Source: Acidobacteriota bacterium (lineage in GTDB: Bacteria > Acidobacteriota > Terriglobia > Terriglobales > SCQP01). From it: a stretch of DNA of 64,000 nucleotides. Every line of letters begins with the position of its first letter. Position 1 is the stretch's first letter. Where the stretch lies: NCBI GenBank assembly GCA_021826505.1, contig JAKAZV010000003.1, positions 643-64,642 on the forward strand, in the 5' to 3' direction. Below the pieces are notes generated by a model. It saw only the letters and a list, made by a program, of their open reading frames with translations, made no database searches and was not told the DNA's origin. This document shows, piece by piece, positions 1 to 64,000 of this stretch. The position numbers were made by a program, and so were the translations under genes.

Positions 1-412
1 TATCGCTGCCCAGCATCCAGAAGGCCGGCCACAGGCCAGCGCCGGTGGGCAGCTGCATGCTGGCCTCAATGCGGCCGTACTGGGTGGTGAACAGGCCCTG
101 CGTTTTCATACGGCCCGAGGTCCAGACGCCGCTCGAGGTATGGATCGCCGCGATGACGAGATGACCGTTGCCATCTTCATAAATGTTGGGCTGGGCGGTG
201 CTGCAGGGAGCTGTATTATCGGTGGGCGGACAGTAGTATTCCTGCTCCTGATTCCCCCAGCCGTTGTTATTGCCGGTCTCGTAAGTCCATTTGGCGGGGT
301 TGGGGGCGGAGCCGGCGGGGCCGTTGAATTCGCTCGACCAGGCCAGGGTCCAGGTCTGGGCGGAAAGCGAGCCACAACCCAATAAAACCAGCGCGAGAAA
401 CGGCAACATCAT
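1..412 (-). CDS. Glycoside hydrolase family 16 (beta-glucanase/laminarinase-like), N-terminal part; the 3' end runs off the window
   Basis: Manual minus-strand translation from the ATGATG at 412: MMLPFLALVLLGCGSLSAQTWTLAWSSEFNGP...GWGNQEQEYY...GRIEASMQLPTGAGLWPAFWMLGSD. This shows a signal peptide plus GH16-type motifs. It is absent from the ORF track because there is no stop codon in the window. Confidence 0.75.
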   Translation of the reverse strand, partial: MMLPFLALVLLGCGSLSAQTWTLAWSSEFNGPAGSAPNPAKWTYETGNNNGWGNQEQEYYCPPTDNTAPCSTAQPNIYEDGNGHLVIAAIHTSSGVWTSGRMKTQGLFTTQYGRIEASMQLPTGAGLWPAFWMLGSD

Positions 413-806
413 GGCGCGGCGCGAAGAAGCGGCAGACCGCTTTTTTTGCTCCGCCATTCCTATCTGTCCCATACTGTTCCGCGGGATGGGGTCGCCGGGC
501 TTGCGGTTTCGCATGGCTTTGAAGGCGGCTCGGCCGATGCGTCGTAATGGATGGGAATGCCTCAGCATTTACGTCCTCCCGTAATCGGGAAGCATTGTAG
601 CAGGAAATAATGATGGGGCACAGCCGCGGTGACGGGCCCACTTTGTTGCTTCGTCATTTCCCGGGGGCGAAATCGGCAGAAAAAAGGAATGACTGTTTCT
701 TTCCGCTCCGTACTGTTGCGCGGGACCAGGCCCCCGGCCAGCGCGCCGTCAGGAATTTCGCGCGGCGGCTTGCAATTCCAATAAAGACCGCAAATACAAT
801 AGATAT

Positions 807-1936
807 ATGCCTCACTTGTTCGAGCCACTGCGCCAGCGCGACGTGAACTTCCGCAATCGGATCGCGGTTTCCCCCATGTGCCAGTATTCCAGCCAGGATG
901 GCCATGCCAGCGACTGGCATCTGGTTCACCTGGGCAGCCGGGCCGCGGGCGGAGCGGCCGCGATCCTGACCGAAGCCACGGCGGTATCGCCGGAGGGCCG
1001 CATCAGTCCCCAGGATCTGGGGATCTGGAAAGATGAGCATATCGAGATGCTGGTGCGGATGACGCATTTTGTGCGTGGGCAGGGCGCGGTGGCGGGCATG
1101 CAACTGGCGCATGCCGGACGCAAAGCCAGCACCTGGGCGCCCGGGCAGGGAACGGGCGCGATCGCGATCGAGGCAGGCGGCTGGCAACCCGTGGCGCCCA
1201 GCGCACTGGCGTTTGCGCCCGATTATGCGATGCCGCGCGCGCTCGATGCCGCGGGCATGCGAAAAATCATCGCCGATTTTGCCGCGGCCGCGCAGCGGGC
1301 GCTGGCGGCGGGATTTCAACTGCTCGAATTGCACGCCGCGCATGGATATCTGCTGCATGAGTTTCTCTCGCCCCTGAGCAATCAGCGAACCGATGCGTAC
1401 GGCGGCAGCCTGGAGAACCGCTGCCGTCTGGTCTGCGAAGTCACCGCCGCGGTGCGCGGGGTTTGGCCGGAACGGCTGCCATTATGGGTGCGCATCTCGG
1501 CCAGCGATTGGAGCGAAGGCGGCTGGGATGTGGAGGCTTCGATTGAACTGGCGCGGCGCTTGCGGCCTTTGGGCGTGGATTTGGTGGATTGCTCTTCGGG
1601 CGGCAATGTGGCCACGGCGAAGATTCCCCTGGGCGCGGGCTATCAGACCGGTTTGCCGAACGCATTCGCCGGGAAAGCGGCATGCCAACGGGAGCGGTGG
1701 GCATGATTACCGCGCCGGCCCAGGCCGACCATATTCTGCGCAGCGGGCAGGCCGATATGGTGATCATGGCGCGCGAAATGCTGCGCGATCCGTACTGGCC
1801 GCTGCGGGCGGGGCGCGAGCTGGGCGCGGCGGCGGCCTGGCCGGCGCAGTATTTGCGGGCGGCGCCGGCGGGCAGCCCGGCACAGAAGCCAAGCGAAGAT
1901 CCAGGCCAAAAGTTTCAGAATTCAATTTCGAATTAA
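807..1936 (+). pseudogene. NADH:flavin oxidoreductase (Old Yellow Enzyme, YqjM/NamA type) split by a 1-nt frameshift near 1650
   Basis: ORF 807-1706 carries the OYE N-terminus and core (RNRIAVSPMCQY, MQLAHAGRKAS, ELHAAHGYLLHEFLSP). The conserved C-terminus FAERIRRESGMPTGAVGMITAPAQADHILRSGQADMVIMAREMLRDPYW is in the frame of ORF 1589-1936. The frames meet at TAT CAG ACC GG/TTT GCC (1641-1657). Confidence 0.7.
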
Positions 1937-2006
1937 CAACCCAAGCGAAAGCGCGTGCGCCAGAACCCAGGCGCGCGCCTACTGTTAGCGTTAAATACCC
2001 ATACGG

Positions 2007-3626
2007 ATGCCGGATAATAGCTGGATGGCAACGAAGCTGGAAGAATACGCGCTGGTGGCGCGCCCCGAGCGGGATAACGTGGCGGTGATGATCACCGATT
2101 TAGCGGCCGCGGACGGCGCGGAAGCTATTATTGCAGCGCAATGGCGGGAGCGGTTCATTCCCCTGCGGCCGCCGCTGAGCCGGGGCAGCAGCGTGGCTTT
2201 GACTGATTTGCAGCCGGGTGACGCGGTGATTTCGCTGGGCGCGCCGTACGGGATGGCGAAAGAGATGATTCCCGCCGGGGCTGTGGTGGATGAGCGGAAC
2301 CTGGCGGCGGAATTGCCCCGGCGATTGGGGTTGAGCGTCAAACGAAAACCATGCGCGACAAAGAATCTATGGCCCGCGCATTTTATGGGGTTTCGGCGGG
2401 ATGACGGACAGACGGGGGTGCGCAACTATGTCGCTGTAGTGACCTCGGGAATGTGCGCGGCGGCGGAGGTGCGCGAGATTGCGGCGCGAGCCAGCCGCGA
2501 GCTGTGGTCGCGCGAGCGCTATCCCAATGTGGATGGCGTGATTCCGATCATCCAGGAGTCCGGCTGCGGCATGCCGGATGGCGGTCCGGTCGAAATTCTC
2601 AACCGTGTGCTGACGGCAACCTTATCCCACCCCAATATCGGTGCGGCGCTGTATGTGGATCTGGGCTGCGGCAAAACCTGTATTGCCTGTTCAGCCCCGG
2701 TTTTTGCCCAGCGCATACCGGGATATCACCGCCGGGTGCGGTCGCTGAGCATACAAGGCAACGGCGGGACGCGCCGCACCATTGAACGCGGGCTAAGCGA
2801 AGTGGAGCAATTACTCGAGCGGGCCAACCTGGAGCGGCGGACGCCGGCGGGCATTGAACAACTGAAACTCGGGGTGAAATGCGGCGGATCGGATCGCTGG
2901 AGCGGCATCACCGCCAACCCAGCCCTGGGCTGGGCGGCTGATCAGTTGATCGCGGCCGGCGGCAGCGTGCTGATCGGAGAAGTTCCGGAGCTGCAGGGCG
3001 CGGCCGCGCAGGCCTTGAAACGGCGCGCGGCAAACCGGGAAACGGCCCGCAAATGGCAAGCCGCGCAGCGGCGCTATGAAAAATATGTCCGGCAGTTTGG
3101 CCAGGATTACCGGGAAAATCCTTCGCCCGGGAATATTGCCGGCGGGTTGGCCAATATTTATCTGAAATCGCTGGGCGCGCTGGCCAAGGCGGGCGAGAGC
3201 AAGCTGGCGGACGTGCTCGACTATTCCGAGCCGGCGGGCGAGCGGCGGGGATTGATGGTGGTTTATTCGCCCGGCTATGACCAGATTTCCACCCCCGCAC
3301 TTTTTCTGGGCGGCGCGCAGGTGGTCTGCTTCACCACCGGACGGGGCACCGGAATCGGCTGCGCACTGGGGCCGGTGATCAAGATCAGCTCGAATTCCGA
3401 GCTGGCGCGCGGAAATGAGGATATTGATCTGGATGCGGGAACGATTTTACCCGCAGTGGAGCAGAGAGAGAACGCTCCGGCACAGCCGGAAACGATTGCG
3501 GGAGTGGGAGAAAAGATATTGCGCCAGGTGGTGGACACCTGCAATGGCGGTTATAGACCGCGGGCCGAGGCCAGCGGCCTGCATTATGAATTTAAAGTCT
3601 GGGAGTCGTTGTGGCCCTCGCTATAA
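2007..3626 (+). CDS. UxaA-family (altronate/galactarate-type) sugar-acid dehydratase
   Basis: 539 aa. SAF-like N-terminus, then ESGCGMPDGG, KCGGSDRWSGITANPALGW and VCFTTGRGTGIGC, all typical of UxaA/GarD-type dehydratases. The start may be the internal Met at 2025. Confidence 0.75.
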   Translation: MPDNSWMATKLEEYALVARPERDNVAVMITDLAAADGAEAIIAAQWRERFIPLRPPLSRGSSVALTDLQPGDAVISLGAPYGMAKEMIPAGAVVDERNLAAELPRRLGLSVKRKPCATKNLWPAHFMGFRRDDGQTGVRNYVAVVTSGMCAAAEVREIAARASRELWSRERYPNVDGVIPIIQESGCGMPDGGPVEILNRVLTATLSHPNIGAALYVDLGCGKTCIACSAPVFAQRIPGYHRRVRSLSIQGNGGTRRTIERGLSEVEQLLERANLERRTPAGIEQLKLGVKCGGSDRWSGITANPALGWAADQLIAAGGSVLIGEVPELQGAAAQALKRRAANRETARKWQAAQRRYEKYVRQFGQDYRENPSPGNIAGGLANIYLKSLGALAKAGESKLADVLDYSEPAGERRGLMVVYSPGYDQISTPALFLGGAQVVCFTTGRGTGIGCALGPVIKISSNSELARGNEDIDLDAGTILPAVEQRENAPAQPETIAGVGEKILRQVVDTCNGGYRPRAEASGLHYEFKVWESLWPSL

Positions 3627-4107
3627 AAGCTCCGGCGAGGTTCCCAACTCCGGCGCGGCCGCACGCATCTGAATGAGTGCTGGGCGGCTGTTCTGTCACG
3701 TGCCGCGCCAGCAGAAGCCAAATTGAATCGGAGCAGGGATGGGCATGAGCCGGAATTTCATGAGCTGCGGTCTGGCGGCGATTTCAATGATGCTTATTCT
3801 GCTGATGGCAAGCGCGCGTTGGGATCGTCCTCAACCGATTGCCGCCATTGCCAAGAGCGGGCATGGGTTATGGCTGCGGCTTAGCCGGATTGGGCCAGGG
3901 CAAAAACGGGAAAGTAGTTTCACCTGGCGGCCGCATACACGGGTGGAATGGCCGGCCAGTTTTATGGCCTGCGGGCCGATGTGGCGATAAAGTAGCGTAA
4001 AAGCTGGAAAGCCGGATTCAGCGGGCGGCGCGCTGATGCGCGAAAGCCGCATAAATGACAGTGAGGGAAGCGAGCGGCCGGGGTCCAAGGCCGAGTCTAT
4101 AAAATTT

Positions 4108-5070
<963 letters not shown>

Positions 5071-5183
5071 GAGTCAGGGCGGGGGGAATTCAAATTTTAA
5101 CAGAGCGAGAAGCGGCGCGGATGATTATGCTCATGCGCGCTGCCACCCGGCGCCGGATGAAATTTCCTGATGCCGTGATAAAG

Positions 5184-5213
5184 AAAAATGCCCGCCGCAT
5201 GGCGGGCATTTTT
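5184..5213 (-). terminator. Rho-independent terminator-like hairpin downstream of the 5405-6520 gene (symmetric, could act in both directions)
   Basis: AAAAATGCCCGCC-GCAT-GGCGGGCATTTTT: a 9-bp GC-rich stem (5188-5196/5201-5209) flanked by an A-run and a T-run. Confidence 0.6.
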
Positions 5214-5404
5214 CCAGGAGAAATAGCTTCGAAGCCCGATACCCGGCAAGACCGGGGTAACCGAAACCAGCGAAACCATTGATGGGAAAAATGGTACGGT
5301 CAGGACAAAAATACTGTCAAGATCAAATCAGCCCAGCAAAGTAATGTTTTTAAGCCTTTTATTATCAACGATATACAAAAAATAAAATCGGGCAGAAATT
5401 TGGG

Positions 5405-6520
5405 TCATTTAGTGTCGGGAGAGGATGGGGATTTTGATTCATATTCATTTAACTCCAGCCAAATGAATGACTTAACCACGGAATGAAAGTGTCGGGGAAA
5501 CCAATGTGCCAATTGCCGCCGCAGCCAGCCGCTCAGAATGCCAACGACGATGGACGCTCCCATCAACAAGGCGACAAAGACCAGAATGCTCAGCAAAAGT
5601 TCGGCCGCCAATATCACCTGGCTGGGGCCGATGCGGCTCCAGGTAATGTGAACACGCTGATGAATCCGGGCAAGAAGAGAATGGGCGAGAGATGGATCGG
5701 AACTGCGAACGACGATGAGCCAGGTTCCGGAACGGCGGACGAAAACGTGGGGATGGGCGGACCACATGCGGCGGAATGTTTGTAATTGCGCATGCGCAAT
5801 CTGCGGCGTGGGATAAGACCAGAGAAGCAGATGGGCAATGCCCCGCGGACGGGCGTAAAGAGCAGCCGCGAATTCAGGGTCATCCGGGAAGTTCGCTGCC
5901 TGAACGGGAAACCAGGGCGCGGCGGAAGCCAGCGCGGCGGGACCATAGCCATAGCGCAGCGATCCGGCAACGCGGGCGGGCGCCGGCAAATGCAGAGGCA
6001 GGTCAGGGGCAATATCGCGCGCGGCATCGCCCCTGGGCAGAGCGGCGGCCCAACGCAGAGCCGATTGAAACTGATGGGCCGGCCAAGCACCCCGCAGCAA
6101 AACCACATTGCGGCCGCGCAAAAGCGTCCACTGACGGGGGCTTTGCCAGGCTCGATTCAAGCGGGGAATCGCGCGCGCAAAGCCGGCGCGGGGCTCGGCG
6201 AACGCGCGCTGAAAACTATAGGCGCCAAAAGCGCCGCTGGCGCCGCGAAAGCGCTCCAGGATGAGCCGGGGCGAGTGGACGGCCGCCGATGCGGAGGAGG
6301 AGGGAAGCCAGGCCCGCCGCCAGCGAAGATGAAATTCCCGCAACAGCACCGCCTGGGCTGGAGCTAAACGCGGAAGAGAGGCTATTTGCCAGCCCGCAGG
6401 CACCGGCACGGCATGGGCATTGCTGCGGGGAGAAACCGGCGGCCGCGGCGCGGCGGCCGCGGCGAGCGCGCAACTCAACAACACGATCCACCCAAGGCGG
6501 GATTTTCGAAACCTGTCCAC
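5405..6520 (-). CDS. Hypothetical exported protein with a C-terminal transmembrane anchor
   Basis: 371 aa. N-terminal signal-like segment LGWIVLLSCALAAAAA and C-terminal hydrophobic helix LLLSILVFVALLMGASIVVGILSGW. I recognise no family. Confidence 0.5.
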   Translation of the reverse strand: MDRFRKSRLGWIVLLSCALAAAAAPRPPVSPRSNAHAVPVPAGWQIASLPRLAPAQAVLLREFHLRWRRAWLPSSSASAAVHSPRLILERFRGASGAFGAYSFQRAFAEPRAGFARAIPRLNRAWQSPRQWTLLRGRNVVLLRGAWPAHQFQSALRWAAALPRGDAARDIAPDLPLHLPAPARVAGSLRYGYGPAALASAAPWFPVQAANFPDDPEFAAALYARPRGIAHLLLWSYPTPQIAHAQLQTFRRMWSAHPHVFVRRSGTWLIVVRSSDPSLAHSLLARIHQRVHITWSRIGPSQVILAAELLLSILVFVALLMGASIVVGILSGWLRRQLAHWFPRHFHSVVKSFIWLELNEYESKSPSSPDTK

Positions 6521-6582
6521 GCTTTATTGTGTACCCGTTGCAGAAACGATGAAGAGCGGCCGTGGTCAGGCGAAAAAAGAAA

Positions 6583-8937
6583 TCAGGAATTGGAGTTGAG
6601 ATCCAGTTCGGGCTCCAGGTCATCCACTTCCGCCGGCTGGCCGGCGGCGGGAGCTTCGGAGCGAATTTTCAACTGAAAGCCCCTGAGAACCTGTTCACGC
6701 TGGGGGGAATGCAATTCGTGGCGCAGGCGTTTGAGCGCCAGAGAGACGACATTGTAGTGATGCAGTTCGCGGTAGCGCGGATCATGGACCAGATCGAGCC
6801 AGATGTCGTGCATGAGGGCCACATCTTTGTCGCGCAGGCGGGGCGTATGGGGGCCGAGGTAAAAGACTTCGTCCACGGCGCCCTCATCCATGACTTCCAG
6901 GCGCAGGCGGGGCCGGGGTTCGGGCAATTGCTCCCAGGCCAGGCCGGTGTAGTTCCCCTGTTCGCGCAAGGGGAGGGCGCGGCTTTTGCCGGCCACAATG
7001 GTGTCGGAGCGCAGGCGGGCTGCGGTCTGCACCAGCGCGTCAAAGGCATTGGAGCCAGGCACGATGAGCAGGGAAACCGGCTTGCCGGCTTTTTCCGCGA
7101 CGGCGACGACCTGGGTAAATAATTGCTGCTCGTAATCGGTTAATTCGGCGCCTACCGGATCGGCGGCGGCGCCGGGCGGGACCATGCGCACGGTGACCAC
7201 CACGATGTCCTGCTTGAGCGGGTCGCTGCGGTCCAGCACGCGCCGGAGATGGCCGAGGTGATTGAAGTCGCGGACCGCGACCAGAATGCTGCCGGGGCGG
7301 ACTTCGAGGGATTCGGCGTGCAGATCGCCGCGGCCGGCGACCTGAAATTCATCCAGGTGGGCATTTTTACGGCCCCGGCGCTTGGTCAATTGCTCGGATA
7401 TGACAAAGATGATGAAAAAGGCCGCGGTGAAGATCACGCCGGAGATGGTGGCCAGTTCCTTAGTAAACAAGTTAATGATCGCAGTGCTCACCAGCACGAA
7501 GGTGATCAGAACCAGACCGAGAGGAAATTCGAACTGGCCGATACGGAAATTTCCGGGAACCTTGAACTCGCGGCCGCCGGGACGGCGGAAGCGCAGCACC
7601 AGCACCGCGACCGAGAGAAAAGTAAAGCTCCAGACCAGGCCGAAGGCATAGGCTTCGCCCAGGGCATAAACATTGCCGCGGCTGAGCAGAATGATGGCGA
7701 TCTGCATGATCGTGATCAGGTTCAGCAGGCGGTAGGTGGTGCCGTAGCGGCTATGAGGACGGCGAAACCAGGCGGTCATGACCCCATCTTCGCTGACTCG
7801 GTTGAGCACGCCATTGGAGCCGATAATGGCCGTATTCACCGCGCCGGAGAGAATCAGCACGCCCACCACCGCGACGAAACCCTGAAAAGCGAGGCGCAGG
7901 AACAGCGGGCCCGTCAGATGCATGGCCAGCTCGCCCAAGAGATTGCCCAGCAGATATTTGTGGCGGACGGCGTCGGGAATGATCATTTCGCCGAAAAACG
8001 CCGCCAGGGCGGTGAACAGCAGGCTATAGACAAAAATCACGAGCCCGGCTTTTTCCAGGTTTTTGACCTTGGGGCTCTGAATTTCCCGGTAGACCTGGGC
8101 CAGGGTCTCTTCGCCGCTCATGGCCAGGATGGAGTGGCCGAAAGCGATGAGCAGGGCGAAAAAGATGATGTGAGTCAGAGCGGAGCCGTAGAGCCAGCCC
8201 AGGGAGGAACGGGGAAAGTTTAAATGTTGCAGGGTGGGAGCGGGCGGCAGGTGCGCCTGCCCGCCCATATGCAACAGGGTCAGCAGCGACCAGATGATGA
8301 GCATGATCACCATGACGGTGGTGATCTGCATGATGCGCAGCGCTTTGCCGCTGGATTCATGGATGCCCTGAATGTTTTTCCACCAGAAATAGAGGGTGAC
8401 GGCCACGGCGAAGGCGGCGGAAAAGGTGTTGAGGGCGGTGTCGCCGGTGATCCAACTGGCGCCCCAGCGGGCGGCCAGATCGTGAATAAAGCCGCCCAGA
8501 TACTGGCCGGCGGAGACGGCGCTGATCGGTCCGGTCAGAACAAAATCAAAGAGCAGGGCGGAGACGGCGACCTTGGCGGTGGTATGGCCCAGGCCTTCTT
8601 TCACCACGCGGTAGACGCCGCCGCGCACAAACACGGTGGAGGATTCAATATAGAGCGCGCGCACGGCGTAGCTGAACAGCATGACCGCCAGAATCAGCCA
8701 GGGGGCGCACTTGCCAATGGCCTGTTCGGCGATGCCGGGCACGTAAAAGGCCGACGAGGCGAGATCGGCCAGCACCACCGCGGCGGCGCGCCAATAAGTG
8801 ATGAAAGTGAGCATCACCGTCGAAGCGACGATGACACGCGTGGCGGTCTTGGGAGAGACATCCATGAGTTCAAATGACGGCGAACGGATCGGCAACCCAG
8901 GCGCGAGCGCGGCGCCCAGCCGGCGATGTGCCGGCAA
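6583..8937 (-). CDS. APC-superfamily amino-acid permease fused to a C-terminal universal-stress-protein-like domain
   Basis: 784 aa. About 12 hydrophobic helices in the first 520 aa or so, then a soluble tail (ILVAVRDFNHLGHLRRVL...VSLLIVPGSNAFDALVQTAARLRSDTIVAG) resembling Usp. The start may be the Met at 8865 (MDVSPK). Confidence 0.7.
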   Translation of the reverse strand: MPAHRRLGAALAPGLPIRSPSFELMDVSPKTATRVIVASTVMLTFITYWRAAAVVLADLASSAFYVPGIAEQAIGKCAPWLILAVMLFSYAVRALYIESSTVFVRGGVYRVVKEGLGHTTAKVAVSALLFDFVLTGPISAVSAGQYLGGFIHDLAARWGASWITGDTALNTFSAAFAVAVTLYFWWKNIQGIHESSGKALRIMQITTVMVIMLIIWSLLTLLHMGGQAHLPPAPTLQHLNFPRSSLGWLYGSALTHIIFFALLIAFGHSILAMSGEETLAQVYREIQSPKVKNLEKAGLVIFVYSLLFTALAAFFGEMIIPDAVRHKYLLGNLLGELAMHLTGPLFLRLAFQGFVAVVGVLILSGAVNTAIIGSNGVLNRVSEDGVMTAWFRRPHSRYGTTYRLLNLITIMQIAIILLSRGNVYALGEAYAFGLVWSFTFLSVAVLVLRFRRPGGREFKVPGNFRIGQFEFPLGLVLITFVLVSTAIINLFTKELATISGVIFTAAFFIIFVISEQLTKRRGRKNAHLDEFQVAGRGDLHAESLEVRPGSILVAVRDFNHLGHLRRVLDRSDPLKQDIVVVTVRMVPPGAAADPVGAELTDYEQQLFTQVVAVAEKAGKPVSLLIVPGSNAFDALVQTAARLRSDTIVAGKSRALPLREQGNYTGLAWEQLPEPRPRLRLEVMDEGAVDEVFYLGPHTPRLRDKDVALMHDIWLDLVHDPRYRELHHYNVVSLALKRLRHELHSPQREQVLRGFQLKIRSEAPAAGQPAEVDDLEPELDLNSNS

Positions 8938-9022
8938 TACGGGTGCGGGGGCGATTTCCGGGTCTTACACCCAGGCTTGAAACATATTGTAGAGGAAAAC
9001 CGCGCGCCCCCGGCACGGAAAT

Positions 9023-11062
9023 TTAACGCTCGGCCTGATGGACCGGCATTATATGCGCGGGTTGACGGAGAGGATGGTTCTGGGCGCGAACGATGCGGGG
9101 ACCGCCGAGCGAATGGACATAGCGCGCGATGCCGCGATAGATGTCCAGGGCGATGCGCTGCTGATACCAGGACTGGCCTAACCGCCGGGCATAATAGGGA
9201 TTACTGAGGAAAGAAATTTCGGTCAGGATCGAAGGCATGCGGGCGCCGATCAGGACAATGAAGGGAGCGGATTTCACATGCCGGTCCGGCTCATGCAGGC
9301 CGCGCACCAGGCTGATTTCCACGTCATGGGCCAGCTGGCGAGATTCCTGCATTTTATTGTCAATGGCGATTTTGGTGATTAAACCGCCCAGGTTATGAAT
9401 GTCATAGCCGCTGCCGGCATTTTCGCGCGCCGCCACGGCCAGGGCCTGGGGATTCTGGGTGAAGTTCAGGTAGTAGGTTTCAATGCCGGAAACCTGCGGA
9501 TCACTGCTGGCGTTGGCGTGAATGGAAATAAACAGATCGGCATGGTCGCGGTTGGCGATGGCGGTGCGCTCGGTCAGAGGAATAAAGACATCCCGGTCGC
9601 GGGTGTAAAAGACCCGCACGCCAAGCCGGCGGCGCAAGAGGCGTCCCAATTTCAGCGCCACTCCGAGCACCACATTTTTTTCATATAACCCATTGGGGCC
9701 AATGGTGCCAGTGTCATGCCCGCCATGGCCGGGATCAATGACGATGCGGCGGATGCCGAGATCAAGCGCCCGGGTGAGGGAACGCCGGCCATTGGGCAGC
9801 GGGGCGGAGGGATGAAGGACGACTGGCCGAACGGGCGGCGGGCGGGGAGTGATGAGGCGGCGAACGGCGACGAGTGGACGCGGCCGGATCGGAGCGCCAG
9901 GCGGGACCGCATTCGAGGATATGGATACTGTTCGTGAGTGCGCGCTGGCCGGGACAGCGGGTTGCGGCGGATGGATTGCGGGTGTCCGGGACTGGGCCAG
10001 GACCGGCGCGGCCGGAATCGAGATGCGCGTGAGAGTGATGATATAACGCGCGGGATTGGGATAAAAATGGATGTGCGGCGTCAGCGCCAAAGCCGCAGTG
10101 GCGCCCACGACCACGCGCACGATATCCGCCTGGTTTTGCCCGGCGCGAATATAGCGCAGGCCGGGATCGGCGACGGGATATGTATGCAAGCCCCGCACCC
10201 AGGCGGTGGCGCAGCCATGCAAATCCAGAAACAGAATATGGCGGGAAACGATGGTGCCCCAGGAAATCGGAACCCGGCGGGTAAGAAATAAGACCAGGCG
10301 AATGGCGCCGGGATCATGCCAGACGTGCAGATGCTGGAAGTAGGCGTCTGATGAAGCATTCAGGGCTACTGGAACCGCAGCCAGCCCGGCGGGCCGCGCC
10401 GCGGCCTGGGGCCGGGCAGACGGGGCCGGAGCAGGGGATGGCGGCACAGGGCGGGAGATCAGGGCGCGGCGGCCCAGTTTGGCCAGCGCCGATCCGCTCA
10501 ATATGGGCAAGCTGCCGCGGATTTCACCCCGCAATTCGCGCCGCGCGGCGGAAGCGCGGGGATCGGCGGGATAGCGCAGCAGAAAATCCCGCAGATGCGT
10601 CCGGGCGGGCGCGCGCAGGTCCAATTTGCTCCATTCGATCTGGGCCAGCGACCAGTCCACATTGCGGCGGAATTGACTATAGGGATAGCGCAGCAGCAGG
10701 GTGTAATAAAAATGCACGGCCCGCAGCCAGGCGGCATGGGCGACAGCATAGGAATGCGTGGTCTGGGCCAGCTCCACTTCCAGACCGGCGCTGTCATAGT
10801 ACGCGGCCTGGGCGGCCTGGGCGTCATTTCGCTGCCGGCGCAGCGGCGCCAGGAGATGGACAATGGCCAGGAATTGGCCGGGAGTGCGCGCGCTGCGCGG
10901 CTGCCGCAATAAGGCCTGATGGAGGCGATGCGCGCGGGCTAGGATCCGCTTGGCGGGAGACACGCGCGCCCTAGCCGGGAGCACGCACAGCAGCCCGGCC
11001 AACAGGAGGGTTGCGGAGCGGAACTTCAATGTCAACTGCGGCACGTTTCGTGCGGAAAGCAA
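9023..11062 (-). CDS. N-acetylmuramoyl-L-alanine amidase (Amidase_3, AmiC-like) with a long N-terminal extension
   Basis: The C-terminal domain has IVIDPGHGGHDTGTIGPNG, DLFISIHANAS and GIETYYLN. The N-terminus has a signal-like segment and Pro/Ala-rich linkers. Confidence 0.8.
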   Translation of the reverse strand: MLSARNVPQLTLKFRSATLLLAGLLCVLPARARVSPAKRILARAHRLHQALLRQPRSARTPGQFLAIVHLLAPLRRQRNDAQAAQAAYYDSAGLEVELAQTTHSYAVAHAAWLRAVHFYYTLLLRYPYSQFRRNVDWSLAQIEWSKLDLRAPARTHLRDFLLRYPADPRASAARRELRGEIRGSLPILSGSALAKLGRRALISRPVPPSPAPAPSARPQAAARPAGLAAVPVALNASSDAYFQHLHVWHDPGAIRLVLFLTRRVPISWGTIVSRHILFLDLHGCATAWVRGLHTYPVADPGLRYIRAGQNQADIVRVVVGATAALALTPHIHFYPNPARYIITLTRISIPAAPVLAQSRTPAIHPPQPAVPASAHSRTVSISSNAVPPGAPIRPRPLVAVRRLITPRPPPVRPVVLHPSAPLPNGRRSLTRALDLGIRRIVIDPGHGGHDTGTIGPNGLYEKNVVLGVALKLGRLLRRRLGVRVFYTRDRDVFIPLTERTAIANRDHADLFISIHANASSDPQVSGIETYYLNFTQNPQALAVAARENAGSGYDIHNLGGLITKIAIDNKMQESRQLAHDVEISLVRGLHEPDRHVKSAPFIVLIGARMPSILTEISFLSNPYYARRLGQSWYQQRIALDIYRGIARYVHSLGGPRIVRAQNHPLRQPAHIMPVHQAER

Positions 11063-11261
11063 TCGCGAGCAGGTTCAATGTAGCGAATCAGGCCGGGAGA
11101 ATGCAACAAGAAATCACGGATCAGGATAGCGGAATAGATACCTGAACCTGTCTCATCAAGCCAAATTGAAATCATGCATGCCGTGCGGCTTTGAGGCAGA
11201 TTTCTGACAGGGAGATGCGAAGAAAACGGAGGAGCAGAGAAGAGAACGCGCGGATGGGCGG

Positions 11262-11933
11262 TCAATCGGTATTGCTGAAAAGCAGAACGCCATGAGAAAG
11301 CGATTCATGTACGGGCATGGACGGGTGGTGAGCGGATGCGGAGGAAGGCCGGGAAGGGTGGGTATGATGCAGATGATCGAGAATGGCGCGGACATAGGCG
11401 CGGGTTTCCGGATACGGCGGGACGTGGCCGCCGGCGGCCGCGACGGCGCCCGGGCCGGCATTGTAAGCCGCCAGACTCAAGCGCCGGTCGCCGTGAAAGC
11501 GCCGCAGCATGGCCTTTAAATATTTCACCCCGCCGCGAACATTCTGGCGGGGATCGAAAGGATCCCGCACGCCCAGATCGCGGGCCGTGCCGGGCATGAG
11601 CTGCATGAGGCCCATGGCGCCGGCGGAAGAGACAGCGCGTGGATTCCAGTCCGACTCCTGACGCGCCACCGCGCGCGCCAGCCGGGGGCTGACCTGATGA
11701 CGGCGCGCGATGCGGCTGACCAGATGGCGGAAAGCAGATGCGGAAGCGGATGTGCGTCGGCCGGAAGAAGACCCGAGCGCTGAGTCAACGCCGGCCCAGG
11801 CGGGGCCGGGCCGATTTTCGCGAAACATCCGGGCCAGGGCGGGACGGTTCCCCCGCACGGCAGCAGATGCCTGCGGCCAGGCGAAGCCGCTCAGCAGCAA
11901 CAGGCAGGCCGGAATGGCCGGGCGCAGGATCAT
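11262..11933 (-). CDS. Lytic transglycosylase (SLT domain)
   Basis: ESDWNPRAVSSAGAMGLMQLMPGTARDLG and AYNAGPGAV motifs, plus an N-terminal signal peptide. Confidence 0.8.
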   Translation of the reverse strand: MILRPAIPACLLLLSGFAWPQASAAVRGNRPALARMFRENRPGPAWAGVDSALGSSSGRRTSASASAFRHLVSRIARRHQVSPRLARAVARQESDWNPRAVSSAGAMGLMQLMPGTARDLGVRDPFDPRQNVRGGVKYLKAMLRRFHGDRRLSLAAYNAGPGAVAAAGGHVPPYPETRAYVRAILDHLHHTHPSRPSSASAHHPSMPVHESLSHGVLLFSNTD

Positions 11934-11942
11934 GGTTTGCCT

Positions 11943-13196
11943 TCAGGCGGCTTTGAGCCAGCGCAATAATTCCGGCAGCGTCGGGCGTTTGCCGGTCATC
12001 AATATGCCGATACGATAAACCTTGGCGGCGAAGCGAATGATGACCACGATGCCGGCCAGCATTAAAGCCAATGATAAGCCGATCTGCCATGACGGCGGAT
12101 GGCTGGCGGTCAGCCGAGTAACCATTAATACCGGGGCGAAGAACGGAATTTCCGAAAGCAAAACCGCCTTGAAGCTGGCCGGCGAGGTTAAGACCGCCGG
12201 GATGAGAATGACCGAGAGGACCAGGATCAAGGTAATCGGCATCTGGGTTTGCTGCATGTCCTGCTCATTGGAAATAATGGCGCCGGCGGCGGCGTACAAG
12301 GTGGCGTAGAGCAGGAAGCCCAGAATGAAATAGACAATTAACAACAGAAACACCGCCGGGCCGAGATGGGGAATATGCTGGAGGGCGGCATTCGAGCTCA
12401 TCCTGCTGTAGCCAATGACCAGCCCCACGCAGCCCAGCCAGACGGCAAACTGGGTCAGGCCGGCGGCGCCCAGGCCGATGATTTTGCCCAGCATCAAGGT
12501 AAAGGGATCCACCGCCGCCAGCACTACTTCGGCAATGCGGCCGGTTTTCTCTTCGGCCACGCCGCGCATGACGCTGATGCCATAAATAATGATGGCGATA
12601 TAAAGCAGCGTGGAAAGGACATAGGCCAAAGCGAAGGTCTGGCCCTGGTCGGCTTTGGCGCCGTTGCGGGTGACTTTATACTGCCGCAAATTCACCGGTT
12701 GCAGCAGCTTAGCCAACTTGCGGGCAGGCAAGCCGGCGGCCAGCAGGCGCTGGCGCTGAATCACACTTCCCACCGCCGACTGGAGCTTGCCCAGGACATA
12801 AAAGTTGGTCACGTCGCGGGCATAATAACGCACCCGGCGCAAGCCGGGCGAGATCACGAGCGCGCCATCAAAATGTTTGCGCAAGACCGCCGTCACCATA
12901 CCGGCCAAGGCCGGCGCCGTTCCGCCCGTGTCCGGAATGGAGGTCAGCAGGAATTGGGAGTTCTGATGGAATTTAATTTTTTCCAGGCGAGCCGACAAGG
13001 GAGCGAAGAGATGGCCCGATTCGTCCAATACCGCAATCCGGTATTGCTGCCGCGAGCCGCTGTGGCTGATGCTGATGATAAAGGCAATATAACCGGCCAT
13101 GAGCAGGGGAAAGAGCAAGGTGAAAATTAAAAACCCCTTGCTGCGCACACGCTGCAGGTATTCGCGGCGAATGACGATGAGAAGCTTAACGGGCAT
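11943..13196 (-). CDS. ABC-2 type transporter permease (NatB-like)
   Basis: 417 aa. One N-terminal TM helix, a large loop, then five or more TM helices. It overlaps the upstream ATPase gene by 11 nt. Confidence 0.7.
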   Translation of the reverse strand: MPVKLLIVIRREYLQRVRSKGFLIFTLLFPLLMAGYIAFIISISHSGSRQQYRIAVLDESGHLFAPLSARLEKIKFHQNSQFLLTSIPDTGGTAPALAGMVTAVLRKHFDGALVISPGLRRVRYYARDVTNFYVLGKLQSAVGSVIQRQRLLAAGLPARKLAKLLQPVNLRQYKVTRNGAKADQGQTFALAYVLSTLLYIAIIIYGISVMRGVAEEKTGRIAEVVLAAVDPFTLMLGKIIGLGAAGLTQFAVWLGCVGLVIGYSRMSSNAALQHIPHLGPAVFLLLIVYFILGFLLYATLYAAAGAIISNEQDMQQTQMPITLILVLSVILIPAVLTSPASFKAVLLSEIPFFAPVLMVTRLTASHPPSWQIGLSLALMLAGIVVIIRFAAKVYRIGILMTGKRPTLPELLRWLKAA

Positions 13197-14130
13197 AGGC
13201 CGGCTCCCGTTCGGGGCGGGCAGCGGAAGATTGGGCCGCCGCCACGGTGGTGAGGAATATTTCGTCGAGCGAGGGGACCAGGATTTCGAACTTGCGGATA
13301 TTCACGCGCGGCGCCAGAAAACGCACCACCTCCGGTGCGGCTTCGGCGGATTGGAGCTGCAGCTCCGCGTAGCTGTCATAGAGATCGGTTTTGCGCACGC
13401 CGGGGGCCTGATGCAGCCACTGTGCTTCGCCCGTGAACTCGATGCGCACCGTTTGTTTGCCAAATCCGGCCCGGATCTGCTGCAAATCGCCGTCCAGCAG
13501 TTTGCGGCCCCGGGCGATGAGGCATATGGAGTCGCAGAGCCGCTCGGCATCTTCCATGCGATGGGTGGAGAAGAGAATCGTTTTGCCCTGGCCGCGCAGT
13601 TCGAGCAGAACTTCGCGCACCAGACTGGCGTTGACTGGATCGAGGCCCGAGGTCAGCTCGTCGAGGATCAGAATGGGAGGGTCGGCGAGCAGAGTGACCG
13701 CAAACTGCAATTTCTGCTGCATGCCTTTGGAGAGCTCATTGACTTTTTTATCAGCCCAATCGCTCAGTTCCAGGCGCTGCAGCCAGTACTGGCCGCGGCG
13801 CCGGGCCTCGGCGCGAGGCACATTTTTCAGCTCCCCGAAATAAGTGAGCTGATCGAGAATCTTCATCTTGGCATAGAGCCCGCGTTCCTCGGGCAGATAG
13901 CCAATCTGATCCTGTTCCTTGCGGCCGGCGGGACGGCCAAGAATTTGAATTTCGCCCTGATCCGGCATGAGGATATTCATGATCATCCGGATGGTGGTGG
14001 TTTTGCCCGAGCCGTTGGGACCGAGCAGGCCATACACGCTTCCCGCCGCGATACACAGATCAAGGTTGGCGACGGCCTGGGTCTCGCCGTAGGCTTTGCA
14101 AACCTGGTGCAACTGGATGGCGTTGGGCAT
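13186..14130 (-). CDS. ABC transporter ATP-binding protein (NatA-like)
   Basis: Walker A GLLGPNGSGKTTT, signature LSKGMQQK, Walker B ILILDELTSGLD. Confidence 0.85.
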   Translation of the reverse strand: MPNAIQLHQVCKAYGETQAVANLDLCIAAGSVYGLLGPNGSGKTTTIRMIMNILMPDQGEIQILGRPAGRKEQDQIGYLPEERGLYAKMKILDQLTYFGELKNVPRAEARRRGQYWLQRLELSDWADKKVNELSKGMQQKLQFAVTLLADPPILILDELTSGLDPVNASLVREVLLELRGQGKTILFSTHRMEDAERLCDSICLIARGRKLLDGDLQQIRAGFGKQTVRIEFTGEAQWLHQAPGVRKTDLYDSYAELQLQSAEAAPEVVRFLAPRVNIRKFEILVPSLDEIFLTTVAAAQSSAARPEREPAYAR

Positions 14131-14203
14131 AGTTTTTAAATTTTGAAACCGGCGAGCTTCAGGCGACGTCTCAACTCCAGTAGGTAGCTGCCTTTGTGCT
14201 GCG

Positions 14204-14241
14204 ACGGAGATCGAAGATATACCCCTCCCTTCGATCTCCGT
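14204..14241. repeat. Perfect 13-bp inverted repeat (hairpin) in the intergenic region
   Basis: ACGGAGATCGAAG (14204-14216), a 12-nt loop, then CTTCGATCTCCGT (14229-14241). There is no flanking U-tract on either strand. Confidence 0.6.
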
Positions 14242-14329
14242 TGTATATCAAGCCAAGCCGAATCGATCCCACCTGGCTTACGCCAAGTCTCGGCGACATA
14301 GTATCGCATGAGAGGGGAAGGGAATGCCA

Positions 14330-17146
14330 TCAAGGGCGCGGGAAAACGGTATGCCGGGGAGCCGGCATGGGAGTATTGCCTTTAGCGGCTCGCCATAGAA
14401 TGGCATTTAATACCGCGGAATTGTCCCGGTCGGGCTGGCGGAAATCCATGGCCAGCGAACGCTTTGCGCCGGGGCCATGCAGGGGGTTCATGCGATAGAT
14501 CAGGCCATTGCGGCGGTTCCGCACGCGGGCGCGAAATGGGGATTGCGAGCCCGGACCTTGAAACAATTCGGTCATGGCCGAGGCGCGGGCATCGTTGTTG
14601 TTCATCGGCGGCAGGCCGAGTAAAACCTCGATGGTGCGGATCATATTGACGGTGGTATAGAAATGATGGTCTACATGATTGCGCCGTAAAGGAGCATAGG
14701 CGCTGATGACGAGCGCGGTGCTGCGGTGGGCATCCACATGATCAGGGCCATTCTGGGCATCGTCCTCCAGCACAAAAATGGCGGTGTCCGGCCAATAGGA
14801 GCTGTGGGATATGGCCTGTACGATGCGCCCCAGCGCCAGATCATTGTCGGCGACGGCGGCGGCGGGTTGAGGATAATAGGGCCGCGTGCCGGCGGTATGA
14901 TCCTCGGGCAGCCAGACGATTTCCAGCCGGGGCATGACGGGACCATGGCCGGCGCGGCGGTCGCGGACAAAGGCGCGAAATTCGCGCAAGTATTCGTCGG
15001 CGCGCAACTGATCGGGATAGTTGAGGCGAAAGGCCGGGTAGCGGGGATCAAAATGCCCGCGCACGGAGGCAAAGGTGGCCTGATTGCCGGCCAGGATGGG
15101 AATCGGCCAGGGCCAGGGACTGGGCCGGCCGGAATCGGCGCCCAGGCCCGCCGGCAGGGGCTGATGGGGTTCGATGAAACTTGCGGCACAGCGGCGCGCG
15201 GCCGCGCTGGGCGAACCATTGCGGCCATTGGTATTGCGATTCGATCTGTTACACCAGTGCGAGGCCAGGTCTTCGCCATAAATCCGGAAGCTGATGCCAT
15301 GGCGCGCGGCATCGGACCAGAGATATCGAGTGCTGGGCTCATCCAGGTTCGGTATGCCCTCGCGCAGAGGGTAGCCATCGGCGACCGAGCCCTGGAAATC
15401 ATAGGGCCGCTCGCCGCCGCGATAGTTGAGCTCCCAGTTTTTCTCGTTATAGTCGCTGGTTATAGCCGCATCGGACCATTCATGGCCGTCGGCGGATACT
15501 TCGGCGCTGACATAGAAATTGTCCAGGATGCCGAATTGACGGGCCATGGCGTGTTCGTTGGGGGTTATCGCCTCACAATACATGCAAAACGCGCGGTCAC
15601 CGTTGCCGGGCAGGTCGCCAAAGACCTGATCGTACGTGCGGTTTTCCTTGATGATGTAAACCACATGGCGGATGGGATTGCGGCGCCCCGGAAACATGGC
15701 CGTACGCGGAGGCCGGTTCATGCGATTGGCCCATGCGACCTGGTGGGTCCAAAAGGGCAGGCGCGCCAGCATGGGACGCAGGCTGAGCGTGGCCACGGAG
15801 CCGCGGATCAGCTTGGGGATATAGGTGAAAAAGGGTGGATGGTGGAGCTTGGCATTGGGCCCGGTGCCGATGCCTTTGCCGGAAATGACATAGAGCCGAT
15901 CGTGGTGAACCGCCAGGGCCGTGGGATACCATTGGGCCGGAAGAAAGCCCTGGGCCAGAATAAGCGGCGCGGTTGCGGGCAATGCCGGGTTCATACGGAT
16001 GGGCCGCAGTTGAAAGACCGCAATGCCATCCTGAGCGGCATCGGCGACATAAAGATGGTTGCCCCGCGGGCTTTGCGCCAGGCCTTCGGGATAAGTTCCG
16101 CGGTATTGCTGGGCTGGCAAGCGGGTAGAAAGCCAGGCGCGGACCTGTCCGGTGCGGCGGTTGATCATAGCCACACGATCGCGATTGGAGAGAGTGACAT
16201 AAAGCCAGCGTCCATGCGGGCTGAGCAGGAGCGCGGTGGGATGCGAGCCTGGCGCTATCGGCGATGCCGGGCGCAACAGCGGCCAGAGCTGCTTATGCCC
16301 GGTTTGCAGATTCACCCGCGCGACGGCGGAGCCGTTCCATAAACTGCAGTAAGCGAAATGGCCGTGTGGAGAGACCACCACGCCGTAAGGAAAGGCGGCG
16401 GGGATCACGGACGCGTCAGCCAGGTTGAAGCGGCGCAAAAGTTTTCCGCTACGGGCATTGAGCAGCATGAGGCTATCGGATAAATCCCCGGCCACCAGCA
16501 GACGGTCGCCAGCGGGCGCGGGCCATACAGCCAGGCCGGCGGGGAAAGGATTCACAAAACCACGCGGGACAAAATGCAGGGTGTTGCGATGACCGGGCGG
16601 CAACGGCTGCAAGGGAATGGGTAGAAAACGGGATGGCCGCAAAAGGCCGGACTGAAAACGATATACGGCAATGCCGTTGCCTAAATCACCCGGCCGGCGG
16701 CCCTGGGGGTCACGGTAGGCGCCGACAGAGGCATAAAGCTGGTGGCCGTGGGAACCCCAGGCCAGACCCATATAGTAGGTTTGATGGGCATGCAGATGAA
16801 GGCGGGGGTCGGGGAAGTCCCGTACCTGACCTGTCGCCAAATTCAGGATGGCGATGGATTGATCGTTATGCGAAGCATCGTCGCCGTAACCATTATTCAA
16901 AATGGCCAGGTAGCGTTGATTGGGGCTGAGAGCGGCGACGGTGGGGAAACTGTTGAGCCGGCGCACCGGTCCCGGGTAGGGCAGGGACATTTTTTTACCC
17001 GTGGACAGGGACAAAACTTTGCTCGCGCGTCCCGGTCTTGCAAGATAACGAGCTCCGGCCAGAACGATGATGGAAAGGGCAAAAGCCGCGATCCAGCCGA
17101 AAACGATTCGCGGGCGGAAGGAGGGGAAAAAGGGTAGTTGGCGCAT
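14330..17146 (-). CDS. Beta-propeller (YncE/lactonase-like repeats) fused to a phosphoesterase (PLC/AcpA family) domain
   Basis: 938 aa. The N-terminal half has repeated LYV/LYA...G..V propeller-like units. The C-terminal half starts with the phosphoesterase hallmark VVYIIKENRTYDQVFGDL and later has VLEDDAQNGPDHVDAHRS. Confidence 0.7.
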   Translation of the reverse strand: MRQLPFFPSFRPRIVFGWIAAFALSIIVLAGARYLARPGRASKVLSLSTGKKMSLPYPGPVRRLNSFPTVAALSPNQRYLAILNNGYGDDASHNDQSIAILNLATGQVRDFPDPRLHLHAHQTYYMGLAWGSHGHQLYASVGAYRDPQGRRPGDLGNGIAVYRFQSGLLRPSRFLPIPLQPLPPGHRNTLHFVPRGFVNPFPAGLAVWPAPAGDRLLVAGDLSDSLMLLNARSGKLLRRFNLADASVIPAAFPYGVVVSPHGHFAYCSLWNGSAVARVNLQTGHKQLWPLLRPASPIAPGSHPTALLLSPHGRWLYVTLSNRDRVAMINRRTGQVRAWLSTRLPAQQYRGTYPEGLAQSPRGNHLYVADAAQDGIAVFQLRPIRMNPALPATAPLILAQGFLPAQWYPTALAVHHDRLYVISGKGIGTGPNAKLHHPPFFTYIPKLIRGSVATLSLRPMLARLPFWTHQVAWANRMNRPPRTAMFPGRRNPIRHVVYIIKENRTYDQVFGDLPGNGDRAFCMYCEAITPNEHAMARQFGILDNFYVSAEVSADGHEWSDAAITSDYNEKNWELNYRGGERPYDFQGSVADGYPLREGIPNLDEPSTRYLWSDAARHGISFRIYGEDLASHWCNRSNRNTNGRNGSPSAAARRCAASFIEPHQPLPAGLGADSGRPSPWPWPIPILAGNQATFASVRGHFDPRYPAFRLNYPDQLRADEYLREFRAFVRDRRAGHGPVMPRLEIVWLPEDHTAGTRPYYPQPAAAVADNDLALGRIVQAISHSSYWPDTAIFVLEDDAQNGPDHVDAHRSTALVISAYAPLRRNHVDHHFYTTVNMIRTIEVLLGLPPMNNNDARASAMTELFQGPGSQSPFRARVRNRRNGLIYRMNPLHGPGAKRSLAMDFRQPDRDNSAVLNAILWRAAKGNTPMPAPRHTVFPRP

Positions 17147-17214
17147 GGCTCGATTCCTGCGATTCGACTCCCAGCCGCGATTCTGTTTACAGTTTCAGGT
17201 GGTATTTTCAAAAG

Positions 17215-17894
17215 ATGCCGGTTGCCCGGATCATCAGCATACAGATTGCACAACCTGCGCGGGTGCCGCGCCCGGAAGGGGAATTGTACACGGCTTGCGG
17301 CAAGACTTCTGTAAACGGCCGGGCATGGGTCAGTCCTGAAGGGGTCCAGGGCGACCGGCAAGCAGACAGGAAAAACCATGGCGGGCCGGAACGGGCGGTG
17401 TTGGCCTATGCGGCGGCCCATTACCCGATCTGGCAGGCGGAGCTGGATAGGCATGGCAAGAATTCATCATTGGCATGGGGCGCGTTTGGTGAAAACTTTA
17501 CGGTTGAAGGCATGGAAGAAGCGAGCGTGGCTATCGGCGACCAATATGAATGCAGCGCGCTGCGGCTGGAAGTTTCGTATCCCCGGGAGCCGTGTTCCAA
17601 GCTGGGGCGTTTTTTGCAAGTTCATGGCCTTGACCACAGGATTCGCCCAGTCTGCGCAGCGGCTGGTTTTTCCGGGTGTTGAGCGCCGGCTGGGCGGAAA
17701 CGGGTCAGGAATTGGTTCTGCAGGCGCGGCCTTTCCCGCAATGGACTGTTGCCCGGGTGAGCGCGATCATGTATCACGGCTGGCGTGATCCCGCCCAACG
17801 CGCGGCGATTGGGGCATTGGCCGGGGTCGAGGTGTTTTCCTGGAACTGGCGCAAGCGGTTTATTCAACGCGTGCAGGAATTCCGGGATTCGTAG
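17215..17894 (+). pseudogene. MOSC-domain protein (YiiM-like) interrupted by a frameshift at about 17634-17660
   Basis: ORF 17215-17682 has the MOSC core (GVQGDRQADRKNHGGPERAVL, GENFTVEG, REPCSKLGRF). The expected continuation SGWFFRVLSAGWAETGQELVLQARPFPQWTVARV is in the frame of ORF 17676-17894, which is open from 17634. Confidence 0.65.
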
Positions 17895-17909
17895 CGGAAA
17901 CCAGCAAGA

Positions 17910-18785
17910 TTAACTGAGATGTAATTCGCCGCGAATGCGGCTGGCGAGCTGCGGCAAAGAAGACAAGGGCACGAGCTGGATGCCGGAGCTTTGCAGTAAT
18001 TCCGCGTGTTCCGTCCAGGGTGATTCAAGGACATCTGCCGCGGAATCCGGCCTCGGCTGGTCAGCCGCCGATTCCTGGTCTATACCCACTGATGGATGCA
18101 TGGGCGCATCATGCACGGCTTCAATATGAAGCTGCTCCTGGTGATTGGATAGCTGGCGCCTCAGCCGTTCGACGCTGAAGCAAAGGGTTTTGATTTCGTT
18201 TTCGGGGCTCTCGGCGCTGACCGCCTGCAGCAGATGATGCGCGCCATTGGGCTTGTAATAGTAATCAAAGCGGAAATTGTCGTGTCCGCCCGCGAGTTGC
18301 CGGGCGAGGACCTGGGTGGAAAGATGGGGCAGGATGCCGCTTTGTTCGAAGGCCGTGTGCATGGCGTTGAGAATTTGACGGCGTGGTCTCTGTGTCCGCT
18401 CTTCGCCGGATGCGGCAACCGGCGGTTCGGCATATTGGCGGAAAAGCGTGGCGAGTTCGGCGGCGGGATCGGCGGTGAGAACGGTTTTTGCTCCGCTTAC
18501 GGTCAAGCCATGGGAAAACTTATCCTCGGCCATTTCCAGCCAGGCGCCGGGGTCATGCTGGATCAGCTCGCGCAGGTGGTTTTCCAGTCCCGGGAGATCG
18601 GAGTCGAGTCGGAAATCCGGAAACAGACAACGCAAACGGCGATCATCGGCAATGAGTTTCAGGCCGGAAAAGCCGCCATCCGGCTGGAACAGACCGACGC
18701 CGATATTGATGAACTCATGCCGCACCGGGTCGGGCGCAACCCGGATCAGGAAATAGCGGCAGGCGAAAAGTTGCGGGTCGGCCAT
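17910..18785 (-). CDS. DUF3037-like protein (uncharacterised family)
   Basis: 291 aa. The N-terminus CRYFLIRVAPDPVRHEFINIGVGLF matches my recollection of the DUF3037 signature. The start lies 2 nt after the stop of the upstream kinase gene. Confidence 0.6.
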   Translation of the reverse strand: MADPQLFACRYFLIRVAPDPVRHEFINIGVGLFQPDGGFSGLKLIADDRRLRCLFPDFRLDSDLPGLENHLRELIQHDPGAWLEMAEDKFSHGLTVSGAKTVLTADPAAELATLFRQYAEPPVAASGEERTQRPRRQILNAMHTAFEQSGILPHLSTQVLARQLAGGHDNFRFDYYYKPNGAHHLLQAVSAESPENEIKTLCFSVERLRRQLSNHQEQLHIEAVHDAPMHPSVGIDQESAADQPRPDSAADVLESPWTEHAELLQSSGIQLVPLSSLPQLASRIRGELHLS

Positions 18786-18787
18786 GA

Positions 18788-19624
18788 TTAATCTCCTGCG
18801 CCGGCGGCGAGGCTGACGGTGGCGGGAACGTCATCGCGCCACTGAGGAAATGGGTTACGCACCGAGGCGCGCACCGCTGCCAGCAGGTCGCGCAAGCGTT
18901 CGCGGCGCTGCGCCAATTGCCGCAACAGGCGCTCCAGATCATCCCAGGAACCGTACCATTCCGGAGGAACGTGCTCGCCGCAGCTGTAAATAACCTCTTC
19001 TGGGCACTGTTCGATGCGGGCCAGCCAGGGCGCAAATGAATCCCAGCCTCGCACCGCCTGGTACACCTGATTGCGGCTGTACACGCCGCGCAACGGACTA
19101 TCCGGGAAATTCCAGTCGCCGGCATTAAAGCAAAAGCCCTGGTCAATCATGAAAACCCGCATGGGGCGCCGGGGATGGGGACGGCAAAAAATCACCTGGC
19201 GGCCGTTGCAATTGCAGGTCCATTTATCGAAGCAGAGCATGCCGGCAAAGTCGCGCAGGTTGGCCACCAGATCGAGGCCCGCGTCGGGCAGGTAATCAAA
19301 GATCGGAGCGTGCGGGTCCGCGCAAGGCAGGCGGGAAGCGAATTGCAGGCCGGCGGAACAGCGCAGGACTTCGCCCGCCACCCGCAAAACCAGTTCCGGC
19401 GAGCCGGCGATGAGGGAGGCCGGGACTTCGATCAAATCACACGGCGGGACGGGCAGCGCCAGCCATTGCGCCAGGCGCGCGGCGATATATTCGTTGGCGA
19501 GCACGCGCCGGTGCTGGGGATTATTTTGAAATTTGACTACATAGTAATGGCCGTCGTCGGCCCGCAGCAGATGCGACTGCGCGCCTCCCTTCATGGGGCG
19601 AATATGTTCGACGGCCCGCAGCAT
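18788..19624 (-). CDS. HipA-like (HipA_2-type) putative protein kinase
   Basis: 278 aa. IRPMKGGAQSHLLRADDGHYYVVKF (Gly-rich segment plus VVKF lysine), ANEYIAARLAQWLALPVP, FDKWTCNCNGRQ and FMIDQGFCF resemble HipA-family kinase blocks. Confidence 0.55.
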   Translation of the reverse strand: MLRAVEHIRPMKGGAQSHLLRADDGHYYVVKFQNNPQHRRVLANEYIAARLAQWLALPVPPCDLIEVPASLIAGSPELVLRVAGEVLRCSAGLQFASRLPCADPHAPIFDYLPDAGLDLVANLRDFAGMLCFDKWTCNCNGRQVIFCRPHPRRPMRVFMIDQGFCFNAGDWNFPDSPLRGVYSRNQVYQAVRGWDSFAPWLARIEQCPEEVIYSCGEHVPPEWYGSWDDLERLLRQLAQRRERLRDLLAAVRASVRNPFPQWRDDVPATVSLAAGAGD

Positions 19625-19628
19625 AAGC

Positions 19629-20216
19629 CTAACTTGAGGCTATTTTACGCCGGCCCAGCCCATAGCCGAGCCCCAGCAGGGCACAGGAGACGAGCATGAC
19701 CGAAACCGGGTGATGCCGCAGAGCGGCCAGCGCCTGGGCGCCAAACCGCAGCGCCAGCCAGGCTTCGAGAAAATAACGGAGACCGCGGCCGGCGGCCATG
19801 GACGCGGTGAAATGCGGATACGACATTTCAAAGGCCCCCGCGCCCACGATAAAAATCTTAAAAGGCAAGGGCGGCGGCAACAGCGCCGGCAGCGCCACCG
19901 CCAGCACTTCGTGGCGCTCAAACCAGCGATGCATGCGCTGGAATTTTTCTCCCGGCAAATGGCGCTCGGTCCAGGGTCCACCCCAATGCCGCACCAGCGC
20001 GAACAGCAGGACACTGCCCGCGGTGGAACCCGCCGTGGCGACGAGTGCGTACCAGGGCAGCCGAAACGGGTGTTGCAGCACCAGCGCGATCATCAGCACT
20101 TCCGGCAGCATGGGAATGCTGCAGGAATCTATGAAGGCCATGAGAAACAGCCCCCAGACGCCCCAGCGGGAAAACAGATGCTCGACAAGCTGAAATAAAT
20201 GAGCTAAAACGGACAC
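19629..20216 (-). CDS. YqaA/DedA (VTT-domain) family membrane protein
   Basis: 195 aa. WGLFLMAFIDSCSIPMLPEVL followed by 4-5 TM helices. GTG start. The stop is 4 nt before the kinase start. Confidence 0.65.
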   Translation of the reverse strand: MSVLAHLFQLVEHLFSRWGVWGLFLMAFIDSCSIPMLPEVLMIALVLQHPFRLPWYALVATAGSTAGSVLLFALVRHWGGPWTERHLPGEKFQRMHRWFERHEVLAVALPALLPPPLPFKIFIVGAGAFEMSYPHFTASMAAGRGLRYFLEAWLALRFGAQALAALRHHPVSVMLVSCALLGLGYGLGRRKIASS

Positions 20217-20365
20217 ACTTCAGCATAACGGAATCCAGAGCAACATCAGGAGGGGTCACCGAAGGCAGATTCCAAAAATGAACAAACCGGAGGCACGTAA
20301 ACCCACCGGATTACGGCGGGCATTTCCACTTTTCCCCGCCTGTCCTCATCTACTATGTTTAGAGC

Positions 20366-21769
20366 ATGGCCGATTCGATACATTTTGGCACTTCCGGCTG
20401 GCGCGCCATTCTGGGAGAAGAATTTACTTTTTTCAATGTGGCCCGGGCGCTGACGGGCATCGCGGAATATTTGCATGAACACGTCGCGGGGCCGCCGGAA
20501 GTGGTGGTGGGGCATGATACCCGCTTTTTAGGCGAGCGCTTTGCCGGCTTTGCCGCCGCGCAACTGCAAGCGATGGGCGTGAAAGCTCAACTAGCCGCGG
20601 CGGCCGCGCCGACGCCGGCCTTGGCCTACTATGCGGTAAAAAACCGGCTGGCGGGGGTGATTAACTTCACCGCCTCGCACAATCCGCCGGAATACAACGG
20701 CTTGAAATTTTCCACGGCCGCAGGCGCGCCCGCGCCGCCCGAGATCACGGGCGCGATCGAAGCCCGCATACCCGGGACGGCCGCGGCGCCGAGCGGAGAC
20801 CCGCCCGGGTCCTTCGTCCCAGCCGATATTCGAACGCCGTATTTGGCGCGGCTCCAGGAACTGGTCCGCCTCGACGTCATCCATGCCGCGGGATTGAAAA
20901 TTGGACTGGATCCGCTCTGGGGCACGGCGCGCGGCTATACCCATCAGTTGCTCGAGCAAGCGAATGTGCCTTGTGTGATCGTGCACGACTATCGCGACGT
21001 GCTGTTCGGAGGGCATGCGCCCGAGCCGGAAATCCAGAATACGCGAGAGCTGGCCCAGCGGATGCAAGCCGCGGGCGCAACCCTGGGCCTGGTGACCGAC
21101 GGCGATGCCGACCGCTTCGGCATTCTTGATGAGACCGGGGAGCTGGTGCAACCCAACTACGTTCTGGCCCTGCTTCTGGATTATCTGATCGAAAGCCGGG
21201 GCTGGCGGCACGGCGCGGGCAAGAGCGTGGCCACCACGCATCTGCTCAACGCGGTGGCCGAATATCATAAAATTCCACTGTATGAGACCCCGGTGGGCTT
21301 TAAATACCTGGGCGAGCTGATTATTAAAAATCAAGCCACGCTGGTGGGAGAAGAAAGCGCCGGCCTGACGATCTTCGGGCATGTGCCGGAAAAAGACGGC
21401 ATCCTGGCCGGGCTTTTGATCGCGGAAATGGTGGCCAGCCGCCGCGCCGGAGTGCGGGAGCAAATCGCGGCGCTGTTTGCCAAAGTAGGTTCCTTTTACC
21501 CCGCGCGCGAGAATTTCCGCTTGACGCGGGAGCAGCGCTCGCGATTAAGTCAAAGATTGGAAGATGCGCCGGGGCAATTTGCCGGACACCGGGTCAGCGA
21601 AGTCATCCGCACCGATGGACTGAAACTGCTGCTGGATGACGGCGCTTGGGTCCTGTTTCGCCCGTCCGGAACCGAACCGGTGGTGCGCATCTACGTGGAA
21701 TCGCGAACGCTGCAGGAACAGGCGGCATTGCAAGCCGCGGCGCGGAAATTTTTACTGGATTCAGCATGA
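20366..21769 (+). CDS. Phosphoglucomutase/phosphomannomutase (alpha-D-phosphohexomutase family)
   Basis: FGTSGWRA, active-site loop FTASHNPPEYNGLKF, Mg loop TDGDADRFG, and GEESAG. Confidence 0.85.
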   Translation: MADSIHFGTSGWRAILGEEFTFFNVARALTGIAEYLHEHVAGPPEVVVGHDTRFLGERFAGFAAAQLQAMGVKAQLAAAAAPTPALAYYAVKNRLAGVINFTASHNPPEYNGLKFSTAAGAPAPPEITGAIEARIPGTAAAPSGDPPGSFVPADIRTPYLARLQELVRLDVIHAAGLKIGLDPLWGTARGYTHQLLEQANVPCVIVHDYRDVLFGGHAPEPEIQNTRELAQRMQAAGATLGLVTDGDADRFGILDETGELVQPNYVLALLLDYLIESRGWRHGAGKSVATTHLLNAVAEYHKIPLYETPVGFKYLGELIIKNQATLVGEESAGLTIFGHVPEKDGILAGLLIAEMVASRRAGVREQIAALFAKVGSFYPARENFRLTREQRSRLSQRLEDAPGQFAGHRVSEVIRTDGLKLLLDDGAWVLFRPSGTEPVVRIYVESRTLQEQAALQAAARKFLLDSA

Positions 21770-22107
21770 AGATAGCATGGCCGCAGGGATGGAAGGAACG
21801 CCGCCGGGCTTGGCATTTGCGCCGCCGGTTGCCGCTGTATGGGCTGGCCTTGTTGGCCGCGCTGGCGCTGCATCATGAAATTTTCGGCGCGGACGGCTAT
21901 CTGGCTTTTCGGCGCGAGCAGGCGATTTACCAAAGCCATGCCCGGGAATTGGCCCGCTTGACGCTGGATAACCAGAAACTGCATGCCAGTATCCGGCAAT
22001 TGCGCGGCAATCCCCATGCGATTGCCCGGATTGCGCGGCGGCAACTGCATTTGACCCGTCCGGGCGAAATTATTTACACCTACCCCAAATCATCCCGGCA
22101 TCGCTAA
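21766..22107 (+). CDS. Septum formation initiator (FtsB/DivIC-like) protein
   Basis: ATGA overlap with the phosphohexomutase stop. One TM helix (LPLYGLALLAALAL), then a coiled-coil and IARIARRQLHLTRPGEIIY, typical of FtsB. Confidence 0.6.
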   Translation: MKIAWPQGWKERRRAWHLRRRLPLYGLALLAALALHHEIFGADGYLAFRREQAIYQSHARELARLTLDNQKLHASIRQLRGNPHAIARIARRQLHLTRPGEIIYTYPKSSRHR

Positions 22108-22157
22108 AGAACTCAAGTTGGACCGGGTTGACGGGATCTTGTGCCCAGGCAGGCGAT

Positions 22158-22940
22158 TCAGGCAATCACGCCGGTTAAGGGCGAACTGGCGCTGGCATGC
22201 AGACGGGCGGACATGCGGCCCGCGAGATAACTCAGCCGGCCGGCCTGGATGGCGTGGTTCATAGCCCGGGCCATGCTTTCCGGATGAGCGGCGGCGGCGA
22301 TCGCGGTATTCATTAAAACGCCATCCGCGCCCAGTTCCATGGCGCGCGTGGCATCGGAGGCGCAGCCCACGCCGGCATCCACGATGAGCGGCACCTGGGT
22401 GATGCGTTCGCGCAGAATGCGCAGTGCGGCGGTATTTTGTATTCCCAGGCCGGAACCGATGGGGGCGGCCAACGGCATGATGGCCGCCGCGCCCGCATCC
22501 AAAAGCCGCTGGGCCACGATCAGATCATCATTGGTGTAGGGGAGCACATGAAAGCCCTCGCGGGCCAGGATTTCAGTAGCCGTGAGCAAGGCGGCGGTAT
22601 CGGGAAACAGAGTGGCCGCGTCGCCGATCACTTCCAGCTTGACCCAGGGATTATCCAGCGCTTCACGCGCCAGGCGCGCGGTGCGCACGGCATCTTCCGC
22701 GGTATAACAGCCGGCGGTATTGGGCAGGATTAATAATTTCGACAGATCCAGATAGTCGAGCAGGTTTTTTTCCGAACGGCTGGTGATGTTGACCCGGCGC
22801 ACCGCGACGGTTACGACTTCCGCGCCGCTCAACTGAATGCAGCGCGCGGTTTGCTCGAAGCTGGAGTATTTGCCGGTGCCGATTAATAAACGGGAGGCCA
22901 ATGAACGGCCGGCAATCACCAGTGCGTCTTCCATATTCAA
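22158..22940 (-). CDS. thiG: Thiazole synthase
   Basis: [15 protein letters not shown] and IVDAGVG motifs; 260 aa. Confidence 0.9.
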
Positions 22941-22958
22941 ATGGTAGCATCCGGATTT

Positions 22959-24011
22959 TTACAGCAACCGGCGCAGGATCGCCAGCGCCGCATGGCCTTG
23001 TTCGGGGCTGACGTCGCGGTGCGTGACCCAGCGGAGTTGATGGGGACCCGCAGCTCCGCACAAGATTCCGGCAGCAGCCAGATCCCGGACCCAGACCGCC
23101 GCGGGACGGCCGGTGGCTTGGGTGTCAAATATAAGAATATTGGTCTCGACGGTGCCCGGATCCAGCCCGATGCCCGGCAATTGCGCCAGGCCTTCAGCGA
23201 GTTCGCGCGCCAGGACATGATCGCGGGGCAGTTGCGCCGGGCCATCTTCCAACGCCAGCAACCCCGCGGCGGCGAGAATGCCGGCCTGGCGCATGCCGCC
23301 GCCCAGTCTTTTCCGCAAAATGCGAGCCTGATGAATGAATTCCCGCGAGCCGGCCAACAGCGAACCGACCGGCGCGCCGAGACCTTTGGAGAGGCAGAAC
23401 ATCACGCTGTCAAAGCTGCGGCTCAGGGCTGCAACCGTCGTATGCAGGGCCGCGGCGGCATTGAAGATGCGCGCGCCATCGAGATGCACCGGCAATTGCA
23501 GGTCATGGGCCTGTTGGCAGATGGCATCGCTTTCCGCCTGGCCCAGCACCACGCCACCGGCCAGATTCAAGGTGTTTTCCACCACGATGAGACCAGTGCG
23601 CGCCTTGTGATAGGGAGCGTCCAAGCGTAGATGGGGTTCGATACAGGGCCATGTTAATTTGCCATCCGCGGCGGTGGCCGGCCGGATCAAGCCGCCGGCT
23701 AGGACGGCGGGCATGGCCATTTCATAATTGAAGATATGAGCCCGCGCTTCGCAGATGATTTCCTGGCCGGGGCGCAGGTGAACGGCCAGCGCAATCTGAT
23801 TGCCCATGGTGCCGGTGGGAACCAGGAGCGCGGCTTCGCGCCCCAGCATCTCGGCCGCGCGCGCTTCCAGGCGATTGACGGTGGGGTCCTCTCCGTAGAC
23901 ATCGTCGCCCACTTCGGCATTGCGCATGGCTTCGCGCATGGCCAGGGTGGGCCGCGTGACGGTATCGCTGCGCAGATCTATGGGCAGGGGAATGGTGGGC
24001 ATGGGAGCCAT
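22959..24011 (-). CDS. ltaE: Low-specificity L-threonine aldolase
   Basis: [33 protein letters not shown] and the PLP-lysine region [13 protein letters not shown]. Confidence 0.8.
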
Positions 24012-24241
24012 GAGTTTAAAACCAGTTCCAAACTATTTTAGGAAAGTGTGAAAAGAAAGCCCAGAGCCGTTTCATTTTGGGATTTTTCCGGGACAAATTT
24101 TAAATTCATAGATTGCGCTGTCACCGCAACTGAGCCTATGATCGGGTTACCTTCCGTTAGCCTGGAGCGGGGGCGAGGGCTGAATCCAGGCACATCCAAA
24201 CCACAGGTCCGGAACGGATCTGTTACGAAAGAGGGAAGCAT

Positions 24242-24697
24242 ATGCCACGCAGCGTCAATAAAGTGATTCTGATCGGAAATCTGGGCCGGGATCCGGAAAT
24301 GAAATATACTCCGGGCGGACAGGCAGTCACGCGTCTGGGCTTGGCCACGAATGAGCGCTGGAAAGATAAAAATGGCGAATTCCAGGAGCGCACCGAATGG
24401 CACACCGTTGTGTGCTGGGGCAAGCTGGCGGAAACGGCCAGCCAATATTTAACGAAAGGCCAGAGCGTATATATCGAAGGCCGGCTGCAGACTCGGACCT
24501 GGGAAGATAAAGAAAATAAAAAACATTATTCGACCGAGATCATCGCCAACGAGATGGTCATGCTGGGCGGGCGCGGCGGCGGGCAGCAGGCGCGCGCGGC
24601 GGGCGCGGGCACAGGGCCGGGAGACCATTTCAGCCAGGAGAGCGGTGCGCCACCGGCGGTGGAAGGCGGCATTACGGACGACGACGTGCCATTTTAA
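24242..24697 (+). CDS. ssb: Single-stranded DNA-binding protein
   Basis: [35 protein letters not shown], a Gly-rich linker and the acidic tip DDDVPF. GAGGGA RBS. Confidence 0.9.
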
Positions 24698-24715
24698 AAC
24701 AGGCTACAGTAAGGC

Positions 24716-25186
24716 ATGCGCTTTGAAAATTGCGCTCCTCCGGCGCGCTCGACCACCCGCATCAAAATTGGCGGCCAGGGCTTCGATTTACGCTCGCAAT
24801 TCCGCTGGGTGGGCGTGACCTTTGGTCCGGAGGAGCGTCATGCCACTCTGGCCTGGCTGGCGCTGGAATTGCCGGAGGTAAGCGGGCTGGTGCTGGAATT
24901 CCGCGGGGTAAACCGGTTCGAGAGCTCGATCAGCGGCGCGGAGATGCCGGGGCCGCTCGAAAGCTGGGAGTGGCGCGAAGAACCGGATCATGACCCTGGG
25001 CAAGCCGGCGGTGAGAGTGACGGCAGCTCATTAATTTTTTTCTTTGAGTCTGGAACCCTGCGGCTGGCGGCGGACTCAGTGCATGCCGCGATACTTACGG
25101 GCGAGCCTGATCCGGAATTCGAAGATGACGAGCCCGATTCCGGCCTGATCCAGCTGGATGTGCCCAAGCCCACAAAACCCCATTGA
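24716..25186 (+). CDS. Hypothetical acidic protein
   Basis: 156-aa ORF 18 nt after ssb with an acidic C-terminus (EPDPEFEDDEPDSG). I recognise no family. Confidence 0.4.
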   Translation: MRFENCAPPARSTTRIKIGGQGFDLRSQFRWVGVTFGPEERHATLAWLALELPEVSGLVLEFRGVNRFESSISGAEMPGPLESWEWREEPDHDPGQAGGESDGSSLIFFFESGTLRLAADSVHAAILTGEPDPEFEDDEPDSGLIQLDVPKPTKPH

Positions 25187-25209
25187 GCCGGTGCGGGTTA
25201 CGATAAAGC

Positions 25210-27153
25210 ATGCCGAAAACTCCAGGCGAAACGCGCATGGACCCGGTGCGGTACGACGTGACGCGGCTGGGTGACGATGACCTTCATTTATTTAATGAAG
25301 GCAACCATTACCGGCTGTATGACAAATTAGGAGCCCATCTCATGTCCCGGGAGGGCCAGCCGGGCGTCTATTTTGCCGTCTGGGCGCCCAATGCCGAATA
25401 CGTGGGCGTGGCCGGGGATTTCAATCAATGGCAAGGCGAACGGCATCCGCTGCGGCCCTGCCGTGATTCGGGAATCTGGGAAGGTTGGATACCCGGGCTG
25501 GCGCCCGGGACGCTGTATAAATACGCCATCCGTTCGCGGCATGCCGGGTATCGCGCCGAAAAGGCCGATCCTTTTGGGTTTGCGCACGAGGTGCCGCCGC
25601 GCACGGCATCCCGAGTCTGGCCCCTCGAATATGACTGGCAGGACGCGGAATGGATGCGGGAACGCAAGGGGCGCAATGCCGCCGAAGCGCCGCAGGCGAT
25701 TTACGAAGTTCATCTGGGCTCCTGGGCGCGGAAACCGGAAGCGGGGAATGAATGGCTGAGCTATCGCGAACTGGCGCCCCGGCTGGCCGCGCATGTCCAG
25801 GACCTGGGGTTTACGCATGTGGAATTGCTGCCGGTGATGGAGCATCCGTTTTATGGCTCCTGGGGCTACCAGACCACGGGGTATTTCGCGCCCACCAGCC
25901 GCTACGGGACGCCGCAGGATTTTATGTATCTGGTGGACGTGTTGCACCAGCATGGCATCGGGGTGATTCTGGATTTTGTTCCCTCCCATTTTCCCAATGA
26001 TCCGCACGGCCTCGACTTTTTCGACGGCACGCATTTATACGAGCACTCCGACCCGCGGCAGGGTTTTCATCCCGACTGGAAGTCGAACATCTTTAACTAC
26101 GACCGCCATGAAGTGCGCAGTTTTCTGCTCAGCAGCGCATTGTTCTGGCTGGAATACTATCATGCCGACGGTTTGCGCGTGGATGCGGTCGCTTCGATGT
26201 TGTACCTGGACTATTCGCGCCAGCCGGGCGAATGGATTCCCAACCGCTATGGCGGCCGGGAAAATCTGGGGGCGATCACGTTTCTGCGTCGCCTCAATGA
26301 GGCCGCTTATGGGGCGCAGCCTGGCATTCAGACCTATGCCGAAGAGTCCACGGCCTGGCCCTCGGTCTCGCGTCCAACCTATTTGGGCGGCCTGGGCTTT
26401 GGCTTCAAATGGGACATGGGCTGGATGCACGATACGCTGGCCTACCTGGCTCACGATCCCGTGCATCGGCGCTTTCATCATGGCGAACTGACATTTCGCA
26501 TGCTGTATGCTTTCACCGAAAATTACGTGCTGCCGTTATCCCACGACGAAGTGGTGCATGGCAAAAGCTCGCTGCTGGGTAAGATGCCCGGGGATGACTG
26601 GCAGAAATTCGCCAATCTTCGCCTGTTGTTCTCATATATGTATGGCCAGCCGGGCAAAAAACTGCTCTTCATGGGCGCCGAAATCGCGCCCTGGGCGGAG
26701 TGGCAGCACGAGCAGAGTCTGGATTGGCATTTGCTGGAATATGCGCCGCATCGGGGTGTGCGCGATCTGGTGCGCGATCTGAACCGGCTTTATGCTTCCG
26801 AGCCGGCCCTGCATCAGATGGATACCGCCAGCGAGGGTTTTGCCTGGGTGGATTGCAACGATGCCGACACCAGCGTGCTGAGCTGGCTGCGTCTGTCCCG
26901 GGCGGATTCCGCCGCCGGTGCGGTGCTTGCGGTCTGCAATTGCACGCCCGTGCCGCGGCCGGAATATCGGGTTGGAGTGCCGGTCGGGGGATGGTGGCGC
27001 GAACGGCTGAACTCCGACGCAGGCGAATATGGCGGCAGCGGCCTGGGCAATGCCGGCGGAGTTATGGCCGAGGCCATTCCGCATCATGGGCGGCCGTATT
27101 CGCTGCGGCTGATGCTGCCGCCGCTGGCGGCGGTGTTTTTTCAAGCCCCGTAA
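25210..27153 (+). CDS. glgB: 1,4-alpha-glucan branching enzyme
   Basis: GH13 catalytic blocks [21 protein letters not shown] and SHDEVVHGK, plus HFPNDPHGL. Confidence 0.9.
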
Positions 27154-27167
27154 GCTGTGGACCGGGT

Positions 27168-27935
27168 TTAATGGCTGCAGTGCCAGTCGAAGAAGGCCAG
27201 CGTGTGGGCCCAGGCCTGCTGGGCGCTGGCGGGATGGTAGCTGGGCCGGGCATCGTTGAAAAAGGCATGGCCCGCCTCGCCAAACGTCACATCGGTAAAC
27301 GATTTGCCGGCCGCGCGCAGGGCGGCCAGCACTTGTTCGCGCTGCGCCGCGGGAATATGGGTGTCCTTATCGCCCCAGAAAAATAAAACCGGGGCCTGCA
27401 GGTGCGGCGCGCGATCAAGCAGACTGGGAATACTGCCGCCATAATAGGACGCGGCGGCGCGAAACGGGCGCAGGCTCGCCGCTAAAAACGCCGCCCGGCC
27501 GCCCATGCAGTAACCTGAGCAAACCACCTGATCGCAGTTCCGCGCCAATGCGTCATAGCAAGCCGTAATATCTTCGGACATGCCCGCCTGGGTGAGCGCC
27601 TGCATATGGGGCAGGGCCGAGGAAAAATCATCATAGGAACCGGCGAAACCCGGCGCGGTGCGATGAAAGAGTTCGGGCGCCAGCACTTCATAGCCTTGCC
27701 GGGCGAAACGCCCCGCCAGTTCGCGGATGTGACCGTTGACCCCGAAAGCTTCCTGAAATAATACCAACCCGCGTCCGTTGGAAGTAGCAGGGCGCGCGTG
27801 AAAAGCTGCCATGTCGCCTGAGGAAGAGGGTAAATGCAGGTATTCCGGCTGGGCGGAAGAGGGCATGGAATCGCTCCTGGGAGAAGGCTCATTTCTATTA
27901 TCAGCCGATAAACCAAATCGGAAATCCAGGCGCAC
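27168..27935 (-). CDS. Dienelactone hydrolase family protein
   Basis: Nucleophile elbow GYCMGGRAAF and C-terminal GAGHAFFND. The likely true start is the Met at 27866. Confidence 0.75.
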   Translation of the reverse strand: MRLDFRFGLSADNRNEPSPRSDSMPSSAQPEYLHLPSSSGDMAAFHARPATSNGRGLVLFQEAFGVNGHIRELAGRFARQGYEVLAPELFHRTAPGFAGSYDDFSSALPHMQALTQAGMSEDITACYDALARNCDQVVCSGYCMGGRAAFLAASLRPFRAAASYYGGSIPSLLDRAPHLQAPVLFFWGDKDTHIPAAQREQVLAALRAAGKSFTDVTFGEAGHAFFNDARPSYHPASAQQAWAHTLAFFDWHCSH

Positions 27936-28146
27936 CCAGGCATCCAGCTTCCTTTTAGGGAGCCGGGTCCCGACAATATCTCGTCGAGAGTAGCGGAGAA
28001 ATCAGGAGTTCTTCATCGCCGGAAAATCACGCCATCAACAACCTAAGGCCGAAACGGCTGCCATGCCGCCGATGCCCGCCTCTCGATCAGAACGATTGCT
28101 GCCCCAGGCGCAAATTCATGGGGCGGAGACCCGGGCCGCGGCCGGT

Positions 28147-28629
28147 TTATGAATTAAAGTAAGGCCGCAGGCGCGCATAGGTGCGAACCAGATCTTCCGG
28201 TATAACCCGGGTTTCGCCTATCACCGATACGAAATTGGCGTCACCCTGCCAGCGGGGCACCACATGCAGATGGAGATGCCCGACGATGCCCGCGCCCGCG
28301 GCGCGTCCCAGGTTGATGCCCACATTCATGCCATCGGGGTGATATTCACTTTGCAGCGCCGCTTCAGCCCGGCTGGCCAGCTCAATGATCTCGGTTCGGG
28401 CCGCGGCACTGCAGCTATTCAAATCCGCCAGGTGGCGAAGCGGAAAAATCATCAGATGACCGGTGGTATAGGGATAGAGGTTGAGCACCACGGCGGCATT
28501 CTGTCCCCGATGAAGAATGAAATTATTTTCATCCCGGGTTTGGCTTTGAATATGGCACAAAGCGCAGAATCCTTCGGGCTTGGGTTCATGCATATACCCA
28601 TAGCGCCAGGGCGAAAATAAAATATCCAT
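28147..28629 (-). CDS. HIT-family nucleotide hydrolase/transferase (Ap4A phosphorylase-like)
   Basis: N-terminus MDILFSPWRYGYM and histidine triad GHLHLHVVPRW. An alternative upstream start is at 28698. Confidence 0.75.
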   Translation of the reverse strand: MDILFSPWRYGYMHEPKPEGFCALCHIQSQTRDENNFILHRGQNAAVVLNLYPYTTGHLMIFPLRHLADLNSCSAAARTEIIELASRAEAALQSEYHPDGMNVGINLGRAAGAGIVGHLHLHVVPRWQGDANFVSVIGETRVIPEDLVRTYARLRPYFNS

Positions 28630-28702
28630 GCGCAACAGTGTATCGCAGGCGTATGATGGGCTCTCTCGGTTCCGCGCGGTCAGCCGCCGGTCTCGCATCC
28701 AC

Positions 28703-29236
28703 TCAGAAAAATAGATATTTACGCCAGCGCTCGTCCCCGTGGCCCATGAGGCGCATGAGATGCCGGCTGGTATGAATATTGAAGGGACGAGGCGAACGCA
28801 ATAGTGTCATTTCCGCTTCCTGCGGCAAGCGGTCGCCTTTATGGTGATTGCAAGCCTGACAGCATGCCACCAGATTTTCCCAGCTGCTTTTGCCTCCGCG
28901 GGAACGGGGAACCACGTGATCCAGGGTCAATTCCTGCGCCGGCCGGGCGACGCCGCAATATTGGCAAATATGACGGTCCCGCATCAGAATATTTTTGCGC
29001 GACAGCGCCCGTCCGCGATGCGGGATGCGGCGGTAATCCAGCAAGCGAATGACCGAGGGCAAAGGAAAACGGGCCTGGGCCGAATGCAGGGGCTGGCCAT
29101 GGATTTCTTCCGCGCGCGCCACCCCTTTTAATACCAGCACAATTGCGCGCCGCGCGGCGCAGATATTAATGGGCTCAAAAGTCGCGTTGAGCACCAGAAC
29201 AGGATGCAATAACGTATGTGAACTTTCGTAGTTCAT
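28703..29236 (-). CDS. HNH endonuclease family protein
   Basis: CQYCG...LTLDHVVPRSRGGKSSWENLVACCQACNHHKG. ATGA overlap with the upstream comF-like gene. Confidence 0.8.
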   Translation of the reverse strand: MNYESSHTLLHPVLVLNATFEPINICAARRAIVLVLKGVARAEEIHGQPLHSAQARFPLPSVIRLLDYRRIPHRGRALSRKNILMRDRHICQYCGVARPAQELTLDHVVPRSRGGKSSWENLVACCQACNHHKGDRLPQEAEMTLLRSPRPFNIHTSRHLMRLMGHGDERWRKYLFF

Positions 29237-30012
29237 AGTCCTGATGGGGTCGCCAGTGCCCCGGATGGTTCAGAAGTTGAGTTGATTCCCAGTCCATGGA
29301 GTTCCAGGTCGGCACGCGTCGCGGTGATTACATGGACTGCAATCGCTCCCGCGCGTTTCAAGACTTCCGCACAGGCATTCACGGTGGCCCCGGTGGTCAG
29401 CACGTCATCCAGCAGCAATATGCGGCGTCCGTTGGCTTCCGCCGGGTGGGCCCGAAAAGCATTTTCGACATTATGCCGGCGTTTATCCCGCTCCAGACCG
29501 GCTTGCGCCCAGGTTTCGCGCCGCCTTTGCAGGACATTTCTATACGGCAGACCTGCATGGCGGCCCAGACTTCGGGCTATGAGTTCACTTTGGTTAAAGC
29601 CTCGGCTTCGGCAGCGTTTGCGGCCGAGCGGCACGGCGGTTATAAAGTCCACGCCCGCCGGCACCAAAGGCGCCATTTGGCGGGCCAGCCATTGAGCTGC
29701 CGTACGCACTTTCTGAAATTTTAAAAGCAGAATGATTTCCCGCGCAGTGCCGGAATAGCCCAGCGCCGAGGCAGCCGAATCATAATTTGGCGGGTAGGCC
29801 CGGCAATAATTGCACCCTTGGGCAGCAGGATCGGAATCGCGATTGCTTACATCCCGGGCTCTTCCACAGCGAACACAGGCTGGGGCATGGGGAGGGCGGG
29901 AAGCGGCTTCAAGGCAGGAACGGCATACCGGCAATCGGCCGGCATGTTCCAAAGGCGAGGTGCATATGCGGCAGGGAGAAGGGAAAAAAAGGCAGAAAAT
30001 ACCTCCCGCCAC
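29233..30012 (-). CDS. ComF-family protein (zinc ribbon plus phosphoribosyltransferase domain)
   Basis: N-terminal CxxC pairs (CRIC...CRSC...CVRCG) and PRTase motif ILLLDDVLTTGAT. Confidence 0.75.
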   Translation of the reverse strand: MAGGIFCLFFPSPCRICTSPLEHAGRLPVCRSCLEAASRPPHAPACVRCGRARDVSNRDSDPAAQGCNYCRAYPPNYDSAASALGYSGTAREIILLLKFQKVRTAAQWLARQMAPLVPAGVDFITAVPLGRKRCRSRGFNQSELIARSLGRHAGLPYRNVLQRRRETWAQAGLERDKRRHNVENAFRAHPAEANGRRILLLDDVLTTGATVNACAEVLKRAGAIAVHVITATRADLELHGLGINSTSEPSGALATPSGL

Positions 30013-30134
30013 ATTCCATAGCGGCTCAGCGACAGCAAAGTGGTTGACGCCCTTGCTGAAAATTTCCTCCCGTCAGTATGAATAAATTCATCATAACATG
30101 CGCATGCAGCCGATAGATTTTATGCAGTGGGATG

Positions 30135-30169
30135 AAAAAAAAGAGGGATGCCGTTGACCGGCATCCCTC
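30135..30169 (-). terminator. Rho-independent terminator of the argD-like gene
   Basis: On the minus strand: GAGGGATGCCG-GTCAA-CGGCATCCCTC (perfect 11-bp stem) followed by T8. Confidence 0.7.
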
Positions 30170-30234
30170 GGACTTGTGCAGAAGCGACAGAGGCGATTCT
30201 ACGTTGTTGGATACATTCGGCGGGCCAAGGTTGC

Positions 30235-31476
30235 TTACGCCTGCCCGCTTTCCACTTCGGCAAAGGATTGCCGCAAAATTGCCAGCGCTGCCCGTACATG
30301 TTTGGGCTGAATGATGTAGGGGGGCAATAAACGAACCACCGTCTCATGCGTGGCATTGACCAGCAACCCCAAATCCCGGGCCCGATCCACAAAGGGCTTG
30401 GCGGGGCGATTGAGTTGCAAACCCAATATCAGGCCGCGGCCCCGCACTTCGGTGATGCTTTTCGACTTACGTGCCAGCTTTTGCAGTCCATGGAGCATTA
30501 AATTTCCCATGCTGGCGATATGGTTTAAAAGTTCGTCCTCTTCCATAATGTTTAAAAATTCCAGCCCCAGGCGACAAGCCAGCGGTCCTCCGCCAAACGT
30601 GGTGCCATGCTGCCCGGGCTGAAAGGCATTCGCGGCGGCGCCGCGCGCCAGCATGCAGCCTAAAGGAAATCCGCTGGCGATGGGTTTAGCCAAAGTCACG
30701 ATATCGGGAGTGATCTCCTGGTCTTGAAAAGCCAGCCATTTGCCGGTTCGTCCCAGCCCGCACTGAATTTCATCCATGATCAGCAATGCCTGATGCTGGC
30801 GGGCTAATTGGCAAGCCAGGCGCAAAAATGCGGAAGAGCATCCCACGATGCCGCCCTCGCCTTGAATTCCTTCCAGGATGACCGCGCATGTCCGCTCCGA
30901 AATGCTGGCGGCTAGAGCGGCTTCATCATTGATGGGAACAAATCGGACGCCCGGCAGCAATGGTTCAAATGCCTGGCGGTATTTGGCCTGTCCGGTGACG
31001 GAGAGCGCGCCCATGGTGCGGCCATGAAAGGCATTCTCCAGCGCTACGATTTCAAATTTGCTTCCGTCGGGCGCCAGCAGCTTGCCATGTGCGCGGGCCA
31101 ATTTAAGTGCTGCTTCCACGGCTTCCGTGCCGCTGTTGGTAAAAAAGGCCCGTTCCATTCCAGTGATCCGGGCCAGGCGTTCCGCCAGCTCTCCCTGGTG
31201 CTCATTAAAGTACAGATTGGAGGCGTGCATGAGCCGCTTGCCCTGTTCACGTAATACACGCACGATTCGAGGATGGGCGTAGCCCAGGGCATTAACCGCG
31301 ATGCCGGCCAGAAAGTCGAGATACTTTCTGCCTTCGCTGTCCATCAGATAAACGCCTTTGCCCTCAACCGCGAGCAGCGGCAGGCGGGCATAGGTAGAAA
31401 GCAGGTATTGCTGTTCCCGTTGCCGCACTTGCTCGAGAGTATTCATGGTGTTTTCCGGCATAGGCGATTTTCGCAT
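30235..31476 (-). CDS. argD: Acetylornithine/succinyl-diaminopimelate aminotransferase (class III PLP)
   Basis: NSGTEAVEAALKLAR, LIMDEIQCGLGRTGK and the PLP lysine in DIVTLAKPIASG. Confidence 0.8.
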   Translation of the reverse strand: MRKSPMPENTMNTLEQVRQREQQYLLSTYARLPLLAVEGKGVYLMDSEGRKYLDFLAGIAVNALGYAHPRIVRVLREQGKRLMHASNLYFNEHQGELAERLARITGMERAFFTNSGTEAVEAALKLARAHGKLLAPDGSKFEIVALENAFHGRTMGALSVTGQAKYRQAFEPLLPGVRFVPINDEAALAASISERTCAVILEGIQGEGGIVGCSSAFLRLACQLARQHQALLIMDEIQCGLGRTGKWLAFQDQEITPDIVTLAKPIASGFPLGCMLARGAAANAFQPGQHGTTFGGGPLACRLGLEFLNIMEEDELLNHIASMGNLMLHGLQKLARKSKSITEVRGRGLILGLQLNRPAKPFVDRARDLGLLVNATHETVVRLLPPYIIQPKHVRAALAILRQSFAEVESGQA

Positions 31477-31523
31477 GTCCAGGCCCGAATGTTGGCGGGA
31501 ATGTTATGACGCGGATGTTTGAA

Positions 31524-32504
31524 TTAATAGCCTTGGCGGGGGTTGATGGTATAGAGCAGGGGTTCACCCGCCAGCCAGCGGCGCAGATTTTCTTCAAAAA
31601 TATCCAGTTCGCGGCTCCAGACTGCGTGTGTGGCGGAGCCGAGGTGAGGCGTGATCAGGACCTGTTTCATGCTCCAGAGCGGCGAGCTGGCGGGCAGCGG
31701 TTCGGTGTCGAACACATCCAGGCCGGCGGCGGCGATTTTCCCCTGCGCCAGCGCCTGCGTAATCGCGGCTTCATCCAGCAGCGCTCCGCGGCCCACATTG
31801 ATGACGATCGCATCCGGCCGCATGGCGGCAAATTCACGCGGGCCCAGGACCGGGGAGGTTTCGCTCACTGGCATGGCCAGCACCACCCAATGAGCGCGCG
31901 GCAGCAGCCGCAAAATATCCTCCGGGGCATAAACCTCATCCGCTCCGGCCGCACCCTGGCCGGGATGGCGGCGAATTCCGATGACCTGGGCGCCCAGAGC
32001 CCGCAAATGGCGCGCCAGGGCGCCGCCGATCTCCCCCAGACCCAGCACCATGACCGTCGAGCCGCGGATTTCCCGCATGCTTTCCGGGGTCTGCCACATT
32101 TCCCGCACCGCCCATTTTTTTTGCGCCTGAAAGTCGCGGGTCCGGTGCAGGCCCCGCGCCAGGGCCAGCATCAGGGCCAGGGCATGTTCGGCCACCACCG
32201 GGCCGTGCACCGCGCGGGCATTCGTAATGGGTATGCCGCTCGTAATCAACGCCGGCACGAGCAGGCTTTGCACTCCGGCCGCCGGGGAATGAATCCACCG
32301 CAGGCGGCGGGCGCCGGCAAAAGCTGCTTCGCTCATGCGCCAGCCGAAATAAATATCGGCGTCGCGCAACGCGGGTTCCAGATTGTCCCAATGCTCCAGA
32401 ACTTGAATGTCCAGCTGCGGAAAATGTTCCCGCAGTCGCTCGCTGGCGCCTGCGGGCCAGTCCCAGGCGGGATCGGATTGGCGAACTGCGATTAACAGTT
32501 TCAT
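31524..32504 (-). CDS. D-2-hydroxyacid dehydrogenase family, NAD-binding
   Basis: Rossmann motif VLGLGEIGGALARHL, VINVGRG, and the catalytic His in ITPHLGSAT. The start MKLLIAV at 32504 forms an ATGA overlap with the upstream gene. Confidence 0.8.
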   Translation of the reverse strand: MKLLIAVRQSDPAWDWPAGASERLREHFPQLDIQVLEHWDNLEPALRDADIYFGWRMSEAAFAGARRLRWIHSPAAGVQSLLVPALITSGIPITNARAVHGPVVAEHALALMLALARGLHRTRDFQAQKKWAVREMWQTPESMREIRGSTVMVLGLGEIGGALARHLRALGAQVIGIRRHPGQGAAGADEVYAPEDILRLLPRAHWVVLAMPVSETSPVLGPREFAAMRPDAIVINVGRGALLDEAAITQALAQGKIAAAGLDVFDTEPLPASSPLWSMKQVLITPHLGSATHAVWSRELDIFEENLRRWLAGEPLLYTINPRQGY

Positions 32505-33223
32505 CGTGCGCCGGGCAGGGAGGTGAAATTGTGAATGTGCCGCAGCAAAGCCTGCCGGTCCAGTTGGCCGGTATAAATCGCCATGCCAAGCACGCAATGA
32601 CAGTCCATGGACTCTAAGGATTCAATTTCCCTCATGCTGGCGATACCGCCCGCGACGGTGAGCTGGCGCGCGGTGCGGGCCCGCAGCTCACGGATGCGCT
32701 CCAGGGGGATGCCTTGCATGAGTCCTTCCGTGTCCACATGGGTATACAAAAATTCATCCCCATATGGCTCCAATATGGCGATTGCCTGTTCCGGCGTTAT
32801 GGGCAGCAGCGTGCGCCAGCCATGAATGGCTATCTGATTCTGGCGGGCGTCAATGCCCAGGATGAGGTGTTCCCGGCCCAGCACCTGCATCTGCTCCAGC
32901 CAGGCGAGATTCGGGGTTTCCTTTTGGAAAATAGCGCTGGATAAAATCACTTGCTGTGCGCCGGACTCGAGTGCCTCGCGGGCCCGTTCCAGAGTGCGGA
33001 TTCCGCCTCCTACCCTGACTAGATGTCCGGCCCGGCAGCACTTTTCCACCAGTTTCCGGTTGTTGCCCTCATTTTTTGCCGCATCCAGATCAATAATCTG
33101 CAGCACTGGAAAATCACGAAACTCATCCAGAACTTCGTCCAGGTCACGCCGTAATGCCAGCCGCTCGCCTTGGATCAACTGCACGACGGCTCCGGCGGCA
33201 AAGTCTATGGCGGGAATGATCAT
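32501..33223 (-). CDS. HisA/HisF-family TIM-barrel protein (ProFAR-isomerase-like)
   Basis: MIIPAIDFAAGAVVQLIQG, VRVGGGIR and VAGGIAS phosphate-binding-type motifs. It is not in a his operon, so the exact function is uncertain. Confidence 0.6.
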   Translation of the reverse strand: MIIPAIDFAAGAVVQLIQGERLALRRDLDEVLDEFRDFPVLQIIDLDAAKNEGNNRKLVEKCCRAGHLVRVGGGIRTLERAREALESGAQQVILSSAIFQKETPNLAWLEQMQVLGREHLILGIDARQNQIAIHGWRTLLPITPEQAIAILEPYGDEFLYTHVDTEGLMQGIPLERIRELRARTARQLTVAGGIASMREIESLESMDCHCVLGMAIYTGQLDRQALLRHIHNFTSLPGAR

Positions 33224-33287
33224 GGCAGTCTATCGAATATACCAATTACAGGGTTCTGGCCGGAAGCGATGGTGCTACATTGAATCC

Positions 33288-33524
33288 ATGCCCATTTATG
33301 AATTTGATTGCCAGGAATGCGGCCGCCGTTTTGAACGGCTGAGCTGGAAATACGCAGAGCCAGGCGATGCTCCCATTACCTGCGCCTGCGGCGGTCAACA
33401 CGTGCAAAGGGTGGAATATTCCCGTTCCGCCGTGCAGACCCATGCCAACAGCCAGACGGATGGATGTGCCGGCATGCCGGATTCCGGTTGCTGTAATCCC
33501 GCCGGAATGTGCTGCCGGAACTGA
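33288..33524 (+). CDS. FmdB-family zinc-ribbon protein
   Basis: MPIYEFDCQECGRRFE...CACGG, typical of the FmdB/CxxC_CxxC_SSSS family, with a Cys-rich tail. Confidence 0.7.
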   Translation: MPIYEFDCQECGRRFERLSWKYAEPGDAPITCACGGQHVQRVEYSRSAVQTHANSQTDGCAGMPDSGCCNPAGMCCRN

Positions 33525-33834
33525 TGGCCATACGGTGCGAGTAGCGCCTTTTGGGGACCGTACATTTTCAAGGAGAGCAACTGTCTATGCCCGCGACCCG
33601 ACCCCGGCCGGCACTCAATATTTATCAGACTTTTTCGTACGGGACGTACGTGAAAACCGCAATGGACGCCCACTTCGAGCCTGATCAGGAACCGAAAGCC
33701 AGCGGGCGGCCCCGCGCCGCGATGGAAAATGTGCCACGCTGGAAAATCGGCGCTGCGGCTCCATCCGCAAATTCCCGCTGAGCGGGGGCAATCATTTTGA
33801 ACTCTTTTATCCTCTAATTGCATGTGGAGGTGAT

Positions 33835-34053
33835 ATGAAAAAGTGGATTATTCCGGCAGGCGTGGTGGTGGGAGTCGCCATATTCCTTTGTACTGACAAG
33901 GGAAAATCAGTGAGTTCCCATGTGCGCGACAGTTATGATGGCTGGTCTTCCAGGCTCCTGCATTTTACGGAACGCTTGCAGGATAATCTGGAAAATCTGC
34001 AGTCGGGCCTGCAAACCTTCCAGCGCACTTTACGCGACACGATTGCCTCATAG
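33835..34053 (+). CDS. Small membrane-anchored hypothetical protein
   Basis: Strong RBS GGAGGTGATATG, an N-terminal TM helix (IIPAGVVVGVAIFL) and a helical tail. Confidence 0.45.
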   Translation: MKKWIIPAGVVVGVAIFLCTDKGKSVSSHVRDSYDGWSSRLLHFTERLQDNLENLQSGLQTFQRTLRDTIAS

Positions 34054-34140
34054 TTTTGATACCGAGGCCAGGCACTGGAATGGCGAAGCAAAAAAAGTGG
34101 CTCCGCCACAAATTCTTTATTTATTCTGAAACTTAATCCA

Positions 34141-34866
34141 GTGTGGGCCGTCTTTCCTGAGAGAGCCAATTCCGTACAGGAGAGAACGGTTCACGTGCGC
34201 ATAGCATCCATTCACCCTTCAACTTCTCATTCCTTCACGCTGGATACTCTATTGCTGAGTTTGCCGCCAGGGCAGGAGCACATCTGGCCGCGGGGAGATA
34301 TGATTTATCGCCAGGATGCGAAACCGGAATATGTTTATCGGATTCGTTCCGGCCGGGTCAAGCTGAGCCGTGTCTGCCAGGATGGCCGGGAAACAGTTCT
34401 GGAAATCCTTAAACCCGGCGAAATTCTGGGCGAGGTGGCCGTTCTGGACGATTCTCTGCGGCCCGCACAGGCGCAAGCCCTGGATCTGGTGATTACCGAT
34501 GCCTGGCCGGTTTCGCTGTGGCGGCAGCATCTGGATACCGACTTCCGTCTGGGCATTTGGCTGGCGAAGCGTCTCAATACACGGCTGCGCCAGGCTCAGG
34601 ACCGTATCGAAAGCCTGGCATACGACTCCATTCCCCGCCGGCTGGCGCGCACCATGCTGGAAAATGGTGAGCGTTTTGGCACGCAACTGGAAGACGGGCG
34701 CTTACGTCTGGCGCCGCTGACCCATGAGGCGCTGGCCCAGCAGGTCGCAACCTCGCGCGAAATCATCACCCATTATATGAATCAATTCCGCCAGCAGGGC
34801 ATGCTGGAATATTCCCGTAAATGGATTGATTTGCAGCCGGAAAAATTGCAGCAACTGCTGCAATAA
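34141..34866 (+). CDS. Crp/Fnr-family transcriptional regulator
   Basis: cNMP-binding beta-roll (YRIRSGRVKLSRVCQDGRETVLEILKPGEILGE) and a C-terminal HTH (TSREIITHYMNQFRQQGML). GTG start in the track; the true start is uncertain. Confidence 0.8.
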   Translation: MWAVFPERANSVQERTVHVRIASIHPSTSHSFTLDTLLLSLPPGQEHIWPRGDMIYRQDAKPEYVYRIRSGRVKLSRVCQDGRETVLEILKPGEILGEVAVLDDSLRPAQAQALDLVITDAWPVSLWRQHLDTDFRLGIWLAKRLNTRLRQAQDRIESLAYDSIPRRLARTMLENGERFGTQLEDGRLRLAPLTHEALAQQVATSREIITHYMNQFRQQGMLEYSRKWIDLQPEKLQQLLQ

Positions 34867-34905
34867 AGGCCGAGCGGGCCGCGCTACTGCCGCGCGGCGG
34901 CCACT

Positions 34906-37071
34906 TTAGCCGGCTTCGATCAGGCCGTAACTGCGCTGCCAATGGGCGCGCATGTAGGCAATCATGCCGCGGCGCGAGGCGGCATCGGCCTGTGTCCACC
35001 AATCGCGGGCCTCTGCCCGGGCCAGTTCCAGAAATTTCTGGTCACGAATGGGCTGCGCGATGCGAAAAGCGGGCAGTCCGCTCTGCCGGGTGCCAAAAAA
35101 CTCACCTGGCCCGCGCATTTTCAAGTCTAATTCCGCTAATGCGAACCCGTCATCGTGCTTTTGCACGGCTTCCAGCCGGGCTTGCGCGTTGGGGTTGAGA
35201 TCGGGTGAGGTGCGTAAAAGGCAAACCGCAGCTTCTCCCGCGCGCGGGCTGGTCCCGCGGGGCTGCGGCCTGCCAATGCGTCCGCGCAACTGATGCAGTT
35301 GCGCCATCCCAAACCGCTCCGCCTGCTGGATGACCATCAAGGTGGCGTTGGGCACATCCACGCCGACTTCAATCACGGTGGTGGAGACCAAAATCTGGAT
35401 TTCGCCCGCCTGGAACCGCTGCATGACGGCGGATTTTTCGCTGATCTCCAGCCGTCCATGCAACAGTCCGACGCTGATCTCCGGGAGGGCCTCACGCAGG
35501 TTTTTTTCCATTTCCAGGGCGGGGTACAGGGCCGAATTTTCCGATTCTTCGATCACGGGGCAGACCACATAAGCCTGACGCCCGCTCTCCGCGTGCTGGC
35601 GCAAAATCTCATATAGTTCGGCGGCCCGCTGCGTGGCTGCGATGCGGGTGGTCACCGGCATTTTGCCCGGCGGACGCTGGCGCAAGGTGCTGGTTTCAAA
35701 ATCTCCATAGAGCGCCAGCGCCAGCGTTCGGGGAATGGGGGTTGCCGTCATCACCAGTAAGTGCGGAACGCGTTCCCCTTGCCGCAAAAGCTGAAAGCGC
35801 TGTAAAACCCCGAACCGGTGCTGCTCGTCCACCACGACCAAGGCGGGCGAAAAATGCGGTCCGGCGCGCTCATGCAGCAGCGCCTGCGTGCCAATCCAGA
35901 GCTGCGGCGCCTGCGCCGGAGCCTCTGCTTTTTTTGCCTTCCTATTGCGCCGGGTCTGGCTGGTGATCAGATCCACGGCATATCCCGGCAGCCGCTCCCG
36001 CGCCACCAGATAATGCTGGCTGGCCAGAATCTGGGTGGGCGCCATCAGGGCGGTGGAATAGCCGTTCTCCATCGCCAGAACGGCGGCTTCCAGCGCCACC
36101 AGGGTTTTTCCCGAGCCCACATCGCCCTGCAACAGCCGCCGCATCGGCCGGCCGCTGCTCATATCCTGCACAATTTCTTTCAGCGCCTGTTTCTGATCGG
36201 CGGTGGGATGAAAAGGCAGAATTTGCTTTAATTTTTCCCGAATCGCAAGCGAGGGGTGAATGGGAATGCCGGGCTGCCGCAGGACCCGCTGCCGTTTGAT
36301 TTCCAGGCCCAGCTGCAGAAAAAATAATTCTTCAAAAATCAAGCGGCAATGGCCCGCGCCGCGGCTCTGGTTCAGCTCTGCCAGCGCGCTCCCATCCCGG
36401 GGAAAATGCGCCTGCTCGAACGCTTCGCGCCGCGAGACCAGATGCAGGCGGGCGCGAATCGAGTCCGGCAGGTTCTCCGGCAGCTCCGCCGGTAGCCCGG
36501 CCAGCGCGCGCGATATCAGCAGGCGAATCCGTCCGCTGCTCAGTTGATTGCCGGCCAGGCTTTCGTATACCGGCACAATGCGGCCCAGGCGCAGGGAAGC
36601 GTCACGCCGTTGGGGAGTCATGGCTTCCTGTGCCGCGGTTTCCGAAAGCAGCTCGAATTCGGGCTGCCGCATGTGCCAGTTTCCGCTCTCCGCTTCAGGC
36701 GTGCCATATAAAGCCAGCCATTGGCCGGGCTGAATGCGGCCCCGCAGATAGCCGGCGTTATACCAGATGGCGGTGATCACGCCCGTGGCATCGGTGGCCT
36801 TCAGTTTCGCCATCTGCATCCCATTGCGGGTGCGCAACAGGCCGAAACTTTGGGTTTGCACCACGACGTTGGCCGCGATTCCGGGCTGCAATTGGTTGAT
36901 CTGCGCGCGCAAACTGCGGTCTTCGTAACGGAAGGGCAGATAATACAGCAGGTCTTCCACCCGGCTCAGGCCGCGAGCTTCCAGCAGAGGCGCCAGCCGC
37001 GGGCCGACGCCCGGCAGATAGCGCAAGGGAGTATCGAGTTGCAGGGCATGCGCTGGGACCGGTCCGGGCAT
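34906..37071 (-). CDS. recG: ATP-dependent DNA helicase RecG
   Basis: Wedge domain, Walker A GDVGSGKTLVAL, VVVDEQHRFG, TATPIPRT and QLHQLRGRIGR. Confidence 0.9.
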   Translation of the reverse strand: MPGPVPAHALQLDTPLRYLPGVGPRLAPLLEARGLSRVEDLLYYLPFRYEDRSLRAQINQLQPGIAANVVVQTQSFGLLRTRNGMQMAKLKATDATGVITAIWYNAGYLRGRIQPGQWLALYGTPEAESGNWHMRQPEFELLSETAAQEAMTPQRRDASLRLGRIVPVYESLAGNQLSSGRIRLLISRALAGLPAELPENLPDSIRARLHLVSRREAFEQAHFPRDGSALAELNQSRGAGHCRLIFEELFFLQLGLEIKRQRVLRQPGIPIHPSLAIREKLKQILPFHPTADQKQALKEIVQDMSSGRPMRRLLQGDVGSGKTLVALEAAVLAMENGYSTALMAPTQILASQHYLVARERLPGYAVDLITSQTRRNRKAKKAEAPAQAPQLWIGTQALLHERAGPHFSPALVVVDEQHRFGVLQRFQLLRQGERVPHLLVMTATPIPRTLALALYGDFETSTLRQRPPGKMPVTTRIAATQRAAELYEILRQHAESGRQAYVVCPVIEESENSALYPALEMEKNLREALPEISVGLLHGRLEISEKSAVMQRFQAGEIQILVSTTVIEVGVDVPNATLMVIQQAERFGMAQLHQLRGRIGRPQPRGTSPRAGEAAVCLLRTSPDLNPNAQARLEAVQKHDDGFALAELDLKMRGPGEFFGTRQSGLPAFRIAQPIRDQKFLELARAEARDWWTQADAASRRGMIAYMRAHWQRSYGLIEAG

Positions 37072-37112
37072 GAAATTTATTATCCCGGATACGAGCCATG
37101 CGCATGATCTAT

Positions 37113-39272
37113 TTATCGCGCGGCGGTTGCCTTGGCGGCGGCTTCCATGGGCGCGGGGCCGGCCGTCAGGGGGCCGGGATTTTGCATTTTCTGAACGATA
37201 GCCGGCCGAACGGCGTCAAGGCGCAGGTCCGCTTGCCGCCAGAAATGACGAAATTGCAAATATTGCGGCGCCGGAATCGAGATTGCCGACTGCGTGACTT
37301 GCGTAAAGATCCGCCAGTTTCCCGGCCGGCAGGTTTCCCGCAGCTTCCAGGACCCGACCTCGGGCAATTGCGCGCGGGTGGAAATGGGCAGGCACGGGGG
37401 CAGACCGGGCGCCTGAAGGGTTGCCGGCCAGCTTACCTGCCAATCATCTTGCCGCCGCCAGCGTGAGCGCAGGCGCAGGCGATCATGCCGCCGGGCGGTA
37501 AAGGCCAGCTGGCGCGCCACGTGCCAATCCGTCCAGGGGGTGCGCCAGTCTCGCGCCGGGGGCCAGGCCGCGGCGGCGGTGAAACGCAGCCGGAATGTGG
37601 ATGCATCCGCCGCCAGGCCTTCCGCCGCCGTGGATTCCAGCCGGGCTCCGGGAAAATTTCGTGACATCCACGCGCGCAAATTCTCCTGCCGGCTCAGCGG
37701 TGCTCCATAGCGGCTCCGCATGGCCGGGGCATCCGCGCCGCGAAAGCTCCATTGCCCCAGAATCCGTAATTGCCATGCGCCATGGAGTCTCAGGAACCTC
37801 AGGCGGAAATTGCGCCGGGCCAGATTGTGCGCCGATGTGGCGTAAGGAACTTTGATTAACCCCGGGGGTCTGGGTGTGAGCGGATGAAATGCGACTGATT
37901 GTGCGCGGGCTATTCGCGCCGTTTTCCCGCGCGCCAGATGGATGGGCACCAGCATGGCAATGGCGCCTTGATCGCTGGGGGGCAGAGCGCGGGTTTGGTA
38001 TTCCGGTGCGGTGGTGTCAATCCAACGCGCGCGCCGGCCCATGACGCCGGCTGGAATATATACAATCGCATGGTCAAAAGCCGAGAGCGTGGCCGCGGCG
38101 TTGGCCATGGCGCCCATGCGGCGGGTGCGGAGCATGGCCAGCTCCGCCGGAATGCCTTCCATCCGCAGCCAGGTGGACAGCAGCAGGGCGCCGTCTTTGC
38201 AGTCGCCTCGCCGGGCATGAAACACCTCGCCGGGTGAAGCGGGCAGGAAGGCATGGATGCCGATTTCGTCGCCATAGTAAAACAGGCGCCGGGCCAGGGC
38301 GCGCCATACTTTTTGCACGGTTTCCCGGGGCGTGCCGCCGGGGGGCGCCAGTTGCAGCCATCGCTGCCGCAATGCGGACGAGATCTCAATTCTCGCCCGC
38401 AGCCGCTGGCTATACCATTGCGCCAGTTTCCTCCAGCCGGCAAAAGATGACCATTGCACATACGGCGAGCGGTCTGTGATGGAAGGGCCATGGCTTTCGG
38501 AATAAAAAGCCGGCAGCGGTCCGGCTTGCCATGCCCAGACTTCATTGCGTCCCCGCCGCGCCGGCCGGGGCGCCGACAATCGGGATTGCGCGACAAATAA
38601 TGGCAGGCGCGATTGCACCACCAGCCGCGACCGCAGCGTGGCATGATCGCCCCGCAAGGCGTAGATATCGCCGATATATTTCCGCCCCCAGACACGCCAT
38701 GTCCTGGCGTTGCGCGGCGTCAGCCAGTACGCCAGGCTCACGATATCGCCCGGCTGTAATCCCGGAAAAGCCATCTTGCGGTCCTGGGTTCCAGAGGTGG
38801 CCGGCTGGCCCGCGCCGTCGTCCTGTCCCTGACCCACCATGCGGCCGTGCCGGTATATGCGGGCATAACCCCAGTGAAAATGTTCGCGCGCGGCGTCGTA
38901 CCAGACATCGTCATCCCCTAATTCGCGCGCGCCTTGCCCGGTGGCGACATAAAAGAGCCGCTGCACGGTTTCCCGGTCCAGGCCCCGGGTGCTGATCTGA
39001 TCCAGCCGCAGGCGATATATTTCCACGATGTTGGCTTGCCGCAAATAGGCTGGTCCGGCGCTGATTTGCCGGCGCCAATCCTGCCGGCTCATGGACGCTT
39101 GCCGGCCGGAATAAAAGTAATGGCGCTGGGCCAGGATCCAGGCAGGCAGCCGCACGGCCGCGGGTCCATTTTGATGGACTGGAACTGGAACCGCGGCGGC
39201 CACCGCCGCCCATAGGCAGGTAAACAGAAAACCGGGACGAATGCGCAGACGAGCCCCCTGACCGAAGTTCAT
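37113..39272 (-). CDS. Transglutaminase-like cysteine protease superfamily protein (DUF3857/DUF3858-type architecture)
   Basis: 719 aa. Signal peptide, catalytic Cys block HARRGDCKDGALLLSTWLRMEGIPA and downstream FDHAIVYI. Confidence 0.7.
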   Translation of the reverse strand: MNFGQGARLRIRPGFLFTCLWAAVAAAVPVPVHQNGPAAVRLPAWILAQRHYFYSGRQASMSRQDWRRQISAGPAYLRQANIVEIYRLRLDQISTRGLDRETVQRLFYVATGQGARELGDDDVWYDAAREHFHWGYARIYRHGRMVGQGQDDGAGQPATSGTQDRKMAFPGLQPGDIVSLAYWLTPRNARTWRVWGRKYIGDIYALRGDHATLRSRLVVQSRLPLFVAQSRLSAPRPARRGRNEVWAWQAGPLPAFYSESHGPSITDRSPYVQWSSFAGWRKLAQWYSQRLRARIEISSALRQRWLQLAPPGGTPRETVQKVWRALARRLFYYGDEIGIHAFLPASPGEVFHARRGDCKDGALLLSTWLRMEGIPAELAMLRTRRMGAMANAAATLSAFDHAIVYIPAGVMGRRARWIDTTAPEYQTRALPPSDQGAIAMLVPIHLARGKTARIARAQSVAFHPLTPRPPGLIKVPYATSAHNLARRNFRLRFLRLHGAWQLRILGQWSFRGADAPAMRSRYGAPLSRQENLRAWMSRNFPGARLESTAAEGLAADASTFRLRFTAAAAWPPARDWRTPWTDWHVARQLAFTARRHDRLRLRSRWRRQDDWQVSWPATLQAPGLPPCLPISTRAQLPEVGSWKLRETCRPGNWRIFTQVTQSAISIPAPQYLQFRHFWRQADLRLDAVRPAIVQKMQNPGPLTAGPAPMEAAAKATAAR

Positions 39273-39328
39273 TTTTTCCGGTCGGGGCGGGGAACGATAT
39301 AGAGCGGGCGCCTTAGAAGTCGGGTTTT

Positions 39329-40855
39329 TTATCGCCGCAGCAGATCGCTTTCCCAGTCCATGGGCGAGACCCGCACATAATCAGCCCATCCGGGATGTTG
39401 CCGGCTCAGCGCCTGGTGCATTTCCTGGGCGATTTCGCGGTAGGCGAAATGGCCGCCGGGCGCGGATCGAAGCTCAATGATGTATGCGGCTTCGGCGGCA
39501 TCCATTTTAAAAAGCGTGCGCTTGCGCTGGGCGAGCGGCATGAGATATTCTCCCGTGCCCGGGGGCAGCCGCGACGCGGCCTCGCGCGCCGCCGCGATTG
39601 CCGGCTGGTAGCGGCTCACCTGGGCCTGGTTGCACAATTCCGGCGTGTCGTGTCCATGAGTCCAGGTATATTCCTGGTGCAATTGCACGCAGCGGCGATG
39701 ACGATGCAGGTCGCGAAAGCTTCCCACATCCTGCAATATGTCGAATGCGAAACCATATCCCGCCCGCCACTCCCGCCCCCATTCGTCGTGCCGGCCGCGA
39801 TGGCGCTGCCCGAGATCGAGAATTTCGCGCCGTTGCGGGGCGCTGAATCCGCCGATCACGTCGAGAATTTGCTGGTAGGGCAAATCGCAAACCGTATAAA
39901 GCAGGCTGGCCGCCAGTTCCAGCTCCAGGCTATGGCTGGGCGCCAGGGAAACCCGGGGCACGGGCCGCGGCTGCTGGTCTTTGAATATGGCCGCCGCCAA
40001 TTCGCGCAGCTCGCGCCGGGTTTCTGTCTGATAGGGACTGGGATCGGTGTATTTGACCAGAGTGGGGGCTGTGGCAATGGGCCGGGCCAGGTTTTCCGCC
40101 GCCTGGATCACATCGGCGGGCATCCGCGCCTCCCGCATGGCGGCCAAAATCCGCTGCCATTGCGGCTGGCGCGGATCCCAGGCCGCCTCGCATGCGGCCT
40201 GGCGCAATTGCCGGCCTAGCAGGACGCATTCCTGCCAGGCGGATGACATCAGCCGCGCGATTTGGCCTTCCAGCGTGCGCGCGCTGACGATTTGCCCCAG
40301 GCTCGTCAGCGTGGCCAGGGGCAGCAGGTAGCGGCTATGATCGAAGGCGCGGGCCCGCAGAGTGCGCTCAAAACGTTCCTGGCTCCAATCAGAGGGCCGG
40401 GTCTGGCGGGCTTTTAAATATTCGAATATTTCGGCGGTGGTGGTTTCGTAGGCGGAAAATAATGTGCCCGCCGCCTGTTCATAAATGGCAAGCTCGGCGC
40501 CGCTCAAGTCCGGCGGGATCTGCCAGTCGCCGGGGCGAAATTGCTGGTAGCGTGTGGAGCGTTCCTGGCCGTCCCACCGCGTTTCATCGCAAACCTCGAT
40601 CGCGGCCAGCAGCGAGAGCTTTTCGATGGCAAAACTGATGTGCGCCAGATCGGCGATGGAGCGATGCCCATACTGAAAATAAAAAGTGTTAAGAAATTTT
40701 TCCGCTTTTTGTCCATCAATCTCGCGCAGGCTCTCAGTCAAAGAAAGCGCCGACCGGCTGTATTTCGCCATGGCGTAGGCATTGATTTCAGGTTCGGCGC
40801 CCCAGATGGCATAGACCTGGGCCGGAGTCAGGGCGGATGTTTCAGCGGCGGACAT
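39329..40855 (-). CDS. Long-form flavin-dependent thymidylate synthase (ThyX-family, two tandem ThyX-like halves)
   Basis: The N-terminal half has YGHRSIADLAHISFAIE...DGQERSTRYQQF. The C-terminal half has FRDLHRHRRCVQ. Together these resemble the ThyX RHR...S.RY signature. Confidence 0.6.
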   Translation of the reverse strand: MSAAETSALTPAQVYAIWGAEPEINAYAMAKYSRSALSLTESLREIDGQKAEKFLNTFYFQYGHRSIADLAHISFAIEKLSLLAAIEVCDETRWDGQERSTRYQQFRPGDWQIPPDLSGAELAIYEQAAGTLFSAYETTTAEIFEYLKARQTRPSDWSQERFERTLRARAFDHSRYLLPLATLTSLGQIVSARTLEGQIARLMSSAWQECVLLGRQLRQAACEAAWDPRQPQWQRILAAMREARMPADVIQAAENLARPIATAPTLVKYTDPSPYQTETRRELRELAAAIFKDQQPRPVPRVSLAPSHSLELELAASLLYTVCDLPYQQILDVIGGFSAPQRREILDLGQRHRGRHDEWGREWRAGYGFAFDILQDVGSFRDLHRHRRCVQLHQEYTWTHGHDTPELCNQAQVSRYQPAIAAAREAASRLPPGTGEYLMPLAQRKRTLFKMDAAEAAYIIELRSAPGGHFAYREIAQEMHQALSRQHPGWADYVRVSPMDWESDLLRR

Positions 40856-40921
40856 GGGATTCTCATTTTAACCGACCCCCGGCTGGAGCATTGAACCGCT
40901 GTGCTGCGGCACAATCAATGA

Positions 40922-42250
40922 ATGGATGTCACGATCGGCCGCCGCCTGGCGGCGCGGGCATTAATGGCGGTGGATGCGGGGGCCTGGGCCGCGGACTGGC
41001 TGCGGCAGGCTTTTGAAAGCGACGCTCTGCCGCCGGTGGAACGGCGGCTGGCCACCAGCCTGACGCTGGGCGTTTTGCGCCGTCGCGCCTGGCTGGATGA
41101 TCAAATTCAAGCGCGATTGCAGGGCGGGGCCGGCTATTTTTCCAGACTGGATCCGCCCGTGCTGCATGCTTTGCGCCTGGGCGCCTATCAGCTAGGCTGG
41201 CTGAATCGCATGCCGCGCGCGGTCGTGATTGATCAGGCGGTAGAGTCGGTCAAACTCGCCCGTCTGCGTTCTGCGGCCGCGCTGGTCAATGCGGTGCTGC
41301 GCCGGATGGATGGAGCGCAATTGGCGCAGCCTCCAGCCGCCACACCGAGCCTCGATGACGCAAGCTGGCGCGCCTGGCTTTCGCATCCCGGCTGGCTGCT
41401 TGAGCATTGGCGGAATCGTTGGGGAGAGGCGAGCGCGATCCGCATGGCGGAATGGAACCTGCGGGCGCCTGGGGAAACTATTTGTGATCCCGCCGGACAA
41501 TCTGCGCTGGGTGAACCCGGCGCCTGGGTTTCCGGATCCCGCCGGCTGTCACCCGAAGAAACCCGCAATTTCCAGAATTCCTCCGCCGTCTGGCTGCAGA
41601 ACGAAGCTTCCCAGTTCATCGCATTGCTGCCTGGCTATGATGATGATCAACCCGGAATGGCATGGGTCGAAGCCTGCGCCGCGCCCGGGGGCAAAGCCGC
41701 GGCGAGCGCTCTGCGCCAGCCGCATCGAACGGTGATCGGCCTGGAAAAGAATTTTTCGCGAGCGCATACCATGCGGCAGCGGTACCCCGCGGCCAATTTG
41801 CATGTCGTGGTTGCGGACGCGCTCCGCCCCTGGCCCCTGCGCTTTTCTCCTTCCCGCATCCTGCTCGATGCGCCTTGCAGCGGCACAGGAACTCTGGGAC
41901 GCAACCCCGATCTGAAATGGCGTCTGCGTCCGGAAGATCCCGCGCGGTTGGCCATGCTCCAGCATGATTTATTGAGCCAGGCACTGCGTGGCGCGAGCCC
42001 CGGCGCCCGGGTAGTTTATAGCGTCTGCTCGCTGGAAGCGATAGAAGGCGAGGATCTGATCCGCAATATCTTATTGGAATTTCCCGCCTGGCGCCTGATT
42101 GATTCCCGAAAGATCCTTACGCATTTACAAAATCGCGGAGCGATTCATCATGTGCCCGCGGATCTGATTTTGGATTCCGGCATACGGATTTTACCCGGTG
42201 CTGGAACGGGCGACGGATTTTTCGCCGCTGTTTTGGAGGCTGGGGCGTAG
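40922..42250 (+). CDS. rsmB: 16S rRNA (cytosine-C5)-methyltransferase RsmB/Sun
   Basis: NusB-like N-terminus, then the SAM-MTase motifs CAAPGGK, LLDAPCSGTGTLGRNPDLKWR and YSVCSLE. Confidence 0.8.
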   Translation: MDVTIGRRLAARALMAVDAGAWAADWLRQAFESDALPPVERRLATSLTLGVLRRRAWLDDQIQARLQGGAGYFSRLDPPVLHALRLGAYQLGWLNRMPRAVVIDQAVESVKLARLRSAAALVNAVLRRMDGAQLAQPPAATPSLDDASWRAWLSHPGWLLEHWRNRWGEASAIRMAEWNLRAPGETICDPAGQSALGEPGAWVSGSRRLSPEETRNFQNSSAVWLQNEASQFIALLPGYDDDQPGMAWVEACAAPGGKAAASALRQPHRTVIGLEKNFSRAHTMRQRYPAANLHVVVADALRPWPLRFSPSRILLDAPCSGTGTLGRNPDLKWRLRPEDPARLAMLQHDLLSQALRGASPGARVVYSVCSLEAIEGEDLIRNILLEFPAWRLIDSRKILTHLQNRGAIHHVPADLILDSGIRILPGAGTGDGFFAAVLEAGA

Positions 42251-42259
42251 TGGCGTAAT

Positions 42260-42287
42260 AAAAAAGCGGAGCCCATGCGGGCTCCGC
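42260..42287 (-). terminator. Rho-independent terminator for the BON-protein gene (between convergent genes)
   Basis: On the minus strand: GCGGAGCCC-GCAT-GGGCTCCGC followed by TTTTTT. Confidence 0.65.
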
Positions 42288-42310
42288 CTGGGTTTATACA
42301 TGAAAAAAAT

Positions 42311-43921
42311 TCAGCTCCATGCGGGCGGATTCTGGCTGCTGCTGCCGGCATTCGCGCCGCTGGCGGAGCCATTTCCTGGATTTGCGCCGTTGGACTGAAC
42401 CTGGATATGATCTTTGATCTTCATGCCCGGCGCGGCTTGCTTGGTCAGTTTCACCGCATGTTTCTTGTCGGTGTTGCTGTTGACCGTGCCATTCAGCGTG
42501 ACGTGATTTCCGGTAACCGACGCGGTCACGTTTGCCAGGGCCGGATCGGAAGCCAGTTGATTTTGCACCTGAGTCTGCACGTTGCTGCCTGAGCTGGGCT
42601 GGCCTGCCGCCTGGCTGGAGGAAGAGCCGCTGGAGCTTTGCCCGGACTGTCCCATCTGTCCGGATTGGCCGGATGAAGACCCCGCTTGCCCACTCTGTCC
42701 GGATTGCCCGCTTTGCCCCGACTGTCCGGACTGACCGGAAGAAGAGGATTGCCCCGATTGTCCGTTCTGCCCGGATTGCCGGACACGGTAAGCAATCATC
42801 ATTGCCGGTGGCTGTTGTGTTCCGGAGGTGCCATTCGGCATTCCGCTGCCGCTGGTGCCGTTCCCGGAGGGATTGCTGCCCGCGCCCTGCATCGGTGGAT
42901 TTGCGTTGGAGGGTTGGCTGGATGAACCCGAAGGCTGGTTCTGCATCGGGCTGGCATTCTCATTGACCGTAATATGATTTTTTACTTTGGTGACCCCGGC
43001 AATGGCTTTCACCAGTGCGGCCGCGTGTTTTTTCGCGCTATGGGTGGGAACCACCCCCGACAGTGTCACCTTGCCGCTGGGGCTGGCAACCGCATTCACC
43101 GTGTATTGACTCAGTTCCGGATCGGAAAGGATCGCCTGGCTCACCTGCGATTGCAGCGATGACCCTGTGGTGGCTGAACTGGAGGGATTGCCCGCGGCCT
43201 GGGAATTACCGCTGCTGGAAGATTGCGCATTGCCGCTTTGGCTGCCGCTCATGCCGGAAGAAGCGCTGGAAGATCCCGAATTGCCGGCCGGCGGTGTGCT
43301 GGCGCCAGAACTGGATTGTCCGGAACTATTGCCACTCTGCTCCGAAGCATTGCCGTTCTGACCGGAAGCATTTCCGCTCTGGCCCGGCTGCGCTTGTCCT
43401 TGCGACGATTGGTCGGTTTGACCGGCTTGATTGGATGGGTTCGTGCTGCCGCTGGCTGAATTCGACGGGTTTGCCGCCGCGGCCGAGCCGGATGGATTCG
43501 CCGAACCCGAACTTGAATTCGAATGGGTAATCTGATTGGTCACGCTCACCACGCCGGGCACGGATTGCACCACTGCGGCCGCGTGTTGTTTCAAGCTGCG
43601 GCGGGCCACATTGCCCATCAGCGTCACCTGGCCATTACTCACCGTGGCTGTAATGCCGCTGTTTTGCAGCTGCGGATCGTTATTAATGGCGTTTTGCACC
43701 TGCTGCTGAATCTGCGCATCCGTCATGGCCGGCTGGCCCGATTGCCCCGTGGCCTGTCCCGTGGCATTGCTGCCGGATTGTCCGCTGGCCTGACTGGATT
43801 GAGATCCGCCGCTGGAGTTCATGGTTCCGGATCCGCTGGTTTGCTGAGCCGCCAGAAATCCCCATTGCATGCCCGCCGCTATCGCCAGAATCGCCCATCG
43901 TTTCCCACCAGGTATTTTCAT
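42311..43921 (-). CDS. Secreted multi-BON-domain protein with long Ser/Gly/Gln low-complexity linkers
   Basis: Signal peptide. Four units of the type Q.V.NA/QL..DP.L....I...V..G.VTL.G.V (BON-like), separated by S/G/Q/N-rich tracts. Confidence 0.75.
   Translation of the reverse strand: MKIPGGKRWAILAIAAGMQWGFLAAQQTSGSGTMNSSGGSQSSQASGQSGSNATGQATGQSGQPAMTDAQIQQQVQNAINNDPQLQNSGITATVSNGQVTLMGNVARRSLKQHAAAVVQSVPGVVSVTNQITHSNSSSGSANPSGSAAAANPSNSASGSTNPSNQAGQTDQSSQGQAQPGQSGNASGQNGNASEQSGNSSGQSSSGASTPPAGNSGSSSASSGMSGSQSGNAQSSSSGNSQAAGNPSSSATTGSSLQSQVSQAILSDPELSQYTVNAVASPSGKVTLSGVVPTHSAKKHAAALVKAIAGVTKVKNHITVNENASPMQNQPSGSSSQPSNANPPMQGAGSNPSGNGTSGSGMPNGTSGTQQPPAMMIAYRVRQSGQNGQSGQSSSSGQSGQSGQSGQSGQSGQAGSSSGQSGQMGQSGQSSSGSSSSQAAGQPSSGSNVQTQVQNQLASDPALANVTASVTGNHVTLNGTVNSNTDKKHAVKLTKQAAPGMKIKDHIQVQSNGANPGNGSASGANAGSSSQNPPAWS
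42637..42783 (-). repeat. Imperfect tandem coding repeat encoding (SGQ)n
   Basis: Encodes QSGQNGQSGQSSSSGQSGQSGQSGQSGQSGQAGSSSGQSGQMGQSGQ. The plus strand shows reiterated CTGTCCGGATTGCCC-type units. Confidence 0.7.
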
Positions 43922-44214
43922 GTCCTTTTCCCCTTGTTGATTGGGAAGGGTTTACTCCTTCCTCATATCAATAGAAATGCTTCTTATGTCATGCGTGGTT
44001 GCCATGCCGGCACGGCCGTGCTCTGGAAATGCAGAGTGGAATCGCGCATGCGGAATTGGTCATTGCCGGGTTTCGCTAACGGCGGGTACTTCGCTTATAG
44101 TGGTTCGATGCGATATGTTCCATGTCGCATATACCGCTCAACCAGGCATGCAAAGTTCTGATCTGACGGCCCGCTTTTGCCATATTTTCATTTGCTTTGC
44201 CATGTGACTGACGC

Positions 44215-47200
44215 ATGTGGACGCATTCCATCCCGCTGATCTTCAGTGTTTTGTCATCGGGGGTCTTTTTTTCCCTGGTCTGGTATCGCCGGCAGGATAA
44301 ATATCTGCGTTCCTGGCTGGGGTTCTGGCTGGCCATGAGCCTGCGCCAGATCGCGCTGGATTGGGGCTGGCATATTTCCACCCGGCTGCAGGCGGATTTT
44401 GCCGATCTCTTTCTCTTTTTCGGCCTCAGCCTGCTTTGGCTTTCCGCGCAGCAACTCCGGGGCAGGCCCGACGGATGGCCGCCATTATGGCTAGGCCTGG
44501 GCGGCTTGGGGTGGAGCATAGTGGCTCGCCACTTGGGCACGGCGTCAAGCCTTTGGTCCAGTCCCGCGATTCCTCACTTGCTGGCTTTTGCCTTGGTCGG
44601 CGGGAGTTTTTTGCTGGCCGGGCGGCGGGAGTCGCGTCCTTCCTGGAGCCAGAGTTTTTTAGCCGTGGCAATTGCGTTCTGGGGTGTTGTCAGCGTGGCG
44701 GGCATGCTGCCTTTTCTGGCCGGTTTGGGGCCGGAGCTGGGACTGACCCTGCCCACAAGCACTTTGCTGGTTTTGTGCATGCTGCTGGTCATCTATGAGG
44801 AGGAAGTACGCACCACCAACCGGCATCTTCTGGCTTTATCCAGTCTGCATCTGACCGGACCGGGCGCGGCCGCGACAGAAGAGATTCAGCAGGTTCTGGA
44901 AGGATTGCTGGACCGGATTTTAGGCAATATTTCCTCACATGCCCTGATCTGGGTATTGCCCGGAATGTCGGTCAATAACCAGCGCTTGAATCGCGGGTTT
45001 TCCCCGGAATTTTCCGCGTATCTGCAAGCCAGCGGGGGCGACTGGCTTTCGGACTGGCTGCCTCGTCTGGGTGGCATTCTGGTTTTGCGCGATCTGCGCC
45101 GGCAGGAGCTTGGGGGCCTGGAAAAAGATCCCCGGCTGGTGGATTTACGCCGCCGCGCCCGCGCCGAATCCGTGCGCGGATTGACCTGCATAGGGCTGCA
45201 AAGCTCCCGCCAGTTGTTGGGCTTCATCCTGCTGGGCCATGACCGCCGGCGCGGTTTATTGGCCGGCGAATTGCGCATGACCATGGGATTGTCGGCGCAA
45301 ATCGCGGTAGCGCTGGAAAATGTGCGGCTGGTGCGCGAATCCCTGCGCCGCGGAGAAGAATTTGAAATTCTCACCCATATCGGCACCGCGATCAGCTCTT
45401 CCCTGGATAGTGAAAGCCTGCTGCGCCTGATTCATGCCGAATTGCAGAAGCTGATTGATGTCCGGAATTTCTATGTCGCTTTCCGGGATGCTGAAATCCA
45501 GGCGATTTTCTTTGAACTGGAAATTGAAGATGGCTTTCCGCTGGCGCCGCGCCGCCGCGCGGCGGCGGCTGGCTTAACCGAATATGTTCTGCGCCAGGGC
45601 CAGGCCTTGCTCATTCCCAGTCAGGTGGGCGCGTTCCTGGACCGCATGGGCCTCGAGCGTCAGGGACGGGAGGCGCGCAGCTGGATGGCGGCGCCGATTT
45701 TCATCCAGGGCCAGGCCCGCGGTGTCATGGCCGTGCAAAATTATGAGCGGGACTTTGCCTATGACCGCGAGCACTTGCGGGTGCTCGAAATTGTGGCGGG
45801 CCAGGCCGCGGTCGCTCTCGCCAACGCCCGTTTATTCACCGATGAACAGCGCAGTAACCGGGAACTTTCATTTCTCAACCGCATTGCCCATATCTCGATT
45901 TCCACGCTCAACGCCGATGAAATGCTGCGTTCGGTGACCCGGGAGATTCATACCACCTTCGAATGTGATTTTGTCGGCATCGCCCTGATTCAGTTCCGCG
46001 ATCGCAATCTGGCCTTCCGCGCGGAAAGCAGCAGCTTGCCGCCCGCTCCGGCGGGCACGGAAATTTCCCTCTCTTCTCCCGCCTGGCAGCCGGTTTTGCG
46101 GGAGGGTCAATTATTGCGCTGGGAGCGTGATGGCGGCGGAATGGCCGAAGGCATCGCTCCGCTTCATCCCGAAGCCCGGAAACTGCTGGCGCTGCCGGTT
46201 CGCTACGCCGGTCAGACGCTGGGTTTGCTTTATATGGAGAGCCGGCATCCCGCCAGTTTTCCTCCCGAGCAGGTGCGAACCCTCCAGACCCTGAGTGATC
46301 AGATGGCCGCGGCGCTCAACAATATCGTGCTGTTCCAGCACATGCAGCAGCAGGCGATTACCGACGGCCTGACGGGCTTGAAAACCCGGCGCTTTTTCAT
46401 GGAATCGCTGCAGGCGGAATGGAAGCGGGCCGGGCGCGGGGGCCGTGGCTTTGCCCTGGTGCTGATTGATCTGAATGACTTTAAGCAGTTGAACGACACT
46501 CTGGGGCATTTGGAAGGTGATGTGGCTCTGACCCGCACCGCCCGCATTCTGGAGCAAAAATGCCGGGCCGGGAGCATCATCGCCCGCTTTGGCGGCGATG
46601 AATTCACCGTCCTGCTGCCCGATACCCACGCCGATCAGGCGCGAGTTCTGATTGAACGCCTGAGTACGGCCCTGAATCAGGATCAATTGCTGCGGGAACG
46701 CAAGGTCAGCTGCAGCTTCGGCCTGGCCAGCTTTCCCGAACAGGGCGCCACGCCGGAAGAGGTGCTGCGCGCGGCCGATCTGGATATGTATGCCCAGAAA
46801 CAGCAGCATGGCCGCGTGCTTGATGAAACCAAATCCAGCCGCCATGAATCCGCGCCGGTATCGCTGATGTCCGCCCTGCCCGCCCTGATCAGCCTGACCT
46901 CCAGTCTGGACATGCGCGATGTGCTCGGGGTGGGCCATCATGACCGGGTCGCCGCGCTGGCCTGGAAACTGTCCCGCCAATTGGACCTGAATGAGGCCGT
47001 GCAGGAGCATGCCCGCCTTGCGGGACGGCTGCATGATCTGGGGAAAAGCGGCTTATCAACCCAATTTCTCCATCGCAGCCAGCTCTCATCCGAAGATTGG
47101 GCCGCCCTGCGGCTGCATCCCGCCTGGGGAGCGGAAATGATTGCCGGTTTAGAGGGCGGTGAAGTGGTGGCGGCCGGCATTGCCGCGCACCATGAATGGT

Positions 47201-47457
47201 TTAATGGCTCCGGCTATCCGCGTGGACTGCGCGGGGATGAAATTCCATTGATCGGACGGATATTGGCCTTGGCGGAAGCTTTCGATGCGATGACCCACCC
47301 GCTGCCTTACCGGCAGCCGGTTTCCTATTCCACGGCCGCGGCTTTAGCCGAACTCGAGCGTCAGGCCGGCTTGCAGTTTGATCCCGAGCTGACCAGTGTT
47401 TTCATTCGCATGCTGCAATTATCTTTGCCGCAGGTCCGGGCGGCTTATTCAGATTAG
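44215..47457 (+). CDS. Membrane sensor protein: N-terminal multi-TM domain, GAF domains, GGDEF diguanylate cyclase and HD-GYP phosphodiesterase
   Basis: 1080 aa. TM helices in the first 200 aa or so. GGDEF block DGLTGLKTRR...ARFGGDEFTVLL. HD-GYP blocks HHDRVAAL, RLHDLGK and HHEWFNGSGYPRGL. Confidence 0.8.
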   Translation: MWTHSIPLIFSVLSSGVFFSLVWYRRQDKYLRSWLGFWLAMSLRQIALDWGWHISTRLQADFADLFLFFGLSLLWLSAQQLRGRPDGWPPLWLGLGGLGWSIVARHLGTASSLWSSPAIPHLLAFALVGGSFLLAGRRESRPSWSQSFLAVAIAFWGVVSVAGMLPFLAGLGPELGLTLPTSTLLVLCMLLVIYEEEVRTTNRHLLALSSLHLTGPGAAATEEIQQVLEGLLDRILGNISSHALIWVLPGMSVNNQRLNRGFSPEFSAYLQASGGDWLSDWLPRLGGILVLRDLRRQELGGLEKDPRLVDLRRRARAESVRGLTCIGLQSSRQLLGFILLGHDRRRGLLAGELRMTMGLSAQIAVALENVRLVRESLRRGEEFEILTHIGTAISSSLDSESLLRLIHAELQKLIDVRNFYVAFRDAEIQAIFFELEIEDGFPLAPRRRAAAAGLTEYVLRQGQALLIPSQVGAFLDRMGLERQGREARSWMAAPIFIQGQARGVMAVQNYERDFAYDREHLRVLEIVAGQAAVALANARLFTDEQRSNRELSFLNRIAHISISTLNADEMLRSVTREIHTTFECDFVGIALIQFRDRNLAFRAESSSLPPAPAGTEISLSSPAWQPVLREGQLLRWERDGGGMAEGIAPLHPEARKLLALPVRYAGQTLGLLYMESRHPASFPPEQVRTLQTLSDQMAAALNNIVLFQHMQQQAITDGLTGLKTRRFFMESLQAEWKRAGRGGRGFALVLIDLNDFKQLNDTLGHLEGDVALTRTARILEQKCRAGSIIARFGGDEFTVLLPDTHADQARVLIERLSTALNQDQLLRERKVSCSFGLASFPEQGATPEEVLRAADLDMYAQKQQHGRVLDETKSSRHESAPVSLMSALPALISLTSSLDMRDVLGVGHHDRVAALAWKLSRQLDLNEAVQEHARLAGRLHDLGKSGLSTQFLHRSQLSSEDWAALRLHPAWGAEMIAGLEGGEVVAAGIAAHHEWFNGSGYPRGLRGDEIPLIGRILALAEAFDAMTHPLPYRQPVSYSTAAALAELERQAGLQFDPELTSVFIRMLQLSLPQVRAAYSD

Positions 47458-47662
47458 ACGCGGGAGCCGCCGGGCAGGTCGGGTTTTCCTCCGCCACCGT
47501 GCGCAGGCGATGCAGTTCCGAGGCTAAATAGCGGCCCGGCCAGCGGCAATGGGGGCAGGTGGCGCGATAAATGCTATAGTGATCAAGCTTCTGGCATTCC
47601 GGGGTAGAAAAAAATCGGCCGCAACGCCCGCACTTGATTTGAAAGCCAGCTTTCACCTGCAT
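47402..47662 (-). CDS. Putative small zinc-ribbon protein
   Basis: 86-aa ORF with two CxxC pairs (CGRCG...CPHC). Its 3' end overlaps the convergent sensor gene by 56 nt. No family recognised. Confidence 0.35.
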   Translation of the reverse strand: MQVKAGFQIKCGRCGRFFSTPECQKLDHYSIYRATCPHCRWPGRYLASELHRLRTVAEENPTCPAAPASNLNKPPGPAAKIIAACE

Positions 47663-47823
47663 GCCTTTTGCCCACTCCCGTTCCTGTTTGGATGACGATT
47701 CACCTGCCCGCGGACGGGTGATTTCCGCTTTTTACCCGATTAGCTTCCCATGCCCATGCTCCTGCTTTTTTGGCTCAGACCGCCTAAAAAACCACCTGAG
47801 ACTCGATCTTTCCATATGTCTGA

Positions 47824-50757
47824 ATGGAACAAGCCCGATATAATGATCCTTTTGGGCCCAAACAGGCTCCTGGTTGCGGGAGCTGGAAAAAGAGTGTTGA
47901 ACGGGTGAGATTTCGTTTCTTCAGCCAGCTTCCCAGTCCGAGCCATGCCCGGCGATATTTTTGCAAGTGGCTGTTAATACTGGGGTTATTTGGAGTATCG
48001 GCCTGGGCGCAGCTGCCCCGGACGGTGATCGCCGTGCATTGTCACGGCAATCACCGCGTACCCTGCCAGACCATTAAAACCAGAATATTCACCAAACCGG
48101 GCGATCTGTACTCGGTCACCCAGGTCAACCGTGATTTCATGTCGCTGTGGAATACCGGTTTTTTTGACAACCTGAAAATCGGCAGACGTCAGACCAATAA
48201 AGGCATCATTCTCGAAATCTACGTCACCGAGCGTCCACTCATCCGGTCCATCAAATATGTGGGCTTGAAAAGCGTGACCGAATCCGATGTGCTCGATGCC
48301 TACAGCACCGACAATGTCCATCTCGATATGGACAGCCAGTTTGACCCCACCGTCGCCAAGCAGGCCGAAGATGCGATTCGCGAATTGCTGGCGCAGCATG
48401 GCCGCCAGTATGCGGTCATTCATCTTCAGGTCACGCCCCTGCCACCCAGTTCGGTGGCCCTGACTTTTCATATCAAGGAAGGCCCCAAGGTCAAGGTGGG
48501 GCGGATCCGCTTTACCGGCAACCGCCATATCGGCGGCGAAACCCTGGTGCGCAGCATGAAGAACATGCGCCCCATCGGCATTCCCTATTCCATCTTCCTG
48601 GAAGATTTATTCTCCAAGACCTATAGCCAGGCGGGTTTATCGGAAGATCTTGAGCGCATTCGCGAAACGTATCAGGATCATGGCTACTTCGAGGCGGTGG
48701 TGCAGGACCCGCAGCTCCAGCTGCGCACCACCCATAGTTTTCATTTTCTTTTTATTGGCGGCGGCATCGGCAAACAGGTCAATATCACCATTCCCATCGA
48801 GGAAGGCCATAAATATAAAGTCGGCCGCGTGAACTTCATCAATAACCACTTCATTACCAACAAGGCTTTGCTGCTGCATGTCTTTAACATGCAGCCGGGC
48901 CAGACCCTGAATGTTTCCAAACTGCGCAAAGGACTGAAAAATCTGCGCAAGCTGTATGGCCAGTACGGATACATCAATTTCGTGGCCGATCCGCGCATTC
49001 ATCCCAACGAGGCGAAACGCACGGTCAATATCACCTTTGACGTGCACGAGGGCAAGCCGTACTACATCAGGCGCATCGAGTTTACCGGCAACCATACCAC
49101 CCGCGATAGCGTGATCCGCCGGGCATTATTGGTGCAGGAAGGCGGGCGCTTCAATTCTCTGGCCTGGCAGGACAGCATTCTGCGCCTGAACCAGCTGGGC
49201 TATTTCGCCAAAATCTCGCCCCGCGACGCCACCATTACCCAGGACAACAGCGGACCCATCGGGCATGTGGACATCAATCTGCACGTCAGCGAAAAAGGCA
49301 AAAACACCATCGGCCTCACCGGCGGCGTCAGCGGCATCACCGGCAGTTTTCTCGGCCTGAACTATACCACCAACAACTTTCTGGGCCTGGGTGAGACGCT
49401 GTCGGTCGAAGAAGACTGGGGTTCGCTCGAGCAAAGCCTGAGTTTTGGCTTTACCCAGCCCTATTTTATGAACCGGCCTTTCCAGTTGGGGTTCCAGGCA
49501 TACTACAGCAGCTACAACTTCAATCAGGCCAAACAGGCGTCCATTTTTTACGGACAGAACCTGGTCCCCTATTTCTCTTCGCTGGGCAGCCAGAATCTGC
49601 TTAATTATGCGCAGTCCAGCAAGGGATTCAACATTTCCATGGGGTATCCGCTGCAGAATTTCACCCGCCTGGGCATCAGCTACGGCTACGACACATCCAG
49701 CCTCACTCCGCTGAGCAAAGAAGCCAGCCTGCTGTTCGGCTCGATCAGTTATCAGGGCATTGGCGGCCCCAGCAGCCTGAGCGGCATTCGCACCAGCAGC
49801 GTTACCCCGGATTTGAGCTTCAATACCGTCAACGGCACCTTCAGCCCCACCGCGGGTCATTCGATTGATCTGGCCGCGCAAATCGCCGGTCTGGGCGGCA
49901 ATGTCAAGCTGATTCGCCCCACCTTCACTTTTCGCTATTTTCATCCCGCATGGGGGCACGACGTGTTTGCCATGCGTCTGCTCGGCTCCTTTGTCACCGG
50001 GTATGGCGGCGAAGCGCCGCCCACCTTCGACCGCTTTTTCATCGGCGGTGAAGACACGATCCGTGGATTCGATCTTTTGGCCGTGACCCCCATCGCCTTG
50101 ATTCCCACGATCGGATCGCAGGCATTGCTGGATCCCAAAACCGGGTTGCCGCTCTCGATCGCGGTGCCCGATCCCACCCCGACGAATCCGCAAAACACCA
50201 TTGATCAAACCTTTACCGTGCCGATTCCGGAGTATCAGGTGACCACGCCGGGCGGCGACACGGAAGCGGTGGCGAACTTTGAATACCGCCATCCCCTGGT
50301 CGGGCCCGTGACCCTGGAATATTTTGTGGATACCGGGGTCAACATGATTTCATTCCGCAATCAGCTGCAAATCAACCAGACCGTCAGCAACCAGCTGTTC
50401 AGCGATTTTGGCCGCGTTTTCAATCCCCATATCCAGCTTGCCAAAGGCACCAATTCGCAGATACGGATGTCCACCGGCCTGGAACTGCGGGTGATGCTGC
50501 CCATCATGCATGTGCCGTTCCGGGTGTACTATGCCTGGAATCCGCTGCGCGTCAACCAGTACATCAATCCGAATGCGCCGCCCAACTCCTTATTCACCTA
50601 TCAGGATTTCCTGCGCGGCATTCCCCAGGCCTATCAGAACAATGCCCAGGTATTGCAATCCATTCAGTACACCATGCATTATCTGCGCTCGCAGCCGGGC
50701 TTCCATTTCGCGGAAGCGCCGCATGTTTTCCGCTTCACCATCGGCACCACTTTTTAA
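47824..50757 (+). CDS. bamA: Outer membrane protein assembly factor BamA (Omp85)
   Basis: Repeated POTRA units (IRFTGN/IEFTGN), a C-terminal beta-barrel and a terminal aromatic (GTTF). The true start is probably downstream (GTG near 47907, before the signal peptide WLLILGLFGVSAWAQ). Confidence 0.85.
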   Translation: MEQARYNDPFGPKQAPGCGSWKKSVERVRFRFFSQLPSPSHARRYFCKWLLILGLFGVSAWAQLPRTVIAVHCHGNHRVPCQTIKTRIFTKPGDLYSVTQVNRDFMSLWNTGFFDNLKIGRRQTNKGIILEIYVTERPLIRSIKYVGLKSVTESDVLDAYSTDNVHLDMDSQFDPTVAKQAEDAIRELLAQHGRQYAVIHLQVTPLPPSSVALTFHIKEGPKVKVGRIRFTGNRHIGGETLVRSMKNMRPIGIPYSIFLEDLFSKTYSQAGLSEDLERIRETYQDHGYFEAVVQDPQLQLRTTHSFHFLFIGGGIGKQVNITIPIEEGHKYKVGRVNFINNHFITNKALLLHVFNMQPGQTLNVSKLRKGLKNLRKLYGQYGYINFVADPRIHPNEAKRTVNITFDVHEGKPYYIRRIEFTGNHTTRDSVIRRALLVQEGGRFNSLAWQDSILRLNQLGYFAKISPRDATITQDNSGPIGHVDINLHVSEKGKNTIGLTGGVSGITGSFLGLNYTTNNFLGLGETLSVEEDWGSLEQSLSFGFTQPYFMNRPFQLGFQAYYSSYNFNQAKQASIFYGQNLVPYFSSLGSQNLLNYAQSSKGFNISMGYPLQNFTRLGISYGYDTSSLTPLSKEASLLFGSISYQGIGGPSSLSGIRTSSVTPDLSFNTVNGTFSPTAGHSIDLAAQIAGLGGNVKLIRPTFTFRYFHPAWGHDVFAMRLLGSFVTGYGGEAPPTFDRFFIGGEDTIRGFDLLAVTPIALIPTIGSQALLDPKTGLPLSIAVPDPTPTNPQNTIDQTFTVPIPEYQVTTPGGDTEAVANFEYRHPLVGPVTLEYFVDTGVNMISFRNQLQINQTVSNQLFSDFGRVFNPHIQLAKGTNSQIRMSTGLELRVMLPIMHVPFRVYYAWNPLRVNQYINPNAPPNSLFTYQDFLRGIPQAYQNNAQVLQSIQYTMHYLRSQPGFHFAEAPHVFRFTIGTTF

Positions 50758-50816
50758 CCGCGCATATTGACGCTTTTATGATCGGGATTTATACTGATTA
50801 ACCTTGGAGTGAATGC

Positions 50817-51398
50817 ATGAAATTGTCTTCCACCTTCGTTTCCCTCGCCCTGGGCGCCCTGCTGAGCGCCGGCGCCATGGCCCAGACCACGCCCGCCGCG
50901 CCCGCGGTGCCCAAAATTGGCCTGGTCAACATCCAGTACGCCATCGTGAACTGCGATCAGGGCAAGGCTAAATTTGCCCAGCTCAAGGCGCGGTTCACCC
51001 CCCGCAGCAACCAGCTCAAGGCGGAAAATGCTCAAATTCAGGCATTGCAGAAAAAGCTGCAGGATGGCGCCGACACCTTAAGCGCCGCGGCCAAGCAGCA
51101 GCTCTCCAGCCAGATCAGCCGCGGCGAGCGGCGGCTGCAGCGCCGGGCGCGCGAGGCGCAGACCGACTTTCAAAGCGCCCAGACCGTGATCATCAACTCC
51201 ATCGGCCGGAAAATGTCGGCCCTGCTGAACCAGTATGCAAAGCAGCATGGCTACACGTTCGTTTTCGACCGCAGCTTGCCCTGGCCCCGCAATCCCATTC
51301 TATTTGCCGCGCCCGGAGTGGGCCTGACCAGGAAATTGATTGCCGAATACAACGTGAAATATCCGGTCAAGACAGCGGCCGCTCCCGCCAAGCCCTGA
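50817..51398 (+). CDS. OmpH/Skp-family periplasmic chaperone
   Basis: Signal peptide, a coiled-coil-rich 193-aa protein, located immediately after bamA. GGAG RBS. Confidence 0.8.
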   Translation: MKLSSTFVSLALGALLSAGAMAQTTPAAPAVPKIGLVNIQYAIVNCDQGKAKFAQLKARFTPRSNQLKAENAQIQALQKKLQDGADTLSAAAKQQLSSQISRGERRLQRRAREAQTDFQSAQTVIINSIGRKMSALLNQYAKQHGYTFVFDRSLPWPRNPILFAAPGVGLTRKLIAEYNVKYPVKTAAAPAKP

Positions 51399-51419
51399 GC
51401 CGTCCAGGCGCTTCGCCCT

Positions 51420-52562
51420 TCAGTTGCTGGCTCGGGCTTCCCGGGCCCGCGACAATACTGCCGTGCGCAGCGCCGGATGCCCTTCCAGCGGCTGCGCCAG
51501 ATGGATGGCAAGCTGCGGATAATTTTTCCGCAGCCGGCCGACATCTTCCGGGATATCGCGGGTGACATGCAGGCCTGAAGCGAGAAAATACGGCATGACG
51601 ATGACTTCTTTCAAGCCGTCATGCAGCGCTTTTACCACCATTTCCTCCAGCGTCGGCCGGGCCGGCTCCAGATAGGCTGCCTGGCGCCAGTGGTAAGCAC
51701 CGCTCAGATCCTCCAGCAGCCGGTGCATGCTGGCTTCCCAGGAGCCCAGCGGCGAGCCATGCGAGAGCAGAATCAGCCCGGGCCGGGGCACGTCGGACGG
51801 CGCATGCACAGCCGGCGGCCGGCCCAGCAGTTTTGCCCGCAGCTTGACCACCTCGCCCACAACGATCAAAACCGGTGAGCGCAGTTCCGCCGCCGCGGCG
51901 GCTTGCGCCAGTTCCTGCAGCGGGGCTTCAAGGATCCGCTCGTTTTTCAGGCTGCCGTTTTCGATGGCGATGGCCGGAGTGTCGCCGGCCCGGCCCGAAA
52001 GAATCAGCTGTTGCGTCCACTCCTCCAGATTAGCCAGGCCCATGAAAATCACCAGGGTATCCGCCTGGGGCAGGGGCGGGGCGTCGCCTTCCCGCGCATG
52101 TCCGCTGGCGAAGGCCACGCTGGCGGCAATGCCGCGATGAGTCAGGGGAATATGCGCCAGCTCCGGCAGGGCCAGCCCGGCGCTGAGCCCCGGCGCCAGT
52201 TCCCAGCGGACTCCCGCCGCGCTGAGCGCTTCCGCTTCCTCTCCCCCACGGCCAAAAATGAACGGATCGCCGCCTTTCAGCCGTACCGTGCATTTTCCCT
52301 GCCGCGCCCGCTCCACCAGCCAGGAAATGATCTCCGCCTGCGGCGCGGCATGACAGCCGGCGCGCTTCCCCACATAGAGCCGTTCCGCCTTCGCCGGGGC
52401 CAGATCCAGAATGGGTTTCTGGATCAGCTCGTCGTAAAGAACAGCGTCGGCGCGGCTCAGGATCCGGGCCGCACGCACCGTCAGCAACTCGGGATCACCC
52501 GGCCCCGCGCCCAGCAGATAGACGCAGCCCATTTTCACGGGCTCGGTTTCAGTCTTGGCCAT
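51420..52562 (-). CDS. Uroporphyrinogen-III C-methyltransferase fused to a CbiX-type sirohydrochlorin chelatase domain
   Basis: N-terminus VYLLGAGPGDPELLTVRAARIL...VRLKGGDPFIFGRGGEE (SUMT). C-terminus LILLSHGSPL...VMPYFLASGLHV (CbiX-like). Confidence 0.7.
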   Translation of the reverse strand: MAKTETEPVKMGCVYLLGAGPGDPELLTVRAARILSRADAVLYDELIQKPILDLAPAKAERLYVGKRAGCHAAPQAEIISWLVERARQGKCTVRLKGGDPFIFGRGGEEAEALSAAGVRWELAPGLSAGLALPELAHIPLTHRGIAASVAFASGHAREGDAPPLPQADTLVIFMGLANLEEWTQQLILSGRAGDTPAIAIENGSLKNERILEAPLQELAQAAAAAELRSPVLIVVGEVVKLRAKLLGRPPAVHAPSDVPRPGLILLSHGSPLGSWEASMHRLLEDLSGAYHWRQAAYLEPARPTLEEMVVKALHDGLKEVIVMPYFLASGLHVTRDIPEDVGRLRKNYPQLAIHLAQPLEGHPALRTAVLSRAREARASN

Positions 52563-52639
52563 AGATAATTTTAAATGGTCTTTCGCCGGGAAAAGCGGCT
52601 GCTCCGTCCCTCCTGTATTCTGTATTCTGAGGGTTCACT

Positions 52640-53602
52640 ATGGAATTGCGTCAACTTGGCCAAAGCGATCTGCGCATCACCCCGGTGGGTTTCGGCACCT
52701 GGGCCATCGGCGGAGCGGGCTGGCGGTTTTCCTGGGGCCCGACCGACGATCAGGAATCCGTCAGCGCCATTCACCGCGCCCTGGACCTGGGCATCAACTG
52801 GATTGACACGGCCGCGGTGTACGGCCTTGGCCATTCGGAAGAAATAGTGGCCCAGGCCCTGGCGGGCCGCGCATCGCGCCCCTATGTTTTTACAAAATGC
52901 GGGCGCACCGCGGATGAAAACGGCAACATCGGCGGCGCCCTGAAGGCCGCTTCCATCCGCCGCGAATGTGAAGCCAGCCTGCGCCGCCTGGGCTGCGATG
53001 TCATTGATCTCTACCAGATGCACTGGCCCGATCCGGACGAGGATATTGAAGAAGGCTGGACGGCGATGGCCGAACTGCAGGCCGCCGGCAAAGTCCGCTG
53101 GATCGGCGTCTCCAATTTCAACGCCGCGCAACTGGAGCGTGCCCGCCGCATTGCCCCCATCACCTCGCTGCAGCCGCCCTATTCCATGCTCCGCCGCGGC
53201 ATTGAAGCGGAAATTCTGCCCTATTGCCAGCGGCACGGCATCGGCGTCATCGTCTATTCGCCCATGCTCTCCGGCATGCTGGCCGGCGGCATGACGGCCG
53301 CGCGCGCGGCCCAGCTTCCGGCCAGCGACTGGCGCCGCAACAACAAGGAATTTCAGGAACCGCGCCTGGCCCGCAATCTGGCCCTGGTGGAGGAGCTTCG
53401 CGCCGTGGGCGCGCGGCATCATCGCGCGCCCGGCGAAGTCGCCATCGCCTGGACGCTGCGCCACTCCGCCGTGACCGGCGCCATCGTGGGCGCCCGCCGT
53501 CCCGCCCAGATCGAAGCCCTGGCCGGGGCTCTCGATTTTCGCCTCACGGACGCGGATTTCAAGGTGATTGACGCAGCGCTGGCGCGCAATGCCCAGGCTT
53601 GA
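52640..53602 (+). CDS. Aldo/keto reductase
   Basis: GFGTWAIGG, LDLGINWIDTAAVYGLGHSEE, IDLYQMHWPD and IGVSNF. Confidence 0.85.
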   Translation: MELRQLGQSDLRITPVGFGTWAIGGAGWRFSWGPTDDQESVSAIHRALDLGINWIDTAAVYGLGHSEEIVAQALAGRASRPYVFTKCGRTADENGNIGGALKAASIRRECEASLRRLGCDVIDLYQMHWPDPDEDIEEGWTAMAELQAAGKVRWIGVSNFNAAQLERARRIAPITSLQPPYSMLRRGIEAEILPYCQRHGIGVIVYSPMLSGMLAGGMTAARAAQLPASDWRRNNKEFQEPRLARNLALVEELRAVGARHHRAPGEVAIAWTLRHSAVTGAIVGARRPAQIEALAGALDFRLTDADFKVIDAALARNAQA

Positions 53603-54077
53603 TCTCAGCCCTGGCAAATATCGTCACGTGCGGCGGCTTTGCCGCATCTCACCCCCCGTGCGGCATCACGCCCAACCCGGACTGCATCGTTTGATTCCGG
53701 TTTGCCTGGCGTTATTGCTTGCCATTCCAGTTCTGAATTTTCCCGCATCCTGCCCCGGTTCACCGGCTTTGCCCGCCTGCTGCCGTCATGGCAGCTGTCC
53801 CATGCGCGCGGCCGGCGCTGCCATGGCATCTGCCATGGCCGGCATGTCTATGCCGCATCGCTGTTCGGGAGCGGCCTGCGCCTGTTCCTTCCGTTCCCGG
53901 CCCGCCGTTGCGGGGACGGCAGTTTCAACTCCGCGGTTAAGCCCGCATCCTTTGGCCCGATTTCGCCCGGCCCGTCTGGGTTGGGTGGCTCCATTTTCAC
54001 CTGCCTGGCGGGCATATCCGCCGCTTTCCTTGCCCCCTCGCCCTCCTCGCCCCGCGCCGGCTATTCATCTCTTTTAG
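53568..54077 (+). CDS. Putative secreted Cys/Met/His-rich protein (hypothetical)
   Basis: The ORF has a signal-like helix LIPVCLALLLAIPVL followed by PACCRHGSCPM...AMASAMAGMSMPHRCSGAACAC. The start codon is uncertain. It lies directly upstream of a TonB-dependent receptor gene. Confidence 0.3.
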   Translation: MTQRWRAMPRLDLSPGKYRHVRRLCRISPPVRHHAQPGLHRLIPVCLALLLAIPVLNFPASCPGSPALPACCRHGSCPMRAAGAAMASAMAGMSMPHRCSGAACACSFRSRPAVAGTAVSTPRLSPHPLARFRPARLGWVAPFSPAWRAYPPLSLPPRPPRPAPAIHLF

Positions 54078-54109
54078 CCACTGATGCGGCGGCATGCATT
54101 GTCGCCGAG

Positions 54110-54232
54110 GCGAAGGGAGAAGCGAGCAGAGCAAGGCATGAGGAGCGAGGCAGCCGGAATGTACATGGAAGTACATGAGGATTGCCGAGCGACGAATAAC
54201 GAAGCTATGCGATGTTTATCCCTTCGCTCTCC
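54110..54232 (+). repeat. 123-bp interspersed repeat, copy A (REP/MITE-like)
   Basis: Ungapped alignment to 56524-56646 gives 111/123 identities by hand count. The ends can pair (GCGAAGGGA ... TCCCTTCGC). There is an internal GTACATG-N3-GTACATG. Confidence 0.8.
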
Positions 54233-54244
54233 AAAGGGCAGGGT

Positions 54245-56461
54245 ATGCGTGTTTCCGGCCGTTTATTTCAGACGTTATTGTTTCTAATCATCCTCGCGCC
54301 GGCAGTGGCGTTCAGTCAGGGATTGCCGGTGCGCGGCATTGTTCATGATCGCGATCACCGGCCCATTCCGCATGCCCGGGTGAGCTTGCGCAGACGCCAG
54401 TTCAGGCGCGCCACGCGCGCCAATGCGGTGGGTGAATTTCGCTTTTCCGCCGTTCCGGCCGGCGAATACCAGCTTGCGGCCCAGGCCTCCGGCTTTCAAG
54501 CCAGCGCAGTATCCATTCGCGTTCGTCCCGGCCGCAATCCCATTTTTCATCTCATGCTCCAGATCCGGAGCCAGACGCAGCAGATTACGGTGACCGCCCG
54601 GGCCGCCCGGCTTCATACCACCACTTCGACCACGCAGACCGAGATCACGCGCCGCCGGATTGAGCATACGCCCGGCGCCGATTCCGCCGACAGCCTGGCC
54701 ATGGTCACCGATTATGTTCCCGGCGCCTATGTCGTGCACGACATGCTGCATCTGCGCGGCGGGCATCAGCAGGCCTGGTTTGTGGATGGCGTTCCCGTGC
54801 TCAACACCAATATTGCCAGCAACGTCGGCGCCGTCATCAATCCCAACAATATTGATCAGCTTCAGGTTCAGTCCGGCGGCTATTCCGCCGCCCACGACGA
54901 TCGCGGGTTTGGCCTCTTTAATGTCATTACCCCTTCCGGCTTCAACCAGGCGCATCAGGCGCAGCTCATCGCTTCCTACGGCAACTACCGGCAAACCAAC
55001 GATCAGCTCAGCTTCGGCAATCACACCGATACGCATGCCTGGTATGCCAGCCTGGACGGGAATTTTTCCCGTTTGGGCCTGTACCCGCCGGTCGCCGCGG
55101 TTTTGCATGATCAAGCCGCGGGCCTGGGGGCGTTTCTATCGTGGATTGATAATGCCTCGGTGCGGGACCAATATCGCGCGGTGGTCTCGCTGCAGGCGAG
55201 CAATGATCAGATCCCCAATACCTATGCCCAGCAGTCGGCCGGCATTGCCGACCGCGATCTCGAGCGGGACAATCTGCTCGGCTTGACCTGGACCCACACC
55301 GTGCCCTCCGGCGCGGTTTTCACGCTGGCGCCGTTTTACCACTTCAATCAGGCGGACTATCTCGGGGGACCTCGGGACACGCCGTTCATTCTGAACGACA
55401 ACCGCCGCTCCAATTATTACGGCGTTAATGCGAGCGGGCAAATCCCCTGGCGCGGCAATCAGATCGGCGCGGGCGCCTTTCTGTGGGGCGAGCATGACGA
55501 TACTTTTTTCGGCCTGACGCAGAACCCGGGCGCCGTAATCGTCACGCAGCCGTTCGCCTCTTCCGCCGATTCCGAGGAAGGCTGGGCCGAGGCCAGCCGC
55601 CGCGTCCTGCCCTGGCTCAATCTCAATGGCGGCCTGCATTTCACCCGTTATGCCGGACTGATTCATGAAACCGCCTGGGATCCCCGCGCCGGCGCGGCCG
55701 TGAATCTGCCCTTTGTGCCCTGGATCCTGCACGGCTATTACGCCGCCTATTATCAGCCGCCGCCGCTGGATACCATTTCAGGTCCGCTGCTCGGCTTCAG
55801 CCGCCGGCAGGGCTATGGATTTATTCCGCTTCATGGCGAAACTGACCGGCAGTGGGATATCGGCCTGACCATGCCGCTTACCGGATGGCTGCAAGGCTGG
55901 AGCCTGGACCTCGACCGCTTTGCCACGCATTCCGCCAATTTTCTCGATCACGATGAAATCGGCAATTCCGATATTTTTCTGCCGCTCACCGATGCCGCCG
56001 CCCGCATCCGGGGCACCGAAGCCAGCCTGCGCACGTCCACACTCTGGCATTGGCTCCGCCTCAATCTGGTTTATTCCAATCAGATCGCCCAGGCCCGGGG
56101 ACCCGTCACGGGAGGTCTGCTCGAGTTCGTGTCCGCGGGCTATTTCTATCTCGATCACGACCAGCGCAACACCTTGAACGCGGTGCTGACCTCACGCCTG
56201 CCATTCCGCGCCTGGGCCGCGCTTTCCGCGAATTACGGATCCGGTTTTGTCAACGGCAACGGCCCCGCGCATCTGCCCGCCAACTCCATCTGGGGCCTGG
56301 CCGCGGGCAAAAACTGGACGGATTCCCTGGCCACCAGTGTGAATGTGACAAATCTGACGAATGCCTCATATCTGCTCGACAACAGCAATACGTTTGGCGG
56401 CACGCACTGGCAATTGCCCCGCCAGTTTTATTTTGAGCTGCGCTGGCGCCTGCATTATTGA
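54245..56461 (+). CDS. TonB-dependent receptor with N-terminal carboxypeptidase-regulatory-like domain
   Basis: Signal peptide MRVSGRLFQTLLFLIILAPAVAFSQ, CarboxypepD_reg-like GIVHDRDHRPIPHARVSL...GEYQL, a plug, and a long beta-barrel ending RWRLHY. The track start at 54212 lies inside repeat copy A. Confidence 0.8.
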   Translation: MRVSGRLFQTLLFLIILAPAVAFSQGLPVRGIVHDRDHRPIPHARVSLRRRQFRRATRANAVGEFRFSAVPAGEYQLAAQASGFQASAVSIRVRPGRNPIFHLMLQIRSQTQQITVTARAARLHTTTSTTQTEITRRRIEHTPGADSADSLAMVTDYVPGAYVVHDMLHLRGGHQQAWFVDGVPVLNTNIASNVGAVINPNNIDQLQVQSGGYSAAHDDRGFGLFNVITPSGFNQAHQAQLIASYGNYRQTNDQLSFGNHTDTHAWYASLDGNFSRLGLYPPVAAVLHDQAAGLGAFLSWIDNASVRDQYRAVVSLQASNDQIPNTYAQQSAGIADRDLERDNLLGLTWTHTVPSGAVFTLAPFYHFNQADYLGGPRDTPFILNDNRRSNYYGVNASGQIPWRGNQIGAGAFLWGEHDDTFFGLTQNPGAVIVTQPFASSADSEEGWAEASRRVLPWLNLNGGLHFTRYAGLIHETAWDPRAGAAVNLPFVPWILHGYYAAYYQPPPLDTISGPLLGFSRRQGYGFIPLHGETDRQWDIGLTMPLTGWLQGWSLDLDRFATHSANFLDHDEIGNSDIFLPLTDAAARIRGTEASLRTSTLWHWLRLNLVYSNQIAQARGPVTGGLLEFVSAGYFYLDHDQRNTLNAVLTSRLPFRAWAALSANYGSGFVNGNGPAHLPANSIWGLAAGKNWTDSLATSVNVTNLTNASYLLDNSNTFGGTHWQLPRQFYFELRWRLHY

Positions 56462-56523
56462 GATTTTAAATTGAGATCCGGGCTTCCTATTAATTTCAGG
56501 TCTCCGTTATCGAAAGCGTCGAA

Positions 56524-56646
56524 GCGAAGGGAGAAGCGAGCAGAGCAAGGCGTGAGGAGCGAGGCAACCGGAGTGTACATGAATGTACATGAGGATTGCT
56601 GAGCGACGAGCAACGCAGCTATGCGACGCTTATCCCTTCGCCCTCC
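56524..56646 (+). repeat. 123-bp interspersed repeat, copy B
   Basis: About 90% identical to 54110-54232, same orientation. It overlaps the last 9 codons and the stop of the convergent MscS-like gene. Confidence 0.8.
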
Positions 56647-57713
56647 ACTTTTCCGGGCAGTTCCACGCGGGTGCGCGGCAGCGCCTGGGGATAATTTTTT
56701 TGCAGATAAGCGATCAACTGTTCCCGCACATAACAGCGCAAATCCCAGGCCTTGCCGGAATCAGCCGCGCTGACCAGAACCCGCAGCTGCATCGTCTGCT
56801 CCCTGGCGTCGGTGACCTGCAGGTTCCAGACTTTGCCGTCCCACAGCGGCGTGGTTTTCAAGATCGCATGCACCTGCTGCCGCAGCTCCTCCACCGGCAA
56901 GGTGTAATCGGCATAGATATATAAATGGCCGAGCAGATTGGCGGTGTTGCGGGTCCAGTTCTGAAACGGCTTTTCGATAAAGTACGACAGCGGCACGACC
57001 AGCCGCCGCAGGTCCCAGATGCGCACCACCACATAGGTGGTATGAATTTCCTCAATCCAGCCCCATTCGCCCTCCACGATCACGACGTCTTCAATCCGCA
57101 TCGGCTCGGTGAAGGCGATCTGGATGCCGGCGATCAGGCTGGCCAGCGTGGGCCGCGCCGCCATGCCGGCGATCAGCCCCACCAGCCCGGCGGAGGCAAA
57201 CAGCCCGTCGCCGATCTGCCGCACCGCCGGCACCGTCATCAGGGCAATGCCCAGCGTGATGAGCCCGATGATGACGCCCAGAATCTGCCGCACCAGATGC
57301 AGTTGGGTCTGCACCCTGCGGGCCCGCAGATTATCCTGGGTTTCAATGCGGAAGCGGTGGTTGAGCAGATCCTCGGCCACATACAGCGCCGCCACCATCA
57401 GCCAGCCCAGCACGCCGATCAAGGCGAAACCCAGAACATGCGCCGTGAGGATGCGCGCCTGATTCGATGCCGGCAGCCCCGGCAAGACCGCCGAAACCGC
57501 CAGAATCGGCAGCAGCCATTGCAGCGGCCGGCGGATATGGCGCAGGGCGGTATGGGCCGGATCGCCGCCCCGCCTGCGGGCGATGCGCGCCGCCAGCCCG
57601 AACAGAACCCGCAGCGCGATTTCGGCGATGAGCAGCGCCACCGCCAGGCTGATCGCGCCGTAGAGCCACGCCCGCCAATGGACGAATGGGGTGATTGCGG
57701 AAAAATGGGGCAT
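56619..57713 (-). CDS. Mechanosensitive ion channel family protein (MscS-like)
   Basis: TM helices followed by the MscS beta-domain block FTEPMRIEDVVIVEGEWGWIEEI. Confidence 0.8.
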   Translation of the reverse strand: MPHFSAITPFVHWRAWLYGAISLAVALLIAEIALRVLFGLAARIARRRGGDPAHTALRHIRRPLQWLLPILAVSAVLPGLPASNQARILTAHVLGFALIGVLGWLMVAALYVAEDLLNHRFRIETQDNLRARRVQTQLHLVRQILGVIIGLITLGIALMTVPAVRQIGDGLFASAGLVGLIAGMAARPTLASLIAGIQIAFTEPMRIEDVVIVEGEWGWIEEIHTTYVVVRIWDLRRLVVPLSYFIEKPFQNWTRNTANLLGHLYIYADYTLPVEELRQQVHAILKTTPLWDGKVWNLQVTDAREQTMQLRVLVSAADSGKAWDLRCYVREQLIAYLQKNYPQALPRTRVELPGKVEGEGISVA

Positions 57714-57816
57714 GTTTCCAAAATACTACCAGCGCTCACGGCCGCGCTGTGCGGCAGCTCAAGCGCCGGTTCACCGTCCGATTGTCCGGTCACAAAATAA
57801 AAGCGGCTGCGCCGTC

Positions 57817-57844
57817 TTGACATTCAGCATCCGGGTTGTACATT
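57817..57844 (+). promoter_or_regulatory. Candidate sigma70-type promoter upstream of the DHH gene
   Basis: TTGACA (57817-57822), a 16-nt spacer, then TACATT (57839-57844), about 45 nt upstream of the ATG at 57890. Confidence 0.3.
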
Positions 57845-57889
57845 CTATTAGCTTTGCTATCGCAGTGCGCGGGTTGAGGTTGCGGGTTC

Positions 57890-58864
57890 ATGTCTTCGGT
57901 GCGGGTTTTTTTTCACGATAAATGCTTCGACGGCTCGACTTCGGCCGCCGTCTTTACGGCGTTTTACCATGCCTGCATCGCGCCCACCGCGCAATTTGAT
58001 TACCGCGGGGTTTCCCATAAAGTCGGGGAATTATTCGCGCCCGAAGATTTTGCCGGCCAGGAAAACGCGATCGTGGACTTCAAGTACAGCTCCGATCCGC
58101 GCGTGACCTGGTGGTTTGATCATCATCAAAGCGCGTTTCTGACTCCGGCCGACGCGGCTCATTTCCGCCAGGACCGCGGAGGCAAAAAATTCTACGATCC
58201 GCATTACCGCTCCTGCACGGCTTTTATCGCCCATATTGCCCGCACGCGCTTCGATTTCGATTCCGCGCCGCTGGCCGAGCTGATCCAATGGGCCGATATC
58301 GTGGACGGGGCGCTCTTTGAGAGCGCGCAGGCCGCGGTCGAGTTGCGCTCGCCGGCGCTGCAGCTGACTCTGGCCGTGGAAGGCGCCAATACCCCCGGCT
58401 TCATTCCCCGGCTCATCCACGACTACCAGCATTTGTCCCTGCGGCAGATTCTGGACCAGAACTACGTGCAGGCCGAGCTGCAGCCGCTGCTGGCGCGCCA
58501 CCGCCAGGCCATTGATTTGCTGAGCGGCTTGCTGGAATGCCGTGATGGCGTCATTACCTTCGATTTAACCGCCCAGGCCATTGACGGCTACAACAAATTC
58601 ATTCCCTATTATCTTTGCCCCAAGGGCATCTACAGCGTCGGCATCAGCTGCGGCTCTTTCCGCACCAAAGTTTCCGTCGGCTCCAACCCCTGGCAGCCTT
58701 CCGAGCACATGGTGAACCTGGCCGATCTGTGCGAACGCTACGGCGGCGGCGGCCATCCTCGCGTCGGCGCCATCTCGTTTCCGCCCGGCGAAGTCGAGGC
58801 GGCGCGCCAGGCCGCCGCCGAAATCACCGCCGAACTGCGCCAGGCCGCCGCGCGCATCCGTTAA
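57890..58864 (+). CDS. DHH/DHHA1-family phosphoesterase (NrnB-like architecture)
   Basis: FFHDKCFDGSTSAA (motif I-like), WWFDHHQSAF (DHH) and the C-terminal GGGGHPRVGA (DHHA1 GGGH). Confidence 0.7.
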   Translation: MSSVRVFFHDKCFDGSTSAAVFTAFYHACIAPTAQFDYRGVSHKVGELFAPEDFAGQENAIVDFKYSSDPRVTWWFDHHQSAFLTPADAAHFRQDRGGKKFYDPHYRSCTAFIAHIARTRFDFDSAPLAELIQWADIVDGALFESAQAAVELRSPALQLTLAVEGANTPGFIPRLIHDYQHLSLRQILDQNYVQAELQPLLARHRQAIDLLSGLLECRDGVITFDLTAQAIDGYNKFIPYYLCPKGIYSVGISCGSFRTKVSVGSNPWQPSEHMVNLADLCERYGGGGHPRVGAISFPPGEVEAARQAAAEITAELRQAAARIR

Positions 58865-58911
58865 GCTGATCTCACCGGATCAATGCGGTGGCGCCCCTGG
58901 GTGTGTTCAAA

Positions 58912-58938
58912 TGGCTGAGAATGAAGCTATGCGATGCT
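58912..58938 (+). repeat. Partial third copy of the 123-bp repeat (3' portion)
   Basis: The 14-mer GAAGCTATGCGATG (58923-58936) is identical to 54201-54214. Flanking GCTGAG...AAT also aligns with a short gap. Confidence 0.45.
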
Positions 58939-58960
58939 GATTGGCAGGCAGGAGATAATT

Positions 58961-59695
58961 GTGCGGAACGATCTGCGCGCCCCGGATCAACTGCGTCCCG
59001 TGCGCATTGAACCCAACTTTTTGCCCACCGCCGAAGGCTCGACCCTGATTGCGGCCGGCCATACGCGCGTGATCTGCACGGTCAGCATCGAATCGGGTGT
59101 GCCGGCCTTTTTAAAAGGCCGGGGCCAGGGCTGGCTGACGGCCGAATACGCCATGCTGCCGCGTTCGACCCTGACCCGCTCCCCGCGCGAGTCCAGCAAA
59201 GGGCGCGTCGGCGGCCGCACCCACGAAATTCAGCGCCTCATCGGCCGTTCTCTGCGCGCCATGCTCGATTTTTCAGCTTTGGGCGAGCGCACCCTGATGG
59301 TGGACTGCGACGTCATACAGGCCGACGGAGGCACCCGCACGGCCTCCATTACCGGTGCCTGCGTCGCCCTGCATCTGGCCCTCGCCGCCATGGTGGCGAG
59401 CGGAGCGCTGCAGCGACTGCCCTTGCGCGGCCTGGTGGCCGCCGTCAGCGTGGGGCAGGTGGATGGCCAGCCCCTGCTCGACCTGAACTACGAGGAAGAC
59501 TCGCGCGCCGATGTGGATATGAACGTGGTGATGACCGGTGCGGGCGAATTCATCGAGTTCCAGGCCACCGCCGAACGCCAGCCTTTTCCCGAGTCCGCCT
59601 GGCAAGCCATGCTCGGCCTGGCCCGCGGCGGCATCAGCCAGCTTTTGGCCGAGCAGCGCCGGGCCTTGCACTCGGCCGGCGTGACCGTGGCTTGA
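58961..59695 (+). CDS. rph: Ribonuclease PH
   Basis: [37 protein letters not shown] and [19 protein letters not shown] start preceded by GGAGA; the track ATG at 58934 lies inside the repeat fragment. Confidence 0.9.
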
Positions 59696-59709
59696 ATGAA
59701 CCAAATCCT

Positions 59710-60726
59710 ATGTCGAACCCCGGCTCCTATCCGCTTCCCGATCGCTTCGATGCCGTGCTGGCCGAACAGGACGCCGAAGGCTATCGCTGCCGCTTCGCGC
59801 CGGTCGCCCTGAGCGATCTGCCCGATCGCGACGTGCTGGTCGAGGTGCGCTATTCGTCGCTGAATTACAAGGATGCGCTGGCCGTCACCGGCCGCGGCAA
59901 AATCATCCGCCAATCTCCCATGGTGCTGGGAATTGATTTGGCGGGCCGGGTAGTCAGTTCGGGTTCGTCCCGGTTTCGTCCCGGCGATGCGGTCGTCGTC
60001 ACCGGCCAGGGGTTAAGTGAAACCGAATGGGGCGGCTACAGTCCCTGGCAGCGGGTGCGCGCGGAGTCATTGATTCCGCTGCCGCCGGCATTTTCGCTGG
60101 CCCAGGCCATGGGCATCGGCACGGCGGGAGTCACGGCCATGCTGTCGGTCATGGCGCTGGAGCGCTACGGCCTTGCGCCCACCCCTCGCCCCATGGTCGT
60201 AACCGGCGCCGGCGGCGGCGTGGGGTCCATGGCGGTGGCTTTGCTCGCGCGTTTGGGGTATCCGGTGGCCGCGGTCACCGGCCGCGCCGCCCTGCATGAC
60301 TATCTCACGCAGTTGGGCGCCCGCCAGGTGCTCGATCGCTCCGCACTGGCGCAGGCCTCGCCCGCGCTCGGAAATGAGCGCTGGGCCGGCGGCATTGACA
60401 GCGTGGGCGGCAAAACTCTGGCCTATCTGCTGGCCCACACCGCTGCGCATGGCGCGGTGGCGGCCTGCGGCTTGGCCGGCGGAGCCGACTTGCCGGTTAC
60501 GGTGTTTCCTTTTATCCTGCGCTCTGTCGGTTTGCTCGGCATCAGCTCCAGCTCGACCCCGGCCGCGGCCCAGACCCAGGTCTGGCGCCGGCTGGCCCGC
60601 GATCTGCCCGCCTCCGTGGTGGATTCCATCAGCCGGGTGGAACCGCTGTCGCGCATCTTCGAATTGGCGGAGGAAATCCTGGCCGGCGGCGTGCGCGGCC
60701 GCATCATTCTCGACGTCCGCGCTTGA
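59710..60726 (+). CDS. YhdH/AcuI-type MDR quinone/acrylyl-CoA oxidoreductase
   Basis: VLVEVRYSSLNYKDALAVTGRGKIIR and VVTGAGGGVGSMAV. The track start at 59692 is a TTG; the ATG at 59710 is preferred. Confidence 0.8.
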   Translation: MSNPGSYPLPDRFDAVLAEQDAEGYRCRFAPVALSDLPDRDVLVEVRYSSLNYKDALAVTGRGKIIRQSPMVLGIDLAGRVVSSGSSRFRPGDAVVVTGQGLSETEWGGYSPWQRVRAESLIPLPPAFSLAQAMGIGTAGVTAMLSVMALERYGLAPTPRPMVVTGAGGGVGSMAVALLARLGYPVAAVTGRAALHDYLTQLGARQVLDRSALAQASPALGNERWAGGIDSVGGKTLAYLLAHTAAHGAVAACGLAGGADLPVTVFPFILRSVGLLGISSSSTPAAAQTQVWRRLARDLPASVVDSISRVEPLSRIFELAEEILAGGVRGRIILDVRA

Positions 60727-60732
60727 CGGTTA

Positions 60733-61329
60733 GTGTTTTCTTCTGTGCTCCTCTACTTTGCCAGCTCCAACCCCGGCAAACTGCGGGACTTTTCCGGCAT
60801 GGATTTGCCGCTGCAACTGCTGCCGGATTTCCCGGCACTCCCCGAAGCCATCGAAAATGGCGGCAGTTTTGCCGCCAATGCCCGCATCAAAGCCAGCCAT
60901 TACAGCCGCTTGTCCAGCCATTCCGGTTGGATCGTGGCCGACGATTCCGGCCTGGAAGTGGATGCGCTCGGGGGCGCGCCCGGCGTTAACTCCGCTCTTT
61001 TCTGCGGCCGCCATGGCGATGACGAGGCCAATAACCGCCTGTTGCTTGAGCGGTTGCGCGGAGTGCCCACGGAGCGGCGCACCGGACGCTTTATCTGCGT
61101 GCTGGTCCTGGCTTGCGGCGGAGAAGTGAAGGCGGAATTTCAGGGCGCGGCCGAGGGGCTGATTCTGGAATCGCCGCGCGGCGCTCATGGCTTCGGTTAC
61201 GATCCGCTGTTTTATTCTCCCGCCGCCGGCCGCGGCTTTGCCGAATTGACGCCCGAGGAAAAAGCCCGCTTCAGCCATCGCGGCCAGGCCGCCCGCGCCC
61301 TGCAAGCCTGGCTGAAGCAGCAAAAATAA
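60733..61329 (+). CDS. rdgB: RdgB/HAM1 non-canonical purine NTP pyrophosphatase
   Basis: ASSNPGKLRDF, DDSGLEVDALGGAPGV, GFGYDPLF and FSHRGQA. Confidence 0.85.
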   Translation: MFSSVLLYFASSNPGKLRDFSGMDLPLQLLPDFPALPEAIENGGSFAANARIKASHYSRLSSHSGWIVADDSGLEVDALGGAPGVNSALFCGRHGDDEANNRLLLERLRGVPTERRTGRFICVLVLACGGEVKAEFQGAAEGLILESPRGAHGFGYDPLFYSPAAGRGFAELTPEEKARFSHRGQAARALQAWLKQQK

Positions 61330-61571
61330 ATGCTGGAGAGCTCATCGAGCCTCTAATGAGTCGTGTTCACGGCTGAACCGCACTGTAATGCAAGTGCCGG
61401 TAGAAGCGAACAATAAGCGAAACAGGCATCAACTGAGTCACCCCCCCGTTTAGGGGAATTGCGCCTGATCTGAAGCTGTGTTGTGCTTAGGGTGATTCAC
61501 GAGTCTGTCTCAATCGTGCGATAGATTCTCTCCCCCCGGGAATAAAACGGAAAAAATCCGGAGGCAGAATC

Positions 61572-63158
61572 ATGTTCAAACGCAAACGTTCGGCGGAAAA
61601 CAATCCCGCATTCACCCAAGGCGCGGCCCAGCCCGCGGCGGCTGTGGCTGCAGCTCATTCCCGCCGGCAAGCCCGGGCGGATGCCGAGCTGGCCGCGCGG
61701 CTCAATGAAATGACGCGGCAAATCTCCGCCGCCGCGCCGCCGGCCGATGACGATTTTGACGCGCTCATGGCGATCGCCCGGCAAGGCAAGCTGTTGCGCG
61801 ATGAGCGCGACCGCGGCCATCTGGCCTGGGATAACGAGCATGCCCGGCTAGTGCTGCCCATTCTCTCGAGCGAATTTTCCTCGTTTCTGACGCAGCAGTT
61901 TTACCAATTCCATCAGCGCCAGCCGCGGCCGCGTTCGCTGGCGGCGGCCATTGGCGTGCTCAACGGCCAGGCCCGGTTTCTGCCCGATACCACTTTCATG
62001 CATCTGCGCCGCGCCTCCGATGGCGCCGCCTTCTGGCTCGATCTGGCGCGGTCGGAAGGCGAGGCGGTGCGGATTGATGAAAACGGCTGGGAGGTGATCG
62101 CCCATCCGCCGGTCTATTTTCTCCGCAACCGGCTGCAGAACCCGCTGCCCATACCGGAAGTGTTTTACGATATTCACGCCCTGCAGGCGCTGCTGGGCAT
62201 TCCCGGCAAGGATGAGGCGGTGCTCGTTCTGGCCTGGCTGCTGGCCGCCTATATTCCCAATATGCCGGTGCCGATGCTGGCCCTGCTCGGCCCCCAGGGC
62301 AGCGGCAAGACCACGCTGGCCCGCATTCTGCGCAACCTGATTGATCCCCATCAGGCCGAACTGCTGGCCATGCCCAATGAAAAAGACCTGGCCCTGGCGC
62401 TGGAGCATCAGGCGGTGCTGGTGCTGGATAATCTCAGCCAGCTTTCCCAGCAGCAATCCAACCGCCTTTGCCGCGCCGTCACCGGCTTTGGCTATCTTAA
62501 AACCCGGCCCCGCCACGCCGGCGAGGCGGAAGTGATCGGCTTTCGCCGTCCCATCATCGTGACCGCGCTTGATCTGCCCAGCCATGTGCCCGATTGGCTC
62601 GATCGCACGGTGGCCATCCGGCTGGAGGCCCGGCCGCCGGAGATGTGCGCCCAGGAGATGCGGGTCATGAACAAGTTCCGCGCCCAGCAGGGAAAATTCC
62701 TGGGGCTGGTACTCGACCTGCTCAGCCGCGCCCTGGCCGCCCAGCGCAAGCTGCCGCAGATGTACAATTTTCCCCGCATGGCCGATTATGCCGGCATCGG
62801 CATGGCCCTGATGAGCGTTTTCCGCCAGCCGCCGGAGCGCTTTTTGCAGGTGCTGGCCGCCAATGCCGGCCAGTTGAGCCAGGATCTGCTGAATCAGGAC
62901 CCCGTGGCCCTGGCTCTGCAAACGTTCATGTCCGACAAGACCGAATGGAATGGCTCGCCCACCGATCTTGCCCGGCAGCTTTCCCAATTTATGAGCGGGA
63001 AAGTAATCGCCAGTTCATTGAGCAAAAGGCTCCGACTGTTGCAAATCAATTTTTCCCAATTTGGTATGCATGTCTCTTTTTCCCGGGGCCATCAGGGTTG
63101 TTTAATCGCTGTGAAAAGGGTTGATTCTGTGAAAAATGATCACAATATCGTGTCTTGA
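61572..63158 (+). CDS. P-loop NTPase resembling phage/plasmid SF3-helicase (P4-alpha/VirE-type) replication proteins
   Basis: GGAGG RBS. Walker A LLGPQGSGKTTLAR, Walker B-like AVLVLDNLS, then CRAVTGFGYLKTR...IGFRRPIIVTALDLP, like the post-Walker-B block of P4-type primase-helicase C-terminal domains. The N-terminal 250 aa or so are unassigned. Confidence 0.45.
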   Translation: MFKRKRSAENNPAFTQGAAQPAAAVAAAHSRRQARADAELAARLNEMTRQISAAAPPADDDFDALMAIARQGKLLRDERDRGHLAWDNEHARLVLPILSSEFSSFLTQQFYQFHQRQPRPRSLAAAIGVLNGQARFLPDTTFMHLRRASDGAAFWLDLARSEGEAVRIDENGWEVIAHPPVYFLRNRLQNPLPIPEVFYDIHALQALLGIPGKDEAVLVLAWLLAAYIPNMPVPMLALLGPQGSGKTTLARILRNLIDPHQAELLAMPNEKDLALALEHQAVLVLDNLSQLSQQQSNRLCRAVTGFGYLKTRPRHAGEAEVIGFRRPIIVTALDLPSHVPDWLDRTVAIRLEARPPEMCAQEMRVMNKFRAQQGKFLGLVLDLLSRALAAQRKLPQMYNFPRMADYAGIGMALMSVFRQPPERFLQVLAANAGQLSQDLLNQDPVALALQTFMSDKTEWNGSPTDLARQLSQFMSGKVIASSLSKRLRLLQINFSQFGMHVSFSRGHQGCLIAVKRVDSVKNDHNIVS

Positions 63159-63196
63159 AGGGGATTGATGGTTGTAAGTGATTGATTTTAAAGGCC

Positions 63197-63295
63197 GCGT
63201 AGGGAAAGCATGGGCGCGTAGGTGGAGGATTCGTCCCCCTGCGCGCGTAATCCTCATGGAATCAAAGGCTTAGCGGGAGCGCGTAGGTGCGTAGG
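63197..63295. repeat. Cluster of four GCGTAGG direct repeats (iteron-like)
   Basis: GCGTAGG at 63197, 63216, 63281 and 63289, plus the variant GCGTAAT at 63245. Flanking (G/A)TTGAT motifs at about 63163, 63181, 63328 and 63351. Confidence 0.6.
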
Positions 63296-63440
63296 GAAGA
63301 TGATGACTTTTTTTGCAATGCTCTTTGGTTGATGAATGAATCGAAAAATTGGTTGATGCCGGAGCAGCATTACGATATTAGTGGCGCAGTATTGGCATAG
63401 CCATTCAAGAAAAAAACGTGAATCGAGTATCATCCTGAAT

Positions 63441-63782
63441 ATGGCGACGGTTCACATCCCGGAGAGCGAGGCAGTTCGCGATTTACCCAATCTGCTGGCC
63501 CGCGCACGCGCCGGCGAAGAGATTGTAATCGAGAAAAAAGACTCGCCTGACATCGTGCTGCGCGTGGCCGCGGAACCGCGTGGACGCTTACTTTCGGAGT
63601 CCATTGCGCTTGCCGAAATGCACGCGAAAGAGATGGGCTTTGAGCCGGTAATGGATCCAGAATTCGCCGCCGACCTTGAAGCAATCATCCGCAATCGTAA
63701 AGCCCGCGATACGTCGGCTTGGGACTGCCAGCGTTTACGAACGAGTCTTATTTTTTCGCCCGCCAGAGCACCCGGCCGGTAA
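63441..63782 (+). CDS. Phd/YefM-like type II antitoxin homolog without an adjacent toxin gene
   Basis: MATVHIPESEAVRDLPNLLARARAGEEIVIEKKDSPDIVL...DPEFAADLEAIIRNRK resembles antitoxins usually paired with VapC/PIN toxins. The ATG at 63441 is preferred over the track GTG at 63381. Confidence 0.45.
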   Translation: MATVHIPESEAVRDLPNLLARARAGEEIVIEKKDSPDIVLRVAAEPRGRLLSESIALAEMHAKEMGFEPVMDPEFAADLEAIIRNRKARDTSAWDCQRLRTSLIFSPARAPGR

Positions 63783-64000
63783 AAAACGGGCCCATGGCCT
63801 GAATGAATTCCGCCGTCTGCCGCGTCTTGCGCATGGCCTGCACGCAGGCCGAGAGCGGATGCAGCTCGCGGCCCAGCAGCCCGATGACAAAATCGCTGTC
63901 ATTGGCGTCCAGGCCAAAGCTGGCCAGGCGCACGTCGCGCGCCAGCCCGGCCTCGCCGAAGGCATGGCCGATGCGGCCATGCTCGCGCAGCGCCGCCGTC
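63748..64000 (-). CDS. Chlorite dismutase-family protein (ChdC/HemQ-like), C-terminal part; the 5' end runs off the window
   Basis: Manual translation of the open frame to the window edge: ...RLASFGLDANDSDFVIGLLGRELHPLSACVQAMRKTRQTAEFIQAMGPFFTGRV. This resembles the HemQ C-terminus (SFGLGDYEW...LR...PFFTGRR). Confidence 0.6.
   Translation of the reverse strand, partial: TAALREHGRIGHAFGEAGLARDVRLASFGLDANDSDFVIGLLGRELHPLSACVQAMRKTRQTAEFIQAMGPFFTGRVLWRAKK

Follow-up and report, generated by a model that had tools for sequence, protein, structure and literature searches.

We lean towards reading the two-gene module at positions 17,910 to 19,624 of the window, i.e. the whole 64,000-nt stretch of DNA analysed here, as a distant Terriglobales relative of the HipAD anti-phage system. 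By analogy with that system, the module would operate by toxin–antitoxin or abortive-infection logic. The homology, conserved pairing, coupling signals, purifying selection and genomic contexts on which this reading draws were observed directly. The module comprises a HipA_2-family kinase-fold protein and a DUF3037 partner.

Three minus-strand ORFs were confirmed in the window, at 20216-19629, 19624-18788 and 18785-17910. The first (19629..20216) encodes a VTT/DedA-family membrane protein (Pfam VTT_dom, 5.1e-12). This protein would comprise 195 aa if translated from the GTG at 20216, and public gene calls place the start at an ATG at 20141, which is the probable start and yields 170 aa. The second (18788..19624) encodes the kinase-fold protein of 278 aa, a homologue of the DS-6A toxin (Pfam HipA_2, PF20613; 1.5e-11, 44.5 bits with a cut-off of 27). 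The third (17910..18785) encodes a two-domain protein of 291 aa (Pfam DUF3037, PF11236; 4.4e-15), a homologue of HipD/DS-6B and presumed antitoxin or regulator. All three matches exceeded the Pfam gathering cut-offs, in agreement with the YqaA/DedA-like, HipA-like and DUF3037-like assignments of the original prediction. Neither the kinase nor its partner matched an NCBIfam model.

The predicted packing of the three genes was likewise borne out, by the junction sequences as well as the ORFs. The VTT stop codon (TAG) is separated from the kinase ATG by gctt, giving a 4-nt spacer, and the kinase stop codon (TAA) from the partner ATG by tc, giving a 2-nt spacer. The AGGAG Shine-Dalgarno sequence of the partner gene lies within the 3′ end of the kinase gene (18793..18797, minus strand), 7 nt before the partner ATG. 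Judged from these junctions, the kinase and partner genes are translationally coupled. A scan of the locus for promoters and terminators gave nothing better than shuffled sequence did. As had been noted from the outset, no HTH or HipB-like gene adjoins the pair, the upstream neighbour of the kinase gene being that of the VTT/DedA protein.

The combination of a HipA_2 kinase and a DUF3037 protein corresponds to the PADLOC candidate PDC-M66, validated in E. coli prophages as DS-6 or "HipAD" (PMC13092281). DS-6 protects E. coli, and defence is lost in a D139A mutant of the kinase (PMC13092281). In the Retron-Sda1 operon, deletion of HipA abolishes defence and deletion of DUF3037 is toxic (PMC12548924). 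In phage PhiR5_1 (GenBank PV340545.1), genes beside cI are annotated as "HipA toxin" and "HipD antitoxin". The text of the preprint by Payne et al. makes no mention of M66 or HipA. The original prediction held that neither family had an experimentally defined role, a statement outdated by the validation of HipAD/DS-6/PDC-M66 (PMC13092281, PMC12548924). The toxin–antitoxin or abortive-infection role that it proposed is how these homologous systems are interpreted today in published sources (PMC13092281; PMC12548924; PV340545.1).

The window pair was compared with the HipAD reference proteins, WP_000389051.1 and WP_000210934.1. According to hhalign, the kinase family profile matched DS-6A with a probability of 98.5% (E 1.7e-15, 216 columns) and the partner matched DS-6B over residues 8-123 with a probability of 95.5% (E 1.4e-8). 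The PADLOC models hit the two genes in the right order: PDC-M66B matched the partner at 1.6e-11, and PDC-M66A matched the kinase weakly, at 2.1e-4 and over residues 24-76 only. The window pair and HipAD share the HipA_2 kinase and the DUF3037 N-domain, the kinase-then-partner order, a very short spacing (a 4-nt overlap in DS-6; 2 nt with a Shine-Dalgarno sequence in the window) and the lack of HipB. In both, the partner is a two-domain protein of about 275-290 aa whose second half, by prediction, may be PD-(D/E)xK-like. A Deinococcus pair is also arranged kinase-then-DUF3037, with a 4-nt overlap. Moreover, HipAD occurs in E. coli prophages and relatives of the window pair are likewise prophage-borne. 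By contrast, the window kinase is only 26% identical to that of DS-6, the C-domains of the two partners cannot be aligned by sequence, and the window copy has a syntenic place on the chromosome rather than one in a prophage immunity region. Overall, these comparisons indicate that the window pair is a distant relative of HipAD, and thus a variant of a known system whose mechanism we infer from this homology.

Likeness to other systems was more limited. HipBA and HipBST have the HipA-superfamily kinase fold in common with the window kinase, and the proposed module would follow the same concept, in which a kinase toxin is neutralised by a cognate protein. However, canonical HipBA has an upstream HipB HTH gene that is absent from the window. 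HipA comprises about 440 aa with an N-terminal subdomain, whereas the window kinase comprises 278 aa without it. The candidate antitoxin gene of the window lies downstream and is unrelated to HipB or HipS. The target of HipA or HipT is GltX or TrpS. In hhalign, the kinase profile aligned with E. coli HipA in the Gly-rich/Lys region only, which in HipA includes the loop AGAQEK, as a weak, partial match (17.5% probability). The match to Pfam HipA_C was partial and below the cut-off (22.7 vs 30.5 bits). Compared with the canonical HipA motifs (PMC8262856), the window kinase keeps the Gly-rich loop and the Mg-binding Asp, and D-x4-N is replaced by N-G-R-Q. The Retron-Sda1-associated pair (PMC12548924), likened to the window pair by its description, consists of a stand-alone HipA-like protein and a DUF3037 protein. 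Its deletion phenotypes lend support, by analogy, to the toxin/antitoxin logic proposed here. That pair adjoins a retron RT and ncRNA, whereas the window contains no RT and no structured RNA: an Rfam scan returned nothing, hence no retron ncRNA.

The AF2 model of the kinase had a pLDDT of 87 and a pTM of 0.86. In Foldseek searches, this model matched PI4KIIalpha, Fam20, CtkA and HipA. The best structural matches were PI4KIIalpha, Fam20C/Fam20A and CtkA, with TMq values of 0.50-0.57; this likeness is at the level of the fold only, with 10-16% identity and unrelated biology. A search of the PDB with the sequence profile of the kinase returned nothing significant. The putative ATP-binding apparatus is conserved. 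The Gly-rich loop, KGGAQS at residues 12-17 (19574..19591, minus strand), contains G14 and Q16, which together with K31 and D161 are invariant in all 81 clade members; G13 is present in 80 of the 81. D161 (IDQG; 19142..19144, minus strand), the putative Mg2+-binding Asp and DFG equivalent, aligns with the IDHN motif of DS-6A.

The catalytic loop, by contrast with those of HipA and DS-6A, is remodelled. It spans residues 132-143 (FDKWTCNCNGRQ; 19196..19231, minus strand), and its N140 (codon AAC, 19205-19207) aligns with D139 of DS-6A and D309 of HipA, the match to HipA being based on motif spacing and the AF2 secondary-structure register. The loop is also shorter, with Gln (Q143) in place of its Asn. 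Of the 81 clade members, 74 have Asn and 7 have Asp at position 140; the next three residues, G141, R142 and Q143, do not vary. The motif N-x-D-R...N-[IL]-L is retained in all distant HipA_2 kinases. As far as the alignments can tell, then, the catalytic loop is remodelled and non-canonical throughout the acidobacterial clade, a feature that the original HipA-type kinase reading missed. A simple HipA-type phosphotransfer mechanism is therefore not to be assumed, and any enzymatic activity of the window kinase is putative. The loop counts against a HipAD-like reading: it is shortened, has Gln for Asn and, at the position of the essential D139, shows Asn both in the window kinase and in about 90% of clade members.

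The partner divides into two domains. The N-terminal DUF3037 domain (residues 1-125; 18411..18785, minus strand) was identified by Pfam and by the alignment to DS-6B. The C-terminal domain (residues 131-291; 17913..18395, minus strand) is predicted from the AF2 model and Foldseek to adopt a PD-(D/E)xK nuclease-like fold. It lacks the canonical (D/E)xK motif; a low-complexity insert specific to this lineage occupies about residues 215-255. In the PDB, its AF2 model matched Cdn1, Can2, AF1548, R.BspD6I and XPF (E 2e-3 to 1e-2); in BFVD, it matched endonuclease, DUF2726, VRR-NUC and DUF559 proteins. The domain had no match to Pfam DUF1829, its profile matched nothing significantly in the PDB, and hhalign detected no homology to the C-terminus of DS-6B. 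This absence of detectable sequence similarity, together with the weak PADLOC M66A match, also counts against the HipAD-like reading.

Relatives of the pair occur in a second setting. A sister clade is prophage-borne: in about 48 of 80 genomes, it sits in a Terriglobia prophage with the terminase (TerL) gene on one side and the portal gene on the other, and 18 of 19 viral (IMG/VR) contigs have it in the same slot. The N-type catalytic loop is the norm in these prophage copies too. The clade of the window copy is fixed on the chromosome. In about 20 of 85 loci, a DSPc phosphatase gene adjoins the pair.

The loop and this setting suggest an alternative that we regard as possible and clearly the less probable: the kinase-fold protein may be a re-wired pseudokinase, or use alternative chemistry, and act with the nuclease-fold DUF3037 protein as an ATP-binding switch, a scaffold or a different transferase. 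Such a protein would have come from a prophage head/packaging module, would later have been domesticated on the chromosome and would not be a HipA-type toxin. The replacement of the catalytic Asp by Asn amid invariant G141, R142 and Q143, the canonical motif kept in all distant HipA_2 kinases, the fixed TerL–portal slot and the conserved synteny of the chromosomal clade are consistent with this explanation, as is the presence among the structural neighbours of Fam20A, a pseudokinase that shows, as a precedent, how a kinase fold can be conserved in the absence of canonical catalysis. Strong purifying selection, described below, excludes a decaying gene. However, about 10% of the members again carry Asp at position 140, their loops being otherwise identical, and this suggests that Asn and Asp are functionally interchangeable there and do not mark a switch of chemistry. 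Moreover, the Gly-rich loop, the Lys and the metal-binding Asp are all kept, as in active kinases; the residue correspondence derives from alignment and the AF2 secondary-structure register, not from a solved structure; and defence "morons" can sit in conserved slots of phage genomes. Extended to the Terriglobia HipA_2 clade as a whole, which is represented in at least 578 species-representative genomes, the explanation would make these proteins re-wired (pseudo)kinases rather than phosphotransfer toxins. They would form an integral terminase–portal prophage cassette with a degenerate-nuclease DUF3037 partner, and with DSPc in the loci mentioned above, that was later domesticated on the chromosome, the window holding one copy. 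This broader proposal, too, we hold only tentatively.

On the chromosome, the window pair is surrounded by housekeeping genes in DNA of flat GC content (0.59-0.63). No tRNAs and no flanking or bounding repeats were found at the locus, and the 64 kb contain no phage genes. Even relatives with kinases of only 69% identity show synteny of the pair with the convergent MOSC gene. These data contradict the idea, put forward in the original prediction, of a variable or accessory spot; nor is the site a defence island, and the pair sits stably on the chromosome. Defence or toxin–antitoxin modules are not usually found in such syntenic locations, away from mobile elements and defence islands, and this speaks against the HipAD-like reading.

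The MOSC/YiiM gene (17215..17894, plus strand) ends 15 bp from the partner stop codon and is split into 17215-17682 and 17676-17894. The frameshift previously noted in it was corroborated: comparison with the 99.8%-identical contig L001 attributes the split to the loss of one nucleotide at about 17646. The same split occurs in three independent assemblies; L001 and the sister species carry an uninterrupted gene. As only 2 of 72 contexts have MOSC downstream of the pair, we rejected it as a functional partner.

The title of the original prediction implies a membrane-linked operon of three genes, in which the VTT/DedA protein would cooperate with the kinase and the DUF3037 protein in, for instance, envelope-stress signalling. 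Membrane proteins of the DedA/VTT family are common and have housekeeping roles, and this fact weighs against such an operon. The 4-nt spacer implies co-transcription, the VTT–kinase–DUF3037 order is kept in three closely related species, and the VTT gene is under strong purifying selection (dN/dS 0.07). Nevertheless, of 78 species-level contexts only 1 has VTT before the kinase gene, that of the present species group (L001-L004, L109-L111). Elsewhere the slot is filled by DSPc, GNAT, a Ser/Thr kinase-TPR protein, a transposase, MutS2 or TerL. The validated HipAD systems also lack a membrane component. We therefore consider joint action of the three proteins very improbable; the VTT gene is probably co-transcribed with the pair, yet lineage-specific and not a conserved component of the module.

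Pairing of the kinase and partner genes, by contrast with that of VTT, is near-obligate: in 78 of 79 related loci with room for it, a same-strand DUF3037 gene follows the kinase gene, so the predicted adjacency is indeed conserved across genomes. Median identity among relatives is 54% for the kinase and 33% for the partner. Both genes are under purifying selection, strong in the case of the kinase (dN/dS 0.11-0.13), and the partner evolves faster (0.21 overall; 0.05-0.12 in the N-domain and about 0.4 in the C-domain). A slower kinase and a faster partner are typical of a toxin with its antitoxin or sensor. These dN/dS values largely refute, and led us to reject, the notion of an inactive relic, i.e. 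an ex-prophage toxin–antitoxin pair now drifting after a D-to-N change neutralised the toxin, and although the Asn at the catalytic-base position, the chromosomal site without phage genes and the frameshifted MOSC neighbour would fit such a relic, it is made highly unlikely also by the 55 alignment columns invariant over 31 kinases that are each 51-93% identical to the window kinase, by kinase and partner ORFs intact in every close relative and by the N-type loop being the norm in prophage copies.

Under the favoured reading as a HipAD relative, translational coupling would supply both proteins in a fixed proportion. The DUF3037 protein ("HipD") would bind the ATP-binding kinase-fold protein and hold it inactive. 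Loss or displacement of the partner, for example during phage infection, would free the kinase-fold protein, which may then hit an essential host target and so cause growth arrest. The upstream VTT/DedA gene would merely share the transcript. What is ascribed here to the window pair in terms of protein interaction, toxicity, trigger, target and enzymatic activity is drawn by analogy with HipAD.

The basic discovery in this family has already been made, inasmuch as it is a validated anti-phage, toxin–antitoxin-like system. The locus and its relatives represent a natural experiment on how a HipAD-type system works. An abundant clade of soil bacteria has kept the ATP-binding apparatus, and the aspartate needed for defence in E. 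coli is absent. The clade occurs, moreover, both in a fixed slot of prophage head modules and at stable chromosomal sites, which are very different settings. The recurrence of a DSPc phosphatase gene points to a previously undescribed version of the system that would have three components and be reversible. If the clade is indeed a re-wired (pseudo)kinase cassette, its mechanism would be unlike that of HipAD. If the N-type proteins are active, the catalytic mechanism proposed for HipA_2 would need to be revised; if they are inactive, a toxin fold would have been re-purposed on a large scale.

The original prediction placed three closely packed ORFs on the minus strand, and they were found in the window precisely there: a VTT/DedA-like gene (20216-19629; 195 aa from a GTG, or 170 aa from an ATG at 20141 in public gene calls), a kinase-fold gene (19624-18788; 278 aa) and a DUF3037 gene (18785-17910; 291 aa). 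Their assignment as YqaA/DedA-like, HipA-like and DUF3037 proteins was borne out by Pfam matches that each exceeded the gathering score (VTT_dom, 5.1e-12; HipA_2, PF20613, 1.5e-11; DUF3037, PF11236, 4.4e-15). As read from the sequence, the VTT-kinase junction is TAG-gctt-ATG and the kinase-partner junction is TAA-tc-ATG. An AGGAG lies within the kinase gene, 7 nt upstream of the partner ATG, so translational coupling of the two is plausible.

Kinase relatives comprise at least 6,985 90%-identity clusters, and the kinase is encoded in 578 or more species-representative genomes, almost all of them from Terriglobia. The partner family includes 3,385 50%-identity cluster representatives, mostly 265-300 aa long, with matches over their full length. 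Adjacency of the two families is conserved across genomes: a same-strand DUF3037 gene follows the kinase at 78 of the 79 loci with room. Among loci with ample downstream sequence, just one lacks a detectable partner: that on contig L042 (5995-6807), where a DSPc gene lies upstream. On viral contig L101 (8931-10620) and contig L040, one kinase gene precedes two tandem DUF3037 genes, a possible partner duplication. Pairing extends to Deinococcus and an E. coli phage; no DUF3037 pairing was found for the HipA_2 kinases of Peribacillus, Niallia and Streptomyces. The distant kinases of contigs L113 (2501-3277; Peribacillus plasmid pB), L114 and L115, which have a canonical N-x-D-R loop and no DUF3037 neighbour, may represent a different HipA_2 subfamily and role; the Peribacillus gene overlaps a glycosyltransferase gene beside dTDP-rhamnose genes.

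The earlier statement that neither family has an experimentally defined role is outdated by published experiments on DS-6/HipAD and on the HipA/DUF3037 genes of Retron-Sda1. DefensePredictor validated DS-6, a HipA-family kinase with a DUF3037+DUF1829 protein, as protecting E. coli; defence is abolished by the kinase substitution D139A, and the system has since been renamed HipAD, following Brenes & Laub 2025 (PMC13092281). In the Retron-Sda1 operon, deletion of the HipA-like gene abolishes defence and deletion of the DUF3037 gene is toxic, indicating toxin/antitoxin behaviour (PMC12548924). The two models of the PADLOC candidate system PDC-M66 hit the window proteins, M66B at 1.6e-11 and M66A only weakly, at 2e-4 over residues 24-76. 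A tblastn search of phage genomes with the window kinase returned one record, Escherichia phage PhiR5_1, in which cI is immediately followed by two genes, one annotated 'HipA toxin' (249 aa) and the other 'HipD antitoxin' (275 aa). Using DS-6A and DS-6B sequences from the supplement of PMC13092281, the kinase family profile matched DS-6A with 98.5% probability (E 1.7e-15; 26% identity over 216 columns). The partner profile matched DS-6B over the DUF3037 domain only (95.5% probability, E 1.4e-8); in profile alignment, the C-terminal halves were not alignable (0.4% probability).

The partner structure model (pLDDT 82) is in keeping with the annotation of DS-6B as a DUF1829 (PDDEXK clan) protein: PDB neighbours of its C-terminal half have the PD-(D/E)xK nuclease fold (Cdn1, Can2, AF1548, R.BspD6I and XPF), and those in BFVD are endonucleases and DUF2726, VRR-NUC and DUF559 proteins. 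Nuclease activity appears doubtful in this model because the β3 strand reads I-Q-A instead of (D/E)xK. The C-terminal domain also carries a low-complexity, poorly predicted insert (18050-18140; residues ~215-255), which is limited to the window's species group; length varies among the closest relatives (291-310 aa).

The best-supported reading, which we consider somewhat favoured, is a HipAD-type module. The co-translated DUF3037 partner would hold a kinase-fold effector in check, and infection or loss of the partner would free the effector to arrest growth; the window copy would be a chromosomally fixed one. We infer the interaction, toxicity, trigger and target of the window pair from homologues.

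In the main rival reading, possible but distinctly less probable, the clade would represent either a re-wired pseudokinase or an alternative transferase, whose primary role would be tied to a prophage head cassette and which would have been domesticated on the chromosome later. The kinase structure was predicted with confidence (pLDDT 87, pTM 0.86), and its PDB neighbours are PI4KIIα, Fam20C/Fam20A and CtkA and, more weakly, HipA. The DS-6A loop, FDKWILNA-D139-R, and that of HipA, FQWLIGAT-D309-GHAKN, have equal Phe-to-Asp spacing; the window kinase has FDKWTCNC-N140-GRQ. From the secondary-structure register of the AF2 model, in which N140 falls within the loop joining helix 125-136 to strand 143-147, this residue is read as the catalytic-loop position. 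Q143 takes the place of the loop Asn ahead of the strand. Position 140 is Asn in 74 and Asp in 7 of 81 clade members, across prophage and chromosomal contexts (N 95, D 12 among database matches). G14, Q16, K31, D133, N138, G141, R142, Q143 and D161 do not vary among these members, 80 of which have G13. An N-x-D-R motif, with N-[IL]-L 4-14 residues further on, is retained by all the distant HipA_2 kinases (Deinococcus, Peribacillus, Niallia, Streptomyces and E. coli phage).

In most Terriglobia relatives, ~48 of 80 genomes (contigs L018-L086, e.g. L041:4335-9441), the pair occupies a fixed slot of a prophage head module, with the large terminase gene on one side and the portal gene on the other; capsid-like and head-tail adaptor genes come next, according to Pfam, gene clustering and PHROGs (TerL, 4e-27; portal, 6e-39; adaptor, 1e-11). 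The terminase-pair-portal order recurs in 18 of 19 IMG/VR viral contigs (L090-L107). A defence cassette would not usually be expected in this slot. In a neighbour-joining kinase tree, the prophage clade is separate from a non-prophage clade containing the window copy. Five prophage-type loci (L019:6841-7221, L061, L064, L077 and L079) carry a 124-152-aa gene between the kinase and DUF3037 genes that matches the PHROG 'Avd protein of DGR' (3.8e-12).

The 64-kb window contains no terminase, portal, capsid or adaptor genes, no tRNA and no bounding repeats. GC is flat, the neighbours are housekeeping genes, and flanking genes are common to the chromosomal clade (SLT-LysM upstream in six loci; MOSC downstream in contig L005). 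These features contradict the proposed variable or accessory spot, and the site is no defence island. A subclade of the pair (contigs L027-L029 and L048) is flanked by the genes for MutS2/Smr and DnaG primase and represents a second housekeeping context, this one purely chromosomal.

A three-gene function dependent on VTT is highly improbable: the arrangement is kept in three close species, but VTT precedes the kinase in just one of the 78 species-level contexts. Elsewhere, this gene is a terminase (at least 23) or DSPc phosphatase (12), or encodes MutS2, GNAT, an STK-TPR protein or a transposase. Because the upstream gene varies, VTT is a lineage-specific neighbour. The small dual-specificity phosphatase (DSPc/PTP-SAK in Pfam) directly precedes the kinase in contigs L005 (9483-10001, overlapping the kinase start by 1 nt), L015, L042, L049, L051, L056, L059, L063, L067, L068, L081 and L084. 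It also occurs near prophage-type cassettes, one or two genes upstream of TerL in L018, L019, L023, L024, L050 and L077, and in L106 (1362-1901). The window has no DSPc gene. This recurrence suggests a phosphatase-kinase-DUF3037 triad, not described for HipAD.

That the pair, with its non-canonical loop, is a dead relic is very unlikely. The kinase gene is not decaying: in comparisons with two sister species, its dN/dS is 0.11-0.13 (partner, 0.21, with N-domain 0.05-0.12 and C-domain ~0.4; VTT, 0.07). Conservation is also far higher for kinases than for partners, with median identities to the window proteins of 54% and 33%, respectively.

The reported frameshift in the convergent MOSC/YiiM gene, which stops 15 bp from the partner stop, was upheld. 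A 1-nt deletion at ~17646 is the sole indel in 16 kb relative to L001, a 99.8% identical Terriglobales MAG contig. Three independent assemblies share the split, and an intact gene is present in L001 and in sister species, which marks the split form as a genuine frameshift allele. The gene (17215-17894) is 6-hydroxyaminopurine reductase-like, and the deletion, within a CGCG run, looks like a segregating pseudogene allele. MOSC follows the pair in only 2 of 72 contexts. Just beyond it, a 938-aa protein (14330-17146, minus strand), conserved in contigs L001 and L003, has weak matches to β-propeller-like repeats (PQQ_2, Lactonase, NHL), and a short fragment at its N terminus matches the phosphoesterase family (PF04185).

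Overall, the window pair represents a distant variant of an already known and validated type of system; its active site is non-canonical, and its genomic setting is stable, which is atypical. Among its relatives, a prophage head-module cassette is conserved and a phosphatase partner recurs; we found neither arrangement described in the accessible literature.
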